In this document: positions 1-7,738 of the stretch, piece by piece
How positions within the stretch are numbered: the first letter of the stretch is position 1
Layout of the letters: each line of letters opens with the position of its first letter
The notes under the pieces: model-generated
What the model saw: only the letters and a program-made list of their open reading frames with translations
Told to the model about the DNA's origin: nothing
Database searches by the model: none
Virus record (IMG/VR): IMGVR_UViG_2703718823_000003
Length of the DNA: 7,738 nt
Reading direction: 5' to 3' (one strand)
From: a virus
Taxonomy: Duplodnaviria; Heunggongvirae; Uroviricota; Caudoviricetes
Made by a program: the position numbers and the translations under genes

Positions 1-51
1 TGCCGCACGCACATCTGATTTTTGTCGCCCGTATTCGTCAGGGGGTGTGCC

Positions 52-372
52 ATGCCTGACATGACCAATTACCAGTACCTGATTAATCCGCATTTTAACT
101 GTGAGCATGATATTGCTAAAAAGGTTTATTCCGCTGCGGATGGGGCTACTGACAATATATCAATGGCTGTTTCGTCAATTGGTAGCCTGATGTGGTATGC
201 GTCAGAAAATAAGGAATATGACGAAAAGGCCATGCGCATTGATATGGGTAATATCGGTTTGTTACTGGCAATGCTTGGGCAGTTTGATATTTCGTTACGG
301 TGCACCATTGAAAATGCCAAAGATGCATTAAATGCTATAAAGAAAGCGAATACTGATTCAAATCGGGGATAA
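52..372 (+). CDS. hypothetical protein (106 aa from ATG 52; the ORF track begins at TTG 22)
   Basis: Open frame to TAA 370-372. ATG at 52 is preceded by AGGGGG (39-45). Next gene starts 6 nt downstream. No recognisable motif. Confidence 0.5.
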   Translation: MPDMTNYQYLINPHFNCEHDIAKKVYSAADGATDNISMAVSSIGSLMWYASENKEYDEKAMRIDMGNIGLLLAMLGQFDISLRCTIENAKDALNAIKKANTDSNRG

Positions 373-378
373 ATAATC

Positions 379-678
379 ATGAGAACATATTTATCTGGCT
401 TGACTGCCAGCGGCCCCGCTCGGCCTGAAATCCGCCCAGGAGATATTTTCAGAGATAACTACGGTGGCGTTGTTGAGATTAAAGGCGTGGCAGAACGGCG
501 CATTACCTACCGCCGTGAAGGCTACGAATATGATTGCGTGATGCCTGTTTATCAGTTCCAGCGTGATTTTTCTCTGGTACAGGCAGCGCCCCGCAGTAAA
601 CCAACCAGCAGGGAGAAAGCACTCGCCAATATTCAGGAAATAAGAAAGATGTTGAATGTATTCAGGGGTAAAAAATGA
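379..678 (+). CDS. hypothetical protein (99 aa), translationally coupled to the primase gene
   Basis: ATG 379 with GGGGA upstream. Its stop overlaps the primase start as ATGA (675-678). No recognisable motif. Confidence 0.55.
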   Translation: MRTYLSGLTASGPARPEIRPGDIFRDNYGGVVEIKGVAERRITYRREGYEYDCVMPVYQFQRDFSLVQAAPRSKPTSREKALANIQEIRKMLNVFRGKK

Positions 679-2423
679 AACTGGCACCGAACGTAAAAAA
701 ACAACCACGCGGAATAAAACACAAAGACACAGAGGTAATTATTTTCGCGGGTAGTGATGCGTGGGCACATGCAAAACAGTGGCAGGAGCAGGACGGCCCC
801 GCATCCGGCGATAATGTGCCGCCTGTGTGGCTTGGGCCAAATCAGCTTGCCGAACTTGATGCACTGAAAATTGTTCCTGATGGAAAAAAACGCGTAAGGC
901 TGTACCAGGCCGGAGAACTGGATTTGGTGGAGACCAAAAAGATTGGTCAGAAGCTGGCGGCGGCAGATATTCAGGACGCAAATTTTTACCCCGAAGGAAT
1001 GCACGTCCAGAAGTGTGAAAACTGGCGGCGCTATCTGAATGCTGAGCGTGAAAATATTGCCGCAGGGCTTACCATGCCGGAGCAGAAAAATACGCAACTG
1101 GCACAAATGGCAGACAGTGAGCGCGCGCAGCTGCTTGCCGAGCGCTTTGATGGCGTTTGTGTGCATCCGGAAAGTGAAATCGTTCACGTATGGCGCGGCG
1201 GGGTATGGTGTCCGGTCAGCACAATGGAACTTAGCCGCGAAATGGTGGCGATCTATTCAGAGCACAGGGCCACTTTCAGCAAGCGCGTAATCAATAACGC
1301 CGTGGAAGCGTTAAAAGTTATTGCCGAACCAATGGGCGAGCCGTCCGGCGATTTGTTGCCGTTCGCCAATGGTGCGCTTGACCTGAAAACGGGGGAATTT
1401 TCCCCGCACACGCCGGAGAACTGGATCACCACGCACAACGGCATTGAGTACACGCCACCAGCACCAGGGGAGAATATCTGCGACAACGCGCCAAACTTTC
1501 ATAAATGGCTTGAGCACGCAGCCGGAAAAGACCCGCGCAAGATGATGCGTATATGTGCCGCGCTGTACATGATTATGGCGAACCGGTACGACTGGCAGAT
1601 GTTTATTGAGGCCACCGGAGAGGGCGGTAGCGGTAAAAGTACATTCACGCACATAGCCAGCCTTCTGGCAGGGAAACAGAACACGGTAAGCGCTGAAATG
1701 ACCTCACTTGATGATGCTGGTGGACGTGCGCAGGTTGTCGGGAGTCGTCTTATCGTCCTGGCTGACCAGCCGAAATATACAGGCGAAGGAACGGGCATCA
1801 AGAAAATCACGGGCGGCGACCCCGTGGAAATAAACCCGAAATATGAGAAGCGTTTTACGGCGGTAATCAGGGCGGTGGTGCTGGCTACCAACAATAACCC
1901 GATGATATTCACCGAGCGGGCCGGAGGTGTGTCACGCCGTCGGGTGATTTTCCGGTTCGACAACATTGTAAGGGAGGACGAAAAAGACAAGGATTTGCCG
2001 GAGAAGGTCGCGGCTGAAATCCCCGTAATTATCCGTCGCTTGCTGGCTAATTTTGCCGACCCTGAAAAGGCACGGGCTTTATTACTGGAACAGCGCGACG
2101 GTGATGAAGCTCTGGCAATAAAGCAACAGACGGATCCGGTTATTGAGTTTTGCCAGTTCCTGAATTTTCTGGAGGAAGCACGCGGCCTGATGATGGGCGG
2201 CGGTGGCGATTCAGTGAAGTACACGACCAGAAACAGCCTTTACCGCGTCTATCTGGCGTTTATGGCATACGCAGGCAGGAGCAAACCGCTAAACGTGGCT
2301 GAGTTCAGCAAGGCCATGAAGCCAGCGGCAAAAGTTTACGGACATGAATATATTACGCGGAGAGTTAAGGGAGTAACGCAGACCAACGCAATTACAACTG
2401 ATGATTGTGACGCGTTTTTATAA
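675..2423 (+). CDS. Satellite/phage-type DNA primase-helicase replication initiator (P4-alpha / D5-like P-loop NTPase family), 582 aa
   Basis: Longest ORF in the window. Walker A motif GEGGSGKST encoded around nt 1614-1643, followed by a hydrophobic-stretch-plus-acidic Walker-B-like segment (RLIVLADQ). Size and layout resemble primase/helicase proteins of P4-like and PICI elements. An iteron array lies immediately downstream. Family assignment is from motif recognition, not a search. Confidence 0.85.
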   Translation: MKLAPNVKKQPRGIKHKDTEVIIFAGSDAWAHAKQWQEQDGPASGDNVPPVWLGPNQLAELDALKIVPDGKKRVRLYQAGELDLVETKKIGQKLAAADIQDANFYPEGMHVQKCENWRRYLNAERENIAAGLTMPEQKNTQLAQMADSERAQLLAERFDGVCVHPESEIVHVWRGGVWCPVSTMELSREMVAIYSEHRATFSKRVINNAVEALKVIAEPMGEPSGDLLPFANGALDLKTGEFSPHTPENWITTHNGIEYTPPAPGENICDNAPNFHKWLEHAAGKDPRKMMRICAALYMIMANRYDWQMFIEATGEGGSGKSTFTHIASLLAGKQNTVSAEMTSLDDAGGRAQVVGSRLIVLADQPKYTGEGTGIKKITGGDPVEINPKYEKRFTAVIRAVVLATNNNPMIFTERAGGVSRRRVIFRFDNIVREDEKDKDLPEKVAAEIPVIIRRLLANFADPEKARALLLEQRDGDEALAIKQQTDPVIEFCQFLNFLEEARGLMMGGGGDSVKYTTRNSLYRVYLAFMAYAGRSKPLNVAEFSKAMKPAAKVYGHEYITRRVKGVTQTNAITTDDCDAFL

Positions 2424-2436
2424 TTTTTTGTAAAAG

Positions 2437-2664
2437 CCCTCTACCCCATCTACCTGAATGAAATAAACGCATATTATTCAACATGATAAGTGGGTAGAGG
2501 GCTAGGTAGAAGGCTAATAAAACCTCTCTACCTCTTCTACCATGATTAAGATCGTTTGTGAGGGGCGGGTAGAGGATGGGTAGAGGGCCACGAAAGCCCT
2601 CTACCCATCTGAAAGCCGCGCCATTACTGACATGAAAGATGATTAGGTAGAGAGGTAGAGGAGG
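2437..2664. repeat. Iteron array, probable origin of replication
   Basis: About 11 copies of the core GGTAGAG(G) / (C)CTCTACC in both orientations, for example 2437-2445, 2446-2454, 2492-2501, 2504-2513, 2523-2532, 2533-2541, 2568-2576, 2579-2587, 2597-2606, 2646-2655, 2654-2661. The block 2568-2588 is an inverted copy of 2436-2454. Position directly 3' of the primase gene matches the usual pri-ori arrangement in PICI/P4-type elements. Confidence 0.7.
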
Positions 2665-2709
2665 TGCACCACAACCTAAAACTTTTTAAACACGAGGGTA
2701 AAAATAAAA

Positions 2710-2967
2710 ATGCACACATCAGGAAGATTTAACAAATCACTCAAAAAACGCAGAGACAGAACAGAACCGAAATATCGCGCGTTAGACATGACAGAGCACG
2801 CTTTAAAGGTGGCAATCAGAACGATAGACCGCCACGCGGGGGGAAGGATACGCGAAAGCACATCCCGAACTGATAAGCGCATTCATGACCACGACGGCGG
2901 CAAATTTTGCCACGCTGACAGAGCGGGAGATTGCCGAAGCGGAACAGGTAACAACCATCAACGTTAA
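2710..2967 (+). CDS. hypothetical small basic protein (85 aa), low confidence
   Basis: ATG 2710 with GAGGG about 12 nt upstream. Product is Arg/His/Asp-rich and low in complexity, with several rare codons (AGA, AGG, ATA). It fills the gap between ori and the SSB-like gene. Confidence 0.3.
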   Translation: MHTSGRFNKSLKKRRDRTEPKYRALDMTEHALKVAIRTIDRHAGGRIRESTSRTDKRIHDHDGGKFCHADRAGDCRSGTGNNHQR

Positions 2968-2985
2968 AACCGGAGAGGTGGAATC

Positions 2986-3396
2986 ATGACAGCACAGATA
3001 GCAGCTTACGGGCGGCTGGTGGACGACCCGCAGGTAAAACAGACCAGCAAGGGCACACCAATGACGCTGGCACGTATGGCGGTATCGTTGCCATGTAGTC
3101 AGGCGCAGGATGGGCAGGCGACGTTATGGCTATCGGTCATCGCATTTGGTAAGCAGGCCGACTTCCTGGCTAAACATCAAAAAGGCGACGTTGCCAGCGT
3201 ATCCGGCACGATGCAGGTCAGCCAGTGGACCGGACAGAACGGGGAAACGCGGCAGGGTTATCAGGTTATTGCAGACAGCGTAATCAGTGCCCGTGCGGCA
3301 CGTCCTGGCGGGAACAGACGCAAAACCACAGGCACACAGGGTAATCAGCCACCAGCGGGAGACGATGACCCCTACGGTGATGATATTCAGTTCTGA
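2986..3396 (+). CDS. ssb: Single-stranded DNA-binding protein (SSB family, OB fold) with a divergent acidic C-terminal tail, 136 aa
   Basis: Translation aligns by eye with E. coli SSB: an N-terminal OB-fold pattern (GRLVDDPQV.. / LWLSVIAFGKQAD.. / VSQWTGQNGETRQGYQVIADSV), a Gly/Gln/Pro-rich linker, and an acidic tail DDDPYGDDIQF (compare DFDDDIPF). Comparison is from memory. Confidence 0.8.
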   Translation: MTAQIAAYGRLVDDPQVKQTSKGTPMTLARMAVSLPCSQAQDGQATLWLSVIAFGKQADFLAKHQKGDVASVSGTMQVSQWTGQNGETRQGYQVIADSVISARAARPGGNRRKTTGTQGNQPPAGDDDPYGDDIQF

Positions 3397-3406
3397 GGGG
3401 GTGACG

Positions 3407-3679
3407 ATGGTACATGACCGCATAGCGGAGGAACTCGAGGCAAAAGGCTTTTACCGGAGGGCATCGGCGCGATGGGGTGAAGTCATGCTGCTGGTGGAGA
3501 CAGACAAGGAACGGCATCAGGTTACGATGCGACGGCTGGAATGTTCCAGGAAGGCACAGAAGCCACCGGAGCCGCCGGATAACTTCGGAGACCTGAGAAA
3601 GGCAGTAGATCGCACTTATGCTGAAATGGGTATAGATGGTGTAAGCGATGAAATATGGCGTAATTACCCAGACAGCTAA
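3407..3679 (+). CDS. hypothetical protein (90 aa from ATG 3407)
   Basis: GAGGGGG (3395-3401) sits 5 nt before ATG 3407. The track ORF starts at an upstream GTG (3287) inside the SSB gene, which is less likely. Followed by terminator hairpins. Confidence 0.6.
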   Translation: MVHDRIAEELEAKGFYRRASARWGEVMLLVETDKERHQVTMRRLECSRKAQKPPEPPDNFGDLRKAVDRTYAEMGIDGVSDEIWRNYPDS

Positions 3680-3685
3680 TCAACA

Positions 3686-3708
3686 GCCGGAGTAATCCGG
3701 CTTTTTTG
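3686..3708 (+). terminator. Rho-independent terminator
   Basis: Stem GCCGGA (3686-3691) / TCCGGC (3696-3701), loop GTAA, then a T6 run (3702-3707), immediately after the stop at 3677-3679. Confidence 0.6.
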
Positions 3709-3713
3709 TACCC

Positions 3714-3757
3714 AAAAAAAGCCCGATAAGTACAGGAGGCATCTTATCGGGCTTTTG
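3714..3757. terminator. Second hairpin, possibly a bidirectional terminator
   Basis: 10-bp stem GCCCGATAAG (3721-3730) / CTTATCGGGC (3743-3752) flanked by an A7 run upstream and TTTTG downstream. Confidence 0.45.
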
Positions 3758-3835
3758 CATATGAGGTTTTTTTTGGTGCACTGACACACATGATCGGGAT
3801 CATCATTTCATAATTTGCAACACAACTCAACATCA

Positions 3836-3863
3836 TTGCATAAAATGCAATCATGATTATAAT
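3836..3863 (+). promoter_or_regulatory. Sigma70-like promoter for the capsid operon
   Basis: -35 TTGCAT (3836-3841), 16-bp spacer, -10 TATAAT (3858-3863), about 55 nt upstream of the ATG at 3920. A dyad TTGCAT-AAA-ATGCAA (3836-3850) overlaps the -35, and the palindrome AATCATGATT (3849-3858) lies in the spacer. Confidence 0.45.
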
Positions 3864-3868
3864 CAGAT

Positions 3869-3884
3869 CTGGATGAACATCCAG
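3869..3884. promoter_or_regulatory. Candidate operator (7-bp inverted repeat) just downstream of the -10
   Basis: CTGGATG-AA-CATCCAG, with perfect 7-bp arms, sits at about the predicted transcription start. Confidence 0.3.
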
Positions 3885-3919
3885 TTATGATTTTTTAAGT
3901 CAAAGAGGAATTTCTTACT

Positions 3920-4126
3920 ATGGCTGAAGAGAAAAAAGGCGGTGTTTCGGTGTACATAAGCCCCGACATCGTGAAGGCGCTCAAGGAACGCCACCAGCAG
4001 AACGTAAAAGCAGGCATTGCGGCAGGACTTGATCCGCTGGCGATGGTTGAGCCGTCAACAGGCTGGCAGGTACGCGCCTATTTACGCGCGGCGCTGGGTA
4101 TGAATCAGGTTCACGGGGGTGAATAA
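3920..4126 (+). CDS. hypothetical protein (68 aa), first gene of the capsid operon
   Basis: AAGAGGA upstream of ATG 3920. Its stop overlaps the capsid gene start as TAATG (4124-4128). No recognisable motif. Confidence 0.6.
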   Translation: MAEEKKGGVSVYISPDIVKALKERHQQNVKAGIAAGLDPLAMVEPSTGWQVRAYLRAALGMNQVHGGE

Positions 4127-5181
4127 TGACAGTAAAAGCAATAGCACTTAACACTAACCAGCTTTTTGCGTACCTGAATCGCGAGGATATTGCGGAATTT
4201 AAATTCAGTCCGCTGTTTACCGCGCTGTTTTTCCCGAACGTGGCGACATTCAACACACAGGACATCATGTTAGATAACCTGGATATTGAAGAAGTCACTA
4301 TGTCGGCGTTTTGTTCGCCTATGGTGGGTAGCCAGGTTCAGCGCGATAAAGGGTACGAAACAAGCATTATTCGCCCTGGCTACATGAAGCCAAAACACGA
4401 AATCGATCCATTAAAAACAATAATGCGCATGGCTGGAGAAGATCCAGCACAGCTTAACGACCCTACCTACCGCCGTATGCGCCTGATTACTGGCAACATG
4501 CGCCGCCAGATAAACGCCATTAAAGCGCGCGTGGAATGGCTGGCGGTAAATGCGGTAACGACCGGAAAAAACATCATTGAGGGCGAAGGCATAGAGCGCT
4601 ATGAAATCGACTGGAAGATACCGGAAAAAAACATCATAGAGCAGGCCGACGGTAAAAAATGGTCCGAGCAGGATAAAGACATACACGATCCAATCTATGA
4701 CATTGAGCTATACGCAGATCAGGCAGGTTGCCCCGCCAACGTCATGATTATGGGCGTTGATGTATGGCGCATGTTACGCAGCTTTAAAAAATTCCGTGAG
4801 CTGTACGATCTTTCCCGTGGTTCAGAATCCGCCGCAGAGCTGGCATGTAAAAACCTGGGCGAAGTGGTGAGCTTTAAGGGCTATCTTGGTGATCTGGCCC
4901 TTATCGTCTATTCCGGCAAATACACTGACAGCGACGGTACCGAAAAATATTTCCTTGAGCCTGATTTGCTGGTCCTGGGCAACACCAACAATAAAGGGCT
5001 GGTGGCCTATGGTGCGATTATGGAACAGGAAGCGGTCAGAACTGGCGCAACGCAAAACATGTACTACCCGAAAAACTGGATTGAGGACGGCGATCCGGCG
5101 ATTGAGTACGTGCAGACACACAGCGCACCGCAGCCGGTACCGGCAGATATTCGCAAATTTGTTACCGTCAAAATTGGTTAA
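4126..5181 (+). CDS. Major capsid protein, lambda gpE-like family, 351 aa
   Basis: Translation shares multiple collinear blocks with lambda gpE as recalled: EFKFSPLF..LFF (lambda KFKFDPLF..LFF), PGYMKPKHEI (PGYVKPKHEV), DPTYRRMRLI (DPAYRRRRII), WSEQDKDIHDP.YDIELYA (WSKRDKSTYDP.DDIEAYA), VSFKGYLGDLALIVYSGKY (VSYKGMYGDVAIVVYSGQY), VLGNT..GL.AYG (VLGNT..GL.TYG), YPKNW...GDPA (YPKNW..TGDPA). Length is close to lambda gpE (341 aa). Confidence 0.9.
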   Translation: MTVKAIALNTNQLFAYLNREDIAEFKFSPLFTALFFPNVATFNTQDIMLDNLDIEEVTMSAFCSPMVGSQVQRDKGYETSIIRPGYMKPKHEIDPLKTIMRMAGEDPAQLNDPTYRRMRLITGNMRRQINAIKARVEWLAVNAVTTGKNIIEGEGIERYEIDWKIPEKNIIEQADGKKWSEQDKDIHDPIYDIELYADQAGCPANVMIMGVDVWRMLRSFKKFRELYDLSRGSESAAELACKNLGEVVSFKGYLGDLALIVYSGKYTDSDGTEKYFLEPDLLVLGNTNNKGLVAYGAIMEQEAVRTGATQNMYYPKNWIEDGDPAIEYVQTHSAPQPVPADIRKFVTVKIG

Positions 5182-5192
5182 CGGGGGATTCT

Positions 5193-5528
5193 ATGAACAC
5201 TCCATACGTTGAGTTATTTGCAGGCAGTCAGCAGGTATCAACGACGCTGGTACATTTTGCCGCTGATGCTGGCGTTATTCAGGAATTTACCCCGCTGATG
5301 CTGGCGGACAATGGCGAGTTTAAGCCGTGGGATGGTCAGGAATCTGGCAAGGCTGTTTATCTGACTTCGTATCCTGTGGACACGTCAAAGCAGAAATCAG
5401 CACAGTGTTACAAGACGGGGATATTCAATATTGCCGCCGTTAACTGGCCTGAGAGCGTCGACACCGATGCGAAAAAATGCGCCGCCTTTGCGGGTTCCGG
5501 CGTATCAGTTCAGCCGCTGGCCCGATAA
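5193..5528 (+). CDS. Head decoration protein, lambda gpD-like family, 111 aa
   Basis: Blocks shared with lambda gpD as recalled: TPLML, WDG, YKTGIF (YKSGTF), WPE, KK.AAFAGSG (KKRTAFAGT). Length matches gpD (110 aa). GGGGGA RBS 4 nt before the ATG. Confidence 0.85.
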   Translation: MNTPYVELFAGSQQVSTTLVHFAADAGVIQEFTPLMLADNGEFKPWDGQESGKAVYLTSYPVDTSKQKSAQCYKTGIFNIAAVNWPESVDTDAKKCAAFAGSGVSVQPLAR

Positions 5529-5540
5529 GCAGGGGGAACG

Positions 5541-5954
5541 ATGGCAACGAATGAAAGCATCATGGCGCTACCGCTGGCGAGTAAATTTAAAGAAGAAGCG
5601 CGGGCAATGGCTGACAGAGGTTTATCAACATACGAGGCCGTATATCAACTCAACAAACTGGAAGAGCAGGACAAGCCGCGCGCTGATGCGATTATGGCGC
5701 TTCATGAGCATAAAGACTATCAGCCGCTGTTACGTGCAATGGCAAACGTGCCATGTATTAGCGTCGATAATGCTCGTGAAATCCTGAACATGACCATAGA
5801 GCAGGAGCGCCCAAAGGTTGCACCAGAGCTTACCGCAGCCTTTGAAAACTTTATGGACATGCACAGCCCGCAAGCCGTATCAGCTGGCATGGCATACGAT
5901 GGCAGAAACCAGGGCGATGACGGCGACATCGATCGCATACTGAAAACCATCTGA
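5541..5954 (+). CDS. hypothetical protein (137 aa), last gene of the capsid operon, directly upstream of cos
   Basis: AGGGGGA RBS before ATG 5541. Acidic C-terminus. No motif recognised. Followed by a hairpin and T-run. Confidence 0.65.
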   Translation: MATNESIMALPLASKFKEEARAMADRGLSTYEAVYQLNKLEEQDKPRADAIMALHEHKDYQPLLRAMANVPCISVDNAREILNMTIEQERPKVAPELTAAFENFMDMHSPQAVSAGMAYDGRNQGDDGDIDRILKTI

Positions 5955-5960
5955 GACAAG

Positions 5961-5983
5961 GCCGGAGAAATCCGGCTTTTTTT
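5961..5983 (+). terminator. Rho-independent terminator overlapping the cosQ-side flank
   Basis: Stem GCCGGA (5961-5966) / TCCGGC (5971-5976), loop GAAA, T7 run (5977-5983). The hairpin is nearly identical to the one at 3686-3708. Confidence 0.5.
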
Positions 5984-6211
5984 ACGGGTCCTTTCCGGCA
6001 TATGGACCCGTTACGGGGCGGCGACCTCGCGGTTTTTCGCTATTTATGAGATTTTTTGAGGGGGTGGTTGTTGTTTAATTGTTTGGTATATCTAATTGAT
6101 AAGTAAGGTAAAAATAAAATAAATACAACAACCTTACGATGTATTTTGATGTCATTAATGTGAAAAAATTCAATGATATCAAATGGTTTTGTAAAAACAC
6201 ATGGTTGTTGT
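5984..6211 (+). other. cos site 1 (lambda-type cosQ-flank, cosN, cosB-like region), + orientation
   Basis: TTTACGGGTCCTTTCCGG...GTTACG | GGGCGGCGACCT | CGCGG matches the lambda right-end/cosN/left-end junction as recalled; the 12-nt cohesive-end sequence GGGCGGCGACCT is at 6016-6027. Downstream there are three copies of GGTTGTTGT (6066-6074 direct, 6125-6133 inverted, 6203-6211 direct), spaced like lambda cosB R3/R2/R1. Confidence 0.7.
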
Positions 6212-6404
6212 ATCGCGTATTTGATGGCGTAACAGAAAGTGATTTTTAACTTTACCGCTCTGTAACTACGGATTATTCCATGCTGGCACGGAGAACGGCT
6301 ACGGCATGACGCCACCCAGCCTATACAGAACAGTAAAGCCGATAAATTGTTAATCACGCGCAGCAATGCGTGTGATTTTTGCACACTTCCGGTTAACTGG
6401 TACG

Positions 6405-6590
6405 ATGTCCGGTTTTAGTGTCTGTTTTTTGCGCATGTCCGGTTCATGGAAAGCATGTTTTTATATTTTTCATATGGTTAACTTGCAGAGAAACCGGACA
6501 TGGATCCCGGAAAATTTTCATAAATAGTGAAAACGCGCGAGGTCGCCGCCCCGTAACGGGCCATAATTCCAGGAAGGACCCGACGACACC
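6405..6590 (-). other. cos site 2 (lambda-type cosQ-flank, cosN, cosB-like region), inverted orientation
   Basis: The reverse complement of 6500-6590 reads ..GGGTCCTTCC.GG....CCCGTTACG | GGGCGGCGACCT | CGCGCGTTTTCACTATTTATGAAAATTTTCCGG, almost identical to the lambda cos left end as recalled; cosN is at 6540-6551 on the minus strand. Three copies of ATGTCCGGTT / AACCGGACAT lie at 6492-6501, 6435-6444 and 6405-6414, at R3/R2/R1-like distances. Confidence 0.7.
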
Positions 6591-6615
6591 AGACTATCAG
6601 AACGATGGGGGCACA

Positions 6616-6897
6616 ATGACAGAAGCCGAACTACTGCGATTAATCCGTCGCGTTGCCGGAATCAGCCAGCAGGCTGACGAACAGGCCACGCAGCCGGACA
6701 GCGTGACAGCCGAAAATTATGTGCGTGTTGTTGCGGAGGTGATGCGCCGTGATGGTATCCAGCTTAATGATGCGGATATGCGCGACATACGGATCCGCGT
6801 TCTTGAAATGCTGGCCTACCGTCGCCGCGTGCAGACGTACAGGGAAAAAGCAAAAATAACGTACCAGTGGAAGAAGCCGGAGCGATTACGGCGGTAA
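6616..6897 (+). CDS. hypothetical protein (93 aa), Arg-rich
   Basis: ATG 6616 with a GGGGG stretch about 5 nt upstream. The track ORF extends upstream to GTG 6418, through the cos sequence, which is unlikely. Ends at TAA 6895-6897. No motif recognised. Confidence 0.55.
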   Translation: MTEAELLRLIRRVAGISQQADEQATQPDSVTAENYVRVVAEVMRRDGIQLNDADMRDIRIRVLEMLAYRRRVQTYREKAKITYQWKKPERLRR

Positions 6898-6917
6898 CTT
6901 GCTGATATTCCCGATAA

Positions 6918-7157
6918 CGCAAAATTGCGCTCTGTCCTAACCCGTTGATATTTTCGGGAACAGCCAACGGCTGAGGCCGGAACAACGATTATCTTTCAGA
7001 TAGTCAGAGCTACGAAATTTTCGTAGTTTAATTACTCGCCAGTTTATCGTTAACCCGTTGATATTTTCGGAAACCTCAATTTGAGGAAGTCGGCGCGGTA
7101 ACTCGCTGAACTTTAAGCAAAGCGCAAAATTGCGCTTGCTGAATAATCATTATGATT
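6918..7157. repeat. Cluster of direct repeats and dyad symmetries (candidate regulatory region)
   Basis: 20-bp direct repeat TAACCCGTTGATATTTTCGG at 6938-6957 and 7051-7070. Dyad CGCAA-AA-TTGCG at 6918-6929 and, extended, at 7121-7136. Palindromes CTACGAAA-T-TTTCGTAG (7010-7026), CCTCAA-T-TTGAGG (7074-7086), AATCAT-T-ATGATT (7145-7157). Confidence 0.5.
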
Positions 7158-7213
7158 ACGCAGATGATTAAGGAATGACCGAAGGCGGAAATTCGCCTGT
7201 GGTTAATGGGGGA

Positions 7214-7433
7214 GTTGCAGATCTGCAACTCGACCATGAAACTACGGAAACTACCCGTAGTTTGGGTAGTAAGAGTAACACCCAGATTTTGGGGCTTACT
7301 CGTGATACCCAAATTTGGGGTATCGGTGGCAACCATAACGACTTTCGTTACGGTTGATGCTTTTACCCCATTGGTGGAGGCTGGGCGGCCTGCTGTGGGC
7401 TTTTCCACCATTGGTGGAAAGGTGCAGATCTGG
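7214..7433. other. Palindrome-rich, potentially highly structured segment (candidate ncRNA or protein-recognition DNA)
   Basis: Perfect 16-bp palindrome GTTGCAGATCTGCAAC (7214-7229) with a related copy TGCAGATCTG (7423-7432). Hairpin AAACTACGG / CCGTAGTTT (7239-7263) with a competing ACTACCC / GGGTAGT pairing. Hairpin GATACCC-AAATTTG-GGGTATC (7304-7324). Hairpin TAACGA-CTT-TCGTTA (7336-7350). CCATTGGTGG (7368-7377) can pair with CCACCATTGG (7405-7414). Confidence 0.3.
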
Positions 7434-7633
7434 ATCATCATTACGGTGATCAAGGGTATGTAAAACCCACCAGCCTGATTAACAGTTAACCGGAAAAAAA
7501 TTCCGGTAGGTGGGGATCCCCATATCGACATTAACGCCCCTCATGAATTAGCGCGCTTCCCCCTGGAAAGATGACCCGCCTGTATATTTCTTGTGTCTAT
7601 TTGTTCCACGTTGTTTCATACAGTGCACCGAAC

Positions 7634-7655
7634 GGTGTAGTCACTGGTGTAGTCA
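7634..7655. promoter_or_regulatory. Tandem 12-bp repeat in an AT-rich region at the window edge
   Basis: GGTGTAGTCACT GGTGTAGTCATT, followed by AT-rich sequence running to the end of the window. Likely a control region for something outside the window. Confidence 0.25.
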
Positions 7656-7738
7656 TTTTGCGATTTATGGCATTTTTTGTAGTGCAAATTATTTAATTAA
7701 ATCAATGCGTTAAGTGAAATTAGTTATATATAACAGCA

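What the first reader, a model, noticed from the sequence alone, without database searches (positions are those of the whole stretch)
2437..2664. Bidirectional iteron array downstream of primase, probable ori
About 11 copies of GGTAGAG(G) appear in both orientations within about 230 bp, with larger inverted blocks (2436-2454 versus 2568-2588) and a direct copy at 2595-2610. This is denser and more symmetric than ordinary intergenic sequence. It is the likely binding array for the primase/initiator and the element's replicon specificity determinant.
Basis: partly seen in the sequence, partly recalled or inferred. Interest (0 to 1): 0.45.

Follow-up and report, generated by a model that had tools for sequence, protein, structure and literature searches.

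The report
Replication origin of an E. coli PICI
The repeat cluster is real and is almost certainly the replication origin of a phage-inducible chromosomal island closely related to EcCICFT073, whose equivalent region has already been tested experimentally, so it is a well-supported but ordinary feature.

Summary
All 11 GGTAGA hexamers in the 7.7-kb window lie in 2440-2659, where about 1.8 would be expected by chance over the whole window. They start 16 nt after the stop codon of the "primase" gene.

The window is an E. coli phage-inducible chromosomal island (PICI) of the EcCICFT073 type. The matching intergenic region of EcCICFT073 is the published, plasmid-tested ori (Fillol-Salom 2018).

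Across 167 related loci an array sits in the same place in 165. The hexamer cores keep their position and orientation and are more conserved than the spacers. More distant relatives carry GGTATAC or TGTTCA(C) (the latter P4-like) in the same slots.

The protein's C-terminus matches the P4 alpha origin-binding domain (PDB 1KA8), and its helicase core matches SaPI5 PriRep5 (7OLA). Two residues of that C-terminal domain track the base at iteron position 8 in 103 of 104 loci. The neighbouring genes and the N-terminal domain do not track it.

This is a new member of a known kind, and interest is low to moderate. One extra point: the array resembles a P4 ori-like module joined to a P4 crr-like module.

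The parts
675..2423 (+). pri-rep gene. It encodes a 582-aa initiator helicase with a D5_N domain, an SF3 helicase core (DUF5906) and a Pox_D5 C-terminal domain. No Zn-ribbon or Toprim primase domain was detected.
   Evidence: Pfam D5_N 1.1e-15, DUF5906 2.5e-10, Pox_D5 4.4e-4. phrog_864 'DNA primase' 7.8e-170. PDB 7OLA (SaPI5 PriRep5) E=1.6e-14 over residues 186-437. Residues 1-150 match no Pfam family, whereas the Morganella relative L005 has Zn_Ribbon_Prim and Toprim_3.
2130..2396 (+). Part of the gene encoding the C-terminal origin-binding (winged-helix) domain, residues 486-574.
   Evidence: phmmer hit to PDB 1KA8, the phage P4 alpha origin-binding domain, E=5.5e-6, covering residues 486-574 against chain residues 2-89.
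2292..2312 (+). Codons for NVAEFSK (residues 540-546), at the start of the third predicted helix of the C-terminal domain. Ala542 and Ser545 co-vary with iteron position 8.
   Evidence: The A..S form goes with GGTAGAnG iterons and the N..G form with GGTAGAnA in 103 of 104 loci, or 66 of 67 distinct oris. The helix placement comes from a low-confidence single-sequence model (pLDDT 59) and is only indicative.
2440..2454 (-). Iteron pair 1 (GGTAGAG at 2439-2445 and GGTAGAT at 2448-2454 on the minus strand). This is the left boundary of the AT-rich region.
   Evidence: Same offsets (17 and 26 nt after the stop codon) and same orientation in all 9 E. coli/Shigella relatives checked.
2455..2492 (.). 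AT-rich spacer, the presumed DNA-unwinding region. It is flanked by iterons that point in opposite directions.
   Evidence: 74% A+T. It is the least stable 30-mer of the intergenic region (dG -32.6 kcal/mol against a window mean of -41.1, sd 3.7). The corresponding gap averages 75% A+T over 76 distinct related oris.
2493..2510 (+). Iteron pair 2 (GGTAGAG and GGTAGAA). This is the right boundary of the AT-rich region.
2527..2541 (-). Iteron pair 3 (GGTAGAG and GGTAGAA on the minus strand).
2568..2584 (+). Iteron pair 4 (GGTAGAG twice). This is the start of the second, crr-like half of the array.
2600..2605 (-). Single iteron on the minus strand (GGTAGAG occupies 2599-2605). The CCATCTGAA that follows looks like a decayed second copy.
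   Evidence: (family D1).
2609..2629 (.). Conserved non-iteron block CTGAAAGCCGCGCCATTACTG. Its function is unknown.
   Evidence: Column conservation is at or above about 0.9 across 68 distinct oris and the block is invariant in a 4-way alignment. A CTGAAA in the same relative place occurs in both P4 crr units.
2646..2659 (+). Iteron pair 5 (GGTAGAG twice, 8 bp apart).
2678..2691 (.). Conserved A-tract/T-tract AAAACTTTTTAAAC after the last iteron pair.
   Evidence: An A4+(C/G)T4+ motif lies 28-33 nt after the start of the last tandem pair in 74 of 78 distinct GGTAGA-type oris. Shuffled sequences contain one anywhere in 3% of cases. Both P4 crr units have AAAAAAAACTTTTTT or AAAAAAAATTTTTT in the same relative place.
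2710..2967 (+). First gene after the origin (85 aa, phrog_1231, function unknown). It is followed by ssb (2986-3396).
   Evidence: The DNA flanking the array on this side is shuffled relative to the iteron subtype, so this gene product is unlikely to be the iteron binder.

Best explanation
The array at 2437-2664, with accessory conserved blocks out to about 2691, is the vegetative replication origin of an EcCICFT073-type phage-inducible chromosomal island.

Proposed mechanism:
1. A helper phage induces the island and the island excises. This step is taken from the literature.
2. The product of ORF 675-2423 binds the GGTAGA(G) hexamers through its C-terminal winged-helix domain. The protein is a self-loading SF3-type helicase and initiator. 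Binding is inferred from homology and co-variation.
3. Iterons within a pair are 8-12 bp apart, about one helical turn, so they lie on one face of the DNA. Pairs of opposite orientation flank the 38-bp, 74% A+T spacer at 2455-2492.
4. This geometry would let two oppositely oriented helicase assemblies form and melt that spacer, as proposed for SaPI Rep proteins. This step is inferred.
5. The second half of the array (2568-2691) resembles a P4 crr unit. It probably serves as an auxiliary binding module that raises local initiator concentration or loops onto the first half. This step is inferred.
6. No primase domain was detected, so priming is probably done by the host DnaG or by the uncharacterised N-terminal domain. 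This is an open point.

The core GGTAGA defines the origin class. Positions 7-9 of the iteron, together with residues 542 and 545 of the protein, appear to fine-tune cognate recognition.
For: Shown here:
- All 11 GGTAGA copies of the window fall in 220 bp directly after the gene, against 1.8 expected in the whole window.
- The window is collinear with EcCICFT073 (NC_004431, 1377930-1389176) at about 90% identity.
- The EcCICFT073 intergenic region carries GGTAGA at the same offsets and in the same orientations.
- Of 167 related loci, 165 have a 6-12-copy array in the 330 nt after the gene: GGTAGA in 126, GGTATAC in 26 and TGAACA in 13. The layout is the same.
- Across 68 distinct oris, core columns are more conserved than spacer columns (0.918 against 0.726, Mann-Whitney p=1e-14).
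- The C-terminal domain matches the P4 origin-binding domain 1KA8 (E=5.5e-6) and the helicase core matches SaPI5 PriRep5 7OLA (E=1.6e-14).
- The C-terminal domain is about 34% identical between iteron classes, against about 62% for the helicase core.
- Within the GGTAGA class, the A..S or N..G motif predicts iteron position 8 in 103 of 104 loci. DUF4222 alleles, N-terminal-domain clusters and downstream-flank clusters are all shuffled relative to it.
- The array region has no sigma-70-like promoter, terminator or Rfam match.
- Lambda-type cosN sites lie elsewhere in the window.

From the literature:
- A pri-ori plasmid of EcCICFT073 is maintained at the restrictive temperature. The delta-ori and delta-pri versions are not, or are maintained much less well. 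Delta-pri also abolishes AlpA-driven replication (PMC6092414, Figs 2b and 6e).
- SaPI Rep winged-helix domains bind penta- or hexanucleotide iterons immediately downstream of rep, with at least two iterons on each side of an AT-rich centre pointing in opposite directions (PMC9371898).
Against: - No experiment exists for this allele. Binding, melting and the double-assembly geometry are inferred.
- In the published EcCICFT073 test, deleting ori reduced colony numbers but is not reported to have abolished them.
- The co-varying residues are encoded only about 130-350 bp from the iterons, so linkage could contribute, although comparably close flanks are shuffled.
- One natural mismatch exists (L032: A..S protein with an A8-type ori). 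The 3' flank may therefore not be a strict specificity determinant.
- The AT-rich spacer is not the least stable DNA in the window.
- The structure model of the C-terminal domain is low confidence (pLDDT 59).
Confidence: 0.9

Rival explanations
1. The repeats are an operator array for a transcription factor (AlpA, the DUF4222 protein, the 85-aa downstream product or PerC) that controls the downstream ssb-perC-capsid genes. On this reading they are not an origin.
For: The array lies between two gene blocks, just upstream of the 2710 ORF. The conserved stretch 2678-2709 includes the ribosome-binding region of that ORF. Iterons in other replicons often also act as autoregulatory operators (general knowledge).
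Against: - No sigma-70-like promoter or terminator was found in 2300-2800.
- DUF4222 alleles and downstream-flank clusters are shuffled relative to the iteron subtype. Only the pri-rep C-terminus tracks it.
- The homologous EcCICFT073 region behaves as an ori in a plasmid assay (PMC6092414).
- The same array follows the homologous gene in elements whose downstream genes differ.
Confidence: 0.05
2. The array is a packaging recognition site, a cosB- or pac-like set of terminase small-subunit or Rpp binding repeats.
For: Terminase recognition sites are often clustered short repeats. The element depends on helper-phage packaging (PMC6092414).
Against: - Exact lambda-type cosN 12-mers lie at 6016-6027 and 6540-6551, more than 3 kb away. 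This matches the two cos sites mapped in EcCICFT073 (PMC6092414).
- The array stays next to the initiator gene in relatives that have quite different packaging content.
- No similar DNA was found in 50,697 phage records.
Confidence: 0.02
3. The array is a decayed or non-functional remnant: repeats kept by descent and gene conversion in a defective island.
For: In the closest complete genome, some neighbouring genes of the island are annotated as pseudogenes. No experiment exists for this allele.
Against: - Hexamer cores are selectively conserved relative to spacers across 68 distinct sequences.
- The pri-rep ORF is intact.
- The array changes in concert with the binding domain. This is not expected of decaying DNA.
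Confidence: 0.03

Closest known systems
EcCICFT073 pri-rep/ori replicon (Gram-negative PICI; Fillol-Salom et al. 2018, PMC6092414)
   Same: - Same gene order: DUF4222, pri-rep, array, small ORF, ssb, perC, capsid homologue, decoration homologue.
- About 90% DNA identity over the island.
- Same intergenic position for the array.
- Same GGTAGA cores at the same offsets and orientations.
- Two lambda-type cosN sites.
   Different: - The iteron 3' flank is G-G(G) here against C/T-A in EcCICFT073.
- Here there are two forward copies after the AT-rich region and two reverse copies after them. EcCICFT073 has one forward and three reverse.
- The protein has A542/S545 instead of N/G.
- The N-terminal 140 residues are only 67% identical.
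- The integration site differs: next to tRNA-Pro and yejM in the closest genome, against the pepT/phoQ region in CFT073.
SaPI replication origins and Rep/PriRep self-loading helicases (PMC9371898; PDB 7OLA)
   Same: - The origin lies immediately 3' of rep.
- It has 6-12 short iterons.
- An AT-rich centre has at least two iterons on each side pointing in opposite directions.
- The initiator is a helicase with a C-terminal winged-helix domain.
- The helicase core is detectably homologous (E=1.6e-14).
   Different: - The host clade differs (Gram-positive).
- The iteron sequences are unrelated.
- SaPI5 PriRep5 carries a primase domain, or a separate Pri protein exists. No primase domain was found here.
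- The array here has an extra crr-like second half with conserved non-iteron blocks.
Phage P4 alpha protein with its ori and crr (NC_001609; PDB 1KA8)
   Same: - The C-terminal origin-binding domain is homologous, and D5_N and the SF3 helicase core are shared.
- P4 crr lies immediately 3' of alpha, as this array lies 3' of pri-rep.
- A crr unit (iterons, CTGAAA, about 25 nt, a tandem pair, then an A/T tract) resembles 2568-2691.
- P4 ori (three forward copies, one reverse, an AT-rich stretch, two forward) resembles 2437-2545 read in reverse.
- Relatives L004 and L079 use TGTTCAC iterons like the P4 type-1 repeat TGTTCACC.
   Different: - P4 alpha (777 aa) has Zn-ribbon and Toprim primase domains that are absent here.
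- P4 ori and crr are about 4.7 kb apart. Here the two modules are contiguous.
- The iteron here is GGTAGAG, not TGTTCACC. On one strand both fit T-N-T-W-C.
- The C-terminal domains of the TGTTCA-class relatives are only about 30-34% identical to this one.
Iteron-controlled plasmid origins (pSC101, F, P1, RK2 and similar; RepA-type initiators)
   Same: Clustered initiator-binding repeats lie next to an AT-rich unwinding region and next to the initiator gene. The initiator uses a winged-helix fold (general knowledge).
   Different: - Plasmid iterons are 17-22 bp direct repeats. Here the units are 6-9 bp in both orientations.
- There is no exact DnaA box in the array.
- The initiator here is itself a helicase.
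- The region is almost absent from 72,556 plasmid records.

Membership tests
PICI/SaPI-type replication origin | Lies immediately 3' of the rep or pri-rep open reading frame | tested here: met
   The ORF ends at 2423 and the first iteron starts at 2440. The placement is the same in 165 of 167 related loci.
PICI/SaPI-type replication origin | Six to twelve short (penta- or hexanucleotide) iterons | tested here: met
   There are 11 GGTAGA hexamers, 0 of 200 shuffles reach this number, and none occurs elsewhere in the window.
PICI/SaPI-type replication origin | AT-rich region with at least two iterons on each side pointing in opposite directions | tested here: met
   Two minus-strand copies (2440, 2449), then a 38-bp spacer of 74% A+T, then two plus-strand copies (2493, 2505).
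PICI/SaPI-type replication origin | The adjacent initiator is a helicase with a C-terminal winged-helix origin-binding domain | tested here: met
   7OLA (SaPI5 PriRep5) E=1.6e-14 and 1KA8 (P4 origin-binding domain) E=5.5e-6. Pfam D5_N, DUF5906 and Pox_D5. This is sequence-level evidence only. The structure model was low confidence.
PICI/SaPI-type replication origin | Cloned rep plus ori drives autonomous replication that depends on rep and on ori | not testable with these tools
   Shown for the EcCICFT073 homologue (PMC6092414, Fig. 2b), not for this allele.
PICI/SaPI-type replication origin | Cognate specificity between the initiator's C-terminal domain and the iteron sequence | tested here: inconclusive
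   Co-variation is strong: class-level changes and 103 of 104 loci within the class, with shuffled controls. It is comparative evidence only, and there is one exception, L032.
EcCICFT073-type Gram-negative PICI (host element) | Rightward gene order of the replication module (pri-rep, then ori) followed by ssb, perC, capsid and decoration homologues and lambda-type cos sites. The int and alpA genes lie outside this window. | tested here: met
   The window is collinear with NC_004431 1381936-1389176. Domains are identified. cosN 12-mers are found. In the closest genome an integrase and an HTH regulator lie upstream.
Phage P4 alpha/ori/crr replicon | Initiator with an N-terminal Zn-ribbon and Toprim primase domain | tested here: not met
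   Residues 1-150 match no Pfam family at E<=1 apart from noise. The Morganella relative L005 scores Zn_Ribbon_Prim 6e-16 and Toprim_3 4e-13.
Phage P4 alpha/ori/crr replicon | Type-1 iteron TGTTCACC | tested here: not met
   The iteron here is GGTAGAG. The P4 repeats were read from NC_001609. TGTTCA-type arrays occur only in relatives with about 52-55% protein identity.
Phage P4 alpha/ori/crr replicon | Two cis elements (ori and crr) separated by several kb | tested here: not met
   Both halves are contiguous within 2437-2691. In P4, crr is at 4291-4590 and the type-1 repeats of ori are at 9310-9413.
Iteron plasmid oriV (RepA-type) | Direct 17-22 bp iterons plus DnaA boxes | tested here: not met
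   The units are 6-9 bp in both orientations. There is no exact DnaA box in the array, and one-mismatch hits are at chance level.

The most novel reading that the evidence does not exclude
Three linked claims make up the most novel reading.

1. The PICI origin is a fusion of two separable modules that phage P4 keeps 4.7 kb apart. One is an ori-like melting module (2437-2545). The other is a crr-like auxiliary module (2568-2691), which carries conserved non-iteron elements (CTGAAAGCC..., AAAACTTTTT). The two halves occur in swapped order in some lineages (L073, L137, L079).

2. Natural variation gives a readable recognition code for this family of winged-helix helicase initiators.
   - Residues 542 and 545 at the start of helix 3 pair with iteron position 8.
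   - Changes at two sites of the domain, GMMVGN to GMLVGN and R[A/N]RGMVTN to KTRGVVTN, accompany the switch from GGTATAC to GGTGTTC.

3. The initiator has lost its primase domain, so the conserved non-iteron blocks might be host-primase or primosome entry signals.
Probability: 0.35. Interest if true: 0.4.

Novelty: new member of a known kind. Interest (0 to 1): 0.22.

Why it matters
The call confirms an annotation that genome pipelines leave blank, since the region has no annotated feature in RefSeq records. It also places the window in a well-studied satellite family.

The practical value lies in engineering and typing. The ori subtype together with the C-terminal allele probably defines which PICI replicons can coexist or cross-activate. 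PICIs are being developed as delivery vehicles.

The comparative data provide a ready set of natural specificity variants for testing how SF3-type self-loading helicases read their origins:
- three iteron classes;
- two GGTAGA subclasses;
- one natural mismatch (L032);
- elements with the two halves of the array in swapped order.

None of this changes current understanding of PICI replication.

Tried and rejected
- **cf-PICI assignment.** I first took the element for a capsid-forming PICI because it encodes capsid and decoration homologues. The papers showed that EcCICFT073, which is L001 itself (ORFs c1499 and c1500), is a classical PICI packaged in helper capsids.
- **Genome-contig scan.** A scan with the single protein returned only 3 loci. 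The alignment-based scans of viral and metagenome contigs gave the useful sample.
- **Homologous-protein search.** The listing returned only homologues at 97% identity or more, so no deep alignment was available for structure prediction.
- **Structure prediction.** The single-sequence model of residues 468-582 was low confidence (pLDDT 59). I did not run a fold search on it.
- **Promoter, terminator and RNA scans.** The promoter/terminator scan and Rfam found nothing in the array.
- **DnaA boxes.** Matches were at chance level.
- **Hairpin in the conserved block.** I looked for a conserved hairpin in 2609-2640. EcCICFT073 and some distant relatives can pair there (TTACTGGC/GCCAGTAA, or CTGAATCCCTTG/CAAGGGATTCAG). 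The window sequence cannot, so a conserved structure is not supported (read).
- **P4 iteron papers.** A literature search for the original P4 iteron papers found nothing in the held library. I read the P4 repeats from the GenBank record instead.

Full report
**1. The observation**

The sequence between 2424 and 2709 is the gap between a 582-aa ORF (675-2423) and an 85-aa ORF (2710-2967). GGTAGA occurs 11 times in the window on both strands. All 11 copies lie in 2440-2659. Dinucleotide-preserving shuffles of the whole 7738 bases give a mean of 1.83 and never more than 6.

Eight copies read GGTAGAG and three read GGTAGAT or GGTAGAA. The orientations are: two minus (2440, 2449), two plus (2493, 2505), two minus (2527, 2536), two plus (2568, 2579), one minus (2600), two plus (2646, 2654). 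Spacing within pairs is 8-12 bp.

**2. What the window is**

Domain scans give the following gene order:
- a DUF4222 gene;
- a D5_N / SF3-helicase / Pox_D5 protein annotated as 'DNA primase';
- the array;
- a small ORF;
- ssb;
- a PerC-family gene;
- a lambda-E-type major capsid homologue;
- a lambda-D-type decoration homologue.

Megablast against complete E. coli genomes finds the same block in 58 genomes at 80% coverage or more. One of them is E. coli CFT073, at 1381936-1389176 and about 90% identity.

That CFT073 locus runs from an integrase gene to phoQ and contains a capsid and a decoration homologue. It is EcCICFT073, the prototype Gram-negative phage-inducible chromosomal island. The paper names its capsid and decoration ORFs c1499 and c1500 (PMC6092414).

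I first mistook the element for a capsid-forming PICI. The papers correct this: EcCICFT073 is a classical PICI packaged in helper capsids through lambda-type cos sites. The window also carries two exact lambda cosN 12-mers, at 6016-6027 and 6540-6551.

**3. Published evidence on the homologous region**

Fillol-Salom et al. [quoted passage not shown] They also report that an EcCICFT073 pri-ori fragment maintains a thermosensitive plasmid at the restrictive temperature. The delta-pri version does not, and the delta-ori version gives significantly fewer colonies. AlpA-driven replication of the island requires pri (PMC6092414, Figs 2a, 2b, 6e).

The EcCICFT073 intergenic region (L001 8061-8348) aligns with the window's region and has 11 GGTAGA cores at essentially the same offsets and orientations.

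**4. Conservation in relatives**

I collected 171 loci:
- 8 E. coli chromosomal regions;
- 3 loci from a species-representative genome scan;
- 160 loci from viral and metagenomic contigs.

Of these, 167 loci have at least 250 bp after the gene. In the 330 nt downstream, the commonest strand-collapsed hexamer is:
- GGTAGA in 126 loci (9-12 copies);
- GGTATA(C) in 26;
- TGAACA(C) in 13;
- nothing repeated in 2 (L142, L143).

The layout is the same in all classes:
- a reverse pair;
- an AT-rich gap;
- forward copies;
- reverse copies;
- a forward pair;
- one reverse copy;
- a spacer of about 30 nt;
- a forward pair.

In an alignment of 68 distinct GGTAGA-type origins, the 66 core columns have mean conservation 0.918. 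The 162 non-core columns inside 2437-2664 have 0.726 (Mann-Whitney p=1e-14).

**5. The protein that should bind**

The helicase core (residues 186-437) matches SaPI5 PriRep5, PDB 7OLA, at E=1.6e-14. Residues 486-574 match the phage P4 alpha origin-binding domain, PDB 1KA8, at E=5.5e-6.

The SaPI paper describes these proteins as self-loading helicases. Their C-terminal winged-helix domain recognises penta- or hexanucleotide iterons located right after rep. At least two iterons lie on each side of an AT-rich centre and point in opposite directions (PMC9371898). The window fits this description feature by feature.

One correction to the label is needed. Residues 1-150 match no Pfam family. The 794-aa Morganella relative has Zn_Ribbon_Prim and Toprim_3 domains, as P4 alpha is known to have. 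The window protein is an initiator helicase without a recognisable primase domain.

**6. Co-variation**

Between iteron classes, the C-terminal domain is about 34% identical and the helicase core about 62-63%.

Within the clade at about 53% identity to the window protein, GGTATACA and GGTGTTCA iterons occupy the same slots. The C-terminal domains there are up to 97% identical. The consistent differences are GMMVGN against GMLVGN, and R[A/N]RGMVTN against KTRGVVTN.

Within the GGTAGA class, position 8 of the iteron depends on the protein motif:
- It is G in 80-93% of copies when the protein reads NVA[E/D]FSK.
- It is A in 82-100% of copies, and never G in 69 of the 73 loci, when the protein reads [N/S]VN[D/E]FGK.

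Because these residues (540-546, nt 2292-2312) are encoded close to the array, I checked for linkage. The motif predicts the iteron subtype in 103 of 104 loci, or 66 of 67 distinct origins. Three other features are all shuffled relative to the subtype:
- clusters of the DNA 60-300 bp beyond the array;
- clusters of the protein's N-terminal domain;
- clusters of the upstream DUF4222 gene.

That pattern favours functional coupling over hitch-hiking, and it argues against the neighbouring small proteins as the binders.

The exception is L032, which has an A..S protein with an A8-type origin. The 3' flank may therefore modulate recognition and not gate it.

A single-sequence structure model puts residues 541-555 in the third helix of the domain. 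The model is low confidence (pLDDT 59), so I treat this placement as indicative only.

**7. Mechanism**

The AT-rich gap 2455-2492 is 74% A+T. It is the least stable stretch of the intergenic region (dG for 30 nt of -32.6 kcal/mol against a window mean of -41.1, sd 3.7). The equivalent gap averages 75% A+T in 76 distinct relatives. Oppositely oriented iteron pairs flank it.

The most likely mechanism follows the model proposed for SaPI Reps (PMC9371898). Winged-helix domains dock on the iterons, oppositely oriented helicase assemblies form on either side, and the AT-rich DNA melts. Binding, melting and assembly geometry are all inferred here.

There is no sigma-70-like promoter, terminator or Rfam family in the array, and no exact DnaA box. 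The downstream genes are therefore probably read through the origin from upstream, in line with the rightward transcription described for Gram-negative PICIs.

**8. Comparison with P4**

The P4 GenBank record annotates crr, the 'cis required region for replication', at 4291-4590. This is immediately 3' of alpha, after its terminator, which is the same position as the PICI array. P4 also has 'ori type 1 repeats' of TGTTCACC in both crr and ori.

Read on the alpha strand, each 120-bp crr unit consists of iterons, CTGAAA, about 25 nt, a tandem pair and then an A8-C-T6 tract. The second half of the window array has the same order:
- 2568-2605: forward, forward, reverse;
- CTGAAAGCC... at 2609-2629;
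- a tandem pair at 2646-2659;
- AAAACTTTTT at 2678-2687.

The A/T tract sits at a fixed distance in 74 of 78 distinct GGTAGA-type origins. Shuffled sequences contain such a tract anywhere in 3% of cases.

The P4 ori (three forward copies, one reverse, an AT-rich stretch, two forward) resembles the first half of the window array read in reverse. Three lineages (L073, L137, L079) carry the two halves in swapped order.

I therefore read the PICI origin as an ori-like module joined to a crr-like module. This is an inference from architecture, not a tested claim.

On one strand the iterons of all classes fit T-N-T-W-C: TCTAC here, TATAC, TGTTC, and TGTTC in P4.

**9. Rivals**

- An operator array is disfavoured. 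There are no promoter signals, the candidate regulators' alleles are shuffled relative to the iteron subtype, and the published plasmid assay supports an origin.
- A packaging site is disfavoured. The cos sites lie more than 3 kb away, and no similar DNA exists in 50,697 phage records.
- A decaying remnant is disfavoured. The cores are selectively conserved and the ORF is intact.

**10. Verdict**

It describes the known type of origin of a known family of satellites, in an allele about 85% identical over pri-rep C-terminus plus ori to one that has been tested. I rate it a new member of a known kind, with low to moderate interest.

Four by-products are modestly new and testable:
- the two-residue / one-base co-variation;
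- the iteron class switches;
- the P4 ori-plus-crr architecture;
- the missing primase domain.

Noticed in passing
window 6016-6027 (+) and 6540-6551 (-): Two exact copies of the lambda cosN 12-mer GGGCGGCGACCT lie in opposite orientation about 520 bp apart. EcCICFT073 is reported to have two functional cos sites (PMC6092414). The opposite orientation was not examined further.
   Followed up: partly
window 675-1124 (residues 1-150 of the 'primase'): The N-terminal domain matches no Pfam family and lacks the Zn-ribbon and Toprim domains of P4-alpha-like relatives. It is also the most mosaic part of the protein. It is 39-100% identical among relatives whose helicase cores are 95-98% identical. 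Its function is unknown. It may bind a host or helper factor, or be a novel primase.
   Followed up: partly
window 2609-2629 and 2678-2691: Two non-iteron blocks inside or next to the array are almost invariant across 68 distinct origins: CTGAAAGCCGCGCCATTACTG and AAAACTTTTTAAAC. Both have counterparts in the P4 crr units. No function is assigned. Some relatives can form a hairpin at the first block, but the window sequence cannot.
   Followed up: partly
L073, L137, L079 (downstream of the initiator gene): In these lineages the two halves of the origin are in swapped order, with the crr-like half first and the AT-rich half second. This suggests two separable modules.
   Followed up: no
L142 and L143 (metagenome contigs OKVL01000192.1, OJZS01000060.1): These initiator homologues (about 55% identity) are followed by unrelated DNA with no repeat array. 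Either the origin lies elsewhere or the gene is orphaned.
   Followed up: no
L032 (IMGVR_UViG_3300029303_000153): This is a natural mismatch. The C-terminal domain is of the A..S type but sits next to an origin whose iterons are of the GGTAGA-n-A type. It is a candidate recombinant for testing whether the 3' flank matters.
   Followed up: partly
L001 about 8220-8230 (EcCICFT073 ori), against window 2585-2595: The EcCICFT073 origin has AGTGGATAA, whose reverse complement TTATCCACT matches 8 of 9 positions of a DnaA box, between iterons. The window has GGCCACGAA at that place. The box is therefore not conserved in the family.
   Followed up: partly
window 3287-3679 (the PerC domain occupies residues 41-129 of the ORF as listed): The island encodes a PerC-family regulator (Pfam E=1.6e-44). 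The 2018 paper notes that some PICI PerC homologues activate the LEE pathogenicity island. The listed ORF overlaps the end of ssb, so the true start is probably downstream. The homologous CDS in the closest genome (L002 9381-9653) is 273 nt.
   Followed up: no
L002 8684-8963 (NZ_CP075697.1), homologue of window 2710-2967: In the closest complete genome the first gene after the origin is annotated as a frameshifted pseudogene, and two upstream island genes are annotated as partial. In the window the 85-aa ORF is intact.
   Followed up: no
H81, plasmid record CP088587.1 (32,560 bp), 17486-17908: This is one of only two plasmid records with similarity to the initiator C-terminus plus origin (74% identity). 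It may be an excised or captured PICI-like replicon. It was not examined.
   Followed up: no

What the first reader, a model, noticed from the sequence alone, without database searches (positions are those of the whole stretch)
2986..3396. Satellite-encoded SSB homolog with an altered C-terminal tip
The protein has an SSB-like OB fold and acidic tail, but the tail ends DDDPYGDDIQF rather than the canonical ...DDDIPF that recruits many host replication and repair proteins. A mobile-element SSB with a modified tip could redirect or compete for host SSB-interacting proteins, or serve the element's own primase specifically.
Basis: partly seen in the sequence, partly recalled or inferred. Interest (0 to 1): 0.4.

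Follow-up and report, generated by a model that had tools for sequence, protein, structure and literature searches.

The report
Satellite SSB with a rare tip variant
This is an ordinary single-stranded-DNA-binding protein gene in the replication module of a known E. coli phage satellite, and its unusual tail ending comes from one rare base change, because nearly all E. coli copies end in the standard host-like motif.

Summary
The ORF at 2986-3396 (+) is real. It encodes a 136-aa SSB with a confident OB fold (residues 1-103), a short disordered linker and an acidic tail ending DDDPYGDDIQF. The window is an EcCICFT073-type phage-inducible chromosomal island (PICI). The gene lies just downstream of the island's primase-helicase and iteron origin and just upstream of perC.

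The altered tip is not a property of the E. coli satellite SSBs. CFT073 and 70 of 74 distinct 136-aa homologues end in the canonical ...DDIPF. Here one CCG to CAG change gives P135Q. That allele occurs in 3 of 5426 complete E. coli genomes and on 87 contigs, while 943 genomes carry the gene. The changed residue corresponds to Pro176 of E. coli SSB, which is Ser in the partner-binding mutant ssb-113. So the likeliest reading is a rare allele with weakened host-partner binding, not a redesigned tail.

Two side findings keep a more interesting reading open. A P to S allele, the same substitution as ssb-113, occurs in at least 362 complete genomes (O157:H7, O145, O26), in intact-looking PICIs and capsid-forming PICIs. 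Klebsiella orthologues end ...YDDDF. Function is untested, and none of the five satellite papers whose text I searched mentions this gene.

The parts
2986..3396 (+). ssb gene: 136-aa single-stranded-DNA-binding protein, stop codon included
   Evidence: ORF list and sequence. Pfam PF00436 62.6 bits. TIGR00621 above cut-off. PDB SSB hits. dN/dS 0.05-0.30.
2986..3294 (+). OB-fold DNA-binding core (residues 1-103). W48, F54 and W81 correspond to EcSSB W54, F60 and W88. EcSSB W40 and H55 are replaced by C37 and L49.
   Evidence: AlphaFold block-mean pLDDT 77-91 with strands E2-11, 16-19, 25-36, 44-54, helix 55-62, E69-82, 88-102. Foldseek top hits are all SSBs, target-normalised TM 0.64-0.79. Alignment to EcSSB.
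3295..3360 (+). Short disordered linker (residues 104-125). Homologues differ here by insertions and deletions.
   Evidence: pLDDT <50. Length variation in the alignment.
3361..3393 (+). Acidic C-terminal tip DDDPYGDDIQF (residues 126-136)
   Evidence: Translation. Aligns to the EcSSB tip DFDDDIPF.
3388..3390 (+). Codon 135, CAG (Gln). CFT073 and most homologues have CCG (Pro) and the EHEC allele has TCG (Ser). Equivalent to EcSSB Pro176, the ssb-113 site.
   Evidence: DNA alignments. Allele-specific probes. ssb-113 = P176S (PMC3045619).
2973..2982 (+). Shine-Dalgarno-like GGAGAGGTGG upstream of the ssb start codon
   Evidence: Read from the sequence. Inference.
2710..2967 (+). Small upstream ORF, frameshifted relative to CFT073 by an extra G in the G-run at 2838-2843. 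In CFT073 the intact gene overlaps the ssb start (ATGA).
   Evidence: Alignment. Annotated 'frameshifted' in STEC2018-607 and JNEC-KY203.
2431..2665 (.). Iteron cluster (GGGTAGAGGGC-type repeats in both orientations), probably the PICI replication origin
   Evidence: Repeat families D1-D4 and I1-I13. GC dips to 0.43 here. PMC6092414 places PICI origins immediately 3' of the replication initiator gene.
675..2423 (+). Primase-helicase of the island (D5_N + DUF5906 + Pox_D5; P4-family primase C-terminal region)
   Evidence: Pfam, PHROG 864, TIGR01613.
3407..3679 (+). perC-family regulator gene, 10 nt downstream of ssb and probably co-transcribed with it
   Evidence: Pfam PerC, E=5e-45. Adjacent to ssb in four of the related loci examined; in two others a ProQ/FinO gene follows ssb instead.
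3685..3702 (+). Terminator-like hairpin followed by a T-run, after perC
   Evidence: Consensus scan. A pattern match only.

Best explanation
The ORF encodes the accessory SSB of an EcCICFT073-type phage-inducible chromosomal island. It belongs to the island's replication module: primase-helicase, iteron origin, small ORF, ssb, perC. Inferred mechanism: a helper phage induces the island, which excises and replicates from its own origin. The SSB coats the unwound single strands through its OB fold. Its acidic tail ending in Phe docks onto the proteins that normally read the host SSB tip, such as the Pol III chi subunit, primase and restart or repair factors. In E. coli the satellite SSB tip is the canonical ...DDIPF, so it is built to use the host's SSB partners. 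The Gln in this window is one CCG->CAG substitution confined to a small sublineage. It hits the residue equivalent to Pro176 of E. coli SSB, so it probably weakens partner binding as ssb-113 (P176S) does, while leaving ssDNA binding intact. It is best read as a rare polymorphism in a non-essential accessory gene, not as an engineered tail. Shown here: gene, fold, family membership, context, allele frequencies and purifying selection. Inferred: tetramer formation, ssDNA coating, partner docking and the effect of Q135.
For: SSB family membership and OB fold. PICI identity and synteny, with int, alpA-like HTH, primase, ssb, perC, capsid and decoration genes between chromosomal genes. PMC6092414 describes EcCICFT073. 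Iterons lie between the primase gene and ssb. ssb sits directly downstream of the initiator in every satellite examined, whatever the initiator type: D5_N primase, RepA helicase or DUF927/Toprim. Canonical tip in the family: the commonest tail among 120 homologues is ...DDPYGDDIPF, CFT073 ends DDIPF and 70 of 74 distinct 136-aa sequences have Pro135. Rarity of Q135: 3 of 5426 complete genomes against 943 with the gene, and 87 contigs against at least 1000 each for the CFT073 and ISF alleles. It is a single-base change. Position 135 is no more variable than many other columns. Signs of decay in this sublineage: a frameshifted upstream ORF, IS1 in the origin region in JNEC-KY203 and loss of the capsid module in LZSFT34. 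P176S impairs chi binding and replication (PMC3045619).
Against: No binding or genetic test was possible, so the effect of Q135 is argued by analogy only. Loss of the tip Pro is tolerated elsewhere. The P->S allele is in at least 362 complete genomes and in intact-looking PICIs and cf-PICIs. Among 79 more distant relatives with acidic tips, only 45 have Pro at -2. Klebsiella orthologues end YDDDF. So Pro may not matter much for this clade's function, or tip changes may be selected. The IQF module occurs at two different integration sites, so it has spread and is not merely a dead-end mutation.
Confidence: 0.6

Rival explanations
1. The change is functionally silent. Docking depends mainly on the terminal Phe, its carboxylate and the preceding acidic residues, so Q at -2 still binds the relevant partners and the allele is effectively neutral.
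For: In 79 distant relatives with acidic tips, -1 is Phe in 72 but -2 is Pro in only 45, with G, S, D, N, A, E and Q also present. The ISF allele persists in hundreds of genomes and in intact-looking elements. F136, I134, D132, D133 and Y130 are all retained in the window protein.
Against: In E. coli SSB the same position changed to Ser gives temperature-sensitive replication and loss of chi binding (PMC3045619). Within the E. coli satellite clade Pro135 is kept in 70 of 74 distinct sequences.
Confidence: 0.2
2. The change is an adaptive retuning of the tip. Satellites repeatedly remove the tip Pro (Q here, S in EHEC islands, YDDDF in Klebsiella). This could uncouple their SSB from the host SSB interactome, favour the satellite's own primase-helicase, poison helper-phage or host replication on induction, or avoid SSB-sensing defences.
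For: There are at least two independent single-step changes from CCG at the same codon, CAG and TCG. ISF appears in several sequence backgrounds. An identical ssb(ISF)-perC cassette is shared by a classical PICI and a capsid-forming PICI with different initiators and integration sites. Klebsiella orthologues have a different tip. Phage SSBs are known triggers of several defence systems (titles and abstracts), and lambda Red-beta binds the host SSB tip (PMC6393309 abstract).
Against: Most E. coli copies keep IPF. Codon 135 is not a variability hot spot among distinct sequences. Tip alleles do not co-vary with initiator type. The IQF allele is very rare. The ISF count is inflated by clonal EHEC sampling, and its spread across backgrounds could reflect recombination and not repeated mutation.
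Confidence: 0.15
3. The variant is a sequencing error, or the gene is dead in this window.
For: The neighbouring upstream ORF is frameshifted in a G-run.
Against: The identical protein is on 87 contigs and in three independently finished genomes. The ORF is full length with its RBS. Family dN/dS is 0.05-0.30.
Confidence: 0.02

Closest known systems
SSB of PICI EcCICFT073 (E. coli CFT073, WP_000126698.1)
   Same: The same gene in the same position (primase, origin, small ORF, ssb, perC). It has 133 of 136 identical residues and 6 nucleotide differences in 411.
   Different: CFT073 has the canonical tip GGDDPYGDDIPF and the window has GDDDPYGDDIQF (I52M, D126G, Q135P). The CFT073 upstream ORF is intact. 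None of the five satellite papers whose text I searched, three of them on EcCICFT073 and related E. coli PICIs, mentions this gene.
E. coli chromosomal SSB (PDB 1EQQ)
   Same: OB fold. Equivalents of W54, F60, W88, K62 and K73 are present. It has a disordered linker and an acidic tip with an aromatic residue at -7, Ile at -3 and a terminal Phe.
   Different: Only 38 identical residues in the alignment. 136 aa against 178 aa, with a linker of about 22 residues (104-125) against about 60, and no Gly/Gln/Pro-rich repeats. W40->C and H55->L. It fails the E. coli-type NCBIfam model (28.8 bits against 260). In this allele the tip has P176->Q and D172->G.
SSB-113 (ssb-113, P176S) mutant of E. coli SSB
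   Same: Substitution of the penultimate proline of the tip. The EHEC satellite allele (ISF) makes exactly the same P->S change. SSB-113 is impaired in chi binding and replication (PMC3045619).
   Different: The residue here is Gln, in a non-essential accessory SSB of a mobile element. No phenotype has been measured.
Plasmid-borne SSBs of conjugative plasmids (NCBIfam PRK13732 type)
   Same: Accessory SSBs carried by mobile elements in enterobacteria.
   Different: The window protein scores 25.5 bits against a cut-off of 265 for that model. It lies in a satellite replication module and not in a plasmid leading region. Only 49 of 72,556 plasmid records hold any relative.
Phage T7 gp2.5 (from general knowledge, not tested here)
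   Same: A working analogy only: a mobile-element ssDNA-binding protein whose acidic tail ends in an essential Phe that docks onto the element's own polymerase and primase-helicase.
   Different: A different OB-fold family and a dimer. No sequence relationship was tested or claimed.

Membership tests
Bacterial SSB family (Pfam PF00436 / NCBIfam TIGR00621) | Sequence match above the curated thresholds | tested here: met
   PF00436 62.6 bits against 26. TIGR00621 58.1 bits against 53.95. PHROG 44, E=1e-38.
Bacterial SSB family (Pfam PF00436 / NCBIfam TIGR00621) | OB fold resembling solved SSB structures | tested here: met
   AlphaFold block-mean pLDDT 77-91 over residues 1-103. All top 50 Foldseek PDB hits are SSBs, E down to 5e-9, target-normalised TM 0.64-0.79.
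Bacterial SSB family (Pfam PF00436 / NCBIfam TIGR00621) | Aromatic ssDNA-stacking residues (EcSSB W40, W54, F60, W88) | tested here: inconclusive
   W48, F54 and W81 align with W54, F60 and W88, but W40 aligns with C37. Three of four are kept, and W48, F54 and W81 are invariant in 14 homologues.
Bacterial SSB family (Pfam PF00436 / NCBIfam TIGR00621) | Disordered linker followed by an acidic tip ending [I/L]-P-F | tested here: not met
   The linker and acidic tip are present. This allele ends I-Q-F, while CFT073 and 70 of 74 distinct 136-aa homologues end I-P-F. The feature is met by the E. coli clade and missed by this allele at one residue.
Bacterial SSB family (Pfam PF00436 / NCBIfam TIGR00621) | Homotetramer that binds ssDNA | not testable with these tools
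   Only single chains can be modelled. EcSSB H55 (tetramer interface) is L49 here.
E. coli-type chromosomal SSB (NCBIfam NF006533) and plasmid-type SSB (NF010292) | Score above the subfamily cut-off | tested here: not met
   28.8 bits against 260, and 25.5 bits against 265.
EcCICFT073-type PICI (Gram-negative phage-inducible chromosomal island) | About 10-15 kb island with integrase, alpA-type regulator, primase/replication gene with an adjacent iteron origin, no lysis or tail genes, inserted at a specific chromosomal site | tested here: met
   90% identity to the CFT073 island and 98.8% to the STEC2018-607 island at tRNA-Pro. Primase. Iterons. Lambda E/D-like capsid and decoration genes, as described for c1499 and c1500. 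The integrase and attachment sites lie outside the window.
EcCICFT073-type PICI (Gram-negative phage-inducible chromosomal island) | Induction, replication and packaging dependent on a helper phage | not testable with these tools
   Shown experimentally for EcCICFT073 in PMC6092414, not for this island.
ssb-113-like tip-defective SSB | Penultimate Pro of the tip replaced | tested here: met
   Q135 aligns with P176. The change is CCG->CAG.
ssb-113-like tip-defective SSB | Loss of binding to chi and other SSB-interacting proteins | not testable with these tools
   Requires peptide-binding or genetic assays.

The most novel reading that the evidence does not exclude
Enterobacterial phage satellites carry their own SSB clade, whose partner-docking tip is remodelled repeatedly: DDIPF, DDISF, DDIQF and, in Klebsiella, YDDDF. 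The proline-less versions, including a natural copy of the classic ssb-113 mutation fixed in EHEC PICIs and cf-PICIs, could be adaptive. They might uncouple the satellite SSB from the host SSB interactome, favour the satellite's own primase-helicase, or interfere with helper-phage replication or SSB-sensing defences. The window's IQF allele would then be one more instance of this.
Probability: 0.15. Interest if true: 0.6.

Novelty: new member of a known kind. Interest (0 to 1): 0.3.

Why it matters
As it stands, this is a routine accessory replication gene of a known satellite carrying a rare missense allele, so little changes. It is worth recording that E. coli and Klebsiella satellites share a distinct, unstudied short SSB clade that always lies next to the satellite's replication initiator. 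It is also worth recording that natural populations hold tip variants at the residue that defines the textbook ssb-113 defect. Those alleles are ready-made reagents. Swapping IPF, ISF and IQF in an inducible PICI would show whether a satellite needs the host SSB interactome to replicate and whether a tip-defective SSB affects the helper phage.

Tried and rejected
(1) Phage origin. tblastn against 50,697 phage records found only distant SSBs (35% identity or less, mostly Staphylococcus phages and uncultured gut phages), so the gene was not borrowed recently from a sequenced helper phage.

(2) Plasmid origin. Only 49 plasmid records match, and the close ones look like island or phage-like inserts.

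(3) Mutational hot spot at codon 135. Per-column variation among 74 distinct 136-aa sequences shows 4 variants at position 135, which is unremarkable next to many other columns.

(4) Co-variation of the tip with the replication initiator. None was seen.

(5) Sequencing error. Rejected by 87 contigs and three finished genomes.

(6) Species-wide scan of GTDB representative genomes. It returned only 4 loci (E. albertii and three Klebsiella). That is too few for a tip phylogeny, though it revealed the YDDDF tips.

(7) tRNA and Rfam scans of the window found nothing. The promoter scan gave nothing above the shuffled expectation.

(8) Literature. The main texts of four satellite papers contain no occurrence of 'ssb', 'single-strand' or 'single strand', and a fifth shows zero occurrences of 'ssb'.

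(9) Tetramer or tail-partner modelling was not possible, because the structure tool takes single chains from the window or its homologues only.

(10) The second place matching the IQF probe in STEC2018-607 could not be located, because only the best place per record is listed.

Full report
**Observation.** The window has an ATG..TGA ORF at exactly 2986-3396 on the + strand, 136 aa long, preceded by a purine-rich GGAGAGGTGG.
- It matches Pfam SSB (PF00436) at 62.6 bits against a cut-off of 26, and NCBIfam TIGR00621 at 58.1 bits against 53.95. It also matches PHROG 44, 'single strand DNA binding protein'.
- By sequence it matches 26 distinct solved SSB chains.
- An AlphaFold model built on 14 homologues gives a confident five-stranded OB fold with one helix for residues 1-103 (block-mean pLDDT 77-91). 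Residues 104-136 are disordered, with pLDDT below 50.
- The 50 best Foldseek matches in the PDB are all SSBs.
- Pairwise dN/dS among six satellite copies is 0.05-0.30.

The gene is therefore real, coding and an SSB.

**Where it sits.** The whole window is 98.8% identical to an island between tRNA-Pro/yejM and yejO in E. coli STEC2018-607. It is 90% identical to the island between roxA and phoQ of CFT073. The CFT073 island is EcCICFT073, the prototype Gram-negative phage-inducible chromosomal island. PMC6092414 describes its lambda-E-like capsid gene (c1499) and decoration gene (c1500).

The window contains these features, in order:
- a DUF4222 gene;
- a D5_N/DUF5906 P4-family primase-helicase at 675-2423;
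- an AT-richer gap with GGGTAGAGGGC-type iterons in both orientations at 2431-2665, where PMC6092414 places PICI origins;
- a small ORF at 2710-2967;
- ssb;
- perC at 3407-3679, followed by a terminator-like hairpin;
- capsid, decoration and scaffold-like genes.

In every related element examined, ssb lies directly downstream of the replication initiator, whatever that initiator is.
- D5_N primase: CFT073, STEC2018-607, LZSFT34, JNEC-KY203 and the O26 element.
- RepA-family helicase: the O157-like and O145 islands.
- An annotated 'DNA primase family protein'.
- DUF927 in a capsid-forming PICI.
- Zn-ribbon/Toprim/DUF927 in Klebsiella.

So this SSB is a conserved accessory of satellite replication modules.

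**The tip.** I aligned the protein to E. coli SSB, whose sequence I confirmed against PDB 1EQQ. YGDDIQF pairs with FDDDIPF. The 'PYG' is therefore not an insertion: Y130 corresponds to F171. Apart from that conservative F->Y change, the eight-residue tip departs from the canonical one only at D172->G and P176->Q.

More importantly, Q is not a family feature.
- The CFT073 copy ends GGDDPYGDDIPF.
- The commonest tail among 120 homologues is ...DDPYGDDIPF.
- 70 of 74 distinct 136-aa sequences have Pro at position 135.
- The window differs from CFT073 at codon 135 by one base, CCG->CAG.

To count alleles I used 42-nt probes with the variable base in the centre, so that every 28-nt megablast seed must contain it.
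- The CAG (IQF) allele is in 3 of 5426 complete E. coli genomes, while 943 genomes carry the gene at 80% coverage or more.
- The exact IQF protein is on 87 contigs. The CFT073 allele and the ISF allele are each on at least 1000, where the counter is capped.
- The IQF module occurs at tRNA-Pro in two genomes and next to clpS in one.
- In those genomes the island shows some decay: a frameshifted upstream ORF, an IS1 in the origin region, or a missing capsid module.

**What Q135 probably does.** Position 135 corresponds to Pro176 of E. coli SSB. The classic ssb-113 allele is P176S. It is temperature-sensitive for replication, damage-sensitive and impaired in binding the chi subunit. In the model of PMC3045619, the proline makes a hydrophobic contact and restricts the flexibility of the tip. 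By analogy, Q135 should weaken docking onto host SSB-interacting proteins and leave the OB fold untouched. That is inference, because no tool here can measure it.

**Complications found in passing.**
- *A common P->S allele.* A TCG allele (tip DDISF), exactly the ssb-113 substitution, is present in at least 362 complete genomes, including O157:H7, O145:H28 and O26:H11.
- *It travels as a cassette.* The identical protein (WP_000126687.1) and an identical PerC form a cassette in two kinds of element. One is a classical PICI with a RepA helicase at roxA-phoQ. The other is a capsid-forming PICI with a D5_N primase at pntB/tqsA. Both kinds look intact.
- *Several backgrounds.* ISF also appears as rare variants in other sequence backgrounds, by repeated mutation or by recombination.
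- *Distant relatives.* Among 79 representatives at 50% identity or less that have an acidic tip, the terminal residue is Phe in 72 but -2 is Pro in only 45.
- *Klebsiella.* Three orthologues at 60-72% identity end ...YDDDF.

So the terminal Phe and the acidity are the constants of this clade, and the -2 proline is negotiable. This weakens the claim that Q135 is damaging. It also leaves room for the idea that satellites tune this tip. On the other side, codon 135 is not unusually variable among distinct sequences, tip alleles do not track initiator type, and the ISF count is inflated by heavy sampling of clonal EHEC.

**Comparison with known systems.** The protein is a member of the general SSB family. 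It is not a member of the E. coli chromosomal type (28.8 bits against 260) or the plasmid type (25.5 bits against 265). It shares 38 identical residues with E. coli SSB, has a much shorter linker, and lacks W40 and H55. No sequenced phage carries a close relative; the best match is 35% identical. Plasmids rarely do. RefSeq already annotates the gene as 'single-stranded DNA-binding protein' in the related E. coli genomes examined. However, none of the five satellite papers whose text I searched mentions it.

**Verdict.** This is a satellite SSB, but its odd tip is a rare single-base allele of a protein whose normal tip is canonical. I commit to this mechanism: an accessory SSB for island replication that uses host SSB partners, with Q135 a probably hypomorphic, non-adaptive polymorphism (confidence about 0.6). 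The more interesting reading is adaptive remodelling of satellite SSB tips, for which the EHEC ISF allele and the Klebsiella YDDDF tips are better evidence than this window. I give that reading about 0.15. Interest is low to moderate.

Noticed in passing
L003:7001-7411, L009:7618-8028, L008:7618-8028 (related loci); corresponds to window 3388-3390: A P->S tip allele (DDISF), the same substitution as E. coli ssb-113, is in at least 362 of 5426 complete genomes (O157:H7, O145:H28, O26:H11). The identical SSB and PerC proteins form a cassette shared by a classical PICI (RepA helicase, roxA-phoQ site) and a capsid-forming PICI (D5_N primase, HK97 head genes, pntB/tqsA site).
   Followed up: partly
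L011:4001-4444, L012:4001-4444, L013:4001-4444: Klebsiella orthologues (60-72% identical, 147 aa) end ...PLYDDDF, ...TPYDDDF or ...PPYDDDF, with no Ile-Pro before the terminal Phe. In L013 the gene follows a Zn-ribbon/Toprim/DUF927 primase-helicase and an Ash-family gene.
   Followed up: partly
window 2431-2665: A cluster of GGGTAGAGGGC-like iterons in direct and inverted orientation lies in the AT-richer gap after the primase gene. It is probably the island's replication origin.
   Followed up: partly
window 2710-2967 (G-run 2838-2843): The small ORF upstream of ssb carries an extra G in a G-run relative to CFT073 and LZSFT34. Its reading frame therefore ends 19 nt before ssb and no longer overlaps the ssb start (ATGA) as in CFT073. 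It is annotated 'frameshifted' in STEC2018-607 and JNEC-KY203.
   Followed up: yes
window 4126-5954: The island carries a lambda gpE-like major capsid gene, a gpD-like decoration gene and a 137-aa protein resembling the C-terminal part of a head maturation protease or scaffold (PHROG 53). It has no portal or terminase in the window. PMC6092414 reports that deleting the CFT073 capsid and decoration genes was tested for a role in lambda interference.
   Followed up: no
window 3685-3702: A GC-rich hairpin followed by a T-run lies immediately after perC, which suggests that ssb and perC end a transcription unit.
   Followed up: no
NZ_CP075697.1 (STEC2018-607), location not resolved: The IQF-specific 42-mer matches two places, and the ssb gene four places, in this one genome. 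The strain therefore carries several satellite ssb copies, two of them with the Q allele.
   Followed up: no
window 7516-7738 and 1-25: The ends of the window do not align with the closest complete-genome island (the match covers 26-7515). The source genome is therefore not among the 5426 complete genomes, or its island has different flanks.
   Followed up: no

What the first reader, a model, noticed from the sequence alone, without database searches (positions are those of the whole stretch)
3836..3884. Near-consensus promoter of the capsid operon embedded in nested dyad symmetries
The -35 TTGCAT and a perfect -10 TATAAT are overlapped by a TTGCAT-AAA-ATGCAA dyad and followed by a 7-bp-arm inverted repeat, CTGGATG-AA-CATCCAG, at the predicted start site. 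This looks like a strong promoter held off by one or two operator-bound regulators. It is a likely point where helper-phage induction is sensed.
Basis: seen in the sequence. Interest (0 to 1): 0.4.

Follow-up and report, generated by a model that had tools for sequence, protein, structure and literature searches.

The report
SOS-gated promoter of a satellite's capsid operon
This is the promoter of the four-gene capsid-like operon of an E. coli phage satellite (a PICI of the EcCICFT073 type); the palindrome at its start site looks like a binding site for LexA, the host DNA-damage repressor, and the one upstream belongs to a second operator family also found in T1-like phages.

Summary
TTGCAT (3836-3841), a 16-nt spacer and TATAAT (3858-3863) lie in the gap between the early-operon terminators and a 68-aa ORF, capsid E-like gene, decoration D-like gene and 137-aa ORF.

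The block from about -70 to -5 is conserved in more than 50 variants. It also precedes a different capsid module. Published CFT073 RNA-seq shows c1498-c1501 regulated apart from their neighbours.

The interpretation needs correcting in three ways.

1. CTGGATG-AA-CATCCAG is a CTG-N10-CAG SOS box like those of ruvA and cho. It scores 16.1 bits in the window and 18.6-22.1 bits in relatives; known boxes score 6.6-27.6, and the next best site in the window scores 8.5. It covers about -4 to +16. This suggests LexA repression, as published for SaPI operon I. Binding is not shown.

2. The perfect TTGCAT/ATGCAA dyad is lineage-specific. The conserved feature is two 17-bp units, ATT(G/T)C-N7-GCAA(T/C), 30 bp apart. 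The same array occurs in T1-like phages. It resembles CytR operators, but the binding protein is unknown.

3. The SOS box tops a 15-nt-arm palindrome followed by a T-run. This looks like a terminator, but only for transcripts that start upstream.

Neither palindrome occurs in helpers lambda or phi80. Verdict: a new member of a known kind, of moderate interest.

The parts
3685..3708 (+). Intrinsic terminator T1, ending the early/replication operon after the PerC-family gene
   Evidence: stem AGCCGGAGTAATCCGGCT followed by TTTTTTG; folds as predicted.
3717..3756 (.). Hairpin T2 with 14-bp perfect arms. It has a U7 tail on the minus strand and only U4 on the plus strand, so it is mainly a terminator for leftward transcription.
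   Evidence: repeat I2; minus-strand fold -28.2 kcal/mol, z -4.3.
3805..3821 (.). Operator-like unit A, ATTTCATAATTTGCAAC, centred at about -58
   Evidence: Half-sites are invariant or nearly so in 52 variants while the N7 spacer varies. It aligns with unit 1 of the array in T1-like phages.
3835..3851 (.). Operator-like unit B, ATTGCATAAAATGCAAT. It is centred at about -28 and overlaps the -35 hexamer.
   Evidence: ATTGC and GCAAT are conserved; the inner arm bases vary without compensation.
3836..3841 (+). -35 hexamer TTGCAT (3/6 to consensus). TTGC is invariant in relatives; the commonest form is TTGCAC.
3858..3863 (+). -10 hexamer TATAAT (6/6), 16 nt after the -35 hexamer
   Evidence: Homology with the different capsid module of L007 ends just after this hexamer.
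3868..3872 (+). Predicted transcription start zone. Inferred, not mapped.
   Evidence: Lies 5-9 nt downstream of the -10 hexamer. This is inference from standard sigma-70 promoter geometry.
3867..3886 (.). It spans about -4 to +16.
   Evidence: 16.1 bits in the window and 18.6-22.1 bits in relatives. CTG and CAG are invariant. Random frequency is 2.5e-6 per position.
3861..3896 (+). Extended palindrome AATCAGATCTGGATG-AA-CATCCAGTTATGATT plus a T-run. Terminator-like on the plus strand only.
   Evidence: -11.1 kcal/mol here, -19.8 kcal/mol with z -6.0 in CFT073. Covariation.
3904..3909 (+). Ribosome-binding site AGAGGA of the first gene
   Evidence: invariant.
3920..4126 (+). First gene: 68-aa protein of unknown function (phrog_3255), equivalent to c1498 of CFT073
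   Evidence: Structure model and fold search gave no informative match.
4126..5181 (+). Major capsid protein E-like gene (equivalent to c1499)
   Evidence: PF03864, E 2e-49.
5193..5528 (+). Head decoration protein D-like gene (equivalent to c1500)
   Evidence: PF02924, E 6e-18.
5541..5954 (+). 137-aa gene (equivalent to c1501). Resembles the C-terminal, scaffold part of head maturation proteases.
   Evidence: phrog_1999, and phrog_53 at 1e-10.
5961..5983 (+). Terminator-like hairpin GCCGGA-GAAA-TCCGGC plus T7, ending the operon
   Evidence: Sequence printed. Agrees with the RNA-seq boundary between c1501 and c1503.

Best explanation
The window is part of an E. coli phage-inducible chromosomal island of the EcCICFT073 type. 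Bases 3800-3896 are the control region of its four-gene capsid-like operon.

RNA polymerase with sigma-70 would use TTGCAT-16-TATAAT and start near 3870. Two kinds of operators are built into this promoter.

1. A 20-bp SOS box (3867-3886, CTG-N10-CAG) lies across the start site. Host LexA would bind it and damp transcription. RecA-stimulated LexA cleavage during DNA damage would release it. That is the same signal that induces lambdoid helper prophages.

2. Two 17-bp palindromic units, ATT(G/T)C-N7-GCAA(T/C), lie 30 bp apart. Unit B covers the -35 hexamer. They would bind a second, unidentified dimeric protein. The best named candidate is host CytR. A regulator encoded by T1-like phages is the alternative.

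Shown: the sequence features, their conservation, the statistical match to LexA boxes, and separate regulation of the homologous CFT073 operon.

Inferred: the start site, LexA binding, the direction of regulation, and the identity of the second protein.
For: Identity of the element: 98.8% identical to an E. coli island beside tRNA-Pro, and 90% identical to the CFT073 island.

Promoter:
- It is the only TTG-N19-21-TATAAT match in the window.
- It lies between terminators T1/T2 and the first gene.
- The block from -70 to -5 is kept in 53 variants.
- The same block is joined to a different leader and an HK97-type capsid module in L007, with homology ending just after TATAAT.
- CFT073 RNA-seq gives log2 fold changes of c1498 2.24, c1499 2.05, c1500 1.45 and c1501 1.17. 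The upstream genes c1493-c1497 and downstream c1503 and c1505 do not change (PMC12890032).

LexA box:
- I built a weight matrix from the 18 boxes in Table 4 of PMC3009722.
- The window site scores 16.1 bits, CFT073 20.2 bits, and other variants 18.6-22.1 bits. Known boxes score 6.6-27.6 when each is left out in turn.
- The next best site in the window scores 8.45 bits. The random frequency is 2.5e-6 per position.
- A heterology-index analogue gives 9.2 for the window and 6.0-7.0 for relatives, against 0.3-8.5 for known boxes that were part of the matrix.
- Positive control: the annotated dinL LexA site of phi80 scores 25.9, and nothing else in phi80 exceeds 9.1.
- CTG and CAG are invariant. 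Changes elsewhere are A/T swaps in the centre, or move towards the consensus (CCAG to ACAG).
- The same islands carry a second LexA-like box between int and alpA, at 16.9-19.0 bits. A 50-kb prophage peaks at 11.0 bits.
- Precedent: SaPI operon I is controlled by LexA (Ubeda 2007, cited in the papers read).

Second operator family:
- The half-sites are conserved and the spacers vary, in both the islands and three Drexlerviridae phages.
- The phage genome has 8 motif hits against 0.44 in shuffles.
- The units match published CytR operator forms.
Against: - No start site, LexA binding or SOS induction has been measured for this promoter.
- The window's own box has T instead of A at box position 2 and scores at the low end.
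- One lineage (L006 type) and the cf-PICI leader (L007 and Sakai Sp7) lack the box, so LexA control is not universal.
- The 37 C induction in CFT073 occurs without SOS gene induction, so at least one other input exists.
- The palindrome extends beyond the 20-mer, with compensatory changes that LexA does not explain.
- For CytR, no convincing flanking CRP sites were found (best 14/22). The match was also found after the motif was defined, among many factors considered.
Confidence: 0.55

Rival explanations
1. The downstream palindrome acts as RNA, not as a protein operator. The 15-nt-arm hairpin plus U-run would be an intrinsic terminator that stops transcription entering from upstream. The promoter lies inside it, so its own transcripts lack the 5' arm and escape. 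This can coexist with LexA binding.
For: - The scan lists it as terminator-like.
- The CFT073 version is a perfect 14-bp stem, -19.8 kcal/mol, z -6.0, followed directly by U-rich sequence. The minus strand has no U-run.
- 95% of cells are paired. Three pairs show changes on both sides (CG/UA; UA/GC/CG). There are 11 G-U cells that would be C-A on the other strand. None of 500 shuffles reaches the observed covariation score.
- The L006 type keeps the outer stem and the T-run while the inner dyad is replaced by a loop, changing the arm spacing by 5 bp.
Against: - Two terminators already lie upstream.
- With a start near 3870, the promoter's own RNA holds only a 5-6 bp hairpin, so no role in cis follows.
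- Pair 19-40 is unpaired in 11 of 28 variants, and the window's own stem is weak at -11.1 kcal/mol.
- The sequences are closely related, so the shuffle control overstates significance.
- The L006-type fold is not better than shuffles (z -1.7).
Confidence: 0.3
2. Units A and B are operators of the host nucleoside regulator CytR. The capsid operon would then respond to cytidine and cAMP status.
For: Published operator forms are TGCAA-N2-3-TTGCA, TTGCAA and AYGTGCAAC-N10-13-GTTRCATT (PMC3454398).
- The island has AATTTGCAAC-N13-ATTGCATA (8/9 and 6/8). The 13-nt spacing is invariant.
- The phage array has ACGTGCAAT-N13-ATTGCAGT (8/9 and 6/8) and TGCAA-TA-TTGCT (9/10).
Against: - CytR normally needs an adjacent CRP site, and none is convincing here.
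- The conserved half-site is longer (ATCATTGCA) than the CytR octamer.
- Within each unit the orientation is opposite to the classical TGCAA...TTGCA form.
- The match was found after the motif was defined.
- There is no obvious biological reason for T1-like phages or a satellite to use CytR.
Confidence: 0.25
3. Units A and B, and possibly the palindrome across the -10 hexamer, are operators for a regulator encoded by a mobile element. One candidate is an early protein of T1-like (Drexlerviridae) phages. The satellite's capsid operon would then respond to infection by such phages.
For: - The same array, with the same 30-bp phasing, lies in a 900-bp gap between divergent blocks of small, early-looking genes in phiA2-1, vB_EcoS_FP and GaoY1-9D.
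- A conserved, unannotated 74-aa ORF (phrog_4344) lies just downstream of it.
- The motif is absent from lambda and phi80.
Against: - No protein is shared between the island and the phage.
- The 74-aa ORF matches no DNA-binding family.
- T1-like phages are not known helpers of these islands.
- The BLAST E-value is marginal (9e-3).
Confidence: 0.2
4. Helper Q-type antitermination: a constitutive promoter followed by a terminator that only helper-modified RNA polymerase reads through, as at lambda PR'/tR'.
For: - A terminator-like hairpin lies just downstream of a promoter.
- ATTGCATAAAAT resembles ATTGAATAAAAT in lambda PR'.
- phi80 pR' also uses TTGCAT as its -35 hexamer.
Against: - The similarity to lambda is 7 nt out of register with the -10 hexamer.
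- The 5' arm of the hairpin overlaps the -10 hexamer, so it is not transcribed from this promoter.
- There is no match to the annotated phi80 Q site.
- The operon is expressed without a helper.
Confidence: 0.04
5. The palindromes are chance features of an A+T-rich spacer and have no function beyond the promoter hexamers.
For: The region is 33% G+C. A single 7-nt-arm repeat appears in about 9% of shuffles.
Against: - Four inverted repeats are present against 0.4 expected.
- The half-sites are invariant while the spacers vary, across islands and phages.
- The LexA-matrix score has a chance frequency of 2.5e-6 per position.
Confidence: 0.04

Closest known systems
LexA-controlled promoter of SaPI operon I (Staphylococcus aureus pathogenicity islands; Ubeda et al. 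2007, Mol Microbiol 65:41)
   Same: Both are phage satellites whose late (packaging or capsid) operon has its own promoter carrying a host LexA box. SOS would derepress it in parallel with helper prophage induction.
   Different: - The host and the LexA motif differ: Gram-positive CGAAC-N4-GTTCG type (from my own knowledge) against the E. coli CTG-N10-CAG type.
- The islands are unrelated in sequence.
- LexA control is experimentally shown for SaPI and only predicted here.
- This operon is dispensable for transfer in CFT073, whereas operon I is needed for SaPI-specific packaging.
E. coli SOS boxes of ruvAB and cho (the CTGG...CCAG subtype)
   Same: Same CTGGAT-N4-ATCCAG or CTGG-N8-CCAG core: ruvA is CGCTGGATATCTATCCAGCA and cho is CACTGGATAGATAACCAGCA. 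The matrix scores are similar.
   Different: - This site has a less A/T-rich centre (GAAC).
- It is embedded in a longer palindrome with a T-run.
- It lies on a mobile element.
- Binding is untested.
CytR operators of the E. coli nucleoside regulon (deoP2, udp, cdd, tsx)
   Same: Octamer-type half-sites around TTGCA/TGCAA, including the inverted form with a 10-13 nt spacer.
   Different: - No flanking CRP sites.
- The conserved half-site is longer.
- Four half-sites are arranged as two 17-bp palindromes.
- The same array occurs in virulent phages.
Operator arrays of temperate phages (lambda OR1-3 and phi80 CI operators)
   Same: Several palindromic units of about 17-19 bp, phased on one face of the helix and overlapping promoter hexamers.
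   Different: The sequences are unrelated to lambda or phi80 operators. No repressor gene of the cI/cro type lies beside them in the island.
Lambda PR'-qut-tR' late control
   Same: A promoter closely followed by a terminator-like hairpin in front of late genes.
   Different: The hairpin overlaps the -10 hexamer and the start site instead of lying downstream. The register of the similar sequence differs.

Membership tests
Sigma-70 promoter | -10 hexamer close to TATAAT | tested here: met
   TATAAT at 3858-3863, 6/6. Kept in nearly all variants; the exceptions are TAAAAT, TGTAAT and TATAAC.
Sigma-70 promoter | -35 hexamer close to TTGACA, 16-18 nt upstream | tested here: inconclusive
   The spacer is 16 nt. 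The hexamer TTGCAT matches at 3/6, below the scan's threshold. TTGC is invariant.
Sigma-70 promoter | A transcript starts 5-9 nt after the -10 hexamer | not testable with these tools
   No 5'-end data were found. Indirect support: c1498-c1501 form a separately regulated unit in CFT073.
LexA (SOS) box, E. coli type | CTG-N10-CAG core within a 20-bp palindrome | tested here: met
   ATCTGGATGAACATCCAGTT at 3867-3886. CTG and CAG are invariant in 28 variants.
LexA (SOS) box, E. coli type | Overall similarity within the range of proven boxes | tested here: met
   16.1 bits in the window and 18.6-22.1 bits in relatives, against 6.6-27.6 for 18 known boxes left out in turn. The phi80 dinL control scores 25.9.
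LexA (SOS) box, E. coli type | Overlaps promoter elements or the start site, so that binding blocks RNA polymerase | tested here: met
   The box begins 4 nt after the -10 hexamer and spans the predicted start. This depends on the inferred start site.
LexA (SOS) box, E. coli type | LexA binds, and the gene is induced by DNA damage in a recA/lexA-dependent way | not testable with these tools
   No data were found. In the 37 C data set the operon rises while sulA, dinI and umuD do not. That shows another input; it does not test LexA.
Intrinsic (rho-independent) terminator | Stable stem-loop followed at once by a U-run | tested here: met
   The stem at 3861-3892 is followed by TTTT. It is strong in CFT073 (-19.8 kcal/mol) and weak in this window (-11.1 kcal/mol).
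Intrinsic (rho-independent) terminator | The whole hairpin is transcribed | tested here: inconclusive
   Not from this promoter, because the 5' arm overlaps the -10 hexamer. It is possible only for transcripts from upstream, which must first pass T1 and T2.
CytR operator | Repeats of the octamer GTTGCATT/AATGCAAC at permitted spacings | tested here: met
   AATTTGCAAC-N13-ATTGCATA matches at 8/9 and 6/8, compared with the consensus quoted.
CytR operator | At least one CRP site within about 5 bp of the operator | tested here: not met
   The best CRP match in 3795-3900 is 14/22, with a core of 6/10.
Q-dependent late promoter (lambda PR' type) | Q-binding element between the -35 and -10 hexamers, and a terminator downstream of the start | tested here: not met
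   The sequence similar to lambda is 7 nt out of register. The hairpin overlaps the -10 hexamer. The phi80 Q site has no counterpart.

The most novel reading that the evidence does not exclude
The control region may be a layered switch. One palindrome would serve both as the LexA operator and as the top of a terminator that shields the operon from read-through. The paired upstream operators would be shared with virulent T1-like phages. The satellite's capsid operon would then respond to a regulator of a phage family not known to be its helper, or both elements would exploit an unrecognised host regulator, possibly CytR acting without CRP.
Probability: 0.15. Interest if true: 0.6.

Novelty: new member of a known kind. 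Interest (0 to 1): 0.4.

Why it matters
How Gram-negative PICIs time their late genes is not described in the papers I could read. Those papers cover AlpA and the early genes only.

A LexA box on the late promoter, and LexA-like boxes between int and alpA, would link these islands directly to the SOS response. That would parallel the unrelated staphylococcal islands and would be a case of convergence.

It would also matter for engineered EcCICFT073 vectors, in which c1498-c1501 is the slot used for cargo such as cas9 or melA. Cargo left under this promoter would be induced by DNA damage and by temperature.

The operator family shared with T1-like phages is a concrete, testable lead to an unknown regulator.

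Tried and rejected
- **Species-representative genomes.** A scan with a profile of the 68-aa protein and a scan with the promoter pattern both found nothing.
- **Metagenome scan.** My pattern was too loose. Only 7 of the loci held were homologues, and they added nothing new.
- **Viral scan for two phased units.** It was swamped by a protein-coding 30-nt repeat of the KIAxDAI type. Only a few T1-like contigs were relevant.
- **Rfam.** No credible family. The one hit with E below 0.01 is far below its gathering score and is driven by terminator T2.
- **68-aa first gene as an autoregulator.** The AlphaFold model (pLDDT 74.5) shows a beta-hairpin plus two helices. It has no PDB match with E below 1.
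- **PerC-family gene upstream as the activator.** It is absent from islands that keep the promoter, so it cannot be required.
- **Other copies of the palindromes in the island.** None were found, apart from one 17-mer inside a coding region.
- **Lambda PR' mimicry.** The similar sequence is out of register.
- **Consensus counts for other factors.** Fur, CRP, FNR, IHF, ArgR, Fis, CpxR, OmpR, H-NS and NarL were no better here than elsewhere in the window.
- **O157 Sakai.** Sp7, a cf-PICI, has a different promoter, and Sp6 lacks the locus. The published sulfamethoxazole-trimethoprim transcriptome could therefore not be used.
- **X/Y palindrome across the -10 hexamer (TGATTA/TAATCA).** Its covariation is not above the shuffles.
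- **Proteins shared between the island and phage phiA2-1.** None. The phage's 74-aa ORF matches no Pfam family.

Full report
**What the window is.** The window is 98.8% identical to an island inserted next to tRNA-Pro in E. coli STEC2018-607. It is about 90% identical to the EcCICFT073 island of strain CFT073, and 2305 of 5426 complete E. coli genomes hold related DNA. On the plus strand it encodes, in order:
- a DUF4222 protein (RgdR type)
- a D5/P4-type primase
- SSB
- a PerC-family protein
- after a 240-nt gap, a 68-aa protein of unknown function
- a lambda E-like major capsid protein
- a lambda D-like decoration protein
- a 137-aa protein resembling the scaffold end of head proteases

It is therefore a Gram-negative phage-inducible chromosomal island (PICI). 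The finding lies in the gap before its late, capsid-like genes.

**Checking the observation.** Two details need correcting.

First, the -10 hexamer is perfect, but the -35 hexamer TTGCAT matches TTGACA at only three positions. That is why the consensus scan did not list the site.

Second, both dyads are larger than described. The first has perfect 7-nt arms (ATTGCAT/ATGCAAT) and 11-nt arms at 10/11. The second extends to 15-nt arms at 13/15 (3861-3892) and is followed by a T-run. A 20-nt direct repeat lies 30 bp upstream of the first dyad.

On chance alone the promoter match is unremarkable: a quarter of dinucleotide shuffles of the window have one. The 140 nt before the start codon, however, hold four distinct inverted repeats with arms of at least 6 nt, against 0.4 expected.

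**Evidence that it is a promoter.**
- The site lies just downstream of two terminators and 57 nt upstream of the first start codon. T1 ends the early operon. T2 has its long U-run on the minus strand.
- I collected 53 distinct versions of the region from complete E. coli genomes and IMG/VR contigs. Sequence upstream of about 3800 falls into three unrelated types. From 3800 to the -10 hexamer the block is conserved throughout. In one island (L007) the same block is joined, just after TATAAT, to a different leader and an HK97-type capsid and protease module. Recombination thus treats -70 to -5 as a cassette.
- Published RNA-seq of CFT073 shows c1498, c1499, c1500 and c1501 rising by log2 2.24, 2.05, 1.45 and 1.17 on a shift from 23 to 37 C. 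The five upstream genes and the two downstream genes do not change (PMC12890032).
- A terminator-like hairpin at 5961-5983 closes the unit.

So a separately controlled transcription unit starts between the PerC gene and the 68-aa gene. No mapped 5' end exists, and the start near 3870 is inferred from promoter geometry.

**The downstream dyad is an SOS box.** CTGGATG-AA-CATCCAG has the CTG-N10-CAG core of E. coli LexA sites. It is nearly the ruvA box (CGCTGGATATCTATCCAGCA) and resembles the cho box.

I built a weight matrix from the 18 boxes listed in Table 4 of PMC3009722 and scored the site:

| Site | Score (bits) |
|---|---|
| Window, ATCTGGATGAACATCCAGTT (3867-3886) | 16.1 |
| CFT073 version | 20.2 |
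| Other variants | 18.6-22.1 |
| 18 known boxes, each left out in turn | 6.6-27.6 |
| Next best site in the window | 8.45 |

A score of 16.1 or more arises at 2.5e-6 per random position. As a control, the annotated dinL LexA site of phi80 scores 25.9, nothing else in phi80 exceeds 9.1, and lambda peaks at 15.0.

Across variants the CTG and CAG triplets never change. The changes seen are A/T swaps in the centre (AA to TT or TA, G to A), or a move towards the consensus (CCAG to ACAG). The box would cover about -4 to +16, a repressing position.

The same islands also carry a second LexA-like box between int and alpA, outside this window: 16.9 bits in the near-identical island, 18.1 in CFT073 and 19.0 in Sakai Sp7. 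A 50-kb lambdoid prophage peaks at 11.0.

LexA control of a satellite's late operon has a precedent in staphylococcal islands (Ubeda 2007, cited in the papers read). I found no paper reporting it for E. coli islands.

**Limits of the LexA reading.**
- Binding and SOS induction are untested.
- One lineage (L006 type) and the cf-PICI leaders lack the box.
- The 37 C induction in CFT073 happens while sulA, dinI and umuD stay flat, so the promoter has at least one further input. The region is 33% G+C, which would suit H-NS-type silencing, but I did not test that.
- The ISME J 2018 paper reports that alpA expression depends on the helper and not on SOS. SOS alone does not set off the island.

**The palindrome is longer than a LexA box.** In CFT073 the sequence AATCATAACTGGATG-AA-CATCCAGTTATGATT is a perfect 32-bp palindrome. 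As RNA it folds at -19.8 kcal/mol (z -6.0) and is followed by U-rich sequence on the plus strand only. The window's copy has two mismatches and folds at -11.1 kcal/mol.

On 28 distinct variants, 95% of cells pair. Three pairs outside the LexA 20-mer show changes on both sides, and 11 cells are G-U. No shuffle reaches the observed covariation, although the sequences are close relatives and this control is lenient. The L006 lineage keeps the outer stem and the T-run but replaces the inner dyad with a loop. That shifts the arms by 5 bp, which a protein dimer would not tolerate.

This points to selection for a hairpin, that is, a terminator. The 5' arm overlaps the -10 hexamer, so only transcripts from upstream would contain the whole hairpin. 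The promoter's own transcripts would escape it. I rate this insulating role as possible (0.3) and compatible with LexA binding.

**The upstream dyad belongs to a second operator family.** The inner arm bases vary on one side without compensation, so an RNA stem is not supported.

What is conserved is ATTGC-N7-GCAAT (unit B, 3835-3851) and, 30 bp upstream, ATTTC-N7-GCAAC (unit A, 3805-3821). The 13-nt gap between them is invariant in length.

A distant BLAST search of phage genomes gave a marginal hit (E 9e-3, 81% over 50 nt) to T1-like Drexlerviridae. Reading those loci showed the same array with the same phasing. It is expanded to four units, arranged as u1-13-u2u3-13-u4. It lies in a 900-bp gap between divergent blocks of small genes.

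Across islands and phages the half-sites are invariant and the spacers differ, which is the usual signature of a dimeric DNA-binding protein. The phage genome has 8 motif hits against 0.44 in shuffles. Lambda and phi80, the known helpers, have none. The island and the phage share no protein.

**Who might bind units A and B.** The half-sites fit published descriptions of CytR operators, including AYGTGCAAC-N10-13-GTTRCATT (8/9 and 6/8 with N13). However, there is no adjacent CRP site, and I found the match after defining the motif. CytR is therefore a candidate only. A regulator encoded by T1-like phages is the main alternative. The 74-aa ORF next to the phage array is a conserved phage family with no recognisable DNA-binding domain.

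**Verdict.**
- There is very probably a promoter here, and it carries two kinds of operator.
- The one at the start site is most likely a host LexA box, so the signal sensed would be DNA damage rather than the helper phage.
- The upstream one belongs to a family whose binding protein is unknown.
- The feature is a new member of a known kind: an SOS-controlled late promoter of a phage satellite.
- The link to T1-like phages and the promoter-inside-a-terminator layout are the less ordinary points.

Noticed in passing
L001 4021-4040; L002 3353-3372; L092 (Sakai Sp7) 2261-2280 and 2150-2169. All lie outside the window, in the int-alpA intergenic regions of related islands.: Strong LexA-like boxes sit just after int and upstream of alpA: AGCTGTACAGAAAACCAGTA at 16.9 bits, TACTGTTTTTTTATACACTG at 18.1 and TACTGGTTTTTTATACACTA at 19.0. 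Islands that lack the box at the late promoter also have one, up to 24.8 bits in L072. This contrasts with the published statement that alpA expression is independent of SOS.
   Followed up: partly
window 3712-3830, minus strand: Hairpin T2 (3717-3756) has a U7 tail on the minus strand and only U4 on the plus strand, so something is probably transcribed leftward into it. A weak candidate leftward promoter is TTGAGT (3830-3825), a 17-nt spacer, then TGaAATGAT (3807-3802). It would give an RNA of about 85 nt whose body differs between island lineages. In the L006 type the -35 hexamer is TTGACT.
   Followed up: partly
L237 2500-2600, equal to phage phiA2-1 OR861626 about 37540-37640; also L238 and L239: T1-like Drexlerviridae phages carry a symmetric array of four 17-bp palindromes, ATTGC-N7-GCAAY, between divergent blocks of small genes. 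An unannotated, conserved 74-aa ORF (phrog_4344) lies about 100 nt downstream.
   Followed up: partly
window 6890-7440: This region is dense in repeats. There are three copies of a 24-nt direct repeat (TAACCCGTTGATATTTTCGGGAAC), several motifs repeated at about 205-bp spacing, and large palindromes with arms of 19-33 nt. It lies after the last conserved gene (6616-6897), so it may be the island's cos/packaging region or its end.
   Followed up: no
window 5985-6420: The homologue of CFT073 c1503 (rppA, which redirects helper packaging) is missing. Only its last 22 codons remain, inverted, at 6320-6255. They lie inside a segment of 33-45% G+C that has no convincing gene.
   Followed up: partly
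window 3790-3803 and 3866-3869: The palindrome ATGATC-GG-GATCAT, just upstream of unit A, holds two Dam GATC sites. The window's own variant of the hairpin arm (AGATCT) adds a third GATC, at the edge of the LexA-like box. None of these is conserved in other lineages.
   Followed up: no
window 2710-2967, equal to L001 8684-8963: RefSeq marks the small gene between the primase and SSB as frameshifted in the near-identical island. The presumed replication origin should lie in the 42% G+C stretch at 2424-2700.
   Followed up: no
window 3407-3679, compared with L004, L005 and L006: The PerC-family gene just upstream of the promoter is absent from several islands that keep the same promoter cassette. 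It is therefore not an obligatory partner of this promoter.
   Followed up: yes
L362 (lambda) 38660-38679: TACTGGATCTATCAACAGGA, between cII and O of lambda, scores 15.0 bits with the LexA matrix. This is the highest score in lambda and is probably incidental.
   Followed up: no

What the first reader, a model, noticed from the sequence alone, without database searches (positions are those of the whole stretch)
3920..5954. Lambda gpE-like capsid and gpD-like decoration genes on a satellite replication backbone, without portal, protease, scaffold or terminase nearby
The capsid pair sits in a four-gene operon (68-aa ORF, E-like, D-like, 137-aa ORF) directly between a primase/iteron/SSB module and the cos sites. 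The order E then D is reversed relative to lambda (D then E). No portal, protease, scaffold or terminase gene is recognisable anywhere in the window. This is not the usual layout of a lambdoid prophage head module, nor of satellites that carry a full head module. It suggests a satellite that supplies its own capsid shell proteins while borrowing the helper portal and terminase, possibly to build capsids sized for a small genome. The flanking 68-aa and 137-aa proteins are candidates for scaffold, size-determination or packaging-accessory roles.
Basis: partly seen in the sequence, partly recalled or inferred. Interest (0 to 1): 0.75.

Follow-up and report, generated by a model that had tools for sequence, protein, structure and literature searches.

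The report
Known PICI satellite capsid gene module
This is the capsid operon of a well-studied type of E. coli phage satellite (the EcCICFT073 family): it encodes its own lambda-like shell, decoration and, as shown here, scaffold proteins, and published knock-outs have found no phenotype for them.

Summary
Window 3920-5954 is a four-gene operon: a 68-aa ORF, a lambda gpE-family major capsid protein (Pfam E=2e-49; 97% identical to crystal structure 3BQW from E. coli CFT073), a gpD/SHP-family decoration protein, and a 137-aa ORF. It lies between a primase/iteron/SSB/PerC module and two cos sites.

It is not new. The window is about 90% identical to EcCICFT073, the prototype Gram-negative phage-inducible chromosomal island. 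In that island these genes are c1498-c1501. Near-identical islands are about 11 kb and are bounded by an integrase and core chromosomal genes, with no portal, protease or large terminase. The module is full length in 592 of 5,426 complete E. coli genomes.

Published work shows that c1499, c1500 and the whole c1498-c1501 block are dispensable for transfer. They do not cause interference, and DNA packaged with lambda is phage-sized. The "own small capsids" reading is therefore unsupported for the helpers tested.

What I add:
- The 137-aa protein is a free-standing Nu3-type scaffold homolog (phrog_1999 shared with the phage 21 and lambda scaffolds; hhalign 96.7%).
- The capsid, decoration and scaffold proteins are about equally diverged (37-45%) from those of the CFT073 resident prophage.
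- The genes are intact and under purifying selection.

Function remains unresolved.

The parts
675..2423 (+). Context: PICI replication initiator (D5_N / DUF5906 primase family)
   Evidence: PF08706 at 1e-15, PF19263 at 2.5e-10, phrog_864 at 8e-170. 89% identical to the CFT073 island primase.
2433..2660 (.). Context: iteron-type replication origin (GGGTAGAGGGC repeats in both orientations)
   Evidence: the repeat finder families D1-D4 and I1-I11. The position 3' of the initiator gene matches the published PICI ori (PMC6092414).
2986..3396 (+). Context: SSB
   Evidence: PF00436 at 4e-17.
3407..3679 (+). Context: PerC-family regulator directly upstream of the capsid operon
   Evidence: PF06069 at 5e-45.
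3685..3757 (+). Two terminator-like hairpins that separate the replication/PerC unit from the capsid operon
   Evidence: Hairpin 3685-3702 plus a T run. Second hairpin AGCCCGATAAG/CTTATCGGGCT at 3720-3753, flanked by an A run and a T run, read from the sequence.
3815..3863 (+). Putative operon promoter: TTGCAA box 3815-3820, palindrome ATTGCATAAAATGCAAT 3835-3851, -35 TTGCAT 3836-3841, 16-nt spacer, -10 TATAAT 3858-3863
   Evidence: Read from the sequence. The TTGC..TGCAAT box and TTATAATCA are invariant in E. coli, Salmonella and Pluralibacter islands whose proteins have diverged to 55-69% identity. Function is inferred, not shown.
3869..3897 (+). Leader hairpin CTGGATGAACATCCAG followed by a U-rich run, between the -10 and the ribosome binding site
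   Evidence: Terminator-like site in the scan. A hairpin plus T run is retained, at a shifted position, in Pluralibacter. Its role (attenuator or operator) is unknown.
3920..4126 (+). 68-aa protein (EcCICFT073 c1498 homolog), function unknown; its stop overlaps the capsid gene start (ATGA)
   Evidence: phrog_3255 at 8e-37 with no Pfam or NCBIfam hit. Always directly upstream of the capsid gene in E. coli, Salmonella and Pluralibacter islands. The model is a beta-hairpin plus two helices at pLDDT 74.5, with no PDB fold match.
4126..5181 (+). Major capsid protein, lambda gpE family, HK97 fold (c1499 homolog)
   Evidence: PF03864 at 2e-49. 97% identical to 3BQW and E=3e-81 to lambda gpE 7VI9. 43% identical to lambda gpE. 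Best match among 50,697 phage records is 48%. dN/dS 0.13.
5193..5528 (+). Head decoration (cement) protein, gpD/SHP family (c1500 homolog)
   Evidence: PF02924 at 6e-18. Phage 21 SHP 1TD0 at 1.4e-13. 36% identical to gpD. dN/dS 0.10.
5541..5954 (+). Free-standing Nu3-type scaffolding protein homolog without a protease domain (c1501 homolog)
   Evidence: phrog_1999 at 1e-64, with a weaker hit to the C-terminus of phrog_53 head maturation protease. 39% identical to the C-terminal 85 aa of the phage 21 scaffolding protein, E=6e-12. The phage 21 and lambda Nu3 proteins both hit phrog_1999, at 1.8e-69 and 2.7e-26. hhalign 96.7%. All-helical, low-confidence model.
5961..5983 (+). Intrinsic terminator ending the operon (GCCGGA-GAAA-TCCGGC plus T7)
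   Evidence: Read from the sequence.
5984..6062 (+). cos1: cosQ-like ACGGGTCCTTTCCGG; cosN with the lambda cohesive end at 6016-6027
   Evidence: 79-94% identical to the cos regions of phage 21 and other lambdoid phages. Exact 12-mer match. cos1 and cos2 are described for EcCICFT073 (PMC6739421).
6540..6551 (-). cos2: second cosN core in inverted orientation
   Evidence: Exact 12-mer on the minus strand.
6616..6897 (+). Context: probable RppA ortholog (redirects the helper small terminase to the PICI cos site)
   Evidence: 87% identical to the 93-aa CFT073 island protein, which sits where gene order places c1503. c1503 is RppA (PMC6739421). The locus-tag mapping rests on gene order only.

Best explanation
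IDENTITY (about 0.95). The region is the capsid operon (c1498-c1501 homologs) of a classical cos-type Gram-negative phage-inducible chromosomal island of the EcCICFT073 family.

It is its own transcription unit. Terminators lie upstream. A conserved TTGCAT-16-TATAAT promoter region with a palindrome and a leader hairpin follows. A terminator closes the operon just before cos1.

It encodes four proteins:
- a 68-aa protein of unknown function, translationally coupled to the capsid gene;
- a lambda-gpE-type HK97-fold major capsid protein;
- a gpD/SHP-type decoration protein;
- a free-standing Nu3-type internal scaffold that lacks the protease domain.

From established knowledge of lambda head assembly, E, Nu3 and D are the proteins that build and then cement the shell. 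Portal, protease, terminase, head-completion proteins and tail must all come from the helper. The island's Rpp redirects the helper terminase to the island's cos site.

MECHANISM (inferred, about 0.4-0.5). The three proteins are a co-adapted shell set that the satellite keeps for itself. After helper induction they would be made late and assemble on the helper portal, alone or mixed with helper gpE. The helper protease would remove the scaffold, and the satellite decoration protein would cement the shell. This would give extra or alternative capsids for satellite DNA.

The benefit would be conditional. It would matter when helper capsid supply is limiting, incompatible or interrupted, for example for islands integrated inside helper head genes, or with helpers other than those tested. 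That would explain why the block is dispensable with lambda, phi80 and the CFT073 helper prophage. No result shows that these proteins are in particles.
For: Identity:
- About 90% DNA identity to the CFT073 island and 98.8% to an island in STEC2018-607.
- Island boundaries run from an integrase to core genes, about 11 kb, with no head or tail genes outside.
- c1499 (capsid) and c1500 (decoration) are named in PMC6092414. PDB 3BQW is 97% identical.
- cos1, cos2 and an Rpp homolog are present.

Shell set:
- Pfam, PHROG and PDB hits for the capsid and decoration proteins.
- Scaffold homology for the 137-aa protein.

Maintained function:
- dN/dS is 0.13 (capsid), 0.10 (decoration), 0.31 (scaffold) and 0.36 (68-aa ORF). 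SSB is 0.06 and Rpp 0.20.
- In 80 IMG/VR loci the 68-aa ORF and capsid gene are intact in 80 of 80, the decoration gene in 78 of 79 not cut by a contig end, and the scaffold gene in 68.
- The module is full length in 592 of 5,426 E. coli genomes.
- It travels with different replicons and attachment sites.

Old, co-diverged set:
- No phage record exceeds 48% identity for the capsid protein.
- Against the 21-like prophage resident in CFT073, the capsid protein is 45% identical, the decoration protein 43% and the scaffold 37%.
- The 68-aa/E/D trio is conserved in Salmonella and Pluralibacter islands.

Link to interrupted helper head genes: islands with this module sit inside portal or terminase genes (PMC10111431).
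Against: - Deleting c1499 or c1500 did not change transfer by the resident prophages. The authors state they found no phenotype for c1499 (PMC6092414).
- The islands marked with c1499::cat or c1501::tetA still transferred.
- Islands with the whole c1498-c1501 block replaced by cas9 or melA were used as transducing particles from a phi80 cosN-deleted helper. I did not retrieve their titres relative to wild type (PMC10530653, PMC10460865).
- Only c1503 gave interference when genes downstream of ori were expressed singly (PMC6739421).
- DNA packaged with lambda was phage-sized.
- Nothing shows that the proteins assemble or enter particles.
- The Pluralibacter capsid gene is split by a frameshift in two assemblies, so loss is tolerated in some lineages.
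- The 68-aa protein is unexplained.
Confidence: 0.5

Rival explanations
1. Capsid-size redirection. The satellite capsid protein, with its own scaffold and decoration protein, makes or templates small capsids that fit one or two copies of the roughly 11-kb island. This would resemble Ccm of SaPIbov5, but only with natural helpers not yet examined.
For: - A capsid homolog in a cos satellite is the SaPIbov5 Ccm precedent.
- PmCI172, a Gram-negative PICI with a capsid homolog, makes small capsids (PMC6092414).
- Island sizes are narrow, about 11.0-11.4 kb by my estimate from gene coordinates in six loci.
- A private scaffold is the kind of protein that sets shell size in other systems. That last point rests on established knowledge of P4 Sid and SaPI CpmB.
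Against: - With lambda all packaged DNA was phage-sized.
- No PICI-monomer band was seen in CFT073.
- The authors conclude that the island is packaged in full-size capsids (PMC6092414, PMC6739421).
- Deleting c1499 or c1500 gave no transfer defect.
Confidence: 0.15
2. Helper interference. The satellite capsid, decoration or scaffold proteins co-assemble with helper proteins and poison helper head assembly.
For: Satellites commonly interfere at capsid assembly. At 43-48% identity to helper gpE, mixed assembly is plausible. That is inference.
Against: Deleting c1499 or c1500 did not restore lambda plaquing. Expressing each gene downstream of ori singly gave interference only for c1503, and deleting c1503 fully restored plaquing (PMC6739421).
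Confidence: 0.08
3. Neutral leftover. The genes are a remnant of an old capture of phage head genes with no present function, carried as replaceable cargo.
For: No phenotype has been found. The block can be swapped for cas9 or melA, and the authors place the cas9 insertion in what they call the 'adaptable module' of the island. The capsid gene is frameshifted in Pluralibacter.
Against: - dN/dS is 0.10-0.36 at synonymous divergence 0.11-0.48.
- The capsid gene is intact in 80 of 80 IMG/VR loci.
- The module is full length in 592 E. coli genomes.
- The promoter region is conserved across genera.
- The module is retained while replicons and attachment sites are exchanged.
Confidence: 0.07
4. The 137-aa protein is a head-tail connector, as NCBI's PGAP pipeline names it in some genomes, rather than a scaffold.
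For: The product name 'phage head-tail connector protein' appears on several RefSeq homologs.
Against: - No Pfam or NCBIfam connector family hits it.
- It shares phrog_1999 with the phage 21 and lambda Nu3 scaffolds.
- It aligns with the C-terminus of the S49 protease/scaffold, and hhalign gives 96.7%.
- The model is all-helical with a disordered tail.
Confidence: 0.03
5. The window is part of a defective or intact lambdoid prophage whose other head genes lie outside it.
For: In 4 of 80 IMG/VR loci, lambda-like portal, protease or terminase sequence lies next to the module.
Against: In those four loci the helper gene is cut mid-frame, for example the portal from residue 273 onward. The island is therefore inserted into a prophage gene, as described for helper-embedded PICIs (PMC10111431). 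All chromosomal islands inspected end in core genes about 11 kb from the integrase.
Confidence: 0.01

Closest known systems
EcCICFT073 (prototype Gram-negative PICI of E. coli CFT073), genes c1498-c1501
   Same: - Same gene order and content: DUF4222, primase, ori, SSB, PerC, 68-aa ORF, capsid, decoration, 137-aa ORF, cos1, cos2, Rpp.
- About 90% DNA identity over 86% of the window. The operon alone is 94.5% identical.
- The capsid protein is 95% identical.
   Different: - It is an allelic variant.
- The window lacks the 144-aa ORF that lies between c1501 and the Rpp gene in CFT073.
- Its closest relatives sit at other attachment sites, tRNA-Pro/yejM or cspD/clpS rather than roxA/phoQ.
Lambda / phage 21 head-shell genes C(Nu3)-D-E
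   Same: Homologous capsid, decoration and scaffold proteins. The cosN core is the same.
   Different: - The order is E-D-Nu3-like instead of Nu3-D-E.
- The scaffold is a separate gene with no S49 protease domain and keeps only two of phage 21's three repeats plus the tail.
- There is no portal, terminase, W, FI or FII.
- Identity is only 36-48%.
- An extra 68-aa gene has no phage counterpart.
SaPIbov5 Ccm (capsid homolog of a cos-packaged staphylococcal satellite)
   Same: A cos satellite carrying a homolog of its helper's HK97-fold capsid protein.
   Different: Ccm redirects helper capsids to a small size and blocks the phage. For EcCICFT073 no size change and no interference were found. This module also carries its own decoration and scaffold proteins.
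Capsid-forming PICIs (cf-PICIs, e.g. EcCIEDL933)
   Same: Same int/alpA/rep backbone family, and the satellite encodes capsid proteins.
   Different: cf-PICIs encode the complete head and packaging set: capsid, protease, portal, connectors, HNH, TerS and TerL. They make their own small capsids. This island has only shell, cement and scaffold, and relies on cos plus Rpp with the helper terminase.
P4 Sid and Psu
   Same: A satellite-encoded scaffold and a decoration protein acting on a helper-type shell (plus established knowledge of P4).
   Different: P4 uses the P2 capsid protein and has no capsid gene of its own. Sid is an external scaffold unrelated to Nu3, and Psu is unrelated to gpD.

Membership tests
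Classical Gram-negative PICI (EcCICFT073 type) | Integrase at one end and insertion at a specific attachment site, bounded by core genes; total size about 10-15 kb | tested here: met
   The window does not reach that far. Islands 98.8% (L001), 99.6% over the operon (L012) and about 90% (CFT073) identical have an integrase next to tRNA-Pro, cspD or roxA and end in core genes about 11 kb away.
Classical Gram-negative PICI (EcCICFT073 type) | AlpA-type activator downstream of int | tested here: met
   A small HTH regulator follows int in L001, L002, L006, L012, L013 and L014, and carries PF12728 in L007 and L008. It lies outside the window itself.
Classical Gram-negative PICI (EcCICFT073 type) | Own replication initiator with an iteron origin 3' of it | tested here: met
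   Primase at 675-2423. Iterons at 2433-2660.
Classical Gram-negative PICI (EcCICFT073 type) | Helper-type cos site(s) and Rpp; no large terminase, portal, lysis or tail genes | tested here: met
   cosN at 6016-6027 and 6540-6551. Rpp homolog at 87% identity. No such genes in the window or in the flanks of relatives.
Classical Gram-negative PICI (EcCICFT073 type) | Helper-dependent induction and high-frequency transfer | not testable with these tools
   Shown experimentally for the roughly 90%-identical EcCICFT073 (PMC6092414), not for this allele.
Lambda gpE major capsid family (PF03864, HK97 fold) | Full-length match to the family profile and an HK97 fold | tested here: met
   PF03864 at 2e-49 over residues 26-349. 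97% identical to crystal structure 3BQW and E=3e-81 to the lambda gpE cryo-EM chain 7VI9.
Lambda gpD / phage 21 SHP decoration family (PF02924) | Match to the family profile over the trimer-forming core | tested here: met
   PF02924 at 6e-18 over residues 9-103. 1TD0/1TD3 at 1.4e-13 and 1C5E at 3.7e-9. Trimer formation and binding to the satellite capsid protein were not tested.
Nu3-type internal scaffolding protein of lambdoid phages | Sequence homology to the repeat region and C-terminal tail of Nu3-type scaffolds | tested here: met
   39% identical, E=6e-12, to the phage 21 scaffold C-terminus. The PHROG family is shared with the phage 21 and lambda Nu3 proteins. hhalign 96.7%.
Nu3-type internal scaffolding protein of lambdoid phages | Encoded in-frame inside the 3' part of the S49 protease gene (C/Nu3 nesting) | tested here: not met
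   It is a free-standing 137-aa gene placed after D, with no S49 domain anywhere in the window.
Nu3-type internal scaffolding protein of lambdoid phages | Acts as a scaffold in procapsid assembly and is removed by the protease | not testable with these tools
   The only structural evidence is an all-helical, low-confidence model.
Capsid-forming PICI (cf-PICI) | Encodes portal, maturation protease, head-tail connectors and small plus large terminase | tested here: not met
   None in the window or in the flanks of relatives. In 80 IMG/VR loci, lambda-type A, B or C hits occur only in four islands inserted into prophage genes. The tblastn queries were lambda-type proteins only.
Ccm-type capsid-size redirection (SaPIbov5) | The satellite capsid homolog causes small capsids and blocks the helper | not testable with these tools
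   Published tests on EcCICFT073 with lambda were negative (PMC6092414). Other helpers have not been tested.

The most novel reading that the evidence does not exclude
EcCICFT073-type islands may represent an intermediate piracy strategy between classical PICIs, which steal the whole virion, and cf-PICIs, which steal only tails. Under this reading they build the shell from their own co-adapted capsid, scaffold and decoration trio, with the 68-aa protein as an unknown assembly factor. They would take only portal, protease, terminase and tail from the helper. With some natural helpers this might yield satellite-specific, perhaps smaller, capsids. It might also allow transfer from helpers whose capsid genes are interrupted, incompatible or blocked. 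Laboratory helpers lambda and phi80 would mask this by redundancy.
Probability: 0.2. Interest if true: 0.7.

Novelty: already known. Interest (0 to 1): 0.3.

Why it matters
The module sits in about one in nine complete E. coli genomes, including Nissle 1917, O157:H7 and CFT073. It is under clear purifying selection, yet no phenotype has been published for it. Recognising that it contains the complete shell-building trio (capsid, scaffold, cement), and not only a capsid and decoration pair, turns a vague puzzle into a direct test. That test is whether satellite transfer survives helper E, D or Nu3 mutations, and whether the satellite proteins are found in particles. It is also relevant to engineering, because this block is the one replaced by payloads in PICI-based delivery vehicles. 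For the genome scan itself the finding is a rediscovery of a described feature.

Tried and rejected
- **68-aa ORF.** No Pfam or NCBIfam family. The Pfam scan at E up to 0.1 also gave no gpW-family hit, so the idea that it is a gpW-like adaptor, raised only because both are 68 aa, has no support. No tblastn match in 50,697 phage records. The AlphaFold model is a beta-hairpin plus two helices at pLDDT 74.5, and Foldseek against the PDB gave nothing below E=1. A ribbon-helix-helix-like regulator remains a guess.
- **137-aa ORF.** Direct BLASTP against lambda C or Nu3 was not significant. There was no PDB sequence match. The indexed protein search found only E. coli homologs at 82% identity or more. 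The exhaustive HMMER search found nine proteins, of which three were informative. The model was too poor (pLDDT 62) to justify a fold search.
- **Rpp-like protein.** No PDB sequence match, so the solved RppC is too divergent for phmmer.
- **Operon promoter.** No DNA similarity to any phage late-promoter region. The distant search of 3700-6100 hit only the cos region and a short stretch of the capsid gene. Control by a helper Q-type antiterminator is therefore untested speculation.
- **Literature.** A search for PICI with scaffolding and Nu3 returned nothing. Searches from 2022-2023 onward found no paper that assigns a function to these genes.
- **Prophage and cf-PICI readings.** Rejected from the genomic contexts.


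Full report
**1. What is in the sequence**

Window 3920-5954 holds four co-directional ORFs: 68 aa (3920-4126), 351 aa (4126-5181), 111 aa (5193-5528) and 137 aa (5541-5954).

- The 351-aa protein matches Pfam Phage_cap_E (PF03864) at E=2e-49 and PHROG major-head family phrog_29 at 1.8e-107. It is 43% identical to lambda gpE over 328 residues with only two gaps.
- The 111-aa protein matches Pfam HDPD (PF02924) at 6e-18. It is 36% identical to lambda gpD over 76 residues. Its closest solved relative is the phage 21 decoration protein SHP.

The flanks are also as described:
- Upstream lie a D5_N-type primase (675-2423), GGGTAGAGGGC iterons (2433-2660), SSB (2986-3396) and a PerC-family gene (3407-3679).
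- Downstream lie two exact copies of the lambda cohesive end GGGCGGCGACCT, at 6016-6027 on the plus strand and 6540-6551 on the minus strand. None is expected by chance.
- The region 5980-6063 is 79-94% identical to the cos regions of phage 21 and other lambdoid phages.

**2. Where it comes from**

The whole window matches the E. coli CFT073 chromosome at 1,381,936-1,389,176 with about 90% identity. It matches an island in strain STEC2018-607 with 98.8% identity.

The CFT073 locus is EcCICFT073, the prototype Gram-negative phage-inducible chromosomal island (PICI). Fillol-Salom et al. 2018 name c1499 as a putative capsid protein and c1500 as a head decoration protein (PMC6092414). The crystal structure 3BQW, deposited as 'putative capsid protein of prophage', is 97% identical to the window's protein.

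I inspected islands in six E. coli chromosomal loci and one metagenome contig. In each one:
- the element starts with an integrase beside tRNA-Pro, cspD, roxA or another core gene;
- it continues through a small HTH regulator, icd-like genes, a replication initiator, SSB, usually PerC, the four-gene operon, cos and an Rpp-like gene;
- it ends in core genes about 11 kb later.

No portal, protease, large terminase, lysis or tail gene is present. This is a satellite.

**3. How common the module is**

- The 2,035-bp operon is present over at least 80% of its length in 592 of 5,426 complete E. coli genomes, at 90-99.6% identity. These include Nissle 1917, O157:H7 strains and CFT073.
- In 80 IMG/VR contigs carrying a capsid gene at least 92% identical, the 68-aa ORF and capsid gene are intact in all 80. 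The decoration gene is intact in 78 of the 79 not cut by a contig end. The 137-aa gene is intact in 68.
- Lambda-type portal, protease or terminase sequence appears in only four of these contigs. There the helper gene is cut mid-frame, for example the portal from residue 273. This is the helper-embedded PICI arrangement described by Mageeney et al. 2023. That paper also reports a capsid gene in 21 of 29 reference Gram-negative PICIs (PMC10111431).
- The 68-aa/E/D trio recurs in a Salmonella island inserted in a terminase gene and in a Pluralibacter island. Protein identities there are 55-69%.

The layout is therefore typical for this satellite class, not unusual.

**4. New annotation: the 137-aa protein is a Nu3-type scaffold**

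- It belongs to phrog_1999 (E=1e-64). It also hits the C-terminal 75 positions of the head-maturation-protease family phrog_53 (E=1e-10).
- Its only tblastn hit among phages lies at the 3' end of the S49 protease/scaffold gene, just upstream of the decoration and capsid genes of a 21-like phage.
- Residues 49-131 align with the last 85 residues of the annotated phage 21 scaffolding protein at 39% identity, E=6e-12.
- The phage 21 scaffold matches phrog_1999 over its full length (E=1.8e-69), and lambda Nu3 matches it at 2.7e-26.
- A profile-profile comparison of the island family against Nu3-type scaffolds gives 96.7% probability, E=3.7e-10.
- Scaffolds of the 21 type carry repeats of the form IMxxEEAxGRE..LA..PGMTV..AR.ILAA followed by a tail (F[ED].FM..HSP.AV); lambda Nu3 shares the repeat motif. 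The island protein corresponds to two repeats plus the tail.
- Direct BLASTP against lambda Nu3 is not significant.
- The AlphaFold model is all-helical with a disordered C-terminal region and a terminal helix. Its confidence is low (pLDDT 62). I therefore use it only as consistent with a scaffold, not as evidence.
- NCBI's PGAP pipeline names some homologs 'phage head-tail connector protein'. No Pfam or NCBIfam model supports that name.
- No paper in the searchable library links PICIs with a Nu3-type scaffold.

**5. The module as a unit**

*Transcription unit.*
- The stop codon of the 68-aa ORF overlaps the capsid start codon (ATGA at 4126), which suggests coupled translation.
- Two terminator-like hairpins precede the operon (3685-3757). 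A strong terminator follows it (5961-5983), immediately before cos1.
- The upstream region contains TTGCAT-16-TATAAT (3836-3863), a perfect palindrome ATTGCATAAAATGCAAT (3835-3851) and a leader hairpin with a U run (3869-3897).
- These elements are conserved in Salmonella and Pluralibacter islands even though the proteins have diverged.
- What controls this promoter is unknown. There is no DNA similarity to phage late promoters.

*Selection.* Pairwise Nei-Gojobori dN/dS across eight E. coli loci:

| Gene | dN/dS |
|---|---|
| Capsid | 0.13 |
| Decoration | 0.10 |
| Scaffold | 0.31 |
| 68-aa ORF | 0.36 |
| SSB (comparison) | 0.06 |
| Rpp (comparison) | 0.20 |

*Divergence from phages.*
- No phage among 50,697 records has a capsid protein more than 48% identical.
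- Against the 21-like prophage at icd in CFT073 itself, the island's capsid protein is 45% identical, the decoration protein 43% and the scaffold 37%.
- I assume, but did not verify, that this prophage is the published helper 'phage 4'.

The three proteins therefore look like an old, co-diverged set maintained by selection. They do not look like a recent capture or a decaying remnant. The same module is combined with different initiators (primase at 48-100% identity, or a RepA helicase) and different attachment sites.

**6. What experiments already say**

In EcCICFT073:
- Deleting c1499 or c1500 neither restored lambda plaquing nor changed transfer. The authors write that they found no phenotype for c1499.
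- Marker insertions c1499::cat and c1501::tetA were used routinely and still transferred.
- DNA packaged with lambda was phage-sized (PMC6092414).
- Among genes downstream of ori expressed singly, only c1503 (RppA) interfered with lambda (PMC6739421).
- Islands with the whole c1498-c1501 block replaced by cas9 or melA were produced from a phi80 cosN-deleted helper and used as transducing particles. I did not retrieve their titres relative to wild type (PMC10530653, PMC10460865).
- Reviews note that the capsid homolog exists but that packaging is into normal-size capsids (PMC6893505).

**7. Most likely mechanism**

*Shown.* The operon encodes homologs of the proteins that, in lambda, build (E with Nu3) and cement (D) the shell. 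The role of those lambda proteins is established knowledge. The genes are conserved and constrained, and the rest of the head and packaging machinery is absent from the island.

*Inferred.* After helper induction the satellite makes its own shell subunits. These would assemble on the helper portal, alone or mixed with helper gpE. They would be matured by the helper protease and cemented by the satellite's own decoration protein. The helper terminase, redirected by Rpp to the satellite cos, would fill them.

Because the block is dispensable with three helpers, any benefit must be conditional. It could act as a backup or extra capsid supply, provide compatibility with other helpers, or rescue the case where the island interrupts a helper head gene.

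I give identity about 0.95 and this mechanism about 0.4-0.5.

*Rivals.*
- Ccm-like size redirection with untested helpers: 0.15.
- Assembly poisoning: 0.08. This is contradicted by the deletion and single-gene expression data.
- Neutral remnant: 0.07. This is contradicted by selection and intactness.
- The connector annotation for the 137-aa protein: 0.03.
- Prophage: 0.01.

*Size arithmetic (inference only).* Islands of 11.0-11.4 kb fit three or four copies in a 43-48 kb head. One copy would fit a shell of about 28% of lambda's volume.

**8. Verdict**

The finding is a correct reading of a feature that is already described and has been tested experimentally. Its speculative part, own small capsids, is not supported for the helpers tested.

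The additions here are:
- the scaffold assignment for the c1501 homolog;
- the evidence for a co-diverged shell trio under purifying selection;
- the conserved regulatory region;
- the population frequency.

The function of the module and of the 68-aa protein remains open.

Noticed in passing
window 6016-6027 (+) and 6540-6551 (-), with 6028-6539 between them: The two cosN cores are in inverted orientation. They bracket about 510 bp of AT-rich sequence with no plus-strand ORF of 60 aa or more lying wholly between them. In CFT073 a 144-aa ORF lies between the scaffold gene and the Rpp gene. In O157 islands a 180-aa 'terminase small subunit' sits there. This inter-cos slot appears to be a variable cargo position.
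   Followed up: partly
window 3815-3897: A conserved regulatory region lies upstream of the 68-aa ORF. It has TTGCA boxes, the palindrome ATTGCATAAAATGCAAT overlapping a TTGCAT -35, a perfect TATAAT, and a hairpin plus U run in the leader. The elements are invariant across E. coli, Salmonella and Pluralibacter islands. The regulator is unknown; candidates are PerC, AlpA, the 68-aa protein or a helper late factor.
   Followed up: partly
window 3920-4126 compared with L006, L011 and L013: Within E. coli the 68-aa ORF occurs as two allelic types. One is 98-100% identical to the window. The other is only 63-69% identical. The adjacent capsid gene stays 92-95% identical. This implies a recombination boundary at the junction of the 68-aa ORF and the capsid gene.
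   Followed up: partly
L007 10213-11254 and L008 7791-8832 (Pluralibacter gergoviae islands): The E-type capsid gene is split by a frameshift near residue 177. This is seen in both an NCBI assembly and an independent read-set assembly. The flanking 68-aa ORF and decoration gene are intact. It may be a pseudogene or a recoding site.
   Followed up: no
L001 and L012 (both in E. coli STEC2018-607): One strain carries two islands at different attachment sites, tRNA-Pro/yejM and cspD/clpS. Their capsid operons are nearly identical: the 68-aa, decoration and scaffold proteins are 100% identical. Their primases are only 48% identical. This indicates exchange of the capsid module between islands.
   Followed up: partly
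L019, L055, L058, L081 (IMG/VR) and L009 (Salmonella): Islands carrying this module are inserted inside helper portal or terminase genes. For example, portal sequence resumes at residue 273 downstream of the island, and the L009 integrase lies directly after a GpA_ATPase fragment. These fit the published helper-embedded PICIs.
   Followed up: partly
RefSeq homologs of window 5541-5954 (e.g. L006 10622-11035): PGAP names the Nu3-like scaffold homolog 'phage head-tail connector protein' in some genomes and 'hypothetical protein' in others. The connector name is probably a misannotation.
   Followed up: yes
window 2710-2967: An 85-aa ORF between the origin and SSB has no family hit. Its counterpart is annotated as frameshifted in STEC2018-607 (L001 11684-11963) but intact in CFT073.
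   Followed up: no
window 6900-7738: No ORF here has a family hit and there is no tRNA. Similarity to the closest island (L001) ends near 7515. The right island junction or attachment site probably lies near there.
   Followed up: no

What the first reader, a model, noticed from the sequence alone, without database searches (positions are those of the whole stretch)
5984..6590. Two complete lambda-type cos sites in inverted orientation, each with its own cosB-like repeat set
Two copies of the cosQ-flank plus cosN (GGGCGGCGACCT at 6016-6027 on +, and 6540-6551 on -) form an inverted repeat of about 55 bp around a 512-bp AT-rich segment. Each cosN has a different triplet of short repeats on its inner side at nearly the same distances (about +39, +98, then +126 to +176): GGTTGTTGT for cos1 and ATGTCCGGTT for cos2. 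This mirrors the lambda R3/R2/R1 terminase-binding layout but with two different recognition sequences. A single lambda-type cos is expected for a cos-packaged element. Two convergent cos sites could let the element be packaged by two helper terminase specificities, or by native versus redirected terminase complexes. The inverted arrangement would avoid premature termination at the partner site. An alternative is homologous inversion of the inner segment, which would swap which cosB sits next to which flank.
Basis: partly seen in the sequence, partly recalled or inferred. Interest (0 to 1): 0.85.

Follow-up and report, generated by a model that had tools for sequence, protein, structure and literature searches.

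The report
Invertible two-cos packaging module of PICI
An E. coli phage-parasitic island of the EcCICFT073 family carries two head-to-head copies of the lambda-type DNA-packaging start site, each copied from a different group of helper phages. The dual site is already published, but this version has lost the island's packaging-redirection gene, and the piece between the two cut sites is found flipped in related strains.

Summary
cosN (GGGCGGCGACCT) lies at 6016-6027 (+) and 6540-6551 (-), inside 72-nt inverted arms, and each cosN has its own triplet of short repeats.

The window is an EcCICFT073-family PICI. Its two functional cos sites, cos1 and cos2, were published in 2018 and 2019, so the core finding is known.

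Four things appear new relative to those papers:
- **cos2 is a phage cos.** The ATGTCCGGTT site is about 94% identical to the cos of PhiR12-type lambdoid phages, directly upstream of Nu1.
- **The window's cos1 is not the published Rpp-dependent site.** The GGTTGTTGT site is about 92% identical to a second prophage cos, directly upstream of its terS.
- **The two TerS proteins differ where it matters.** They are 86% identical in the C-terminal part and 15% identical in the DNA-binding domain.
- **rpp is gone.** Only a 22-codon remnant remains.

The cosN-to-cosN segment is also inverted in other genomes. Window-type modules split 3 genomes to 9, and CFT073-type modules split 68 to 15. In some pairs the flanks and interior are otherwise identical.

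Best reading: a two-key packaging module for two helper terminase specificities. The inverted layout would keep either site from terminating packaging started at the other. Recombination in the shared cosN core flips and exchanges the segment.

The parts
5541..5954 (+). Left flanking PICI gene (137 aa). It is conserved next to the cosQ1 arm. It matches phrog_1999 and the C-terminal part of a head maturation protease/scaffold family.
   Evidence: annotated as a CDS in L001, L002 and L003
5958..5983 (+). Terminator-like hairpin (GCCGGA-GAAA-TCCGGC) followed by a run of T, ending the upstream operon just before cos.
   Evidence: RNA fold of 5950-5990: -17.7 kcal/mol, z = -4.1. The consensus scan did not list it.
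5985..6015 (+). cosQ-side arm of cos-G (cosQ1). It contains the CGGGTCCTTTCC box and stays attached to the left flank when the inner segment is flipped.
6028..6231 (+). cosB of cos-G: an I2-like region (6028-6056) followed by R-box-like repeats GGTTGTTGT at 6066-6074 (+), 6125-6133 (-) and 6203-6211 (+). Positions 6045-6231 are about 92% identical to a prophage cos directly upstream of terS.
6255..6320 (-). Remnant of the last 22 codons of an rpp gene, on the minus strand. At 6317-6321 (CAGCC microhomology) it is joined to the last codons of an rppA-type gene on the plus strand.
6355..6372 (+). Hairpin followed by a T-rich tail, at the position that lies just downstream of the rppA stop codon in CFT073.
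It is about 94% identical to the PhiR12-type phage cos directly upstream of Nu1. The motif resembles the phage 21 R box CATGTCGGnCC.
6540..6551 (-). cosN of cos-A.
6552..6582 (-). cosQ-side arm of cos-A (cosQ2). It stays attached to the right flank when the inner segment is flipped.
6016..6551 (.). Naturally invertible and exchangeable segment, running cosN to cosN (536 bp). Both orientations are found relative to the flanking genes.
6616..6897 (+). Right flanking PICI gene (93 aa, phrog_1561, function unknown).
   Evidence: annotated as a CDS in L001 and L003

Best explanation
The region is the DNA-packaging module of an EcCICFT073-family phage-inducible chromosomal island (PICI). It holds two complete lambda-type cos sites (cosQ, cosN, cosB) placed head to head.

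**Origin of the two sites.** In this island both cosB regions are copies of helper-phage cosB regions. cos-G (GGTTGTTGT boxes) matches the cos of one lambdoid phage group. cos-A (ATGTCCGGTT boxes) matches another. The TerS proteins of the two groups share their C-terminal, TerL-facing part but have unrelated DNA-binding domains.

**Proposed working (inferred).**
1. A helper of either type binds its own cosB through its native TerS.
2. TerL then nicks the adjacent cosN.
3. Packaging runs away from that site around the island concatemer and ends at the next cosQ-cosN in the same orientation.
4. Because the partner site is inverted, it is not read as a termination signal. Both sites therefore survive every packaging round. 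Two direct copies would delete the intervening DNA.

**Loss of redirection.** Unlike EcCICFT073, this island has lost rpp. It would rely on native terminases rather than on Rpp-TerS redirection.

**Recombination.** The conserved cosQ-cosN-I2 arms (25 to at least 47 bp identical) act as recombination sites. Exchange inside the cosN core flips the inner segment and moves it between islands. The exchange is probably stimulated by cos cleavage during helper growth.
For: **Shown here**
- Both cosN sites, the arms and the repeat triplets are present.
- The PICI context is clear: integrase, primase, and the same flanking genes as CFT073.
- cos-A is 93.9% identical over 179 bp to the PhiR12_1 cos, next to Nu1.
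- cos-G is 91-92% identical over 187 bp to the O111 prophage cos, next to terS.
- All 61 non-PICI IMG/VR contigs with cosN plus GGTTGTTGT and readable downstream DNA carry an O111-type TerS.
- 98 contigs with cosN plus ATGTCCGGTT carry a PhiR12-type TerS aligned from residue 1.
- The two TerS proteins are 86% identical in the C-terminal part and 15% in the N-terminal domain.
- No rpp is present, only a 22-codon tail.
- A second, independently built G+A module without functional rpp exists (L026).
- Inversion is exact at the cosN core. HM670 versus WP4-S17 and MSB1_7A differ by nothing but orientation over 2.1 kb.
- Counts are 3 versus 9 genomes and 68 versus 15 genomes.
- The non-coding interior is 98.3-100% identical between islands whose right flank is only about 88-94% identical.

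**From the literature, for EcCICFT073**
- Both cos sites support lambda- and phi80-mediated transfer.
- The double deletion abolishes transfer.
- RppA-TerS uses only the cosB of cos1 (PMC6092414, PMC6739421).
Against: - No experiment exists for this island or for either TerS and cosB pair. Binding and cleavage are inferred from position and co-occurrence.
- In EcCICFT073, deleting cos2 raised lambda-mediated transfer rather than lowering it (PMC6092414). No helper that depends on cos2 has been reported.
- The third repeat of cos-A has the opposite orientation to R1 of lambda and phage 21.
- An IHF consensus is only weakly matched in cos-G and not matched in cos-A.
- Co-residence of a matching helper was seen in only 2 of 9 IMG/VR genomes, from capped scans.
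- The reason for the inverted layout and the cause of flipping are arguments, not tests.
Confidence: 0.72

Rival explanations
1. Only one cos site is used. The other is a passenger relic, picked up by recombination with a helper phage and not yet lost.
For: - In EcCICFT073, cos2 is dispensable, and its deletion even improves lambda-mediated transfer (PMC6092414).
- The junctions at 6317-6321 and in L026 show that these modules arise by illegitimate recombination.
Against: - Both sites keep intact cosQ, cosN, I2 and all three repeats at phage-like positions.
- The non-coding interior is better conserved than the flanking genes.
- The G+A combination arose at least twice (window type and L026).
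- Dual sites persist in more than 90 complete genomes.
- Both CFT073 sites were functional on plasmids (PMC6092414).
Confidence: 0.13
2. The segment is a regulatory invertible switch (phase variation). Its orientation would control expression of rpp or the downstream 93-aa gene, or set the packaging direction for co-transfer of neighbouring chromosomal DNA.
For: - Both orientations occur in otherwise identical islands.
- One genome (GF4) holds one copy in each state.
- In CFT073-type modules rppA lies inside the flipped segment.
Against: - No site-specific recombinase gene lies in or next to the segment.
- No sigma-70-like promoter was found in 5850-6950.
- The window-type segment holds no intact gene.
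- Either state leaves two complete cos sites, so packaging function should not change.
- Two copies in STEC2018-607 are in the same state.
Confidence: 0.08
3. The paired sites act mainly against the helper. They would serve as a decoy or trap that titrates terminase, or provoke double cutting, and so replace the lost Rpp interference.
For: - The island has lost rpp yet keeps two helper-type sites.
- Deletion of cos2 in CFT073 changes transfer efficiency (PMC6092414), which suggests the two sites interact.
Against: - There is no direct evidence.
- Two sites per 10-15 kb island would be a weak sink.
- Islands with a single phage-type cos, such as SaPIbov5 and P4, are explained by packaging alone (cited in the cf-PICI preprint).
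Confidence: 0.05
4. The dual inverted arrangement or its two orientations are assembly or chimeric artefacts.
For: Inverted repeats can confuse short-read assemblers.
Against: - The same structure appears in many independent complete genomes from different laboratories and in IMG/VR contigs.
- It was verified experimentally in CFT073 (PMC6092414).
Confidence: 0.01

Closest known systems
EcCICFT073 cos1/cos2 module (Fillol-Salom et al. 2018 ISME J; 2019 Mol Cell)
   Same: - Same PICI family and same flanking genes.
- Two lambda-type cosQ-cosN units in inverted orientation.
- The window's cos2 is the published cos2 (96.6% identity over 235 bp; sequence in suppl. Fig. S5).
   Different: - The window's cos1 is not the Rpp-dependent cos1. 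It carries a phage-type cosB with three GGTTGTTGT boxes.
- rppA, which lies between the sites in CFT073, is reduced to a 22-codon remnant.
- The spacing between the two cosN sites is 512 bp instead of 727 bp.
- The papers called the PICI cosB regions 'completely divergent' and left 'why two cos sites' open. The main text of both papers and the 2018 supplement do not use the word 'inverted'. No mention of flipping turned up in my searches.
Lambda versus phage 21 packaging specificity (cosB R boxes read by the TerS winged-helix domain)
   Same: - Three short repeats at about bp 50, 107 and 140-190 after cosN, directly upstream of terS in the source phages.
- The specificity difference lies in the TerS N-terminal domain.
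- The cos-A box ATGTCCGG resembles the phage 21 box ATGTCGG.
   Different: - The two specificities sit side by side on one element.
- The GGTTGTTGT type and its TerS were not found described in the papers I could search.
- The orientation of the third cos-A repeat differs from lambda and phage 21.
Satellites that carry a copy of the helper's cos (P4; SaPIbov5; SaPIbov4 with two putative cos sites)
   Same: Packaging is achieved by copying the helper's cos, with no satellite terminase subunit needed (PMC6092414).
   Different: Here there are two copies from two helper groups, inverted and flippable.
Herpes simplex virus 'a' sequences (from general knowledge, not tested here)
   Same: Inverted repeats that contain the cleavage and packaging signal also mediate inversion of the DNA between them.
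   Different: Unrelated sequences and enzymes. This is an analogy only.
Recombinase-driven invertible segments (Mu G, P1 C, Salmonella hin, E. coli fimS)
   Same: A DNA segment bounded by short inverted repeats is found in both orientations.
   Different: - No dedicated invertase gene is adjacent.
- No gene or promoter is switched in the window type.
- The repeats are packaging sites.

Membership tests
Lambda-type cos site | 12-nt cohesive-end sequence cosN (GGGCGGCGACCT) | tested here: met
   Exact matches at 6016-6027 (+) and 6540-6551 (-).
Lambda-type cos site | cosQ/R4 box about 20-30 bp upstream of cosN | tested here: met
   CGGGTCCTTTCC at 5986-5997 equals the annotated R4 box of phage 21. 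cos2 has CGGGTCCTTCCT.
Lambda-type cos site | cosB with TerS-binding R repeats at set distances after cosN, next to terS in the phage | tested here: met
   Repeat triplets begin at bp 51. Homologous phage regions end at the terS start. Each motif goes with one TerS type.
Lambda-type cos site | IHF site I1 between R3 and R2 | tested here: inconclusive
   Only 1-mismatch matches to WATCAANNNNTTR at 6076-6101 in cos-G, and none in cos-A.
Lambda-type cos site | Cleavage by terminase and use as virion DNA ends | not testable with these tools
   Shown only for the CFT073 relatives, by transfer assays (PMC6092414).
EcCICFT073-type PICI dual-cos module | Located in a PICI of this family, between the 137-aa and 93-aa genes | tested here: met
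   89-97% identity to CFT073 and related islands across the window.
EcCICFT073-type PICI dual-cos module | Two cosN sites in inverted orientation with cosB regions facing inward | tested here: met
EcCICFT073-type PICI dual-cos module | rpp gene directly downstream of cos1 | tested here: not met
   tblastn finds only residues 123-144, on the minus strand at 6320-6255.
EcCICFT073-type PICI dual-cos module | cos1 carries the Rpp-type cosB (a single R3-like site, with the rpp start about 90-100 bp after cosN) | tested here: not met
   The window's cos1 diverges from CFT073 cos1 after bp 41 and instead matches a prophage cosB.
Site-specific invertible segment (Hin/Gin or FimB/E type) | Dedicated recombinase gene next to the segment | tested here: not met
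   None is annotated in or beside the module. The island integrase lies about 9 kb away.
Site-specific invertible segment (Hin/Gin or FimB/E type) | A promoter or coding region whose output changes with orientation | tested here: not met
   No promoter-like site and no intact gene inside the window-type segment.

The most novel reading that the evidence does not exclude
The cosN-to-cosN segment would be a cos-driven cassette. When a helper terminase cuts cos, the break in the conserved cosQ-cosN-I2 core triggers recombination with the inverted partner site or with another island or phage. Alternatively, both sites are cut and the fragment, which then has two identical cohesive ends, is re-joined.

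This would flip the segment. It would also let islands collect, swap and discard helper-specific cosB 'keys' and rpp.

On this reading the packaging site doubles as the recombination site through which satellites track changing helper terminase specificities. Orientation would set the packaging direction relative to the chromosome before excision.
Probability: 0.3. Interest if true: 0.7.

Novelty: new variant of a known kind. Interest (0 to 1): 0.5.

Why it matters
The authors who discovered these islands asked why some of them have two different cos sites. This analysis gives a concrete, testable answer. Each site matches one allele of the helper phages' TerS DNA-binding domain, so one island can be mobilised by two helper groups. 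In this variant that happens with no redirection protein at all.

The analysis also shows that the packaging module is modular and mobile. Three layouts occur: Rpp-type plus A, Rpp-type plus G, and G plus A. The module flips in nature. That matters for predicting which phages spread these virulence-associated islands, and for engineering PICI-based delivery particles with a chosen helper range.

Tried and rejected
- **rpp or terS in the window.** I found only a 22-codon rpp tail. The 137-aa protein has no match among solved structures.
- **cos-G in deposited phage genomes.** blastn found only the shared I2 region. The matches came from prophages in E. coli genomes and from IMG/VR contigs.
- **Regulatory switch.** There is no sigma-70-like promoter in 5850-6950. 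No recombinase lies nearby. I ranked this reading low.
- **IHF site.** The scan was inconclusive.
- **Third near-cosN.** GGGCGGCGACCC at 1811-1822 lies inside the primase gene, encodes part of ITGGDP, and lacks the cos flanks. I judged it a chance match.
- **Terminase cut-and-rejoin versus homologous recombination.** Sequence cannot separate them, because both place the exchange in the 25-bp core. In the sublineage that holds every flipped CFT073-type genome found, both cosQ arms are identical, which looks like gene conversion. That leans towards recombination.
- **Literature on inverted cos sites or cos-mediated inversion.** Searches returned nothing.
- **Co-residence of matching helpers.** This could only be sampled anecdotally, because both collection scans were capped.

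Full report
**1. Observation**

The lambda cohesive-end sequence GGGCGGCGACCT occurs at 6016-6027 on the plus strand and at 6540-6551 on the minus strand. Fewer than 0.01 matches are expected by chance, even allowing one mismatch.

The two sites lie inside inverted arms at 5985-6056 and 6511-6582. The arms are 72 nt long and 83% complementary. Their perfect core is 25 bp, at 6007-6031. The arms begin at the cosQ/R4 box (CGGGTCCTTTCC, as annotated in phage 21) and end in the I2-like region shared by lambda-like phages.

The 512 bp between the two cosN sites have 37.9% GC, against 49.2% for the window.

GGTTGTTGT occurs three times (6066+, 6125-, 6203+). ATGTCCGGTT occurs three times (6405+, 6435+, 6492-). 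Neither occurs anywhere else in the window, and 0 of 200 shuffles gave three copies of either. The first-stage description is therefore accurate.

**2. What the element is**

The window is part of a phage-inducible chromosomal island of the EcCICFT073 family.
- It aligns at 89-99.7% identity with islands in CFT073, STEC2018-607 and S1-CAM-02-A.
- Those islands carry an integrase, a D5-type primase, SSB, PerC and the same genes on either side of the cos region.
- CFT073 itself has two inverted cosN sites.

This is published.
- Fillol-Salom et al. 2018 (PMC6092414) named the sites cos1 and cos2. Both support lambda- and phi80-mediated transfer, and deleting both abolishes transfer.
- Fillol-Salom et al. 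2019 (PMC6739421) showed that RppA, the product of c1503, binds helper TerS and redirects it to the cosB of cos1 only. [quoted passage not shown]
- The review by Murialdo and Feiss (PMC9026076), in the sections I read, treats only the Rpp-type cos.
- The main text of the 2018 and 2019 papers, and the 2018 supplement, do not use the word 'inverted'. The 2018 supplement describes the PICI cosB regions as completely divergent from phage ones.

**3. How the window differs from the published island**

In CFT073 the rppA gene (144 aa) lies between the two cos sites, about 90 bp after cos1. It matches the solved RppC structure 6hlk at E = 5e-31.

The window has no rpp. Only residues 123-144 are detectable, on the minus strand at 6320-6255.

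The window's cos2 is the published cos2, with 96.6% identity over 235 bp. The window's cos1 departs from CFT073 cos1 about 41 bp after cosN begins.

**4. Origin of the two cosB regions**

*cos-A (ATGTCCGGTT).* It is 93.9% identical over 179 bp to the cos of PhiR12-type lambdoid phages, where it lies directly upstream of Nu1. Its repeats sit at bp 51-60, 108-117 and 138-147 from the cohesive end. They resemble the annotated R boxes of phage 21 (CATGTCGGnCC at bp 50-65, 107-122 and 150-165).

*cos-G (GGTTGTTGT).* It is 91-92% identical over 187 bp to a prophage cos in STEC O111, O103 and O145 genomes, ending at the terS start. Its repeats are in plus, minus, plus order, as in lambda and phage 21.

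*Association with TerS type in IMG/VR.*
- All 61 non-PICI contigs with cosN plus GGTTGTTGT and readable downstream DNA encode an O111-type TerS.
- 98 contigs with cosN plus ATGTCCGGTT encode a PhiR12-type TerS, aligned from its first residue.
- The two TerS proteins are 86% identical in the C-terminal part and 15% identical in the N-terminal DNA-binding domain.

The two cosB regions therefore correspond to two alleles of the helper TerS recognition domain on an otherwise common terminase.

**5. The module is combinatorial**

Three layouts occur:
- Rpp-type cos with rppA, plus cos-A (CFT073).
- Rpp-type cos with rpp, plus cos-G (L086 and eight IMG/VR contigs).
- cos-G plus cos-A without rpp (the window type).

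The window junction at 6317-6321 joins an inverted rpp tail to the last codons of an rppA-type gene through the microhomology CAGCC.

A second G+A module, L026, arose separately. In it a phage cos-A and the first roughly 8 codons of a PhiR12-type terS are fused to the C-terminal half of rpp, through a 7-bp microhomology.

**6. Inversion**

*Window type.* In S1-CAM-02-A the flanks align to the window on one strand and the inner segment aligns on the other. A window sequence flipped exactly between the two cosN sites reproduces that genome. The cosQ arms stay with their flanks, and the same holds in twelve further loci.

Among complete E. coli genomes the window orientation occurs in 3 genomes (4 copies) and the flipped one in 9. 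Strain GF4 holds one copy of each. IMG/VR gives 4 in the window orientation and 5 flipped.

*CFT073 type.* 68 genomes are unflipped and 15 are flipped, with rppA reversed in the flipped ones.

HM670 (unflipped) and WP4-S17 and MSB1_7A (flipped) show no differences in the 751-bp interior or in 700 bp on either side. That inversion is therefore recent.

In this sublineage both cosQ arms are identical, which gives a perfect inverted repeat of at least 47 bp and looks like gene conversion.

*Recurrence and exchange.* One window-orientation locus (L070) carries the haplotype typical of flipped loci, which suggests more than one inversion event.

The non-coding interior is 98.3-100% identical between islands whose right flank is only about 88-94% identical. 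The segment is therefore exchanged between islands or is under strong constraint.

**7. Mechanism proposed**

*Shown:* the anatomy, the phage origin of both cosB regions, the link between repeat motif and TerS type, the loss of rpp, and the inversion polymorphism.

*Taken from the literature on the relative:* both cos sites work in transfer assays.

*Inferred:*
- Each helper type starts packaging at its own site, using its native terminase.
- The inverted layout stops the partner site from acting as a termination signal. That would otherwise delete the intervening DNA, because termination needs cosQ upstream of cosN in the direction of travel (established lambda biology, from my own knowledge).
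- Flipping results from recombination in the shared core, plausibly stimulated by cos cleavage.

A double cut would release a fragment with two identical 5' overhangs. Such a fragment can be re-joined either way round. This follows from the sequence but is untested.

**8. Alternatives**

- A relic second site is possible but fits poorly with the conservation and the repeated assembly of dual modules.
- A regulatory switch lacks a recombinase, a promoter and a switched gene.
- An artefact is excluded by recurrence in many independent assemblies.

**9. Verdict**

The core finding is already known for this island family.

What appears new is:
- the phage identity of cos2;
- a second phage-type cosB with its TerS allele;
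- the rpp-less two-key variant;
- the natural inversion and exchange of the segment.

I rate this a new variant of a known kind, of moderate interest.

Noticed in passing
window 4126-5181, 5193-5528, 5541-5954: The island encodes a lambda gpE-like major capsid protein (PF03864, E = 2e-49), a gpD-like head decoration protein (PF02924) and a 137-aa protein that matches the C-terminal part of a head maturation protease/scaffold family. The 2018 paper states that EcCICFT073 lacks capsid morphogenesis genes and is packaged in full-size helper capsids.
   Followed up: partly
L003 and L088 (NZ_CP075697.1 at 5.12 Mb and 0.81 Mb); NZ_CP172217.1 at 1.06 Mb and 5.15 Mb: Some strains carry two related copies of this island at different chromosomal sites. 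STEC2018-607 has both copies in the window orientation. GF4 has one copy in each orientation.
   Followed up: partly
L026 interior (IMGVR_UViG_2718217885_000003): Within a dual-cos module, the first roughly 8 codons of a PhiR12-type phage terS are fused in frame to the C-terminal half of rpp, through a 7-bp microhomology (GCCAGGC). This is a footprint of illegitimate island-phage recombination at cos.
   Followed up: partly
window 1811-1822: A one-mismatch copy of cosN (GGGCGGCGACCC) lies inside the primase gene, encodes part of ITGGDP, and has no cosQ or I2 flanks. It is probably a chance match.
   Followed up: yes
window 2977-3405 versus L003 6501-6507: The SSB gene (2986-3396) is present in the window and in the yejO-site copy (L088). 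It is absent from the otherwise 99.7% identical copy L003.
   Followed up: no
IMG/VR genomes 2671180296 (L009, L105, L153) and 2541047826 (L028, L136): Two genomes that carry a window-type island also carry a prophage contig with the cos-A type site. These prophages are candidate resident helpers. The scans were capped, so absence elsewhere says nothing.
   Followed up: partly
L008, L015, L031, L053 (IMG/VR): A few phage contigs have GGTTGTTGT after cosN but start terS only about 89 nt after cosN, as in the single-R-box layout of phage N15. Their TerS is only 45-53% identical to the O111 type.
   Followed up: no

What the first reader, a model, noticed from the sequence alone, without database searches (positions are those of the whole stretch)
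6616..6897. 93-aa Arg-rich ORF on the outer side of cos2
The gene lies just outside the inverted cos pair and upstream of the repeat/dyad cluster. Its position in a packaging region suggests a packaging-accessory role; its position before a repeat cluster suggests a DNA-binding regulator. Either way it is an uncharacterised small protein in a hotspot-like position.
Basis: inference. Interest (0 to 1): 0.35.

Follow-up and report, generated by a model that had tools for sequence, protein, structure and literature searches.

The report
Conserved small protein of phage satellites
The 93-codon reading frame is a real, well-conserved gene that closes the right-hand end of a common family of E. coli phage satellites (PICIs); published deletions show lambda and phi80 can spread the satellite without it, and its function is still unknown.

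Summary
The ORF at 6616-6897 is real. It has 93 codons, 16 of them Arg, pI 10.2, a G-rich ribosome-binding site, and dN/dS of 0.14-0.30 in frame against about 1-2 out of frame. The window is a phage-inducible chromosomal island (PICI) about 90% identical to the model element EcCICFT073. Primer mapping shows the ORF is that element's gene c1505 (PHROG 1561, unknown function). It occurs in 1567 of 5426 complete E. coli genomes, in Shigella, Salmonella and Citrobacter, and in none of 50,697 phage genomes. It is always the last gene before the cargo/attR region. It follows at least six unrelated packaging modules, and its alleles do not track the module. Published work overexpressed c1505 without blocking lambda. 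That work also used an island deleted for c1504-c1507 as the transfer-proficient "wild type". An essential or helper-specific packaging role is therefore unlikely. The downstream "repeat cluster" is an array of host IHF-consensus sites, each followed by a variable hairpin, so it does not need this protein to explain it. No fold or family match was found. My best guess, at low confidence, is a late-expressed, basic, nucleic-acid- or partner-docking accessory that works through an invariant C-terminal tail, Y-x-W-K-K-P-E-R-L-R-R. This is an ordinary, already catalogued hypothetical gene.

The parts
6616..6897 (+). ORF93: 93-aa Arg-rich protein plus stop codon. It is the homologue of EcCICFT073 c1505 and of EcCIEDL933 gene 1795 (the number is inferred by counting), and a member of PHROG 1561.
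6607..6611 (+). GGGGG run 4 nt upstream of the ATG, a likely Shine-Dalgarno sequence. A 4-codon mini-ORF (6605-6619) ends in an ATGA overlap with the start codon.
   Evidence: read directly from the sequence
6862..6894 (+). Codons 83-93, Y-Q-W-K-K-P-E-R-L-R-R. This is the most conserved part of the protein. It is (nearly) invariant from E. coli to Salmonella, yet synonymous changes occur within it.
6511..6582 (-). cos2: an inverted lambda-type cosQ/cosN immediately upstream of the ORF. It is a neighbour, not part of the gene, and it is absent between terS/terL and the ORF in other PICI types.
6895..7141 (+). Array of four units (starting at 6895, 6938, 7051 and 7099). Each unit is an IHF-consensus-like motif, TAAC-YYR-YTGAT-W, followed after about 8-11 nt by a short hairpin or palindrome of variable sequence. 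The first unit overlaps the ORF stop codon.

Best explanation
Identity (high confidence, about 0.95). ORF93 is a genuine protein-coding backbone gene of enterobacterial phage-inducible chromosomal islands, the c1505 family (PHROG 1561). It is the invariant last cistron after the exchangeable packaging module and directly before the IHF-site/hairpin array, the cargo region and attR. Mechanism (inferred, low confidence, about 0.3). It is made late, as the 3' cistron of the packaging operon. In some islands it is separated from terS or terL by only 2-13 nt. It most likely acts as a small basic alpha-helical adaptor. Its invariant aromatic/basic C-terminal tail (Y-x-W-K-K-P-E-R-L-R-R) would dock onto nucleic acid or onto a partner that is the same in all these islands, meaning a host factor or satellite DNA/RNA rather than a helper-specific terminase or capsid protein. 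It is an accessory function, not a core one. It is not needed for induction, excision, replication, cos1/RppA-dependent packaging or transfer by lambda or phi80. What is shown: the gene is real, its distribution, its synteny, the lack of co-variation with packaging modules, and its dispensability as read from published constructs. What is inferred: late co-expression, nucleic-acid or partner docking, and the role of the C-terminal tail.
For: The window is about 90% identical to EcCICFT073. Published primers place c1505 on the ORF93 homologue. Purifying selection acts in frame only. The C-terminal tail is invariant although synonymous changes occur in it. The gene is in 1567 of 5426 E. coli genomes, with up to 6 copies per genome. 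The whole family collapses to 36 representatives at 50% identity among 1.84 billion proteins. Members occur in Salmonella and Citrobacter, and none in 50,697 phage genomes. The gene is always last, after each of these modules: rppA, no rpp, Nu1-like TerS, DUF1441 TerS with a 2-nt gap, a ClpP/MCP fusion only, cf-PICI TerS-TerL with 5-13 nt gaps, and an unrelated Salmonella module. Allele identity does not follow module type. The protein has pI 10.2 and is 17% Arg. The AlphaFold2 model has three helices plus a C-terminal tail. No sigma-70-like promoter lies upstream.
Against: No homology or fold match to any characterised protein supports nucleic-acid binding. The model is only moderately confident (pLDDT 71, pTM 0.48). 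Expression was not measured. In this window a terminator-like hairpin (6355-6372) and cos2 lie between the upstream genes and the ORF, so co-transcription here is an assumption. Dispensability is inferred from a multi-gene deletion used as a marker site, not from a dedicated c1505 mutant, and I could not read the transfer titres because they are in figures.
Confidence: 0.3

Rival explanations
1. Protein-protein effector. The invariant C-terminal peptide docks on a conserved host protein, or on a protein of phages other than lambda and phi80. Possible roles are interference with competing phages, counter-defence in a new host, or modulation of host physiology, as seen with the PICI-encoded regulators PerC/Pch and RgdR.
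For: The C-terminal tail is a short, probably unstructured, invariant motif. The gene is independent of packaging module and integration site. It borders the region expected to hold immune or virulence cargo (Ail/Lom and other cargo lie after it in L016). PICIs do encode small basic host regulators.
Against: There is no PADLOC hit. Overexpressed c1505 had no effect on lambda plaques. A universal, non-variable gene is unlike typical defence cargo. No partner is known.
Confidence: 0.25
2. Packaging accessory. The protein helps terminase assemble or act at the satellite's cos/pac site, for example at cos2 or with helpers other than lambda and phi80.
For: It is always adjacent to terS, terL or cos, and is almost translationally coupled to them in several islands. 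In Salmonella it is preceded by TerS-type repeats. It is a basic protein next to IHF sites, and IHF is a known terminase cofactor in lambda (established knowledge).
Against: An island lacking cos2, c1505 and the downstream repeats is the transfer-proficient reference strain. The gene accompanies mechanistically different terminases (Nu1-type, DUF1441, P27 TerS + TerL + HNH) and islands with no terS at all, without co-variation. It shows no similarity to Rpp, Nu1, the gpA N-terminus or DUF1441. It was not treated as part of the packaging module in the cf-PICI mutagenesis.
Confidence: 0.15
3. Sequence-specific regulator of the downstream repeat/dyad cluster. The protein would bind the 6895-7140 array as DNA, or as RNA in its own 3' UTR, to control read-through into the cargo genes or int.
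For: The ORF and the array co-occur on the same strand in 13 of 16 loci, including the Salmonella homologue at 48% identity. The hairpin stems co-vary, and G.U pairs favour the ORF strand. The protein is Arg-rich.
Against: The conserved linear motif is the IHF consensus WATCAANNNNTTR. The palindromes have no common sequence that a specific binder could read. The loops are not boxB-like. L010 has a different repeat (GTGACA) directly after the gene. No HTH, RHH or known RNA-binding fold was detected.
Confidence: 0.1
4. Not a functional protein. On this view the frame is kept open by constraints on overlapping DNA elements, or it is an annotation artefact.
For: No function or phenotype has been reported. 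Many truncated copies exist among the 50%-identity representatives.
Against: dN/dS is 0.14-0.30 in frame only. Length is conserved in hundreds of clusters. Synonymous variation is normal across the gene, including the 3' end.
Confidence: 0.02

Closest known systems
EcCICFT073 c1505 (RefSeq WP_000133413.1, 'hypothetical protein'); PHROG family phrog_1561
   Same: 87% amino-acid identity, the same 93-aa length, the same position just outside cos2, and the same downstream IHF-like motif.
   Different: In this window the rppA gene that precedes cos2 in EcCICFT073 is missing. c1505 itself has no assigned function: it was only cloned into pBAD18 and included in a marker-replacement deletion.
Rpp proteins (RppA/B/C) of cos-type E. 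coli PICIs (Fillol-Salom et al. 2019, PMC6739421)
   Same: Both are small PICI-encoded proteins next to the cos sites. Rpp is the only protein of this region with a demonstrated packaging role.
   Different: There is no sequence similarity (BLASTP E 4.4). Rpp is 144-153 aa with a TerS-like winged-helix DNA-binding domain, lies between cos1 and cos2, blocks lambda and is required for transfer. ORF93 has none of these properties.
RgdR / ECs1581 (DUF4222), a PICI-encoded small basic regulator of LEE and motility (Flockhart et al. 2012, PMC3378721)
   Same: Similar size and charge (99 aa, pI 10.1), PICI-encoded, no known fold, and non-specific DNA binding reported. It is a functional analogy for what a small basic PICI protein can do.
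   Different: It is a different gene. RgdR corresponds to window 379-678 (DUF4222; the CFT073 orthologue is c1493). ORF93 has no DUF4222 match.
Recombination directionality factors / small multifunctional phage DNA-binding proteins (lambda Xis, P2 Cox, AlpA)
   Same: They are small basic proteins encoded on integrative elements that act next to IHF sites near att arms (established knowledge).
   Different: The model is all-alpha with no wing and gives no Pfam or PHROG excisionase hit. The array lies 600-800 bp from the island end. An island lacking the gene still excises and transfers.

Membership tests
c1505 / PHROG 1561 family (PICI right-end small basic protein) | Full-length sequence match to the family profile | tested here: met
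   phrog_1561 matches residues 1-93 of 93, E 2.2e-55. The protein is 87% identical to the CFT073 protein.
c1505 / PHROG 1561 family (PICI right-end small basic protein) | Synteny: last gene after the packaging module, before the cargo/attR region of a PICI | tested here: met
   The position is the same in the 15 loci of 13 strains with informative annotation.
c1505 / PHROG 1561 family (PICI right-end small basic protein) | C-terminal Y-x-W-K-K-P-E-R-L-R-R motif | tested here: met
   The motif is present at residues 83-93 and is invariant or nearly invariant across the alignment.
Phage-inducible chromosomal island (the element that holds the ORF) | Primase/replicase with an adjacent origin, no tail or lysis genes, cos sites related to the helper's, and close relation to a proven PICI | tested here: met
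   A D5_N/DUF5906 primase lies at 675-2423. Lambda-type cosN sites are present. The window is 90% identical to EcCICFT073 over 86% of its length. int and alpA lie outside the window, so they were seen only in related loci.
Rpp (redirecting phage packaging) proteins | TerS-like N-terminal winged-helix DNA-binding domain, and sequence similarity to RppA/B/C | tested here: not met
   BLASTP against RppA gives E 4.4. The model has three helices and no wing.
Rpp (redirecting phage packaging) proteins | Blocks lambda/phi80 reproduction and is required for island transfer | tested here: not met
   This comes from the literature, for the orthologue. Only c1503 blocked lambda among the cloned genes, which included c1505. 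The c1504-07::cat island is the transfer-proficient reference.
Terminase small subunit (lambda Nu1 / phrog_57; DUF1441 / phrog_141) | Profile similarity to TerS families | tested here: not met
   hhalign probabilities are at most 1.2% against Nu1, the PICI TerS and DUF1441. No PHROG TerS hit was found.
RgdR / DUF4222 | DUF4222 domain; 99 aa with an RGD motif at residues 20-22 | tested here: not met
   ORF93 has no Pfam hit. The DUF4222 gene is window 379-678, which matches the published description of RgdR.
Excisionase / RDF (Xis, AlpA, Cox) | Winged-helix fold and a requirement for excision | tested here: not met
   No family hit was found. The model is all-alpha. An island lacking the orthologue still transfers (indirect evidence).
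N/Nun-type arginine-rich-motif RNA-binding proteins | N-terminal ARM that binds a boxB hairpin with a GNRA-like loop next to boxA | tested here: inconclusive
   The Arg-rich stretch is C-terminal (residues 56-93). The downstream hairpins have A/U loops and no boxA. No binding test is possible with these tools.

The most novel reading that the evidence does not exclude
ORF93 and the IHF-site/hairpin array that starts at its stop codon form one conserved 'right-end module' of enterobacterial PICIs. In this reading the Arg-rich protein binds the structured array, either as RNA in its own 3' UTR or as bent DNA together with IHF. That would control transcription or stability across the junction into the cargo region and, in the excised circle, into attP-int. 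Alternatively it would mark the recombination boundary at which packaging modules and cargo are swapped between satellites.
Probability: 0.08. Interest if true: 0.6.

Novelty: already known. Interest (0 to 1): 0.27.

Why it matters
PICIs move virulence and anti-phage genes between enterobacteria and are being engineered as delivery vehicles. This gene is present in about 29% of complete E. coli genomes. It is the only constant gene at the junction between the exchangeable packaging module and the cargo region, yet it has no assigned function. It is a useful marker for the right boundary of PICIs and of their cargo hotspot. A dedicated mutant would be cheap to make in the existing EcCICFT073 and EcCIEDL933 systems. 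As it stands, the finding itself is an ordinary conserved hypothetical gene in a well-studied element.

Tried and rejected
1. Family and structure searches found nothing. Pfam, NCBIfam and PADLOC gave no hits. PDB sequence searches with the protein and with a profile gave only noise. Foldseek against PDB and BFVD with the AlphaFold2 model gave nothing below E 0.5.

2. I tested whether ORF93 is a split-off TerS C-terminal domain, a mimic of the gpA N-terminus, or an Rpp relative. hhalign and BLASTP found no similarity.

3. I tested whether ORF93 is RgdR. It is not. RgdR is the DUF4222 gene at window 379-678.

4. I tested whether ORF93 is the 'hypothetical gene 1792' whose mutation impairs cf-PICI transfer. 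It is not. Counting from MCP = gene 1786, gene 1792 is the small ORF between HNH and terS, and ORF93 is gene 1795. This relies on consecutive numbering.

5. I tested whether the invariant 3' end reflects an overlapping DNA/RNA element. It does not: synonymous differences there are as frequent as elsewhere in the gene.

6. I considered an RDF role. The published deletion and the all-alpha model argue against it.

7. An alignment-based scan of 185,579 species-representative genomes returned only one locus, in Shigella. A first attempt failed because the alignment was too divergent.

8. I did not run the formal pair-count tool on the downstream hairpins. MAFFT could not put loops of odd and even length in one register, so I used folding energies against shuffles instead.

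9. A literature search for 'c1505' found nothing in main texts.

Full report
**The observation**

The window holds an ATG-initiated ORF at 6616-6897 on the + strand. The ORF listing reports it as the 3' part of a longer GTG-initiated frame, 6418-6897. All homologues start M-T-E at the codon equivalent to 6616. A GGGGG run sits 4 nt upstream. The product has 93 residues, 16 of them Arg, and pI 10.2.

The ORF lies 33 nt outside an inverted repeat with arms at 5985-6056 and 6511-6582 (72 nt, 83% complementary). Both arms carry a lambda-type cosN: GGGCGGCGACCTCGCG at 6016-6031 (+) and 6536-6551 (-). The stop codon of the ORF overlaps the first unit of a repeat cluster.

**It is a real gene**

- Pairwise dN/dS among seven homologues is 0.14-0.30 in the annotated frame and about 1-2 in the other two frames.
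- The protein matches phrog_1561 (unknown function) over its whole length, E 2.2e-55.
- It has 967 homologous 90%-identity clusters, nearly all 93-94 aa long and named 'hypothetical protein'.
- Its DNA is found in 1567 of 5426 complete E. coli genomes, at 2010 places and up to 6 per genome.
- The family is narrow. It has only 36 representatives at 50% identity among 1.84 billion proteins.
- The most distant members are in Salmonella Give (48% identity) and Citrobacter.
- A scan of species-representative genomes returned only Shigella flexneri.
- tblastn against 50,697 phage genomes found nothing, so the gene belongs to satellites, not to phages.

**What the element is**

The window is 90% identical over 86% of its length to E. 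coli CFT073 1381936-1389176. That region is EcCICFT073, the model Gram-negative phage-inducible chromosomal island. Reading left to right, the window holds:

- a DUF4222 gene at 379-678
- a D5_N/DUF5906 primase at 675-2423
- SSB at 2986-3396
- PerC at 3407-3679
- a lambda gpE-like capsid gene at 4126-5181
- a gpD-like decoration gene at 5193-5528
- a 137-aa gene at 5541-5954
- cos1, then cos2 (inverted), then ORF93

The two cos sites are already published. cos1 is needed for transfer by lambda and phi80. Its cosB is read by a heterocomplex of helper TerS with the island protein RppA (c1503), whose gene lies between cos1 and cos2.

**Which published gene it is**

I mapped the oligonucleotides of Table S5 of Fillol-Salom et al. 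2019 onto the CFT073 locus.

- The 'c1505' clone spans L001 12381-12754 and so contains the ORF93 homologue (12438-12719). ORF93 is c1505.
- c1504 is an ORF inside the cosB side of cos2.
- c1506 is an antisense ORF overlapping c1505.

Two published facts follow. First, all genes after the origin were expressed from pBAD18, and only c1503 reduced lambda plaques. pBAD18-c1505 is in the plasmid list. Second, the marked island 'EcCICFT073 c1504-07::cat' replaces L001 12168-13065 with cat. That interval holds cos2, c1505 and the downstream repeats. This island serves as the wild-type reference in the 2019 transfer experiments. The gene is therefore not needed for induction, excision, replication, cos1/RppA-dependent packaging or transfer by lambda or phi80. 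This is indirect evidence: it is a multi-gene replacement, and the titres are only in figures I could not read.

**Context elsewhere**

I read 15 related loci from 13 strains. In every one the gene is the last gene of the island, before the cargo region or attR. What precedes it differs widely:

| Preceding module | Example loci |
|---|---|
| rppA, then cos2 | CFT073 |
| an rpp-like 146-aa HTH protein | SW4848, P393-F10 |
| no rpp at all | this window; both islands of STEC2018-607 |
| Nu1-like TerS of 180-194 aa, then cos2 | FRIK2533, STEC313 |
| a different cos site and a DUF1441-type TerS, whose stop is 2 nt from the ORF start (TGAtaATG), with no cos2 | EJN001, Res13, AH19E045 |
| only a ClpP/capsid fusion gene | 2013C-4081 |
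| full capsid-forming PICI module ending in HNH, P27-type TerS and TerL, with 5-13 nt gaps | E203449; EDL933 (the prototype cf-PICI EcCIEDL933) |
| an unrelated five-gene module plus a TerS-like protein | Salmonella Give |

Allele similarity does not follow module type. The two cf-PICI alleles are 77% identical to each other. They are 89-92% and 85-89% identical to alleles from cos-type islands. A partner specific to one terminase or capsid system is therefore unlikely. The gene behaves as a backbone gene that marks the right border of the exchangeable packaging module. In the cf-PICI literature the region after the packaging operon is described as variable and expected to hold immune systems.

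**The protein**

No Pfam, NCBIfam or PADLOC family matches. No PDB sequence matches. AlphaFold2 run on a 14-sequence alignment gives a moderately confident model (pLDDT 71, pTM 0.48). It has three helices (residues 3-14, 32-45 and 52-82), a disordered linker and a C-terminal tail. Foldseek against PDB and BFVD finds nothing below E 0.5.

The best-conserved part is the C-terminal tail, Y-x-W-K-K-P-E-R-L-R-R, together with R45, G47, L50, N51, D54, I58, R59, R61, L66 and R70. Synonymous differences in codons 81-93 (0.26-0.44) are as frequent as in the rest of the gene (0.10-0.37). The tail is therefore conserved as a peptide, not as a DNA element.

**The downstream repeat cluster**

The cluster at 6895-7140 consists of four units. 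Each unit has the linear motif TAAC-YYR-YTGAT-W, then after about 8-11 nt a short hairpin or palindrome.

- The linear motif is the reverse complement of the IHF consensus WATCAANNNNTTR (consensus from established knowledge). Exact consensus hits in the window are at 6938, 7051 and 7700, the last at the island's right junction. In the Salmonella locus all five hits lie in the post-ORF array.
- Across about 220 kb of fetched loci, the stricter motif occurs only within about 400 nt after the ORF, always on the ORF strand, in 13 of 16 loci and with up to 7 copies.
- The hairpin stems differ between copies but stay complementary. Examples are CGCAA/TTGCG, CAGCC/GGCTG, CCTCA/TGAGG, GGCTCA/TGAGCC and GGTCCA/TGGGCC, the last with a G.U pair.
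- Mean folding energy is -10.5 kcal/mol against -4.4 for shuffles. The G.U cases favour the ORF strand.

The cluster thus resembles a BIME/RIP-like mosaic of IHF sites and palindromic units. It does not need ORF93 to be explained. One homologue (E203449) is instead followed by GTGACA repeats spaced 10 bp apart.

**Ideas tested and dropped**

- ORF93 shows no similarity to RppA, lambda Nu1, the gpA N-terminus, the PICI TerS or DUF1441.
- It is not RgdR. RgdR is the 99-aa DUF4222 protein, whose CFT073 orthologue is c1493.
- It is not the 'hypothetical gene 1792' whose mutation impairs cf-PICI transfer. Counting from the capsid gene, 1786, along the EDL933 locus, gene 1792 is the small ORF between HNH and terS, and ORF93 is 1795.
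- No sigma-70-like promoter lies upstream. Expression probably depends on read-through or on an activator. I could not test this.

**Interpretation**

The identity of the gene is settled. Its mechanism is not. The evidence argues against an essential or helper-specific packaging factor and against a sequence-specific regulator of the repeat cluster.

My preferred reading (about 0.3) is a late-expressed, basic, helical accessory protein. Its invariant aromatic/basic tail would dock on nucleic acid or on a partner common to all these islands. A protein-protein effector aimed at the host or at other phages is nearly as likely (about 0.25). A conditional packaging role with untested helpers remains possible (about 0.15).

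This is an already catalogued hypothetical gene in a well-studied satellite. It is worth a dedicated mutant, but it is not surprising.

Noticed in passing
window 6056-6510: This island has no rpp gene between cos1 and cos2. Positions 6056-6321 are 85% identical to the cosB side of cos2 of another PICI (SW4848), in the orientation that serves cos1 here. The interval therefore consists of two cosB-like regions facing each other. Each carries its own triple repeat: GGTTGTTGT at 6066 (+), 6125 (-) and 6203 (+), and ACCGGACAT at 6405 (-), 6435 (-) and 6493 (+). Each is expected about 0.1 times by chance. This suggests direct recognition by two different helper TerS proteins without Rpp. The 6050-6320 segment matches in 349 E. 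coli genomes, and 57 of them hold at least 80% of it.
   Followed up: partly
window 6895-7141: Four units, each an IHF-consensus motif followed by a hairpin whose stem sequence varies but stays complementary (with G.U pairs on the + strand). The same array follows the ORF in 13 of 16 loci, with up to 7 units in EcCIEDL933. It looks like a BIME/RIP-type mosaic specific to PICI right ends. Its function is unknown.
   Followed up: partly
window 7203-7330 (also L005, L006, L009, L011 and L012 directly after the ORF; absent from CFT073): A conserved non-coding block packed with perfect or near-perfect palindromes: GAGTTGCAGATCTGCAACTC, AAACTACGG...CCGTAGTTT and ATACCCAAATTTGGGGTAT. It has no Rfam match and no annotated gene. 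It could be a structured RNA or a set of operators.
   Followed up: no
window 379-678: This DUF4222 gene is the orthologue of RgdR (ECs1581 / c1493), the PICI-encoded regulator of LEE type III secretion and motility. This allele has P-G-D instead of the functionally important R-G-D at residues 20-22.
   Followed up: partly
window 5541-5954: The 137-aa gene (the c1501 homologue, phrog_1999) also matches the C-terminal part of head-maturation-protease families (phrog_53, E 1e-10). This suggests a scaffold/Nu3-like remnant next to the gpE- and gpD-like genes, for which the literature reports no phenotype.
   Followed up: no
window about 2430-2680: Directly after the primase gene there is a dense set of direct and inverted copies of GGTAGAGG / CCTCTACC-like words. 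This is presumably the iteron-type replication origin described for these islands. I saw it by eye only.
   Followed up: no
L002 and L004 (E. coli STEC2018-607): One strain carries two near-identical rpp-less islands at different sites, tRNA-Pro/yejM and tqsA/mdtJ. Window 6380-6900 is 100% identical to the second. The window's right end past 7515 instead resembles CFT073, so the window's element is a mosaic.
   Followed up: partly
L005 (E. coli EJN001): Here the island that carries the ORF93 homologue is inserted in a prophage gpA (terminase large subunit) gene. This is an example of the published 'helper-embedded PICI' arrangement.
   Followed up: no

What the first reader, a model, noticed from the sequence alone, without database searches (positions are those of the whole stretch)
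6918..7157. Ordered array of dyads and 20-bp direct repeats with no gene
The layout is dyad A (6918-6929), repeat B (6938-6957), palindrome C (7010-7026), repeat B (7051-7070), palindrome E (7074-7086), dyad A (7121-7136), palindrome F (7145-7157). This looks like a multi-site protein-binding platform. It could be a regulatory switch, a second replication or transfer origin, or recombination-site arm sequences.
Basis: seen in the sequence. Interest (0 to 1): 0.5.

Follow-up and report, generated by a model that had tools for sequence, protein, structure and literature searches.

The report
Palindrome-rich spacer ending a phage satellite
The repeats and dyads are real and form the start of an 800-base, gene-free, palindrome-packed stretch that ends a family of E. 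coli phage satellites (PICIs, including the model EcCICFT073); it is not their replication origin, packaging site or integrase arm sites, and its function is still unknown.

Summary
The window is the right part of an rpp-less relative of the PICI satellite EcCICFT073, inserted in tqsA. The finding covers the first third of a non-coding field (6898-7709) lying between the last gene, a 93-aa ORF, and the island end. That field holds 18 perfect short palindromes against 2.9±1.6 in shuffles.

The layout is more regular than reported. There are four co-oriented units. Each is a 20-nt box (TAACnnGyTGA...; the two exact copies match the IHF consensus) followed 3 nt later by a 12-18 bp palindrome. The palindrome position is fixed but its sequence varies.

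The same ORF93-plus-field module ends PICIs that differ in integrase and in packaging type. It was not found in phage records. It is mosaic, and box number and spacing vary.

The known functions are located elsewhere:
- Two λ-type cosN sites at 6016 and 6540.
- Iterons next to the primase gene.
- A doubled integrase arm motif at 7633-7655.

My best guess, at low confidence, is a DNA-level, BIME-1-like module of IHF sites and palindromes that acts as an architectural boundary. An RNA-level role or a recombination scar remain live alternatives. Interest is moderate.

The parts
6616..6897 (+). Last gene of the island: a 93-aa ORF (phrog_1561, unknown function). Its stop codon is the first three bases of box 1.
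   Evidence: It is always found directly upstream of the field in relatives.
6895..6929 (+). Unit 1: degenerate box TAACTTGCTGATATTCCCGA (6895-6914) plus dyad A1 CGCAAAATTGCG (6918-6929).
6938..6973 (+). Unit 2: box B1 TAACCCGTTGATATTTTCGG (6938-6957; IHF consensus TATCAACGGGTTA on the minus strand) plus dyad CAGCCAACGGCTG (6961-6973).
6990..7026 (.). Free-standing palindromes TATCTTTCAGATA (6990-7002) and C, CTACGAAATTTTCGTAG (7010-7026). They lie in a 68-bp segment that is absent from EcCICFT073.
7051..7086 (+). Unit 3: box B2 (7051-7070; IHF consensus on the minus strand) plus dyad E CCTCAATTTGAGG (7074-7086).
7099..7137 (+). Unit 4: degenerate box TAACTCGCTGAACTTTAAGC (7099-7118) plus dyad A2 AAGCGCAAAATTGCGCTT (7120-7137). 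It is a degenerate duplicate of the ORF93 3' end plus unit 1.
   Evidence: (D5, D6).
7144..7170 (.). Palindrome F TAATCATTATGATTA (7144-7158) plus a third half-site ATGATTA (7164-7170). Relatives carry symmetric variants such as TGGTCATAATGACCA.
7207..7329 (.). Module M, the most widespread block of the field. It contains the 20-bp perfect palindrome GAGTTGCAGATCTGCAACTC (7212-7231), four AAACTAC half-sites (7238-7275) and two copies of ACCCAnATTTGGGG.
7336..7522 (.). Further palindromes: TAACGACTTTCGTTA (7336-7350), TTTCCACCATTGGTGGAAA (7402-7420) and TGGGGATCCCCA (7511-7522). The stretch 7366-7707 travels with the att type.
7633..7655 (+). Doubled motif GGTGTAGTCActGGTGTAGTCA, the probable integrase arm-type sites. 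A copy lies upstream of int at attL.
   Evidence: L001 2067-2091. An analogous doubled motif is described in PMC10111431.
7700..7712 (+). The third perfect IHF consensus in the window, AATCAATGCGTTA, spanning the right end of the island (about 7709).

Best explanation
SHOWN. The finding is the left third of a conserved but mosaic non-coding module that ends E. coli and Shigella PICI satellites of the EcCICFT073 kind. The module starts at the stop codon of the last gene (ORF93) and runs to the attP arm. Its repeating element is a unit of roughly 45 bp. Each unit has a co-oriented 20-nt box (TAACnnGyTGATATTTTCGG) followed 2-5 nt later by a 12-18 bp palindrome. The palindrome keeps its position and its symmetry while its sequence changes. 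At least some units are degenerate duplicates of the 3' end of ORF93.

INFERRED. The module most likely works at the DNA level, in the manner of BIME-1/RIP elements. IHF would bind the well-formed boxes and bend the DNA. The flanking palindromes would be kept symmetric either by selection or by template-switch correction. Together they would form an architectural boundary between the packaging module (cos, ORF93) and the attP-int junction. That boundary is also the place where modules and accessory cargo are exchanged between satellites. The module is not itself the origin, the packaging site or the integrase arm sites.
For: The motifs are real and non-random.

The box and dyad keep a fixed register. 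Of 35 unique boxes in relatives, 25 are followed by a perfect dyad of >=5 bp at offset 1-6. The rate is 11% at random field positions and 2.9% in shuffled tails, and the other ten boxes carry imperfect dyads. At least eight different dyad sequences sit behind the same box register.

Box B is a perfect IHF consensus. There are only three perfect matches in the window: the two B copies and one at the att junction.

Several points favour DNA-level symmetry over RNA. The palindrome centres are 0-3 nt. Both-arm variants exist, for example TAATCAT.ATGATTA against TGGTCAT.ATGACCA, AGCGCAAAATTGCGCT against AGCTCAAAATTGAGCT, and AGATCT against AAATTT at the very centre of the 20-bp palindrome. G.T and A.C mismatches are equally common, 12 against 11.

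The ORF93-plus-field layout recurs in islands with cos only, TerS or TerL, and with tqsA, clpS, phoQ or phage-gene insertion sites.

In L022 the field lies between the convergent ORF93 and an Abi cargo gene.

Unit 4 aligns to the ORF93 3' end plus unit 1 at 50 of 73 positions.
Against: No binding by IHF or any other protein has been shown.

The degenerate boxes (CTGAAC type) break the IHF consensus. The truly shared core, TAAC..G.TGA, may therefore mean something else.

The palindromes are too varied for one sequence-specific protein, and they are too short (5-10 bp arms) to extrude stable cruciforms.

Box number (0-7 per field) and spacing (mode 48, also 87-89 and 135) are not conserved.

Blocks that are 95-99% identical between otherwise diverged islands show recent exchange, not necessarily constraint.

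Published work shows that cloned cos sites and pri-ori function without this region, so no known step requires it.
Confidence: 0.3

Rival explanations
1. Recombination scar with self-maintaining palindromes. The field is weakly constrained spacer at the junction between the conserved ORF93 and the variable cargo and att region. Repeated unequal or illegitimate recombination at the conserved ORF93 3' end piled up partial duplicates. Template switching within quasi-palindromes keeps the short inverted repeats perfect without any selection.
For: Units begin with (GCGG)TAAC, which is the ORF93 stop-codon context, and unit 4 aligns with the ORF93 3' end. The structure is strongly mosaic, and box number and spacing vary. 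One relative carries the dyad-E core extended to a 25-bp perfect palindrome, CGACCTCCTCAATTTGAGGAGGTCG, whose left arm overwrites the 3' end of the box, as a templated event would. Central base pairs that cannot pair in a hairpin are still matched on both arms. Module M is uniformly conserved across arms and spacers alike. L015 shows a microhomology deletion that ends at a box.
Against: Dyad density is about 6-fold above the coding part of the window, and the cos1-cos2 non-coding spacer shows only a few short dyads in the same kind of scan. The field persists in more than 1500 E. coli genomes and in every PICI type examined, despite the general tendency of bacterial genomes to lose unused DNA. 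The box-to-dyad register is strict.
Confidence: 0.25
2. RNA-level element. The field is the 3' untranslated region of the island's one-directional gene set. Its hairpins would block 3' exonucleases or act as processing or termination signals, as REP hairpins do. In a more exotic version, the box+hairpin units would be nut-like sites bound by the arginine-rich C-terminal tail of ORF93.
For: The field starts at the stop codon of the last gene, and the boxes point the same way as all the genes. Single-strand folding is very strong: z = -4.35 for 6890-7180 and z = -8.30 for 7180-7470 on the + strand. Structure is conserved while sequence varies. ORF93 ends in an invariant basic tail, Y.WKKPERLRR. 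In L022 the field lies between convergent genes.
Against: The minus strand folds almost as well, z = -3.6 and -7.5. There is no excess of G.U-compatible mismatches on either strand. Many palindromes have centres of 0-2 nt, which is too short for an RNA loop. No intrinsic-terminator-like site was found from 6898 to 7738. No Rfam family matched. The box does not resemble boxA, and the loops are not boxB-like (comparison from memory). The ORF93 model has low confidence and no fold match.
Confidence: 0.2
3. Extended recombination or regulatory platform. The boxes and dyads bind the conserved excisionase and activator AlpA, ORF93 or helper-phage regulators. In the circular form, where the field lies upstream of attP and int, they would control int expression or the direction of recombination.
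For: After circularisation the field lies 50-800 bp upstream of attP and int, and int starts only about 25 bp beyond the attL arm motif. Co-oriented direct repeats are typical of excisionase sites (general knowledge). AlpA is conserved across islands whose integrases differ (PMC10111431).
Against: The region is 570-800 bp from the crossover site, far outside known attP arms. No copy of the box was found beside alpA or int apart from one 1-mismatch hit at L001 3461. No sigma-70-like promoter was found on the + strand. The palindromes are too diverse for a single regulator.
Confidence: 0.15
4. A second replication origin, a transfer origin or an accessory packaging site.
For: IHF sites combined with direct and inverted repeats are typical of oriV, oriT and cosB regions (general knowledge). 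The field lies 350 bp from the nearer cosN.
Against: The iterons lie next to the primase gene, and pri-ori alone is sufficient for replication in EcCICFT073. cosN is absent from the region, and both cosB sides point away from it. Cloned cos sites alone confer transduction. No relaxase gene is present. No AT-rich unwinding block is present; GC is 0.42-0.50. The field is kept whatever the packaging type.
Confidence: 0.05

Closest known systems
BIME-1 / RIP (RIB) elements of E. coli: an IHF site flanked by REP palindromes in extragenic mosaics
   Same: Both lie outside genes at the end of an operon. Both are mosaics of short motifs. Both combine an IHF-consensus box with short palindromes. In both, the number and order of modules vary between copies.
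   Different: These palindromes are not REP sequences, and they differ from unit to unit. The element is confined to PICI satellites, with 1-6 places per genome, rather than being scattered hundreds of times around the chromosome. Its boxes are all co-oriented and derive from the 3' end of a gene. IHF binding has not been tested.
Right-end non-coding region of the model PICI EcCICFT073 (between c1504-like ORF93 and phoQ)
   Same: This is the direct homologue. It has the same cos1, cos2, ORF93 and field order. It carries an exact copy of box B, three box+dyad units and the same arm-motif module.
   Different: The CFT073 field is shorter, about 535 bp. It lacks 6983-7050 and 7094-7365, which removes C, A2, F and module M. 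CFT073 carries rppA between the cos sites, whereas the window has only a 22-aa remnant. I found no description of this region in the PICI papers I searched and read.
F plasmid sopC and P1 parS centromeres
   Same: sopC is a tandem array of 43-bp direct repeats, each holding a short palindrome, placed directly after a small gene. P1 parS contains an IHF site.
   Different: Centromere palindromes are identical in every repeat, and the array comes with ParA/ParB-type genes. Here the palindromes differ and no partition genes are present.
λ nut sites (boxA plus the boxB hairpin)
   Same: Both pair a conserved linear box with a short hairpin of variable sequence a few nucleotides downstream, repeated within one transcription unit of a lambdoid-associated element.
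   Different: There is no boxA consensus and the loops are not boxB-like. The units lie at the end of the gene set rather than after a promoter. No strand asymmetry points to RNA.

Membership tests
Integrase arm-type sites of attP | The same motif occurs on both arms, within about 50-200 bp of the crossover site. | tested here: not met
   Boxes and dyads occur only on the right side, 570-800 bp from the island end at about 7709. A different doubled motif (7633-7655) is the one repeated next to int at attL.
Integrase arm-type sites of attP | The sites co-vary with the integrase and att specificity. | tested here: not met
   Modules from 6898-7365 are shared by islands inserted at tqsA, at clpS and in phage genes. 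Only 7366-7707 follows the att type.
Iteron-type PICI replication origin | Two sets of iterons flank an AT-rich block directly downstream of pri-rep. | tested here: not met
   Such repeats lie at 2433-2622, next to the primase gene. The finding region is 4.5 kb away and has a GC content of 0.42-0.45. The pri-ori segment is sufficient in EcCICFT073 (PMC6092414).
λ-type cos site | A cosN 12-mer (GGGCGGCGACCT) with cosB adjacent to it. | tested here: not met
   cosN occurs at 6016-6027 (+) and 6540-6551 (-) only, and both cosB sides face the 454-bp spacer between them.
IHF binding site | A match to WATCAANNNNTTR. | tested here: met
   Both B copies read TATCAACGGGTTA on the minus strand. The window has three perfect matches against 0.42 expected. 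The degenerate boxes at 6895 and 7099 have 1 and >=2 mismatches respectively.
IHF binding site | Demonstrated IHF binding and bending. | not testable with these tools
   This needs a gel shift, a footprint or ChIP.
BIME-1 / RIP element | REP-consensus palindromes flank the IHF motif, and there are many dispersed chromosomal copies. | tested here: not met
   The palindromes vary and do not resemble REP (REP consensus recalled from memory). All matches lie in PICI contexts, 1-6 per genome.
Known RNA families (Rfam 15) | A covariance-model match. | tested here: not met
   No hit was found from 6898 to 7738 even at E <= 1, and no tRNA or tmRNA was found.
Partition centromere (sopC / parS type) | Identical binding palindromes in every repeat, together with ParA/ParB-type genes. 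| tested here: not met
   At least eight different dyads follow the box. No partition genes are annotated in the island.

The most novel reading that the evidence does not exclude
ORF93 and the box+palindrome array form a dedicated gene-plus-cis-site pair that has not been recognised in PICIs. One version is an arginine-rich, N-like protein acting on nut-like box+hairpin RNA sites. Another is an array of different palindromes that senses or titrates DNA-binding regulators from different helper phages. In either case it would control whether transcription from the late and packaging module crosses attP into int in the circular satellite.
Probability: 0.08. Interest if true: 0.8.

Novelty: new variant of a known kind. 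Interest (0 to 1): 0.42.

Why it matters
PICIs are widespread satellites that move virulence and anti-phage defence genes. Their replication, packaging and interference modules have been mapped, but the stretch next to the cargo slot has not. This work defines a conserved, satellite-specific non-coding module present in more than 1500 of 5426 complete E. coli genomes and in the experimental model EcCICFT073. The question of whether it insulates, regulates int, or is a recombination scaffold for cargo exchange can therefore be tested directly by deletion. If it proves functional, it would add a cis element to the PICI life cycle and could explain how cargo and modules are swapped at this end. 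If it proves to be a scar, it would be a clear natural example of short palindromes kept perfect by templated mutation.

Tried and rejected
- Phage database: blastn of 6700-7738 found no match, so the field is not phage-derived.
- Rfam at E <= 1 and ARAGORN: nothing in the region.
- Coding potential: ORFs overlapping the field (7076-7531 minus strand, 7206-7463, 7175-7357, 6764-6985) have no PHROG match.
- Promoter and terminator scan: one weak minus-strand promoter-like site and no terminator in the field.
- ORF93:
  - No Pfam hit and no match in PDB sequences.
  - All 967 relatives are annotated as hypothetical, and there are only 36 cluster representatives.
  - The AlphaFold model reaches pLDDT 68 (three helices), and Foldseek against the PDB gives no match at E <= 0.001.
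- Strand test for RNA: G.T against A.C mismatches were 12 against 11, which is uninformative or negative. Both strands fold similarly.
- Arms against loops in module M: conservation is uniform, so the test is uninformative.
- Shared 9-mers between the field and the rest of the island: apart from the arm motif, the hits are at chance level. The AAATTGCGCTTTGCTT match lies inside the ylcI coding sequence.
- Genome-contig scan with ORF93: it returned one Shigella locus only, so cross-species comparison was limited.
- The 16-mer AGCGCAAAATTGCGCT: it is too short to be specific in IMG/VR.
- Fis, Lrp, LexA and sigma-54 consensus sequences: compared by eye and from memory, with no convincing match.

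Full report
CONTEXT. The last 1039 bases of the window are identical to E. coli STEC2018-607. In that genome they form the right end of an 11-kb island inserted in tqsA. The island carries an integrase, an AlpA-like regulator, Icd-like and Ash-like genes, DUF4222, a D5/P4-type primase, PerC, a λ E-like capsid protein, a gpD-like decoration protein and two small ORFs. This is the gene set of the Gram-negative phage-inducible chromosomal islands (PMC6092414, PMC10111431).

I fetched the model island EcCICFT073 and it has the same right end. The order is capsid, decoration, a 137-aa ORF (92% identical), cos1, rppA, cos2, a 93-aa ORF (87% identical), a non-coding stretch and then the chromosomal flank. 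The rppA assignment rests on a match to RppC, PDB 6HLK, at E = 5e-31. The window has no rpp gene, only a 22-residue remnant.

THE OBSERVATION.
- The 20-mer B occurs twice, and no shuffle in 200 produced a match.
- The 14-mer of dyad A occurs twice.
- The region is not an island of structure. From the stop codon of the last ORF (6897) to the island end (about 7709) there are 18 perfect dyads with arms of at least 5 bp and centres of at most 3 nt. Shuffles gave 2.9±1.6, with a maximum of 8 in 500. The density is 22 per kb against 3.7 per kb in the coding part of the window.
- In 37 non-identical relatives from IMG/VR, the first 600 nt after the ORF hold 13.4 dyads per kb, against 3.7 per kb in control DNA.

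A MORE REGULAR ANATOMY. Box B has degenerate copies at 6895 and 7099. The pattern TAACNNGYTGAWNYT has four perfect hits in the 25-kb locus, all of them here and all on the + strand. Each box is followed 3 nt later by a dyad:
- 6895 is followed by A1.
- 7051 is followed by E.
- 7099 is followed by A2.

I then collected boxes in relatives without reference to what follows them. Of 35 unique boxes, 25 carry a perfect dyad of at least 5 bp starting 1-6 nt downstream. The rate is 11% at random positions in the same fields and 2.9% in shuffled tails. The ten exceptions carry imperfect dyads at the same place. Working in the other direction, from dyads to what precedes them, at least eight different palindromes sit behind the same box register. 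They include AGCGCAAAATTGCGCT, CCTCAATTTGAGG, CAGCCAACGGCTG, TTCGCCAGCGGCGAA, TCCCCCATTGGGGGA, TGCAAATTTGCA, CCTGCAATGCAGG and TTCCACAGACTGTGGAA.

The unit is therefore a conserved asymmetric box plus a palindrome whose position and symmetry are kept while its sequence changes. Unit 4 aligns with the 3' end of the 93-aa ORF plus unit 1 at 50 of 73 positions (families D5 and D6). At least some units are therefore degenerate duplicates of the end of that gene.

WHAT IT IS NOT.
- Packaging site. The λ cohesive-end sequence GGGCGGCGACCT occurs at 6016-6027 (+) and at 6540-6551 (-), within 72-nt inverted arms. Both cosB sides face the 454-bp spacer between them. The minus-strand copy, together with its flank, is 94% identical to the cos regions of the Escherichia phages PhiR12_1 to _5. 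This mirrors cos1 and cos2 of EcCICFT073, and cloned cos sites alone confer transduction.
- Origin. Repeats of the published PICI origin type lie directly after the primase gene, at 2433-2622. The pri-rep-ori segment alone drives plasmid replication.
- Integrase arm sites. A doubled motif, GGTGTAGTCActGGTGTAGTCA at 7633-7655, recurs just upstream of int at attL. An analogous doubled motif was reported at fixed distances from the attP centre in related islands (PMC10111431). The modules from 6898-7365 are shared by islands inserted at tqsA, clpS, phoQ and phage late genes. Only 7366-7707 follows the att type.
- Known RNA, tRNA, coding sequence, terminator or + strand promoter. None was found.

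DISTRIBUTION.
- blastn finds parts of the field in 1538 records of 5426 complete E. coli genomes, with 1-6 places per genome, and none in 50,697 phage records.
- The field is mosaic. Different blocks are conserved independently.
- The B-to-B distance of 113 is kept only in near-identical relatives. Across 97 unique fields there are 0-7 boxes, and the spacings cluster at 48, 87-89 and 135.
- The 93-aa ORF always comes immediately before the field, whatever precedes that ORF: cos only, a TerS gene or a TerL gene.
- The 20-bp palindrome of module M is found in 66 IMG/VR loci. In 63 of them an ORF93 homologue lies 0-800 bp upstream.

DNA OR RNA? As a single strand the region folds far better than shuffles. 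For 6890-7180, z is -4.35 on the + strand and -3.60 on the minus strand. For 7180-7470, z is -8.30 and -7.47. This follows directly from the palindrome density and does not identify a strand.

Three observations lean towards DNA-level symmetry or a templated mutational process:
- Many palindromes have centres of 0-2 nt, too short for an RNA loop.
- Symmetric changes occur even at the innermost pairs, for example AGATCT to AAATTT inside the 20-bp palindrome, with a G.T intermediate in another island.
- Among 53 unique dyads with one internal mismatch, G.T types (12) and A.C types (11) are equally common.

Both-arm variants of the same palindrome are frequent. One relative carries the dyad-E core extended to a perfect 25-bp palindrome whose left arm overwrites the end of the box, as a template-switch event would.

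THE BOX. Read on the minus strand, B is CCGAAAATATCAACGGGTTA. This contains a perfect IHF consensus, WATCAANNNNTTR. The window has only three perfect matches: the two B copies and one across the island end. The degenerate boxes of the CTGAAC type break the consensus, so IHF can account for the well-formed boxes only.

ORF93. This is a narrow enterobacterial family with no annotated function. It has an invariant basic C-terminal tail. The model has moderate confidence, shows three helices, and has no fold match. Its strict adjacency to the field suggests a gene-plus-site pair, but nothing tested here shows an interaction.

VERDICT.

The best-supported reading, at low confidence (0.3), is a DNA-level module of IHF sites and palindromes. 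It resembles BIME-1/RIP elements in architecture but is not a member of that family. It would mark the boundary between the packaging end and the attP-int junction, which is also where modules and cargo are exchanged.

Two alternatives remain close. One is a recombination scar whose palindromes are kept perfect by template switching (0.25). The other is an RNA-level 3' element (0.2).

The element is conserved, satellite-specific and not described in the PICI papers I searched and read. It is present in the experimental model, so deletion experiments would settle the question.

Noticed in passing
window 5985-6056 (+) and 6511-6582 (-): There are two λ-type cos sites in inverted orientation, with cosN at 6016-6027 and 6540-6551, separated by a 454-bp AT-rich spacer (GC 0.33). 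The minus-strand copy and its cosB side (ATGTCCGGTT elements at about 6406 and 6437, and inverted at about 6494) are 94% identical to the cos regions of phages PhiR12_1 to _5. This mirrors cos1 and cos2 of EcCICFT073.
   Followed up: partly
window 6057-6510, compared with L104 2660-3094: This island lacks the rpp gene that sits between the two cos sites in EcCICFT073. Only a 22-aa remnant is left, at 6255-6320 on the minus strand. The island may therefore depend on a helper-identical cos rather than on Rpp redirection.
   Followed up: partly
window 2433-2622: Probable replication origin just after the primase gene. AAAGCCCTCTACCC occurs at 2433 and 2593, and there are inverted GGGTAGAGG arms at 2562-2622.
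   Followed up: no
window 7633-7655 and L001 2067-2091: The doubled motif GGTGTAGTCActGGTGTAGTCA occurs near both island ends. These are probable integrase arm-type sites, analogous to the TGTATTGC doublet reported for helper-embedded PICIs.
   Followed up: partly
window 3686-3707 and 5961-5982: Two 22-nt, 95%-identical hairpins of intrinsic-terminator form (GCCGGAGnAATCCGGCTTTTTT) close the SSB block and the capsid block.
   Followed up: no
window 7218-7520: Five GATC sites lie within 300 bp, about four times the expected number. Two of them sit at the exact centre of long perfect palindromes (7212-7231 and 7511-7522).
   Followed up: no
window 6616-6897 (residues 68-93): ORF93 ends in a conserved basic tail, YRRRVQTYREKAKITYQWKKPERLRR, whose W85 and K86 are invariant. 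It loosely recalls the arginine-rich RNA-binding motif of λ N. That resemblance is from memory and was not tested.
   Followed up: partly
L015 about 8518-8540: In one relative the island is cut off by a deletion that joins the end of a box directly to the phoQ-side flank at a short microhomology. The deletion removes attR.
   Followed up: no
L006, L007 and L022: Close relatives of this island are inserted inside lambdoid prophage late genes (a head-morphogenesis gene matching λ sequence by memory; capsid). These are the helper-embedded PICIs. L022 carries an abortive-infection gene between the field and attR.
   Followed up: partly
L001 3395-3445: The int-alpA intergenic region holds five direct repeats of the (G/C)AACAA type, preceded by the palindrome CAGTATGCGCATACTG. 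They may be regulator sites for the early promoter.
   Followed up: no

What the first reader, a model, noticed from the sequence alone, without database searches (positions are those of the whole stretch)
7214..7515. Palindrome-dense segment with mutually exclusive hairpins and stop-free frames on both strands
Within about 300 bp there is a perfect 16-bp palindrome, a second copy of its core 200 bp away that could close a long-range helix, at least four local hairpins, and one site where two alternative stems compete (7239-7263 versus 7250-7270). Three ORFs overlap here in different frames (7175-7357 +, 7206-7463 +, 7076-7531 -), meaning stops are depleted. The pattern fits a structured ncRNA or switch-like RNA element, or DNA sites for a recombinase or nuclease. 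No RNA family is recognisable by eye.
Basis: seen in the sequence. Interest (0 to 1): 0.55.

Follow-up and report, generated by a model that had tools for sequence, protein, structure and literature searches.

The report
Palindrome array mimicking phage regulator genes
The palindrome-rich stretch is the non-coding right end of an E. coli phage satellite, and it is built from short symmetric DNA sites that also occur, one per gene, inside the anti-repressor-type regulator genes of many temperate phages, so it is most likely a landing pad for helper-phage DNA-binding proteins rather than a structured RNA.

Summary
Window 7000-7530 holds 10 hairpin-capable palindromes with stems of at least 7 bp, against 0.3 expected. 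The window is the right part of an ~11 kb EcCICFT073-like cos satellite (PICI) integrated in tqsA. The palindromes fill the non-coding gap (6895-7530) between the last gene and attR. The satellite's two lambda-type cos sites and its origin iterons lie elsewhere.

At least six of the palindromes are near-identical to short pieces inside phage regulator genes: Rha, Roi, an SSU5 Ant, KilA-N and P22_AR_N proteins. Each piece lies at codons ~24-65 of the N-terminal DNA-binding domain. Scans of whole HK620 and SfII genomes against satellite arrays hit only these genes, plus a cos site and two weak matches. In phage Rha genes the palindrome survives through compensatory, amino-acid-changing substitutions. 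Roi-type units sit in tandem, each a variable dyad 10 nt from an IHF consensus.

There is no Rfam match and no strand asymmetry, and the modules lie in mixed orientation, so a structured RNA is disfavoured.

Best reading (inferred): a multi-specificity array of binding sites for helper-phage regulators plus IHF, acting as a decoy or a sensor. No description was found in the searchable literature.

The parts
6895..6936 (-). Unit 0 of the array: a Rha-type dyad core (CGCAAAATTGCG, 6918-6934) beside a degenerate IHF-like motif. It starts at the stop codon of the last satellite gene.
   Evidence: 17/17 identity to the phi191 Rha gene at codons 57-63, antisense. The repeat is paired with 7095-7136 (D9/D10).
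6938..6980 (-). Unit 1: IHF consensus TATCAACGGGTTA (minus strand, 6938-6950) plus the dyad CAGCCAACGGCTG (6963-6975).
   Evidence: It has the same framework as Roi-type units in other satellites.
7010..7026 (.). Palindrome CTACGAAATTTTCGTAG (8-bp arms). No phage partner was identified.
   Evidence: It recurs in 5 other arrays.
7051..7098 (-). Unit 2, a Roi-type module: IHF consensus (7051-7063), 10 nt, then the dyad CCTCAATTTGAGG (7074-7086).
   Evidence: 25/25 identity to HK620 roi at codons 43-51, antisense. The phage-database hits all fall in roi/ant/KilA-annotated genes. In roi the homologous flank is also an IHF consensus.
7098..7140 (-). Unit 3, a Rha-type module: a degenerate IHF-like motif (7098-7110) plus the dyad AAGCGCAAAATTGCGCTT (7120-7137).
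   Evidence: 21/21 identity to the Rha gene of phi191 and Stx2a phages at codons 58-65.
7144..7158 (.). Palindrome TAATCATTATGATTA. Partner unknown.
   Evidence: It is present in 20 arrays.
7175..7205 (+). Imperfect dyad AGGCGGAAATTCGCCT (7184-7199), a relative of the site in a KilA-N gene variant.
   Evidence: The related satellite form GAGGGCGGAATTCCGCCTTC matches KilA-N gene L212 at nt 463-483. The similarity of the window copy itself was read by eye.
7207..7329 (.). The most conserved block of the array. It holds a 20-bp perfect palindrome (7212-7231, KilA-N type), four AAACTAC half-sites forming two exclusive dyads (7239-7270), CCCAGATTTTGGG (7281-7293) and GATACCC-N7-GGGTATC (7304-7324).
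   Evidence: 20/21 identity to SfII_46 KilA-N at codons 52-58, which code ELQICNS. The block is 93-100% identical in 34 unique satellite variants. The middle dyads were seen only in satellites.
7329..7357 (-). Dyad CAACCATAACGA-CTT-TCGTTACGGTTG, P22_AR_N type.
   Evidence: 20/22 identity to phi191_00005 (P22_AR N-terminal domain protein) at codons 52-59, antisense.
7359..7423 (-). SSU5-Ant-type module: a degenerate dyad (7366-7378) and the perfect 19-nt palindrome TTTCCACCATTGGTGGAAA (7402-7420) with its non-palindromic flank.
   Evidence: 29/29 identity to SSU5 ant at codons 24-33, which code FPPMVEKPTAG, antisense.
7424..7452 (.). CAGATCTG core repeat and a cluster of three GATC sites.
7460..7560 (.). 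A segment that travels with this integrase type: dyads ACCGGAA-AAAAA-TTCCGGT (7489-7507) and TGGGGATCCCCA (7511-7522). It probably belongs to the attP arm or int-proximal region.
   Evidence: It was found only in satellites, always beside the same att-proximal sequence. It matches alone in some genomes (H66).
7634..7655 (+). Direct repeat GGTGTAGTCA x2, probable integrase arm-type sites. This is context, not part of the array.
   Evidence: D16. It is conserved in L003, which sits at a different integration site.
7693..7722 (.). attR crossover region with the IHF consensus AATCAATGCGTTA (7700-7712). The host tqsA fragment starts at about 7723.

Best explanation
Window 6895-7530 is a non-coding array of distinct dyad-symmetric protein-binding sites, carried at the attR end of an EcCICFT073-like cos phage satellite.

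Each site copies a 'private' palindrome that temperate phages carry once, inside the codons for the N-terminal DNA-binding domain of an anti-repressor-type regulator. The families are Rha/Roi, KilA-N and P22_AR_N. Roi/Rha-type units also keep an IHF site 10 bp from the dyad.

Proposed mechanism (inferred, not shown):
1. When a helper phage infects or is induced, its regulators are made.
2. These proteins normally bind the site in their own gene. With host IHF, they also bind the matching sites on the satellite.
3. Because the satellite carries many specificities, and amplifies after induction, the array works as a broad-range sink (decoy) for helper regulators, or alternatively as a helper sensor.

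I favour the decoy or interference role, because the array lies downstream of every satellite gene.

Shown: the sequence relationships, their positions, dyad covariation, the IHF consensus, and the absence of RNA-specific signals.
Inferred: the binding itself and its consequence.
For: 1. Palindromes are about 30-fold enriched.

2. The region is the last intergenic stretch of a satellite that has an integrase, a primase, a major capsid protein, a decoration protein and two lambda-type cos sites. cos and the origin iterons lie elsewhere.

3. Window modules match phage genes:
- roi, 25/25
- Rha, 21/21 and 17/17
- SSU5 ant, 29/29
- KilA-N, 20/21
- P22_AR_N, 20/22
All lie at codons 24-65 of the N-terminal domain.

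4. Unbiased scans of satellite arrays against whole phage genomes:
- HK620 (38 kb), at E<=0.01: hits only in roi (44 nt, 100%, E 2e-19) and in the KilA-like hkbK (49 nt, 96%, E 1e-17).
- SfII (41 kb), at E<=0.01: strong hits only in the KilA-N gene and the cos site, plus two weak matches.

5. Each of the two palindromes occurs exactly once in HK620.

6. In 15 distinct phage Rha sequences the dyad is 90% paired, and one pair switches between U-A (8 sequences) and G-C (7) through two non-synonymous changes. No shuffle out of 500 reaches the observed covariation score. KilA-N variants that are 89% identical differ mainly in the cassette holding the dyad, and each has its own dyad.

7. Satellites hold both Rha dyad variants. 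About 55 Roi-type units share a fixed framework, with at least 9 different self-complementary cores centred 17 nt from an IHF consensus.

8. From memory: Clerget and Boccard 1996 (J Bacteriol 178:4077) reported that HK022 Roi binds a site within its own gene, next to an IHF site that stabilises the binding.

9. In some relatives the same non-coding region also holds a helper-type cos site. That fits a region which collects cis sites for helper proteins.
Against: - No binding data exist for any of these sites here. The Roi precedent is recalled from an abstract that I could not re-read.
- P22_AR_N is not an established DNA-binding domain.
- About half of the palindromes (7010, 7144, 7239-7324, 7489-7522) have no phage partner in what I could search.
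- Some matches extend 20-30 nt beyond the dyad. That points to captured fragments rather than selection on a binding site alone.
- No promoter is placed where a sensor role could act on it, and a decoy role is pure inference.
- The IHF assignment rests on a degenerate consensus, and the arrays were partly retrieved using that motif.
Confidence: 0.5

Rival explanations
1. The region is inert debris. It consists of scars of illegitimate or short-homology recombination between the satellite and phage regulator genes, whose palindromes are recombination-prone. The pieces pile up in a dispensable end region and have no function there.
For: - Matches include non-palindromic coding flanks of up to 44-49 nt.
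- Modules are shuffled mosaically among satellites.
- Units keep the reading frame of the source genes, but some carry stops.
- The region is non-coding and lies where PICIs carry variable cargo.
Against: - Only the dyad-bearing piece of each gene is retained, out of whole phage genomes.
- Dyad symmetry is kept in about 55 diversified units, at a fixed distance from the IHF-like motif.
- The 7207-7329 block is 93-100% conserved across satellites that differ in integration site and packaging module.
- In some units Rha-type cores sit in a satellite-type framework rather than the phage framework, so the core alone is matched.
Confidence: 0.17
2. The region is an RNA element: a read-through 3' UTR or sRNA precursor made of hairpins. 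These pair by kissing loops with rha, roi and ant mRNAs of co-resident phages (an antisense array), or act as a structural switch.
For: - There is no terminator between the last gene and the array.
- Rha-, Roi-, Ant- and AR_N-type modules are all antisense relative to the satellite's direction of transcription.
- Predicted folding is very stable, z about -7.
- From my own knowledge, anti-repressor genes are classically controlled by antisense RNAs (P22 sar, P1 c4).
Against: - There is no Rfam hit.
- The minus strand folds equally well.
- There is no G.U strand bias, and half of the mismatches are non-wobble.
- Dyads are perfect through the centre.
- KilA-N-type modules are in sense orientation, including an unambiguous 49-nt match.
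- The IHF consensus is conserved, which means nothing for an RNA.
- The stems within the finding do not covary.
Confidence: 0.12
3. The region is an extended accessory arm of the attachment site. IHF sites and dyads build a nucleoprotein scaffold that controls excision or integration, possibly making it helper-dependent in the manner of a recombination directionality factor.
For: - The array abuts attR on the arm distal to int, where lambda carries its Xis, Fis and IHF sites (own knowledge).
- IHF consensus sites are present.
- The 7460-7560 segment co-varies with the att-proximal sequence.
- Integrase arm-type repeats lie at 7634-7655.
Against: - Most of the array lies 200-800 bp from the crossover, well beyond known attP arms.
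- The same modules occur in satellites at other integration sites, whose att-proximal sequence differs in at least two cases.
- This reading does not explain the identity to phage regulator genes.
Confidence: 0.1
4. One of the overlapping ORFs (minus strand 7076-7531, 151 aa; plus strand 7206-7463) is a real gene.
For: - The minus-strand open frame is unusually long: 154 codons, against a shuffle 95th percentile of 117.
- One genome annotates a hypothetical protein under a match (H38).
Against: - There is no Pfam hit and no tblastn hit in phages.
- It is not annotated in the identical RefSeq locus.
- Open-frame length varies from 52 to 143 codons among related arrays.
- Homologous units carry in-frame stops.
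- The 'protein' would be a chain of 7-16 aa snippets taken from unrelated domains.
Confidence: 0.03

Closest known systems
HK022 Roi and its binding site inside the roi gene, next to an IHF site (Clerget and Boccard 1996, recalled from memory)
   Same: Window 7051-7098 is a near-copy of the roi segment that holds a 13-bp dyad and, 10 nt away, an IHF consensus. The architecture of dyad plus IHF site is the same.
   Different: Here the site is outside any gene, on a satellite, and multiplied into tandem units with many different dyad cores. Binding was not tested. I could not verify that the published footprint coincides with this dyad.
Lambda O protein and the ori iterons inside the O gene
   Same: A DNA-binding protein has dyad-symmetric sites with an A/T-rich centre inside its own coding sequence, so specificity and site are inherited together (own knowledge). 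The KilA-N 'cassette' shows the same linkage.
   Different: The partners are regulators, not initiators. There is one site per gene rather than four iterons. The satellite's own origin iterons are a different sequence at 2430-2660.
Satellite P4 cis elements that respond to helper P2 proteins (Cox and Ogr/delta-dependent promoters)
   Same: A satellite carries DNA sites recognised by helper-encoded DNA-binding proteins (own knowledge).
   Different: P4's sites sit at promoters and serve one helper family. Here there are at least 12 different dyads, no associated promoter, and the sites are copies of intragenic phage sequences.
EcCICFT073-type cos PICIs (Fillol-Salom 2018 and 2019; PMC6092414, PMC6739421)
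   Same: The element as a whole: an integrase, a primase, two cos sites with lambda-like cosQ/cosN, and chromosomal integration.
   Different: In the passages I read, those papers discuss cos and Rpp. I found no mention of a palindrome array. The 93-aa gene upstream of the array was not shown to be Rpp.
Titration or decoy site clusters (E. coli datA, P1 incA iterons)
   Same: Clustered binding sites that act by sequestering a DNA-binding protein (own knowledge). This is the proposed mode of action.
   Different: Those clusters repeat one specificity and act on the replicon's own initiator. This array combines many specificities aimed at another genome's proteins.
CRISPR arrays
   Same: An array of short sequences identical to pieces of phage genomes, carried by a genetic element that interacts with those phages.
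   Different: There are no regular direct repeats and no cas genes. The pieces are palindromic and drawn from one class of gene.

Membership tests
Any Rfam RNA family | Match to a covariance model | tested here: not met
   cmscan of the whole window at E<=1 gave four weak hits, none in 6900-7738.
Structured RNA in general | Strand-specific structure: one strand folds better, and G.U is tolerated on the transcribed strand only | tested here: not met
   z is -7.3 on the plus strand and -7.9 on the minus strand. Mismatches: G.T 12, A.C 9, other 22.
Structured RNA in general | Compensatory changes in the stems of the finding across homologues | tested here: inconclusive
   In 34 unique satellite variants nearly all pairs never vary. 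There is one A-T to C-G double change in 7307/7321, with 4 A.G intermediates.
Lambda-type cos site | cosQ and cosN sequences | tested here: not met
   The exact cosN GGGCGGCGACCTCG occurs at 6016-6029 (plus strand) and 6538-6551 (minus strand), not in the finding.
Replication origin of the satellite | Iterons adjacent to the initiator/primase gene | tested here: not met
   GGGTAGAGGGC-type iterons lie at 2430-2660. The array motifs occur in satellites that have either a primase or a RepA helicase.
attP arm of a tyrosine integrase | Arm-type direct repeats and IHF sites within about 200 bp of the crossover | tested here: not met
   The arm-type repeats are at 7634-7655 and the crossover at about 7700-7712. 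The finding lies 190-500 bp away. Only 7460-7560 plausibly belongs to the arm.
Roi-type intragenic operator (dyad plus IHF site) | Sequence homology to the roi segment, and a dyad at a fixed distance from WATCAANNNNTTR | tested here: met
   25/25 identity. The dyad is 10 nt from TATCAACGGGTTA, and roi has AATCAATAACTTA at the same place.
Roi-type intragenic operator (dyad plus IHF site) | Binding by the cognate phage protein and by IHF | not testable with these tools
   This needs EMSA, footprinting or ChIP. The only precedent is recalled from the literature (one search failed to fetch it).
EcCICFT073-like cos PICI (the element that carries the array) | Integrase, primase/replication module, lambda-like cos sites, no terminase, portal, tail or lysis genes annotated, about 10-15 kb, flanked by a split host gene | tested here: met
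   Annotation of the identical locus in NZ_CP075697.1. cos sites are.
CRISPR array | Regularly spaced identical direct repeats | tested here: not met
   The direct-repeat families are short, irregular and few.
REP/BIME- or MITE-type dispersed palindromes | Many dispersed copies per genome | tested here: not met
   The median is 1 place per genome and the maximum 6, in 1314 of 5426 E. coli genomes. In every locus inspected the match lay at a satellite end.
Protein-coding gene | Conserved ORF with family membership | tested here: not met
   No Pfam hit, no tblastn hit in phages, no conserved ORF length, and stops in homologous units.

The most novel reading that the evidence does not exclude
Two linked claims.

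(a) Temperate-phage regulators of the Rha/Roi, KilA-N and P22_AR_N families each carry a private operator embedded in the codons of their own DNA-binding domain. The operator co-evolves with that domain as one swappable specificity cassette.

(b) Phage satellites have assembled heritable libraries of these private operators. Such a library is a non-coding, multi-specificity 'catalogue of helpers'. It lets one satellite capture or sense the regulators of many different phages. Conceptually it is a protein-directed counterpart of a spacer array, and a new layer of satellite-helper conflict.
Probability: 0.3. Interest if true: 0.85.

Novelty: new variant of a known kind. Interest (0 to 1): 0.72.

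Why it matters
How Gram-negative PICIs perceive and manipulate their helpers is still largely open. If the array binds helper regulators, satellite-helper interaction would run through a non-coding DNA element that can be read from sequence. Helper range could then be predicted by matching array dyads to phage regulator genes.

The finding also gives the abundant but functionally obscure Rha, KilA-N and Ant-N 'anti-repressor-like' proteins a concrete candidate DNA target, inside their own genes, which can be tested directly.

The array or parts of it occur in about a quarter of complete E. coli genomes (1314 of 5426), including STEC lineages. Any effect on prophage induction could therefore bear on Shiga-toxin phage biology.

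Tried and rejected
- Rfam scan: nothing in the region.
- cos hypothesis: rejected. Two lambda-type cos sites lie at about 6016 and 6545.
- Origin hypothesis: rejected. Iterons lie at 2430-2660.
- Megablast against phages: no match. Only the sensitive blastn mode revealed the short intragenic matches.
- Search for the 93-aa upstream protein in the PDB, to call it Rpp: no hit.
- The search for related loci in genome contigs with that protein: only one locus.
- Roi and KilA-N locus sets from IMG/VR were 98-100% identical, so they were useless for covariation. Only the Rha set was diverse enough.
- Pattern scans for the 7239-7263 dyad and the 7511-7522 dyad: essentially only satellites plus chance hits.
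- The GATACCC-N7-GGGTATC pattern was too short to be specific.
- tblastn of the minus-strand peptide across 7180-7330: no match.
- Integron attC, LexA and CRP boxes, and lambda boxB: considered by eye and dropped for lack of the defining motifs.
- Literature searches for the sequences themselves and for PICI, palindrome and anti-repressor terms: no description found.
- The Clerget and Boccard paper could not be retrieved.
Full report
**1. What the window is**

The last 839 bases are 100% identical to E. coli STEC2018-607 (NZ_CP075697.1). There they form the right end of an ~11 kb island inserted into tqsA. The island carries:
- a tyrosine integrase and a small HTH regulator
- Icd-like and Ash genes, and a DUF4222 gene
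- a P4-type primase
- PerC
- a major capsid protein and a head-decoration protein
- two small hypothetical genes

It is followed by the displaced 5' piece of tqsA.

Gene order in the window is the same, though coordinates to the left are shifted by an indel.

The window contains two lambda-type cos sites in inverted orientation. The exact cosN GGGCGGCGACCTCG occurs at 6016-6029 on the plus strand and at 6538-6551 on the minus strand, each with a cosQ-like GGGTCCT. That is the 'two cos sites' layout described for EcCICFT073-type PICIs (PMC6739421).

Iterons of the GGGTAGAGGGC type at 2430-2660, just after the primase gene, are the likely origin.

The finding lies in the only long non-coding stretch left. 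It runs from the stop codon of the last gene (6895) to the integrase arm-type repeats (GGTGTAGTCA x2, 7634-7655) and the att crossover at about 7700.

**2. Checking the observation**

The central palindrome is 20 bp, not 16.

Palindromes with stems of at least 7 bp and loops of at most 8 nt number 10 in 7000-7530. Dinucleotide shuffles give 0.29, and 0 of 500 shuffles reach the observed number. Almost everywhere else in the window the count per 500 bp is 0-1.

**3. The region is a shared, mosaic satellite feature**

Parts of 6900-7560 occur in 1295-1314 of 5426 complete E. coli genomes, with a median of one place per genome. Different segments appear in different combinations.

The three loci I opened lie at other integration sites: tRNA-Ile, next to phoQ, and next to yejO. 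They have other replication modules (primase or RepA helicase) and other packaging modules (MCP plus decoration protein, or TerS plus MCP). In each, the match again lies between the last satellite gene and the element's end, and the stretch is again palindrome-dense.

Forty-four IMG/VR loci retrieved with one array motif gave 46 unique arrays and more than 50 distinct palindromes.

**4. The key result: the palindromes are copies of sites inside phage regulator genes**

Megablast against 50,697 phage records found nothing. The sensitive mode found short matches, and every annotated one fell in a gene called roi, ant, anti-repressor, KilA, Rha or 'regulatory protein'.

For the window itself:

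| Window coordinates | Identity | Phage gene | Codons | Orientation |
|---|---|---|---|---|
| 7065-7089 | 25/25 | HK620 roi | 43-51 | antisense |
| 7116-7136 | 21/21 | phi191/Stx2a-phage Rha | 58-65 | antisense |
| 6918-6934 | 17/17 | phi191/Stx2a-phage Rha | 57-63 | antisense |
| 7392-7420 | 29/29 | SSU5 ant | 24-33 | antisense |
| 7212-7232 | 20/21 | SfII_46 (KilA-N) | 52-58 | palindromic, ambiguous |
| 7329-7350 | 20/22 | phi191_00005 (P22_AR_N) | 52-59 | antisense |

Pfam confirms Phage_pRha for the phi191 Rha and for Roi, a sub-threshold pRha match for the SSU5 Ant, and KilA-N for SfII_46. The record itself annotates a P22_AR N-terminal domain for phi191_00005.

The imperfect dyad at 7184-7199 resembles the site of a KilA-N variant, L212.

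Two unbiased controls support the pattern:
- Blasting about 50-100 satellite arrays against the whole 38-kb HK620 genome gave only two hits at E<=0.01. One is in roi (44 nt, 100%). The other is in hkbK, a P1-KilA-like gene (49 nt, 96%, codons ~53-69).
- The same scan of the 41-kb SfII genome gave its strong hits in the KilA-N gene and the cos site, plus two weak matches that are probably chance.

In HK620 each of the two dyads occurs exactly once, inside its own gene.

**5. The palindromes are under selection in the phages**

Among 52 unique Rha genes (63-100% amino-acid identity), the dyad AGCGCAA-TT-TTGCGCT, coding AERNFAL, is replaced in another clade by AAGCTCAA-CT-TTGAGCTT, coding TKLNFEL. 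That is CGC/GCG changing to CTC/GAG, two amino-acid-changing substitutions that restore the pair.

On 15 distinct sequences, 90% of cells are paired, against 19-53% when the partner column is slid. One pair is U-A in 8 sequences and G-C in 7. No shuffle out of 500 reaches the observed covariation score.

Two KilA-N proteins that are 89% identical differ mainly in one cassette. Each version of the cassette has its own dyad at the same codon position.

Satellite arrays contain both Rha variants, AAGCGCAAAATTGCGCTT and AGCTCAAAATTGAGCT.

**6. Architecture of the Roi/Rha-type part**

On the minus strand the left half of the array is a set of tandem units with this layout: [ccgcgccga] - [13-15 nt dyad] - [ttccgaaaa] - [(T/A)ATCAACNNGTTA].

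The last motif fits the IHF consensus WATCAANNNNTTR (own knowledge). In roi the homologous bases, AATCAATAACTTA, fit it too.

About 55 distinct units were collected. The framework is constant, while the core takes at least 9 different self-complementary forms, all centred 17 nt from the motif. Pairing at that centre is 0.6-0.8 for positions 2-5, against mostly 0.05-0.5 at shifted centres.

As I recall it, this matches the arrangement reported for HK022 Roi: a binding site inside its own gene, next to an IHF site that stabilises the complex (Clerget and Boccard 1996; not retrievable).

Some units carry in-frame stop codons, so the framework is not conserved because it is translated.

**7. RNA or DNA?**

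Several results point to double-stranded DNA symmetry rather than an RNA structure:
- There is no Rfam match.
- Both strands fold equally far below shuffles.
- Among 43 internal mismatches in imperfect dyads, 12 are G.T on the plus strand, 9 are A.C, and 22 are non-wobble.
- Several dyads are perfect through the centre.
- Rha-, Roi-, Ant- and AR_N-type modules are antisense, but KilA-N-type modules are sense, relative to the satellite's genes. This includes an unambiguous 49-nt match.
- A conserved IHF consensus has no meaning in RNA.

Within the finding's own stems there is almost no variation among 34 satellite variants. One A-T to C-G double change occurs in the 7304-7324 dyad.

**8. The ORFs**

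The long open frames follow from the origin of the modules. The modules are coding-sequence fragments in both orientations, and a palindrome is open on both strands if it is open on one.

No frame has a Pfam hit or a phage tblastn hit. RefSeq annotates none in the identical locus. Open-frame length is not conserved among arrays.

**9. Interpretation**

The following is shown:
- A satellite end region is packed with dyads.
- Those dyads are sequence-identical to single, covarying, intragenic dyads of phage Rha/Roi, KilA-N and P22_AR_N regulator genes.
- An IHF consensus sits next to the Roi/Rha-type ones.

The following is inferred:
- The phage proteins bind these dyads, giving own-gene operators analogous to lambda O and its ori iterons.
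- The satellite array therefore binds the regulators of many potential helpers.

The array lies downstream of all satellite genes and has no promoter-like site. Some satellites carry a block twice, and satellites amplify after induction. For these reasons I favour a sink or decoy role that perturbs helper regulation. A sensor role or an excision-scaffold role remains possible.

In some relatives the same region also holds a helper-type (SfII-like) cos site. This fits the idea that the region collects cis sites for helper proteins.

Rivals, in decreasing order of confidence:
- functionless recombination debris
- an antisense or structured RNA
- an extended att arm
- a real gene

**10. Novelty**

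Full-text searches for the sequences and for the concept found no description. The searchable library is incomplete, so this is absence of evidence only.

The general kind is known: clustered binding sites, and satellite cis elements that respond to helper proteins. What would be new is the multi-specificity composition, the derivation from intragenic sites of one class of phage gene, and the covarying own-gene dyads themselves.

Noticed in passing
window 5985-6050 (+) and 6510-6580 (-): Two lambda-type cos sites in inverted orientation. Each has a cosQ-like GGGTCCT and the exact cosN GGGCGGCGACCTCG. They flank an AT-rich stretch of about 450 bp that would hold both cosB regions.
   Followed up: partly
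window 2430-2660: At least 8 copies, in both orientations, of GGGTAGAGGGC-type iterons directly after the primase gene. This is the probable satellite origin. The reference genome seems to carry about 424 nt more than the window somewhere between the primase gene and the SSB-like ORF.
   Followed up: partly
window 3680-3900: Two terminator hairpins are followed by a second, smaller cluster of palindromes (TTGCATAAAATGCAA, TGATTATAATCA, CTGGATGAACATCCAG, GATCGGGATC), upstream of the capsid operon. This may be an operator region. It was not compared with phage genes.
   Followed up: no
window 7214-7520: There are five GATC (Dam) sites, three of them at palindrome centres (AGATCT twice, GGATCC once). 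The phage SfII copy of the 20-bp palindrome has GATTTG instead, as do 6 of 34 satellite variants. Methylation could modulate binding.
   Followed up: partly
window 7239-7270: The 'competing hairpins' are four 7-mer half-sites, AAACTAC gg AAACTAC cc GTAGTTT gg GTAGT (two direct, then two inverted). They are invariant in satellites and absent from the phage records I could search.
   Followed up: partly
L002 6190-6290; L299 and relatives; SfII 23-105: Some related satellites carry, in the same 3' non-coding region, an 83-nt stretch 93% identical to the left end (cos region) of phage SfII. Satellites of this family therefore differ in which helper cos type they carry.
   Followed up: partly
L443 (HK620) 13470 and 18290: The roi dyad and the hkbK (KilA-like) dyad each occur exactly once in the whole phage genome, inside their own genes.
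   Followed up: yes
L054-L133 (phage Rha genes), about 10 nt downstream of the dyad: The stretch AACAATGAGTTACAGAA (coding NNELQN) is nearly invariant at the nucleotide level, including synonymous positions, across Rha genes that are only 63-78% identical. It resembles the IHF consensus with one mismatch.
   Followed up: no
window 2986-3396: An SSB-like ORF of 136 aa is intact in the window. The identical-end reference genome annotates the corresponding gene as frameshifted.
   Followed up: no
L296, L301, L310: These satellite contigs carry the 7207-7329 block twice, about 435 bp apart.
   Followed up: no
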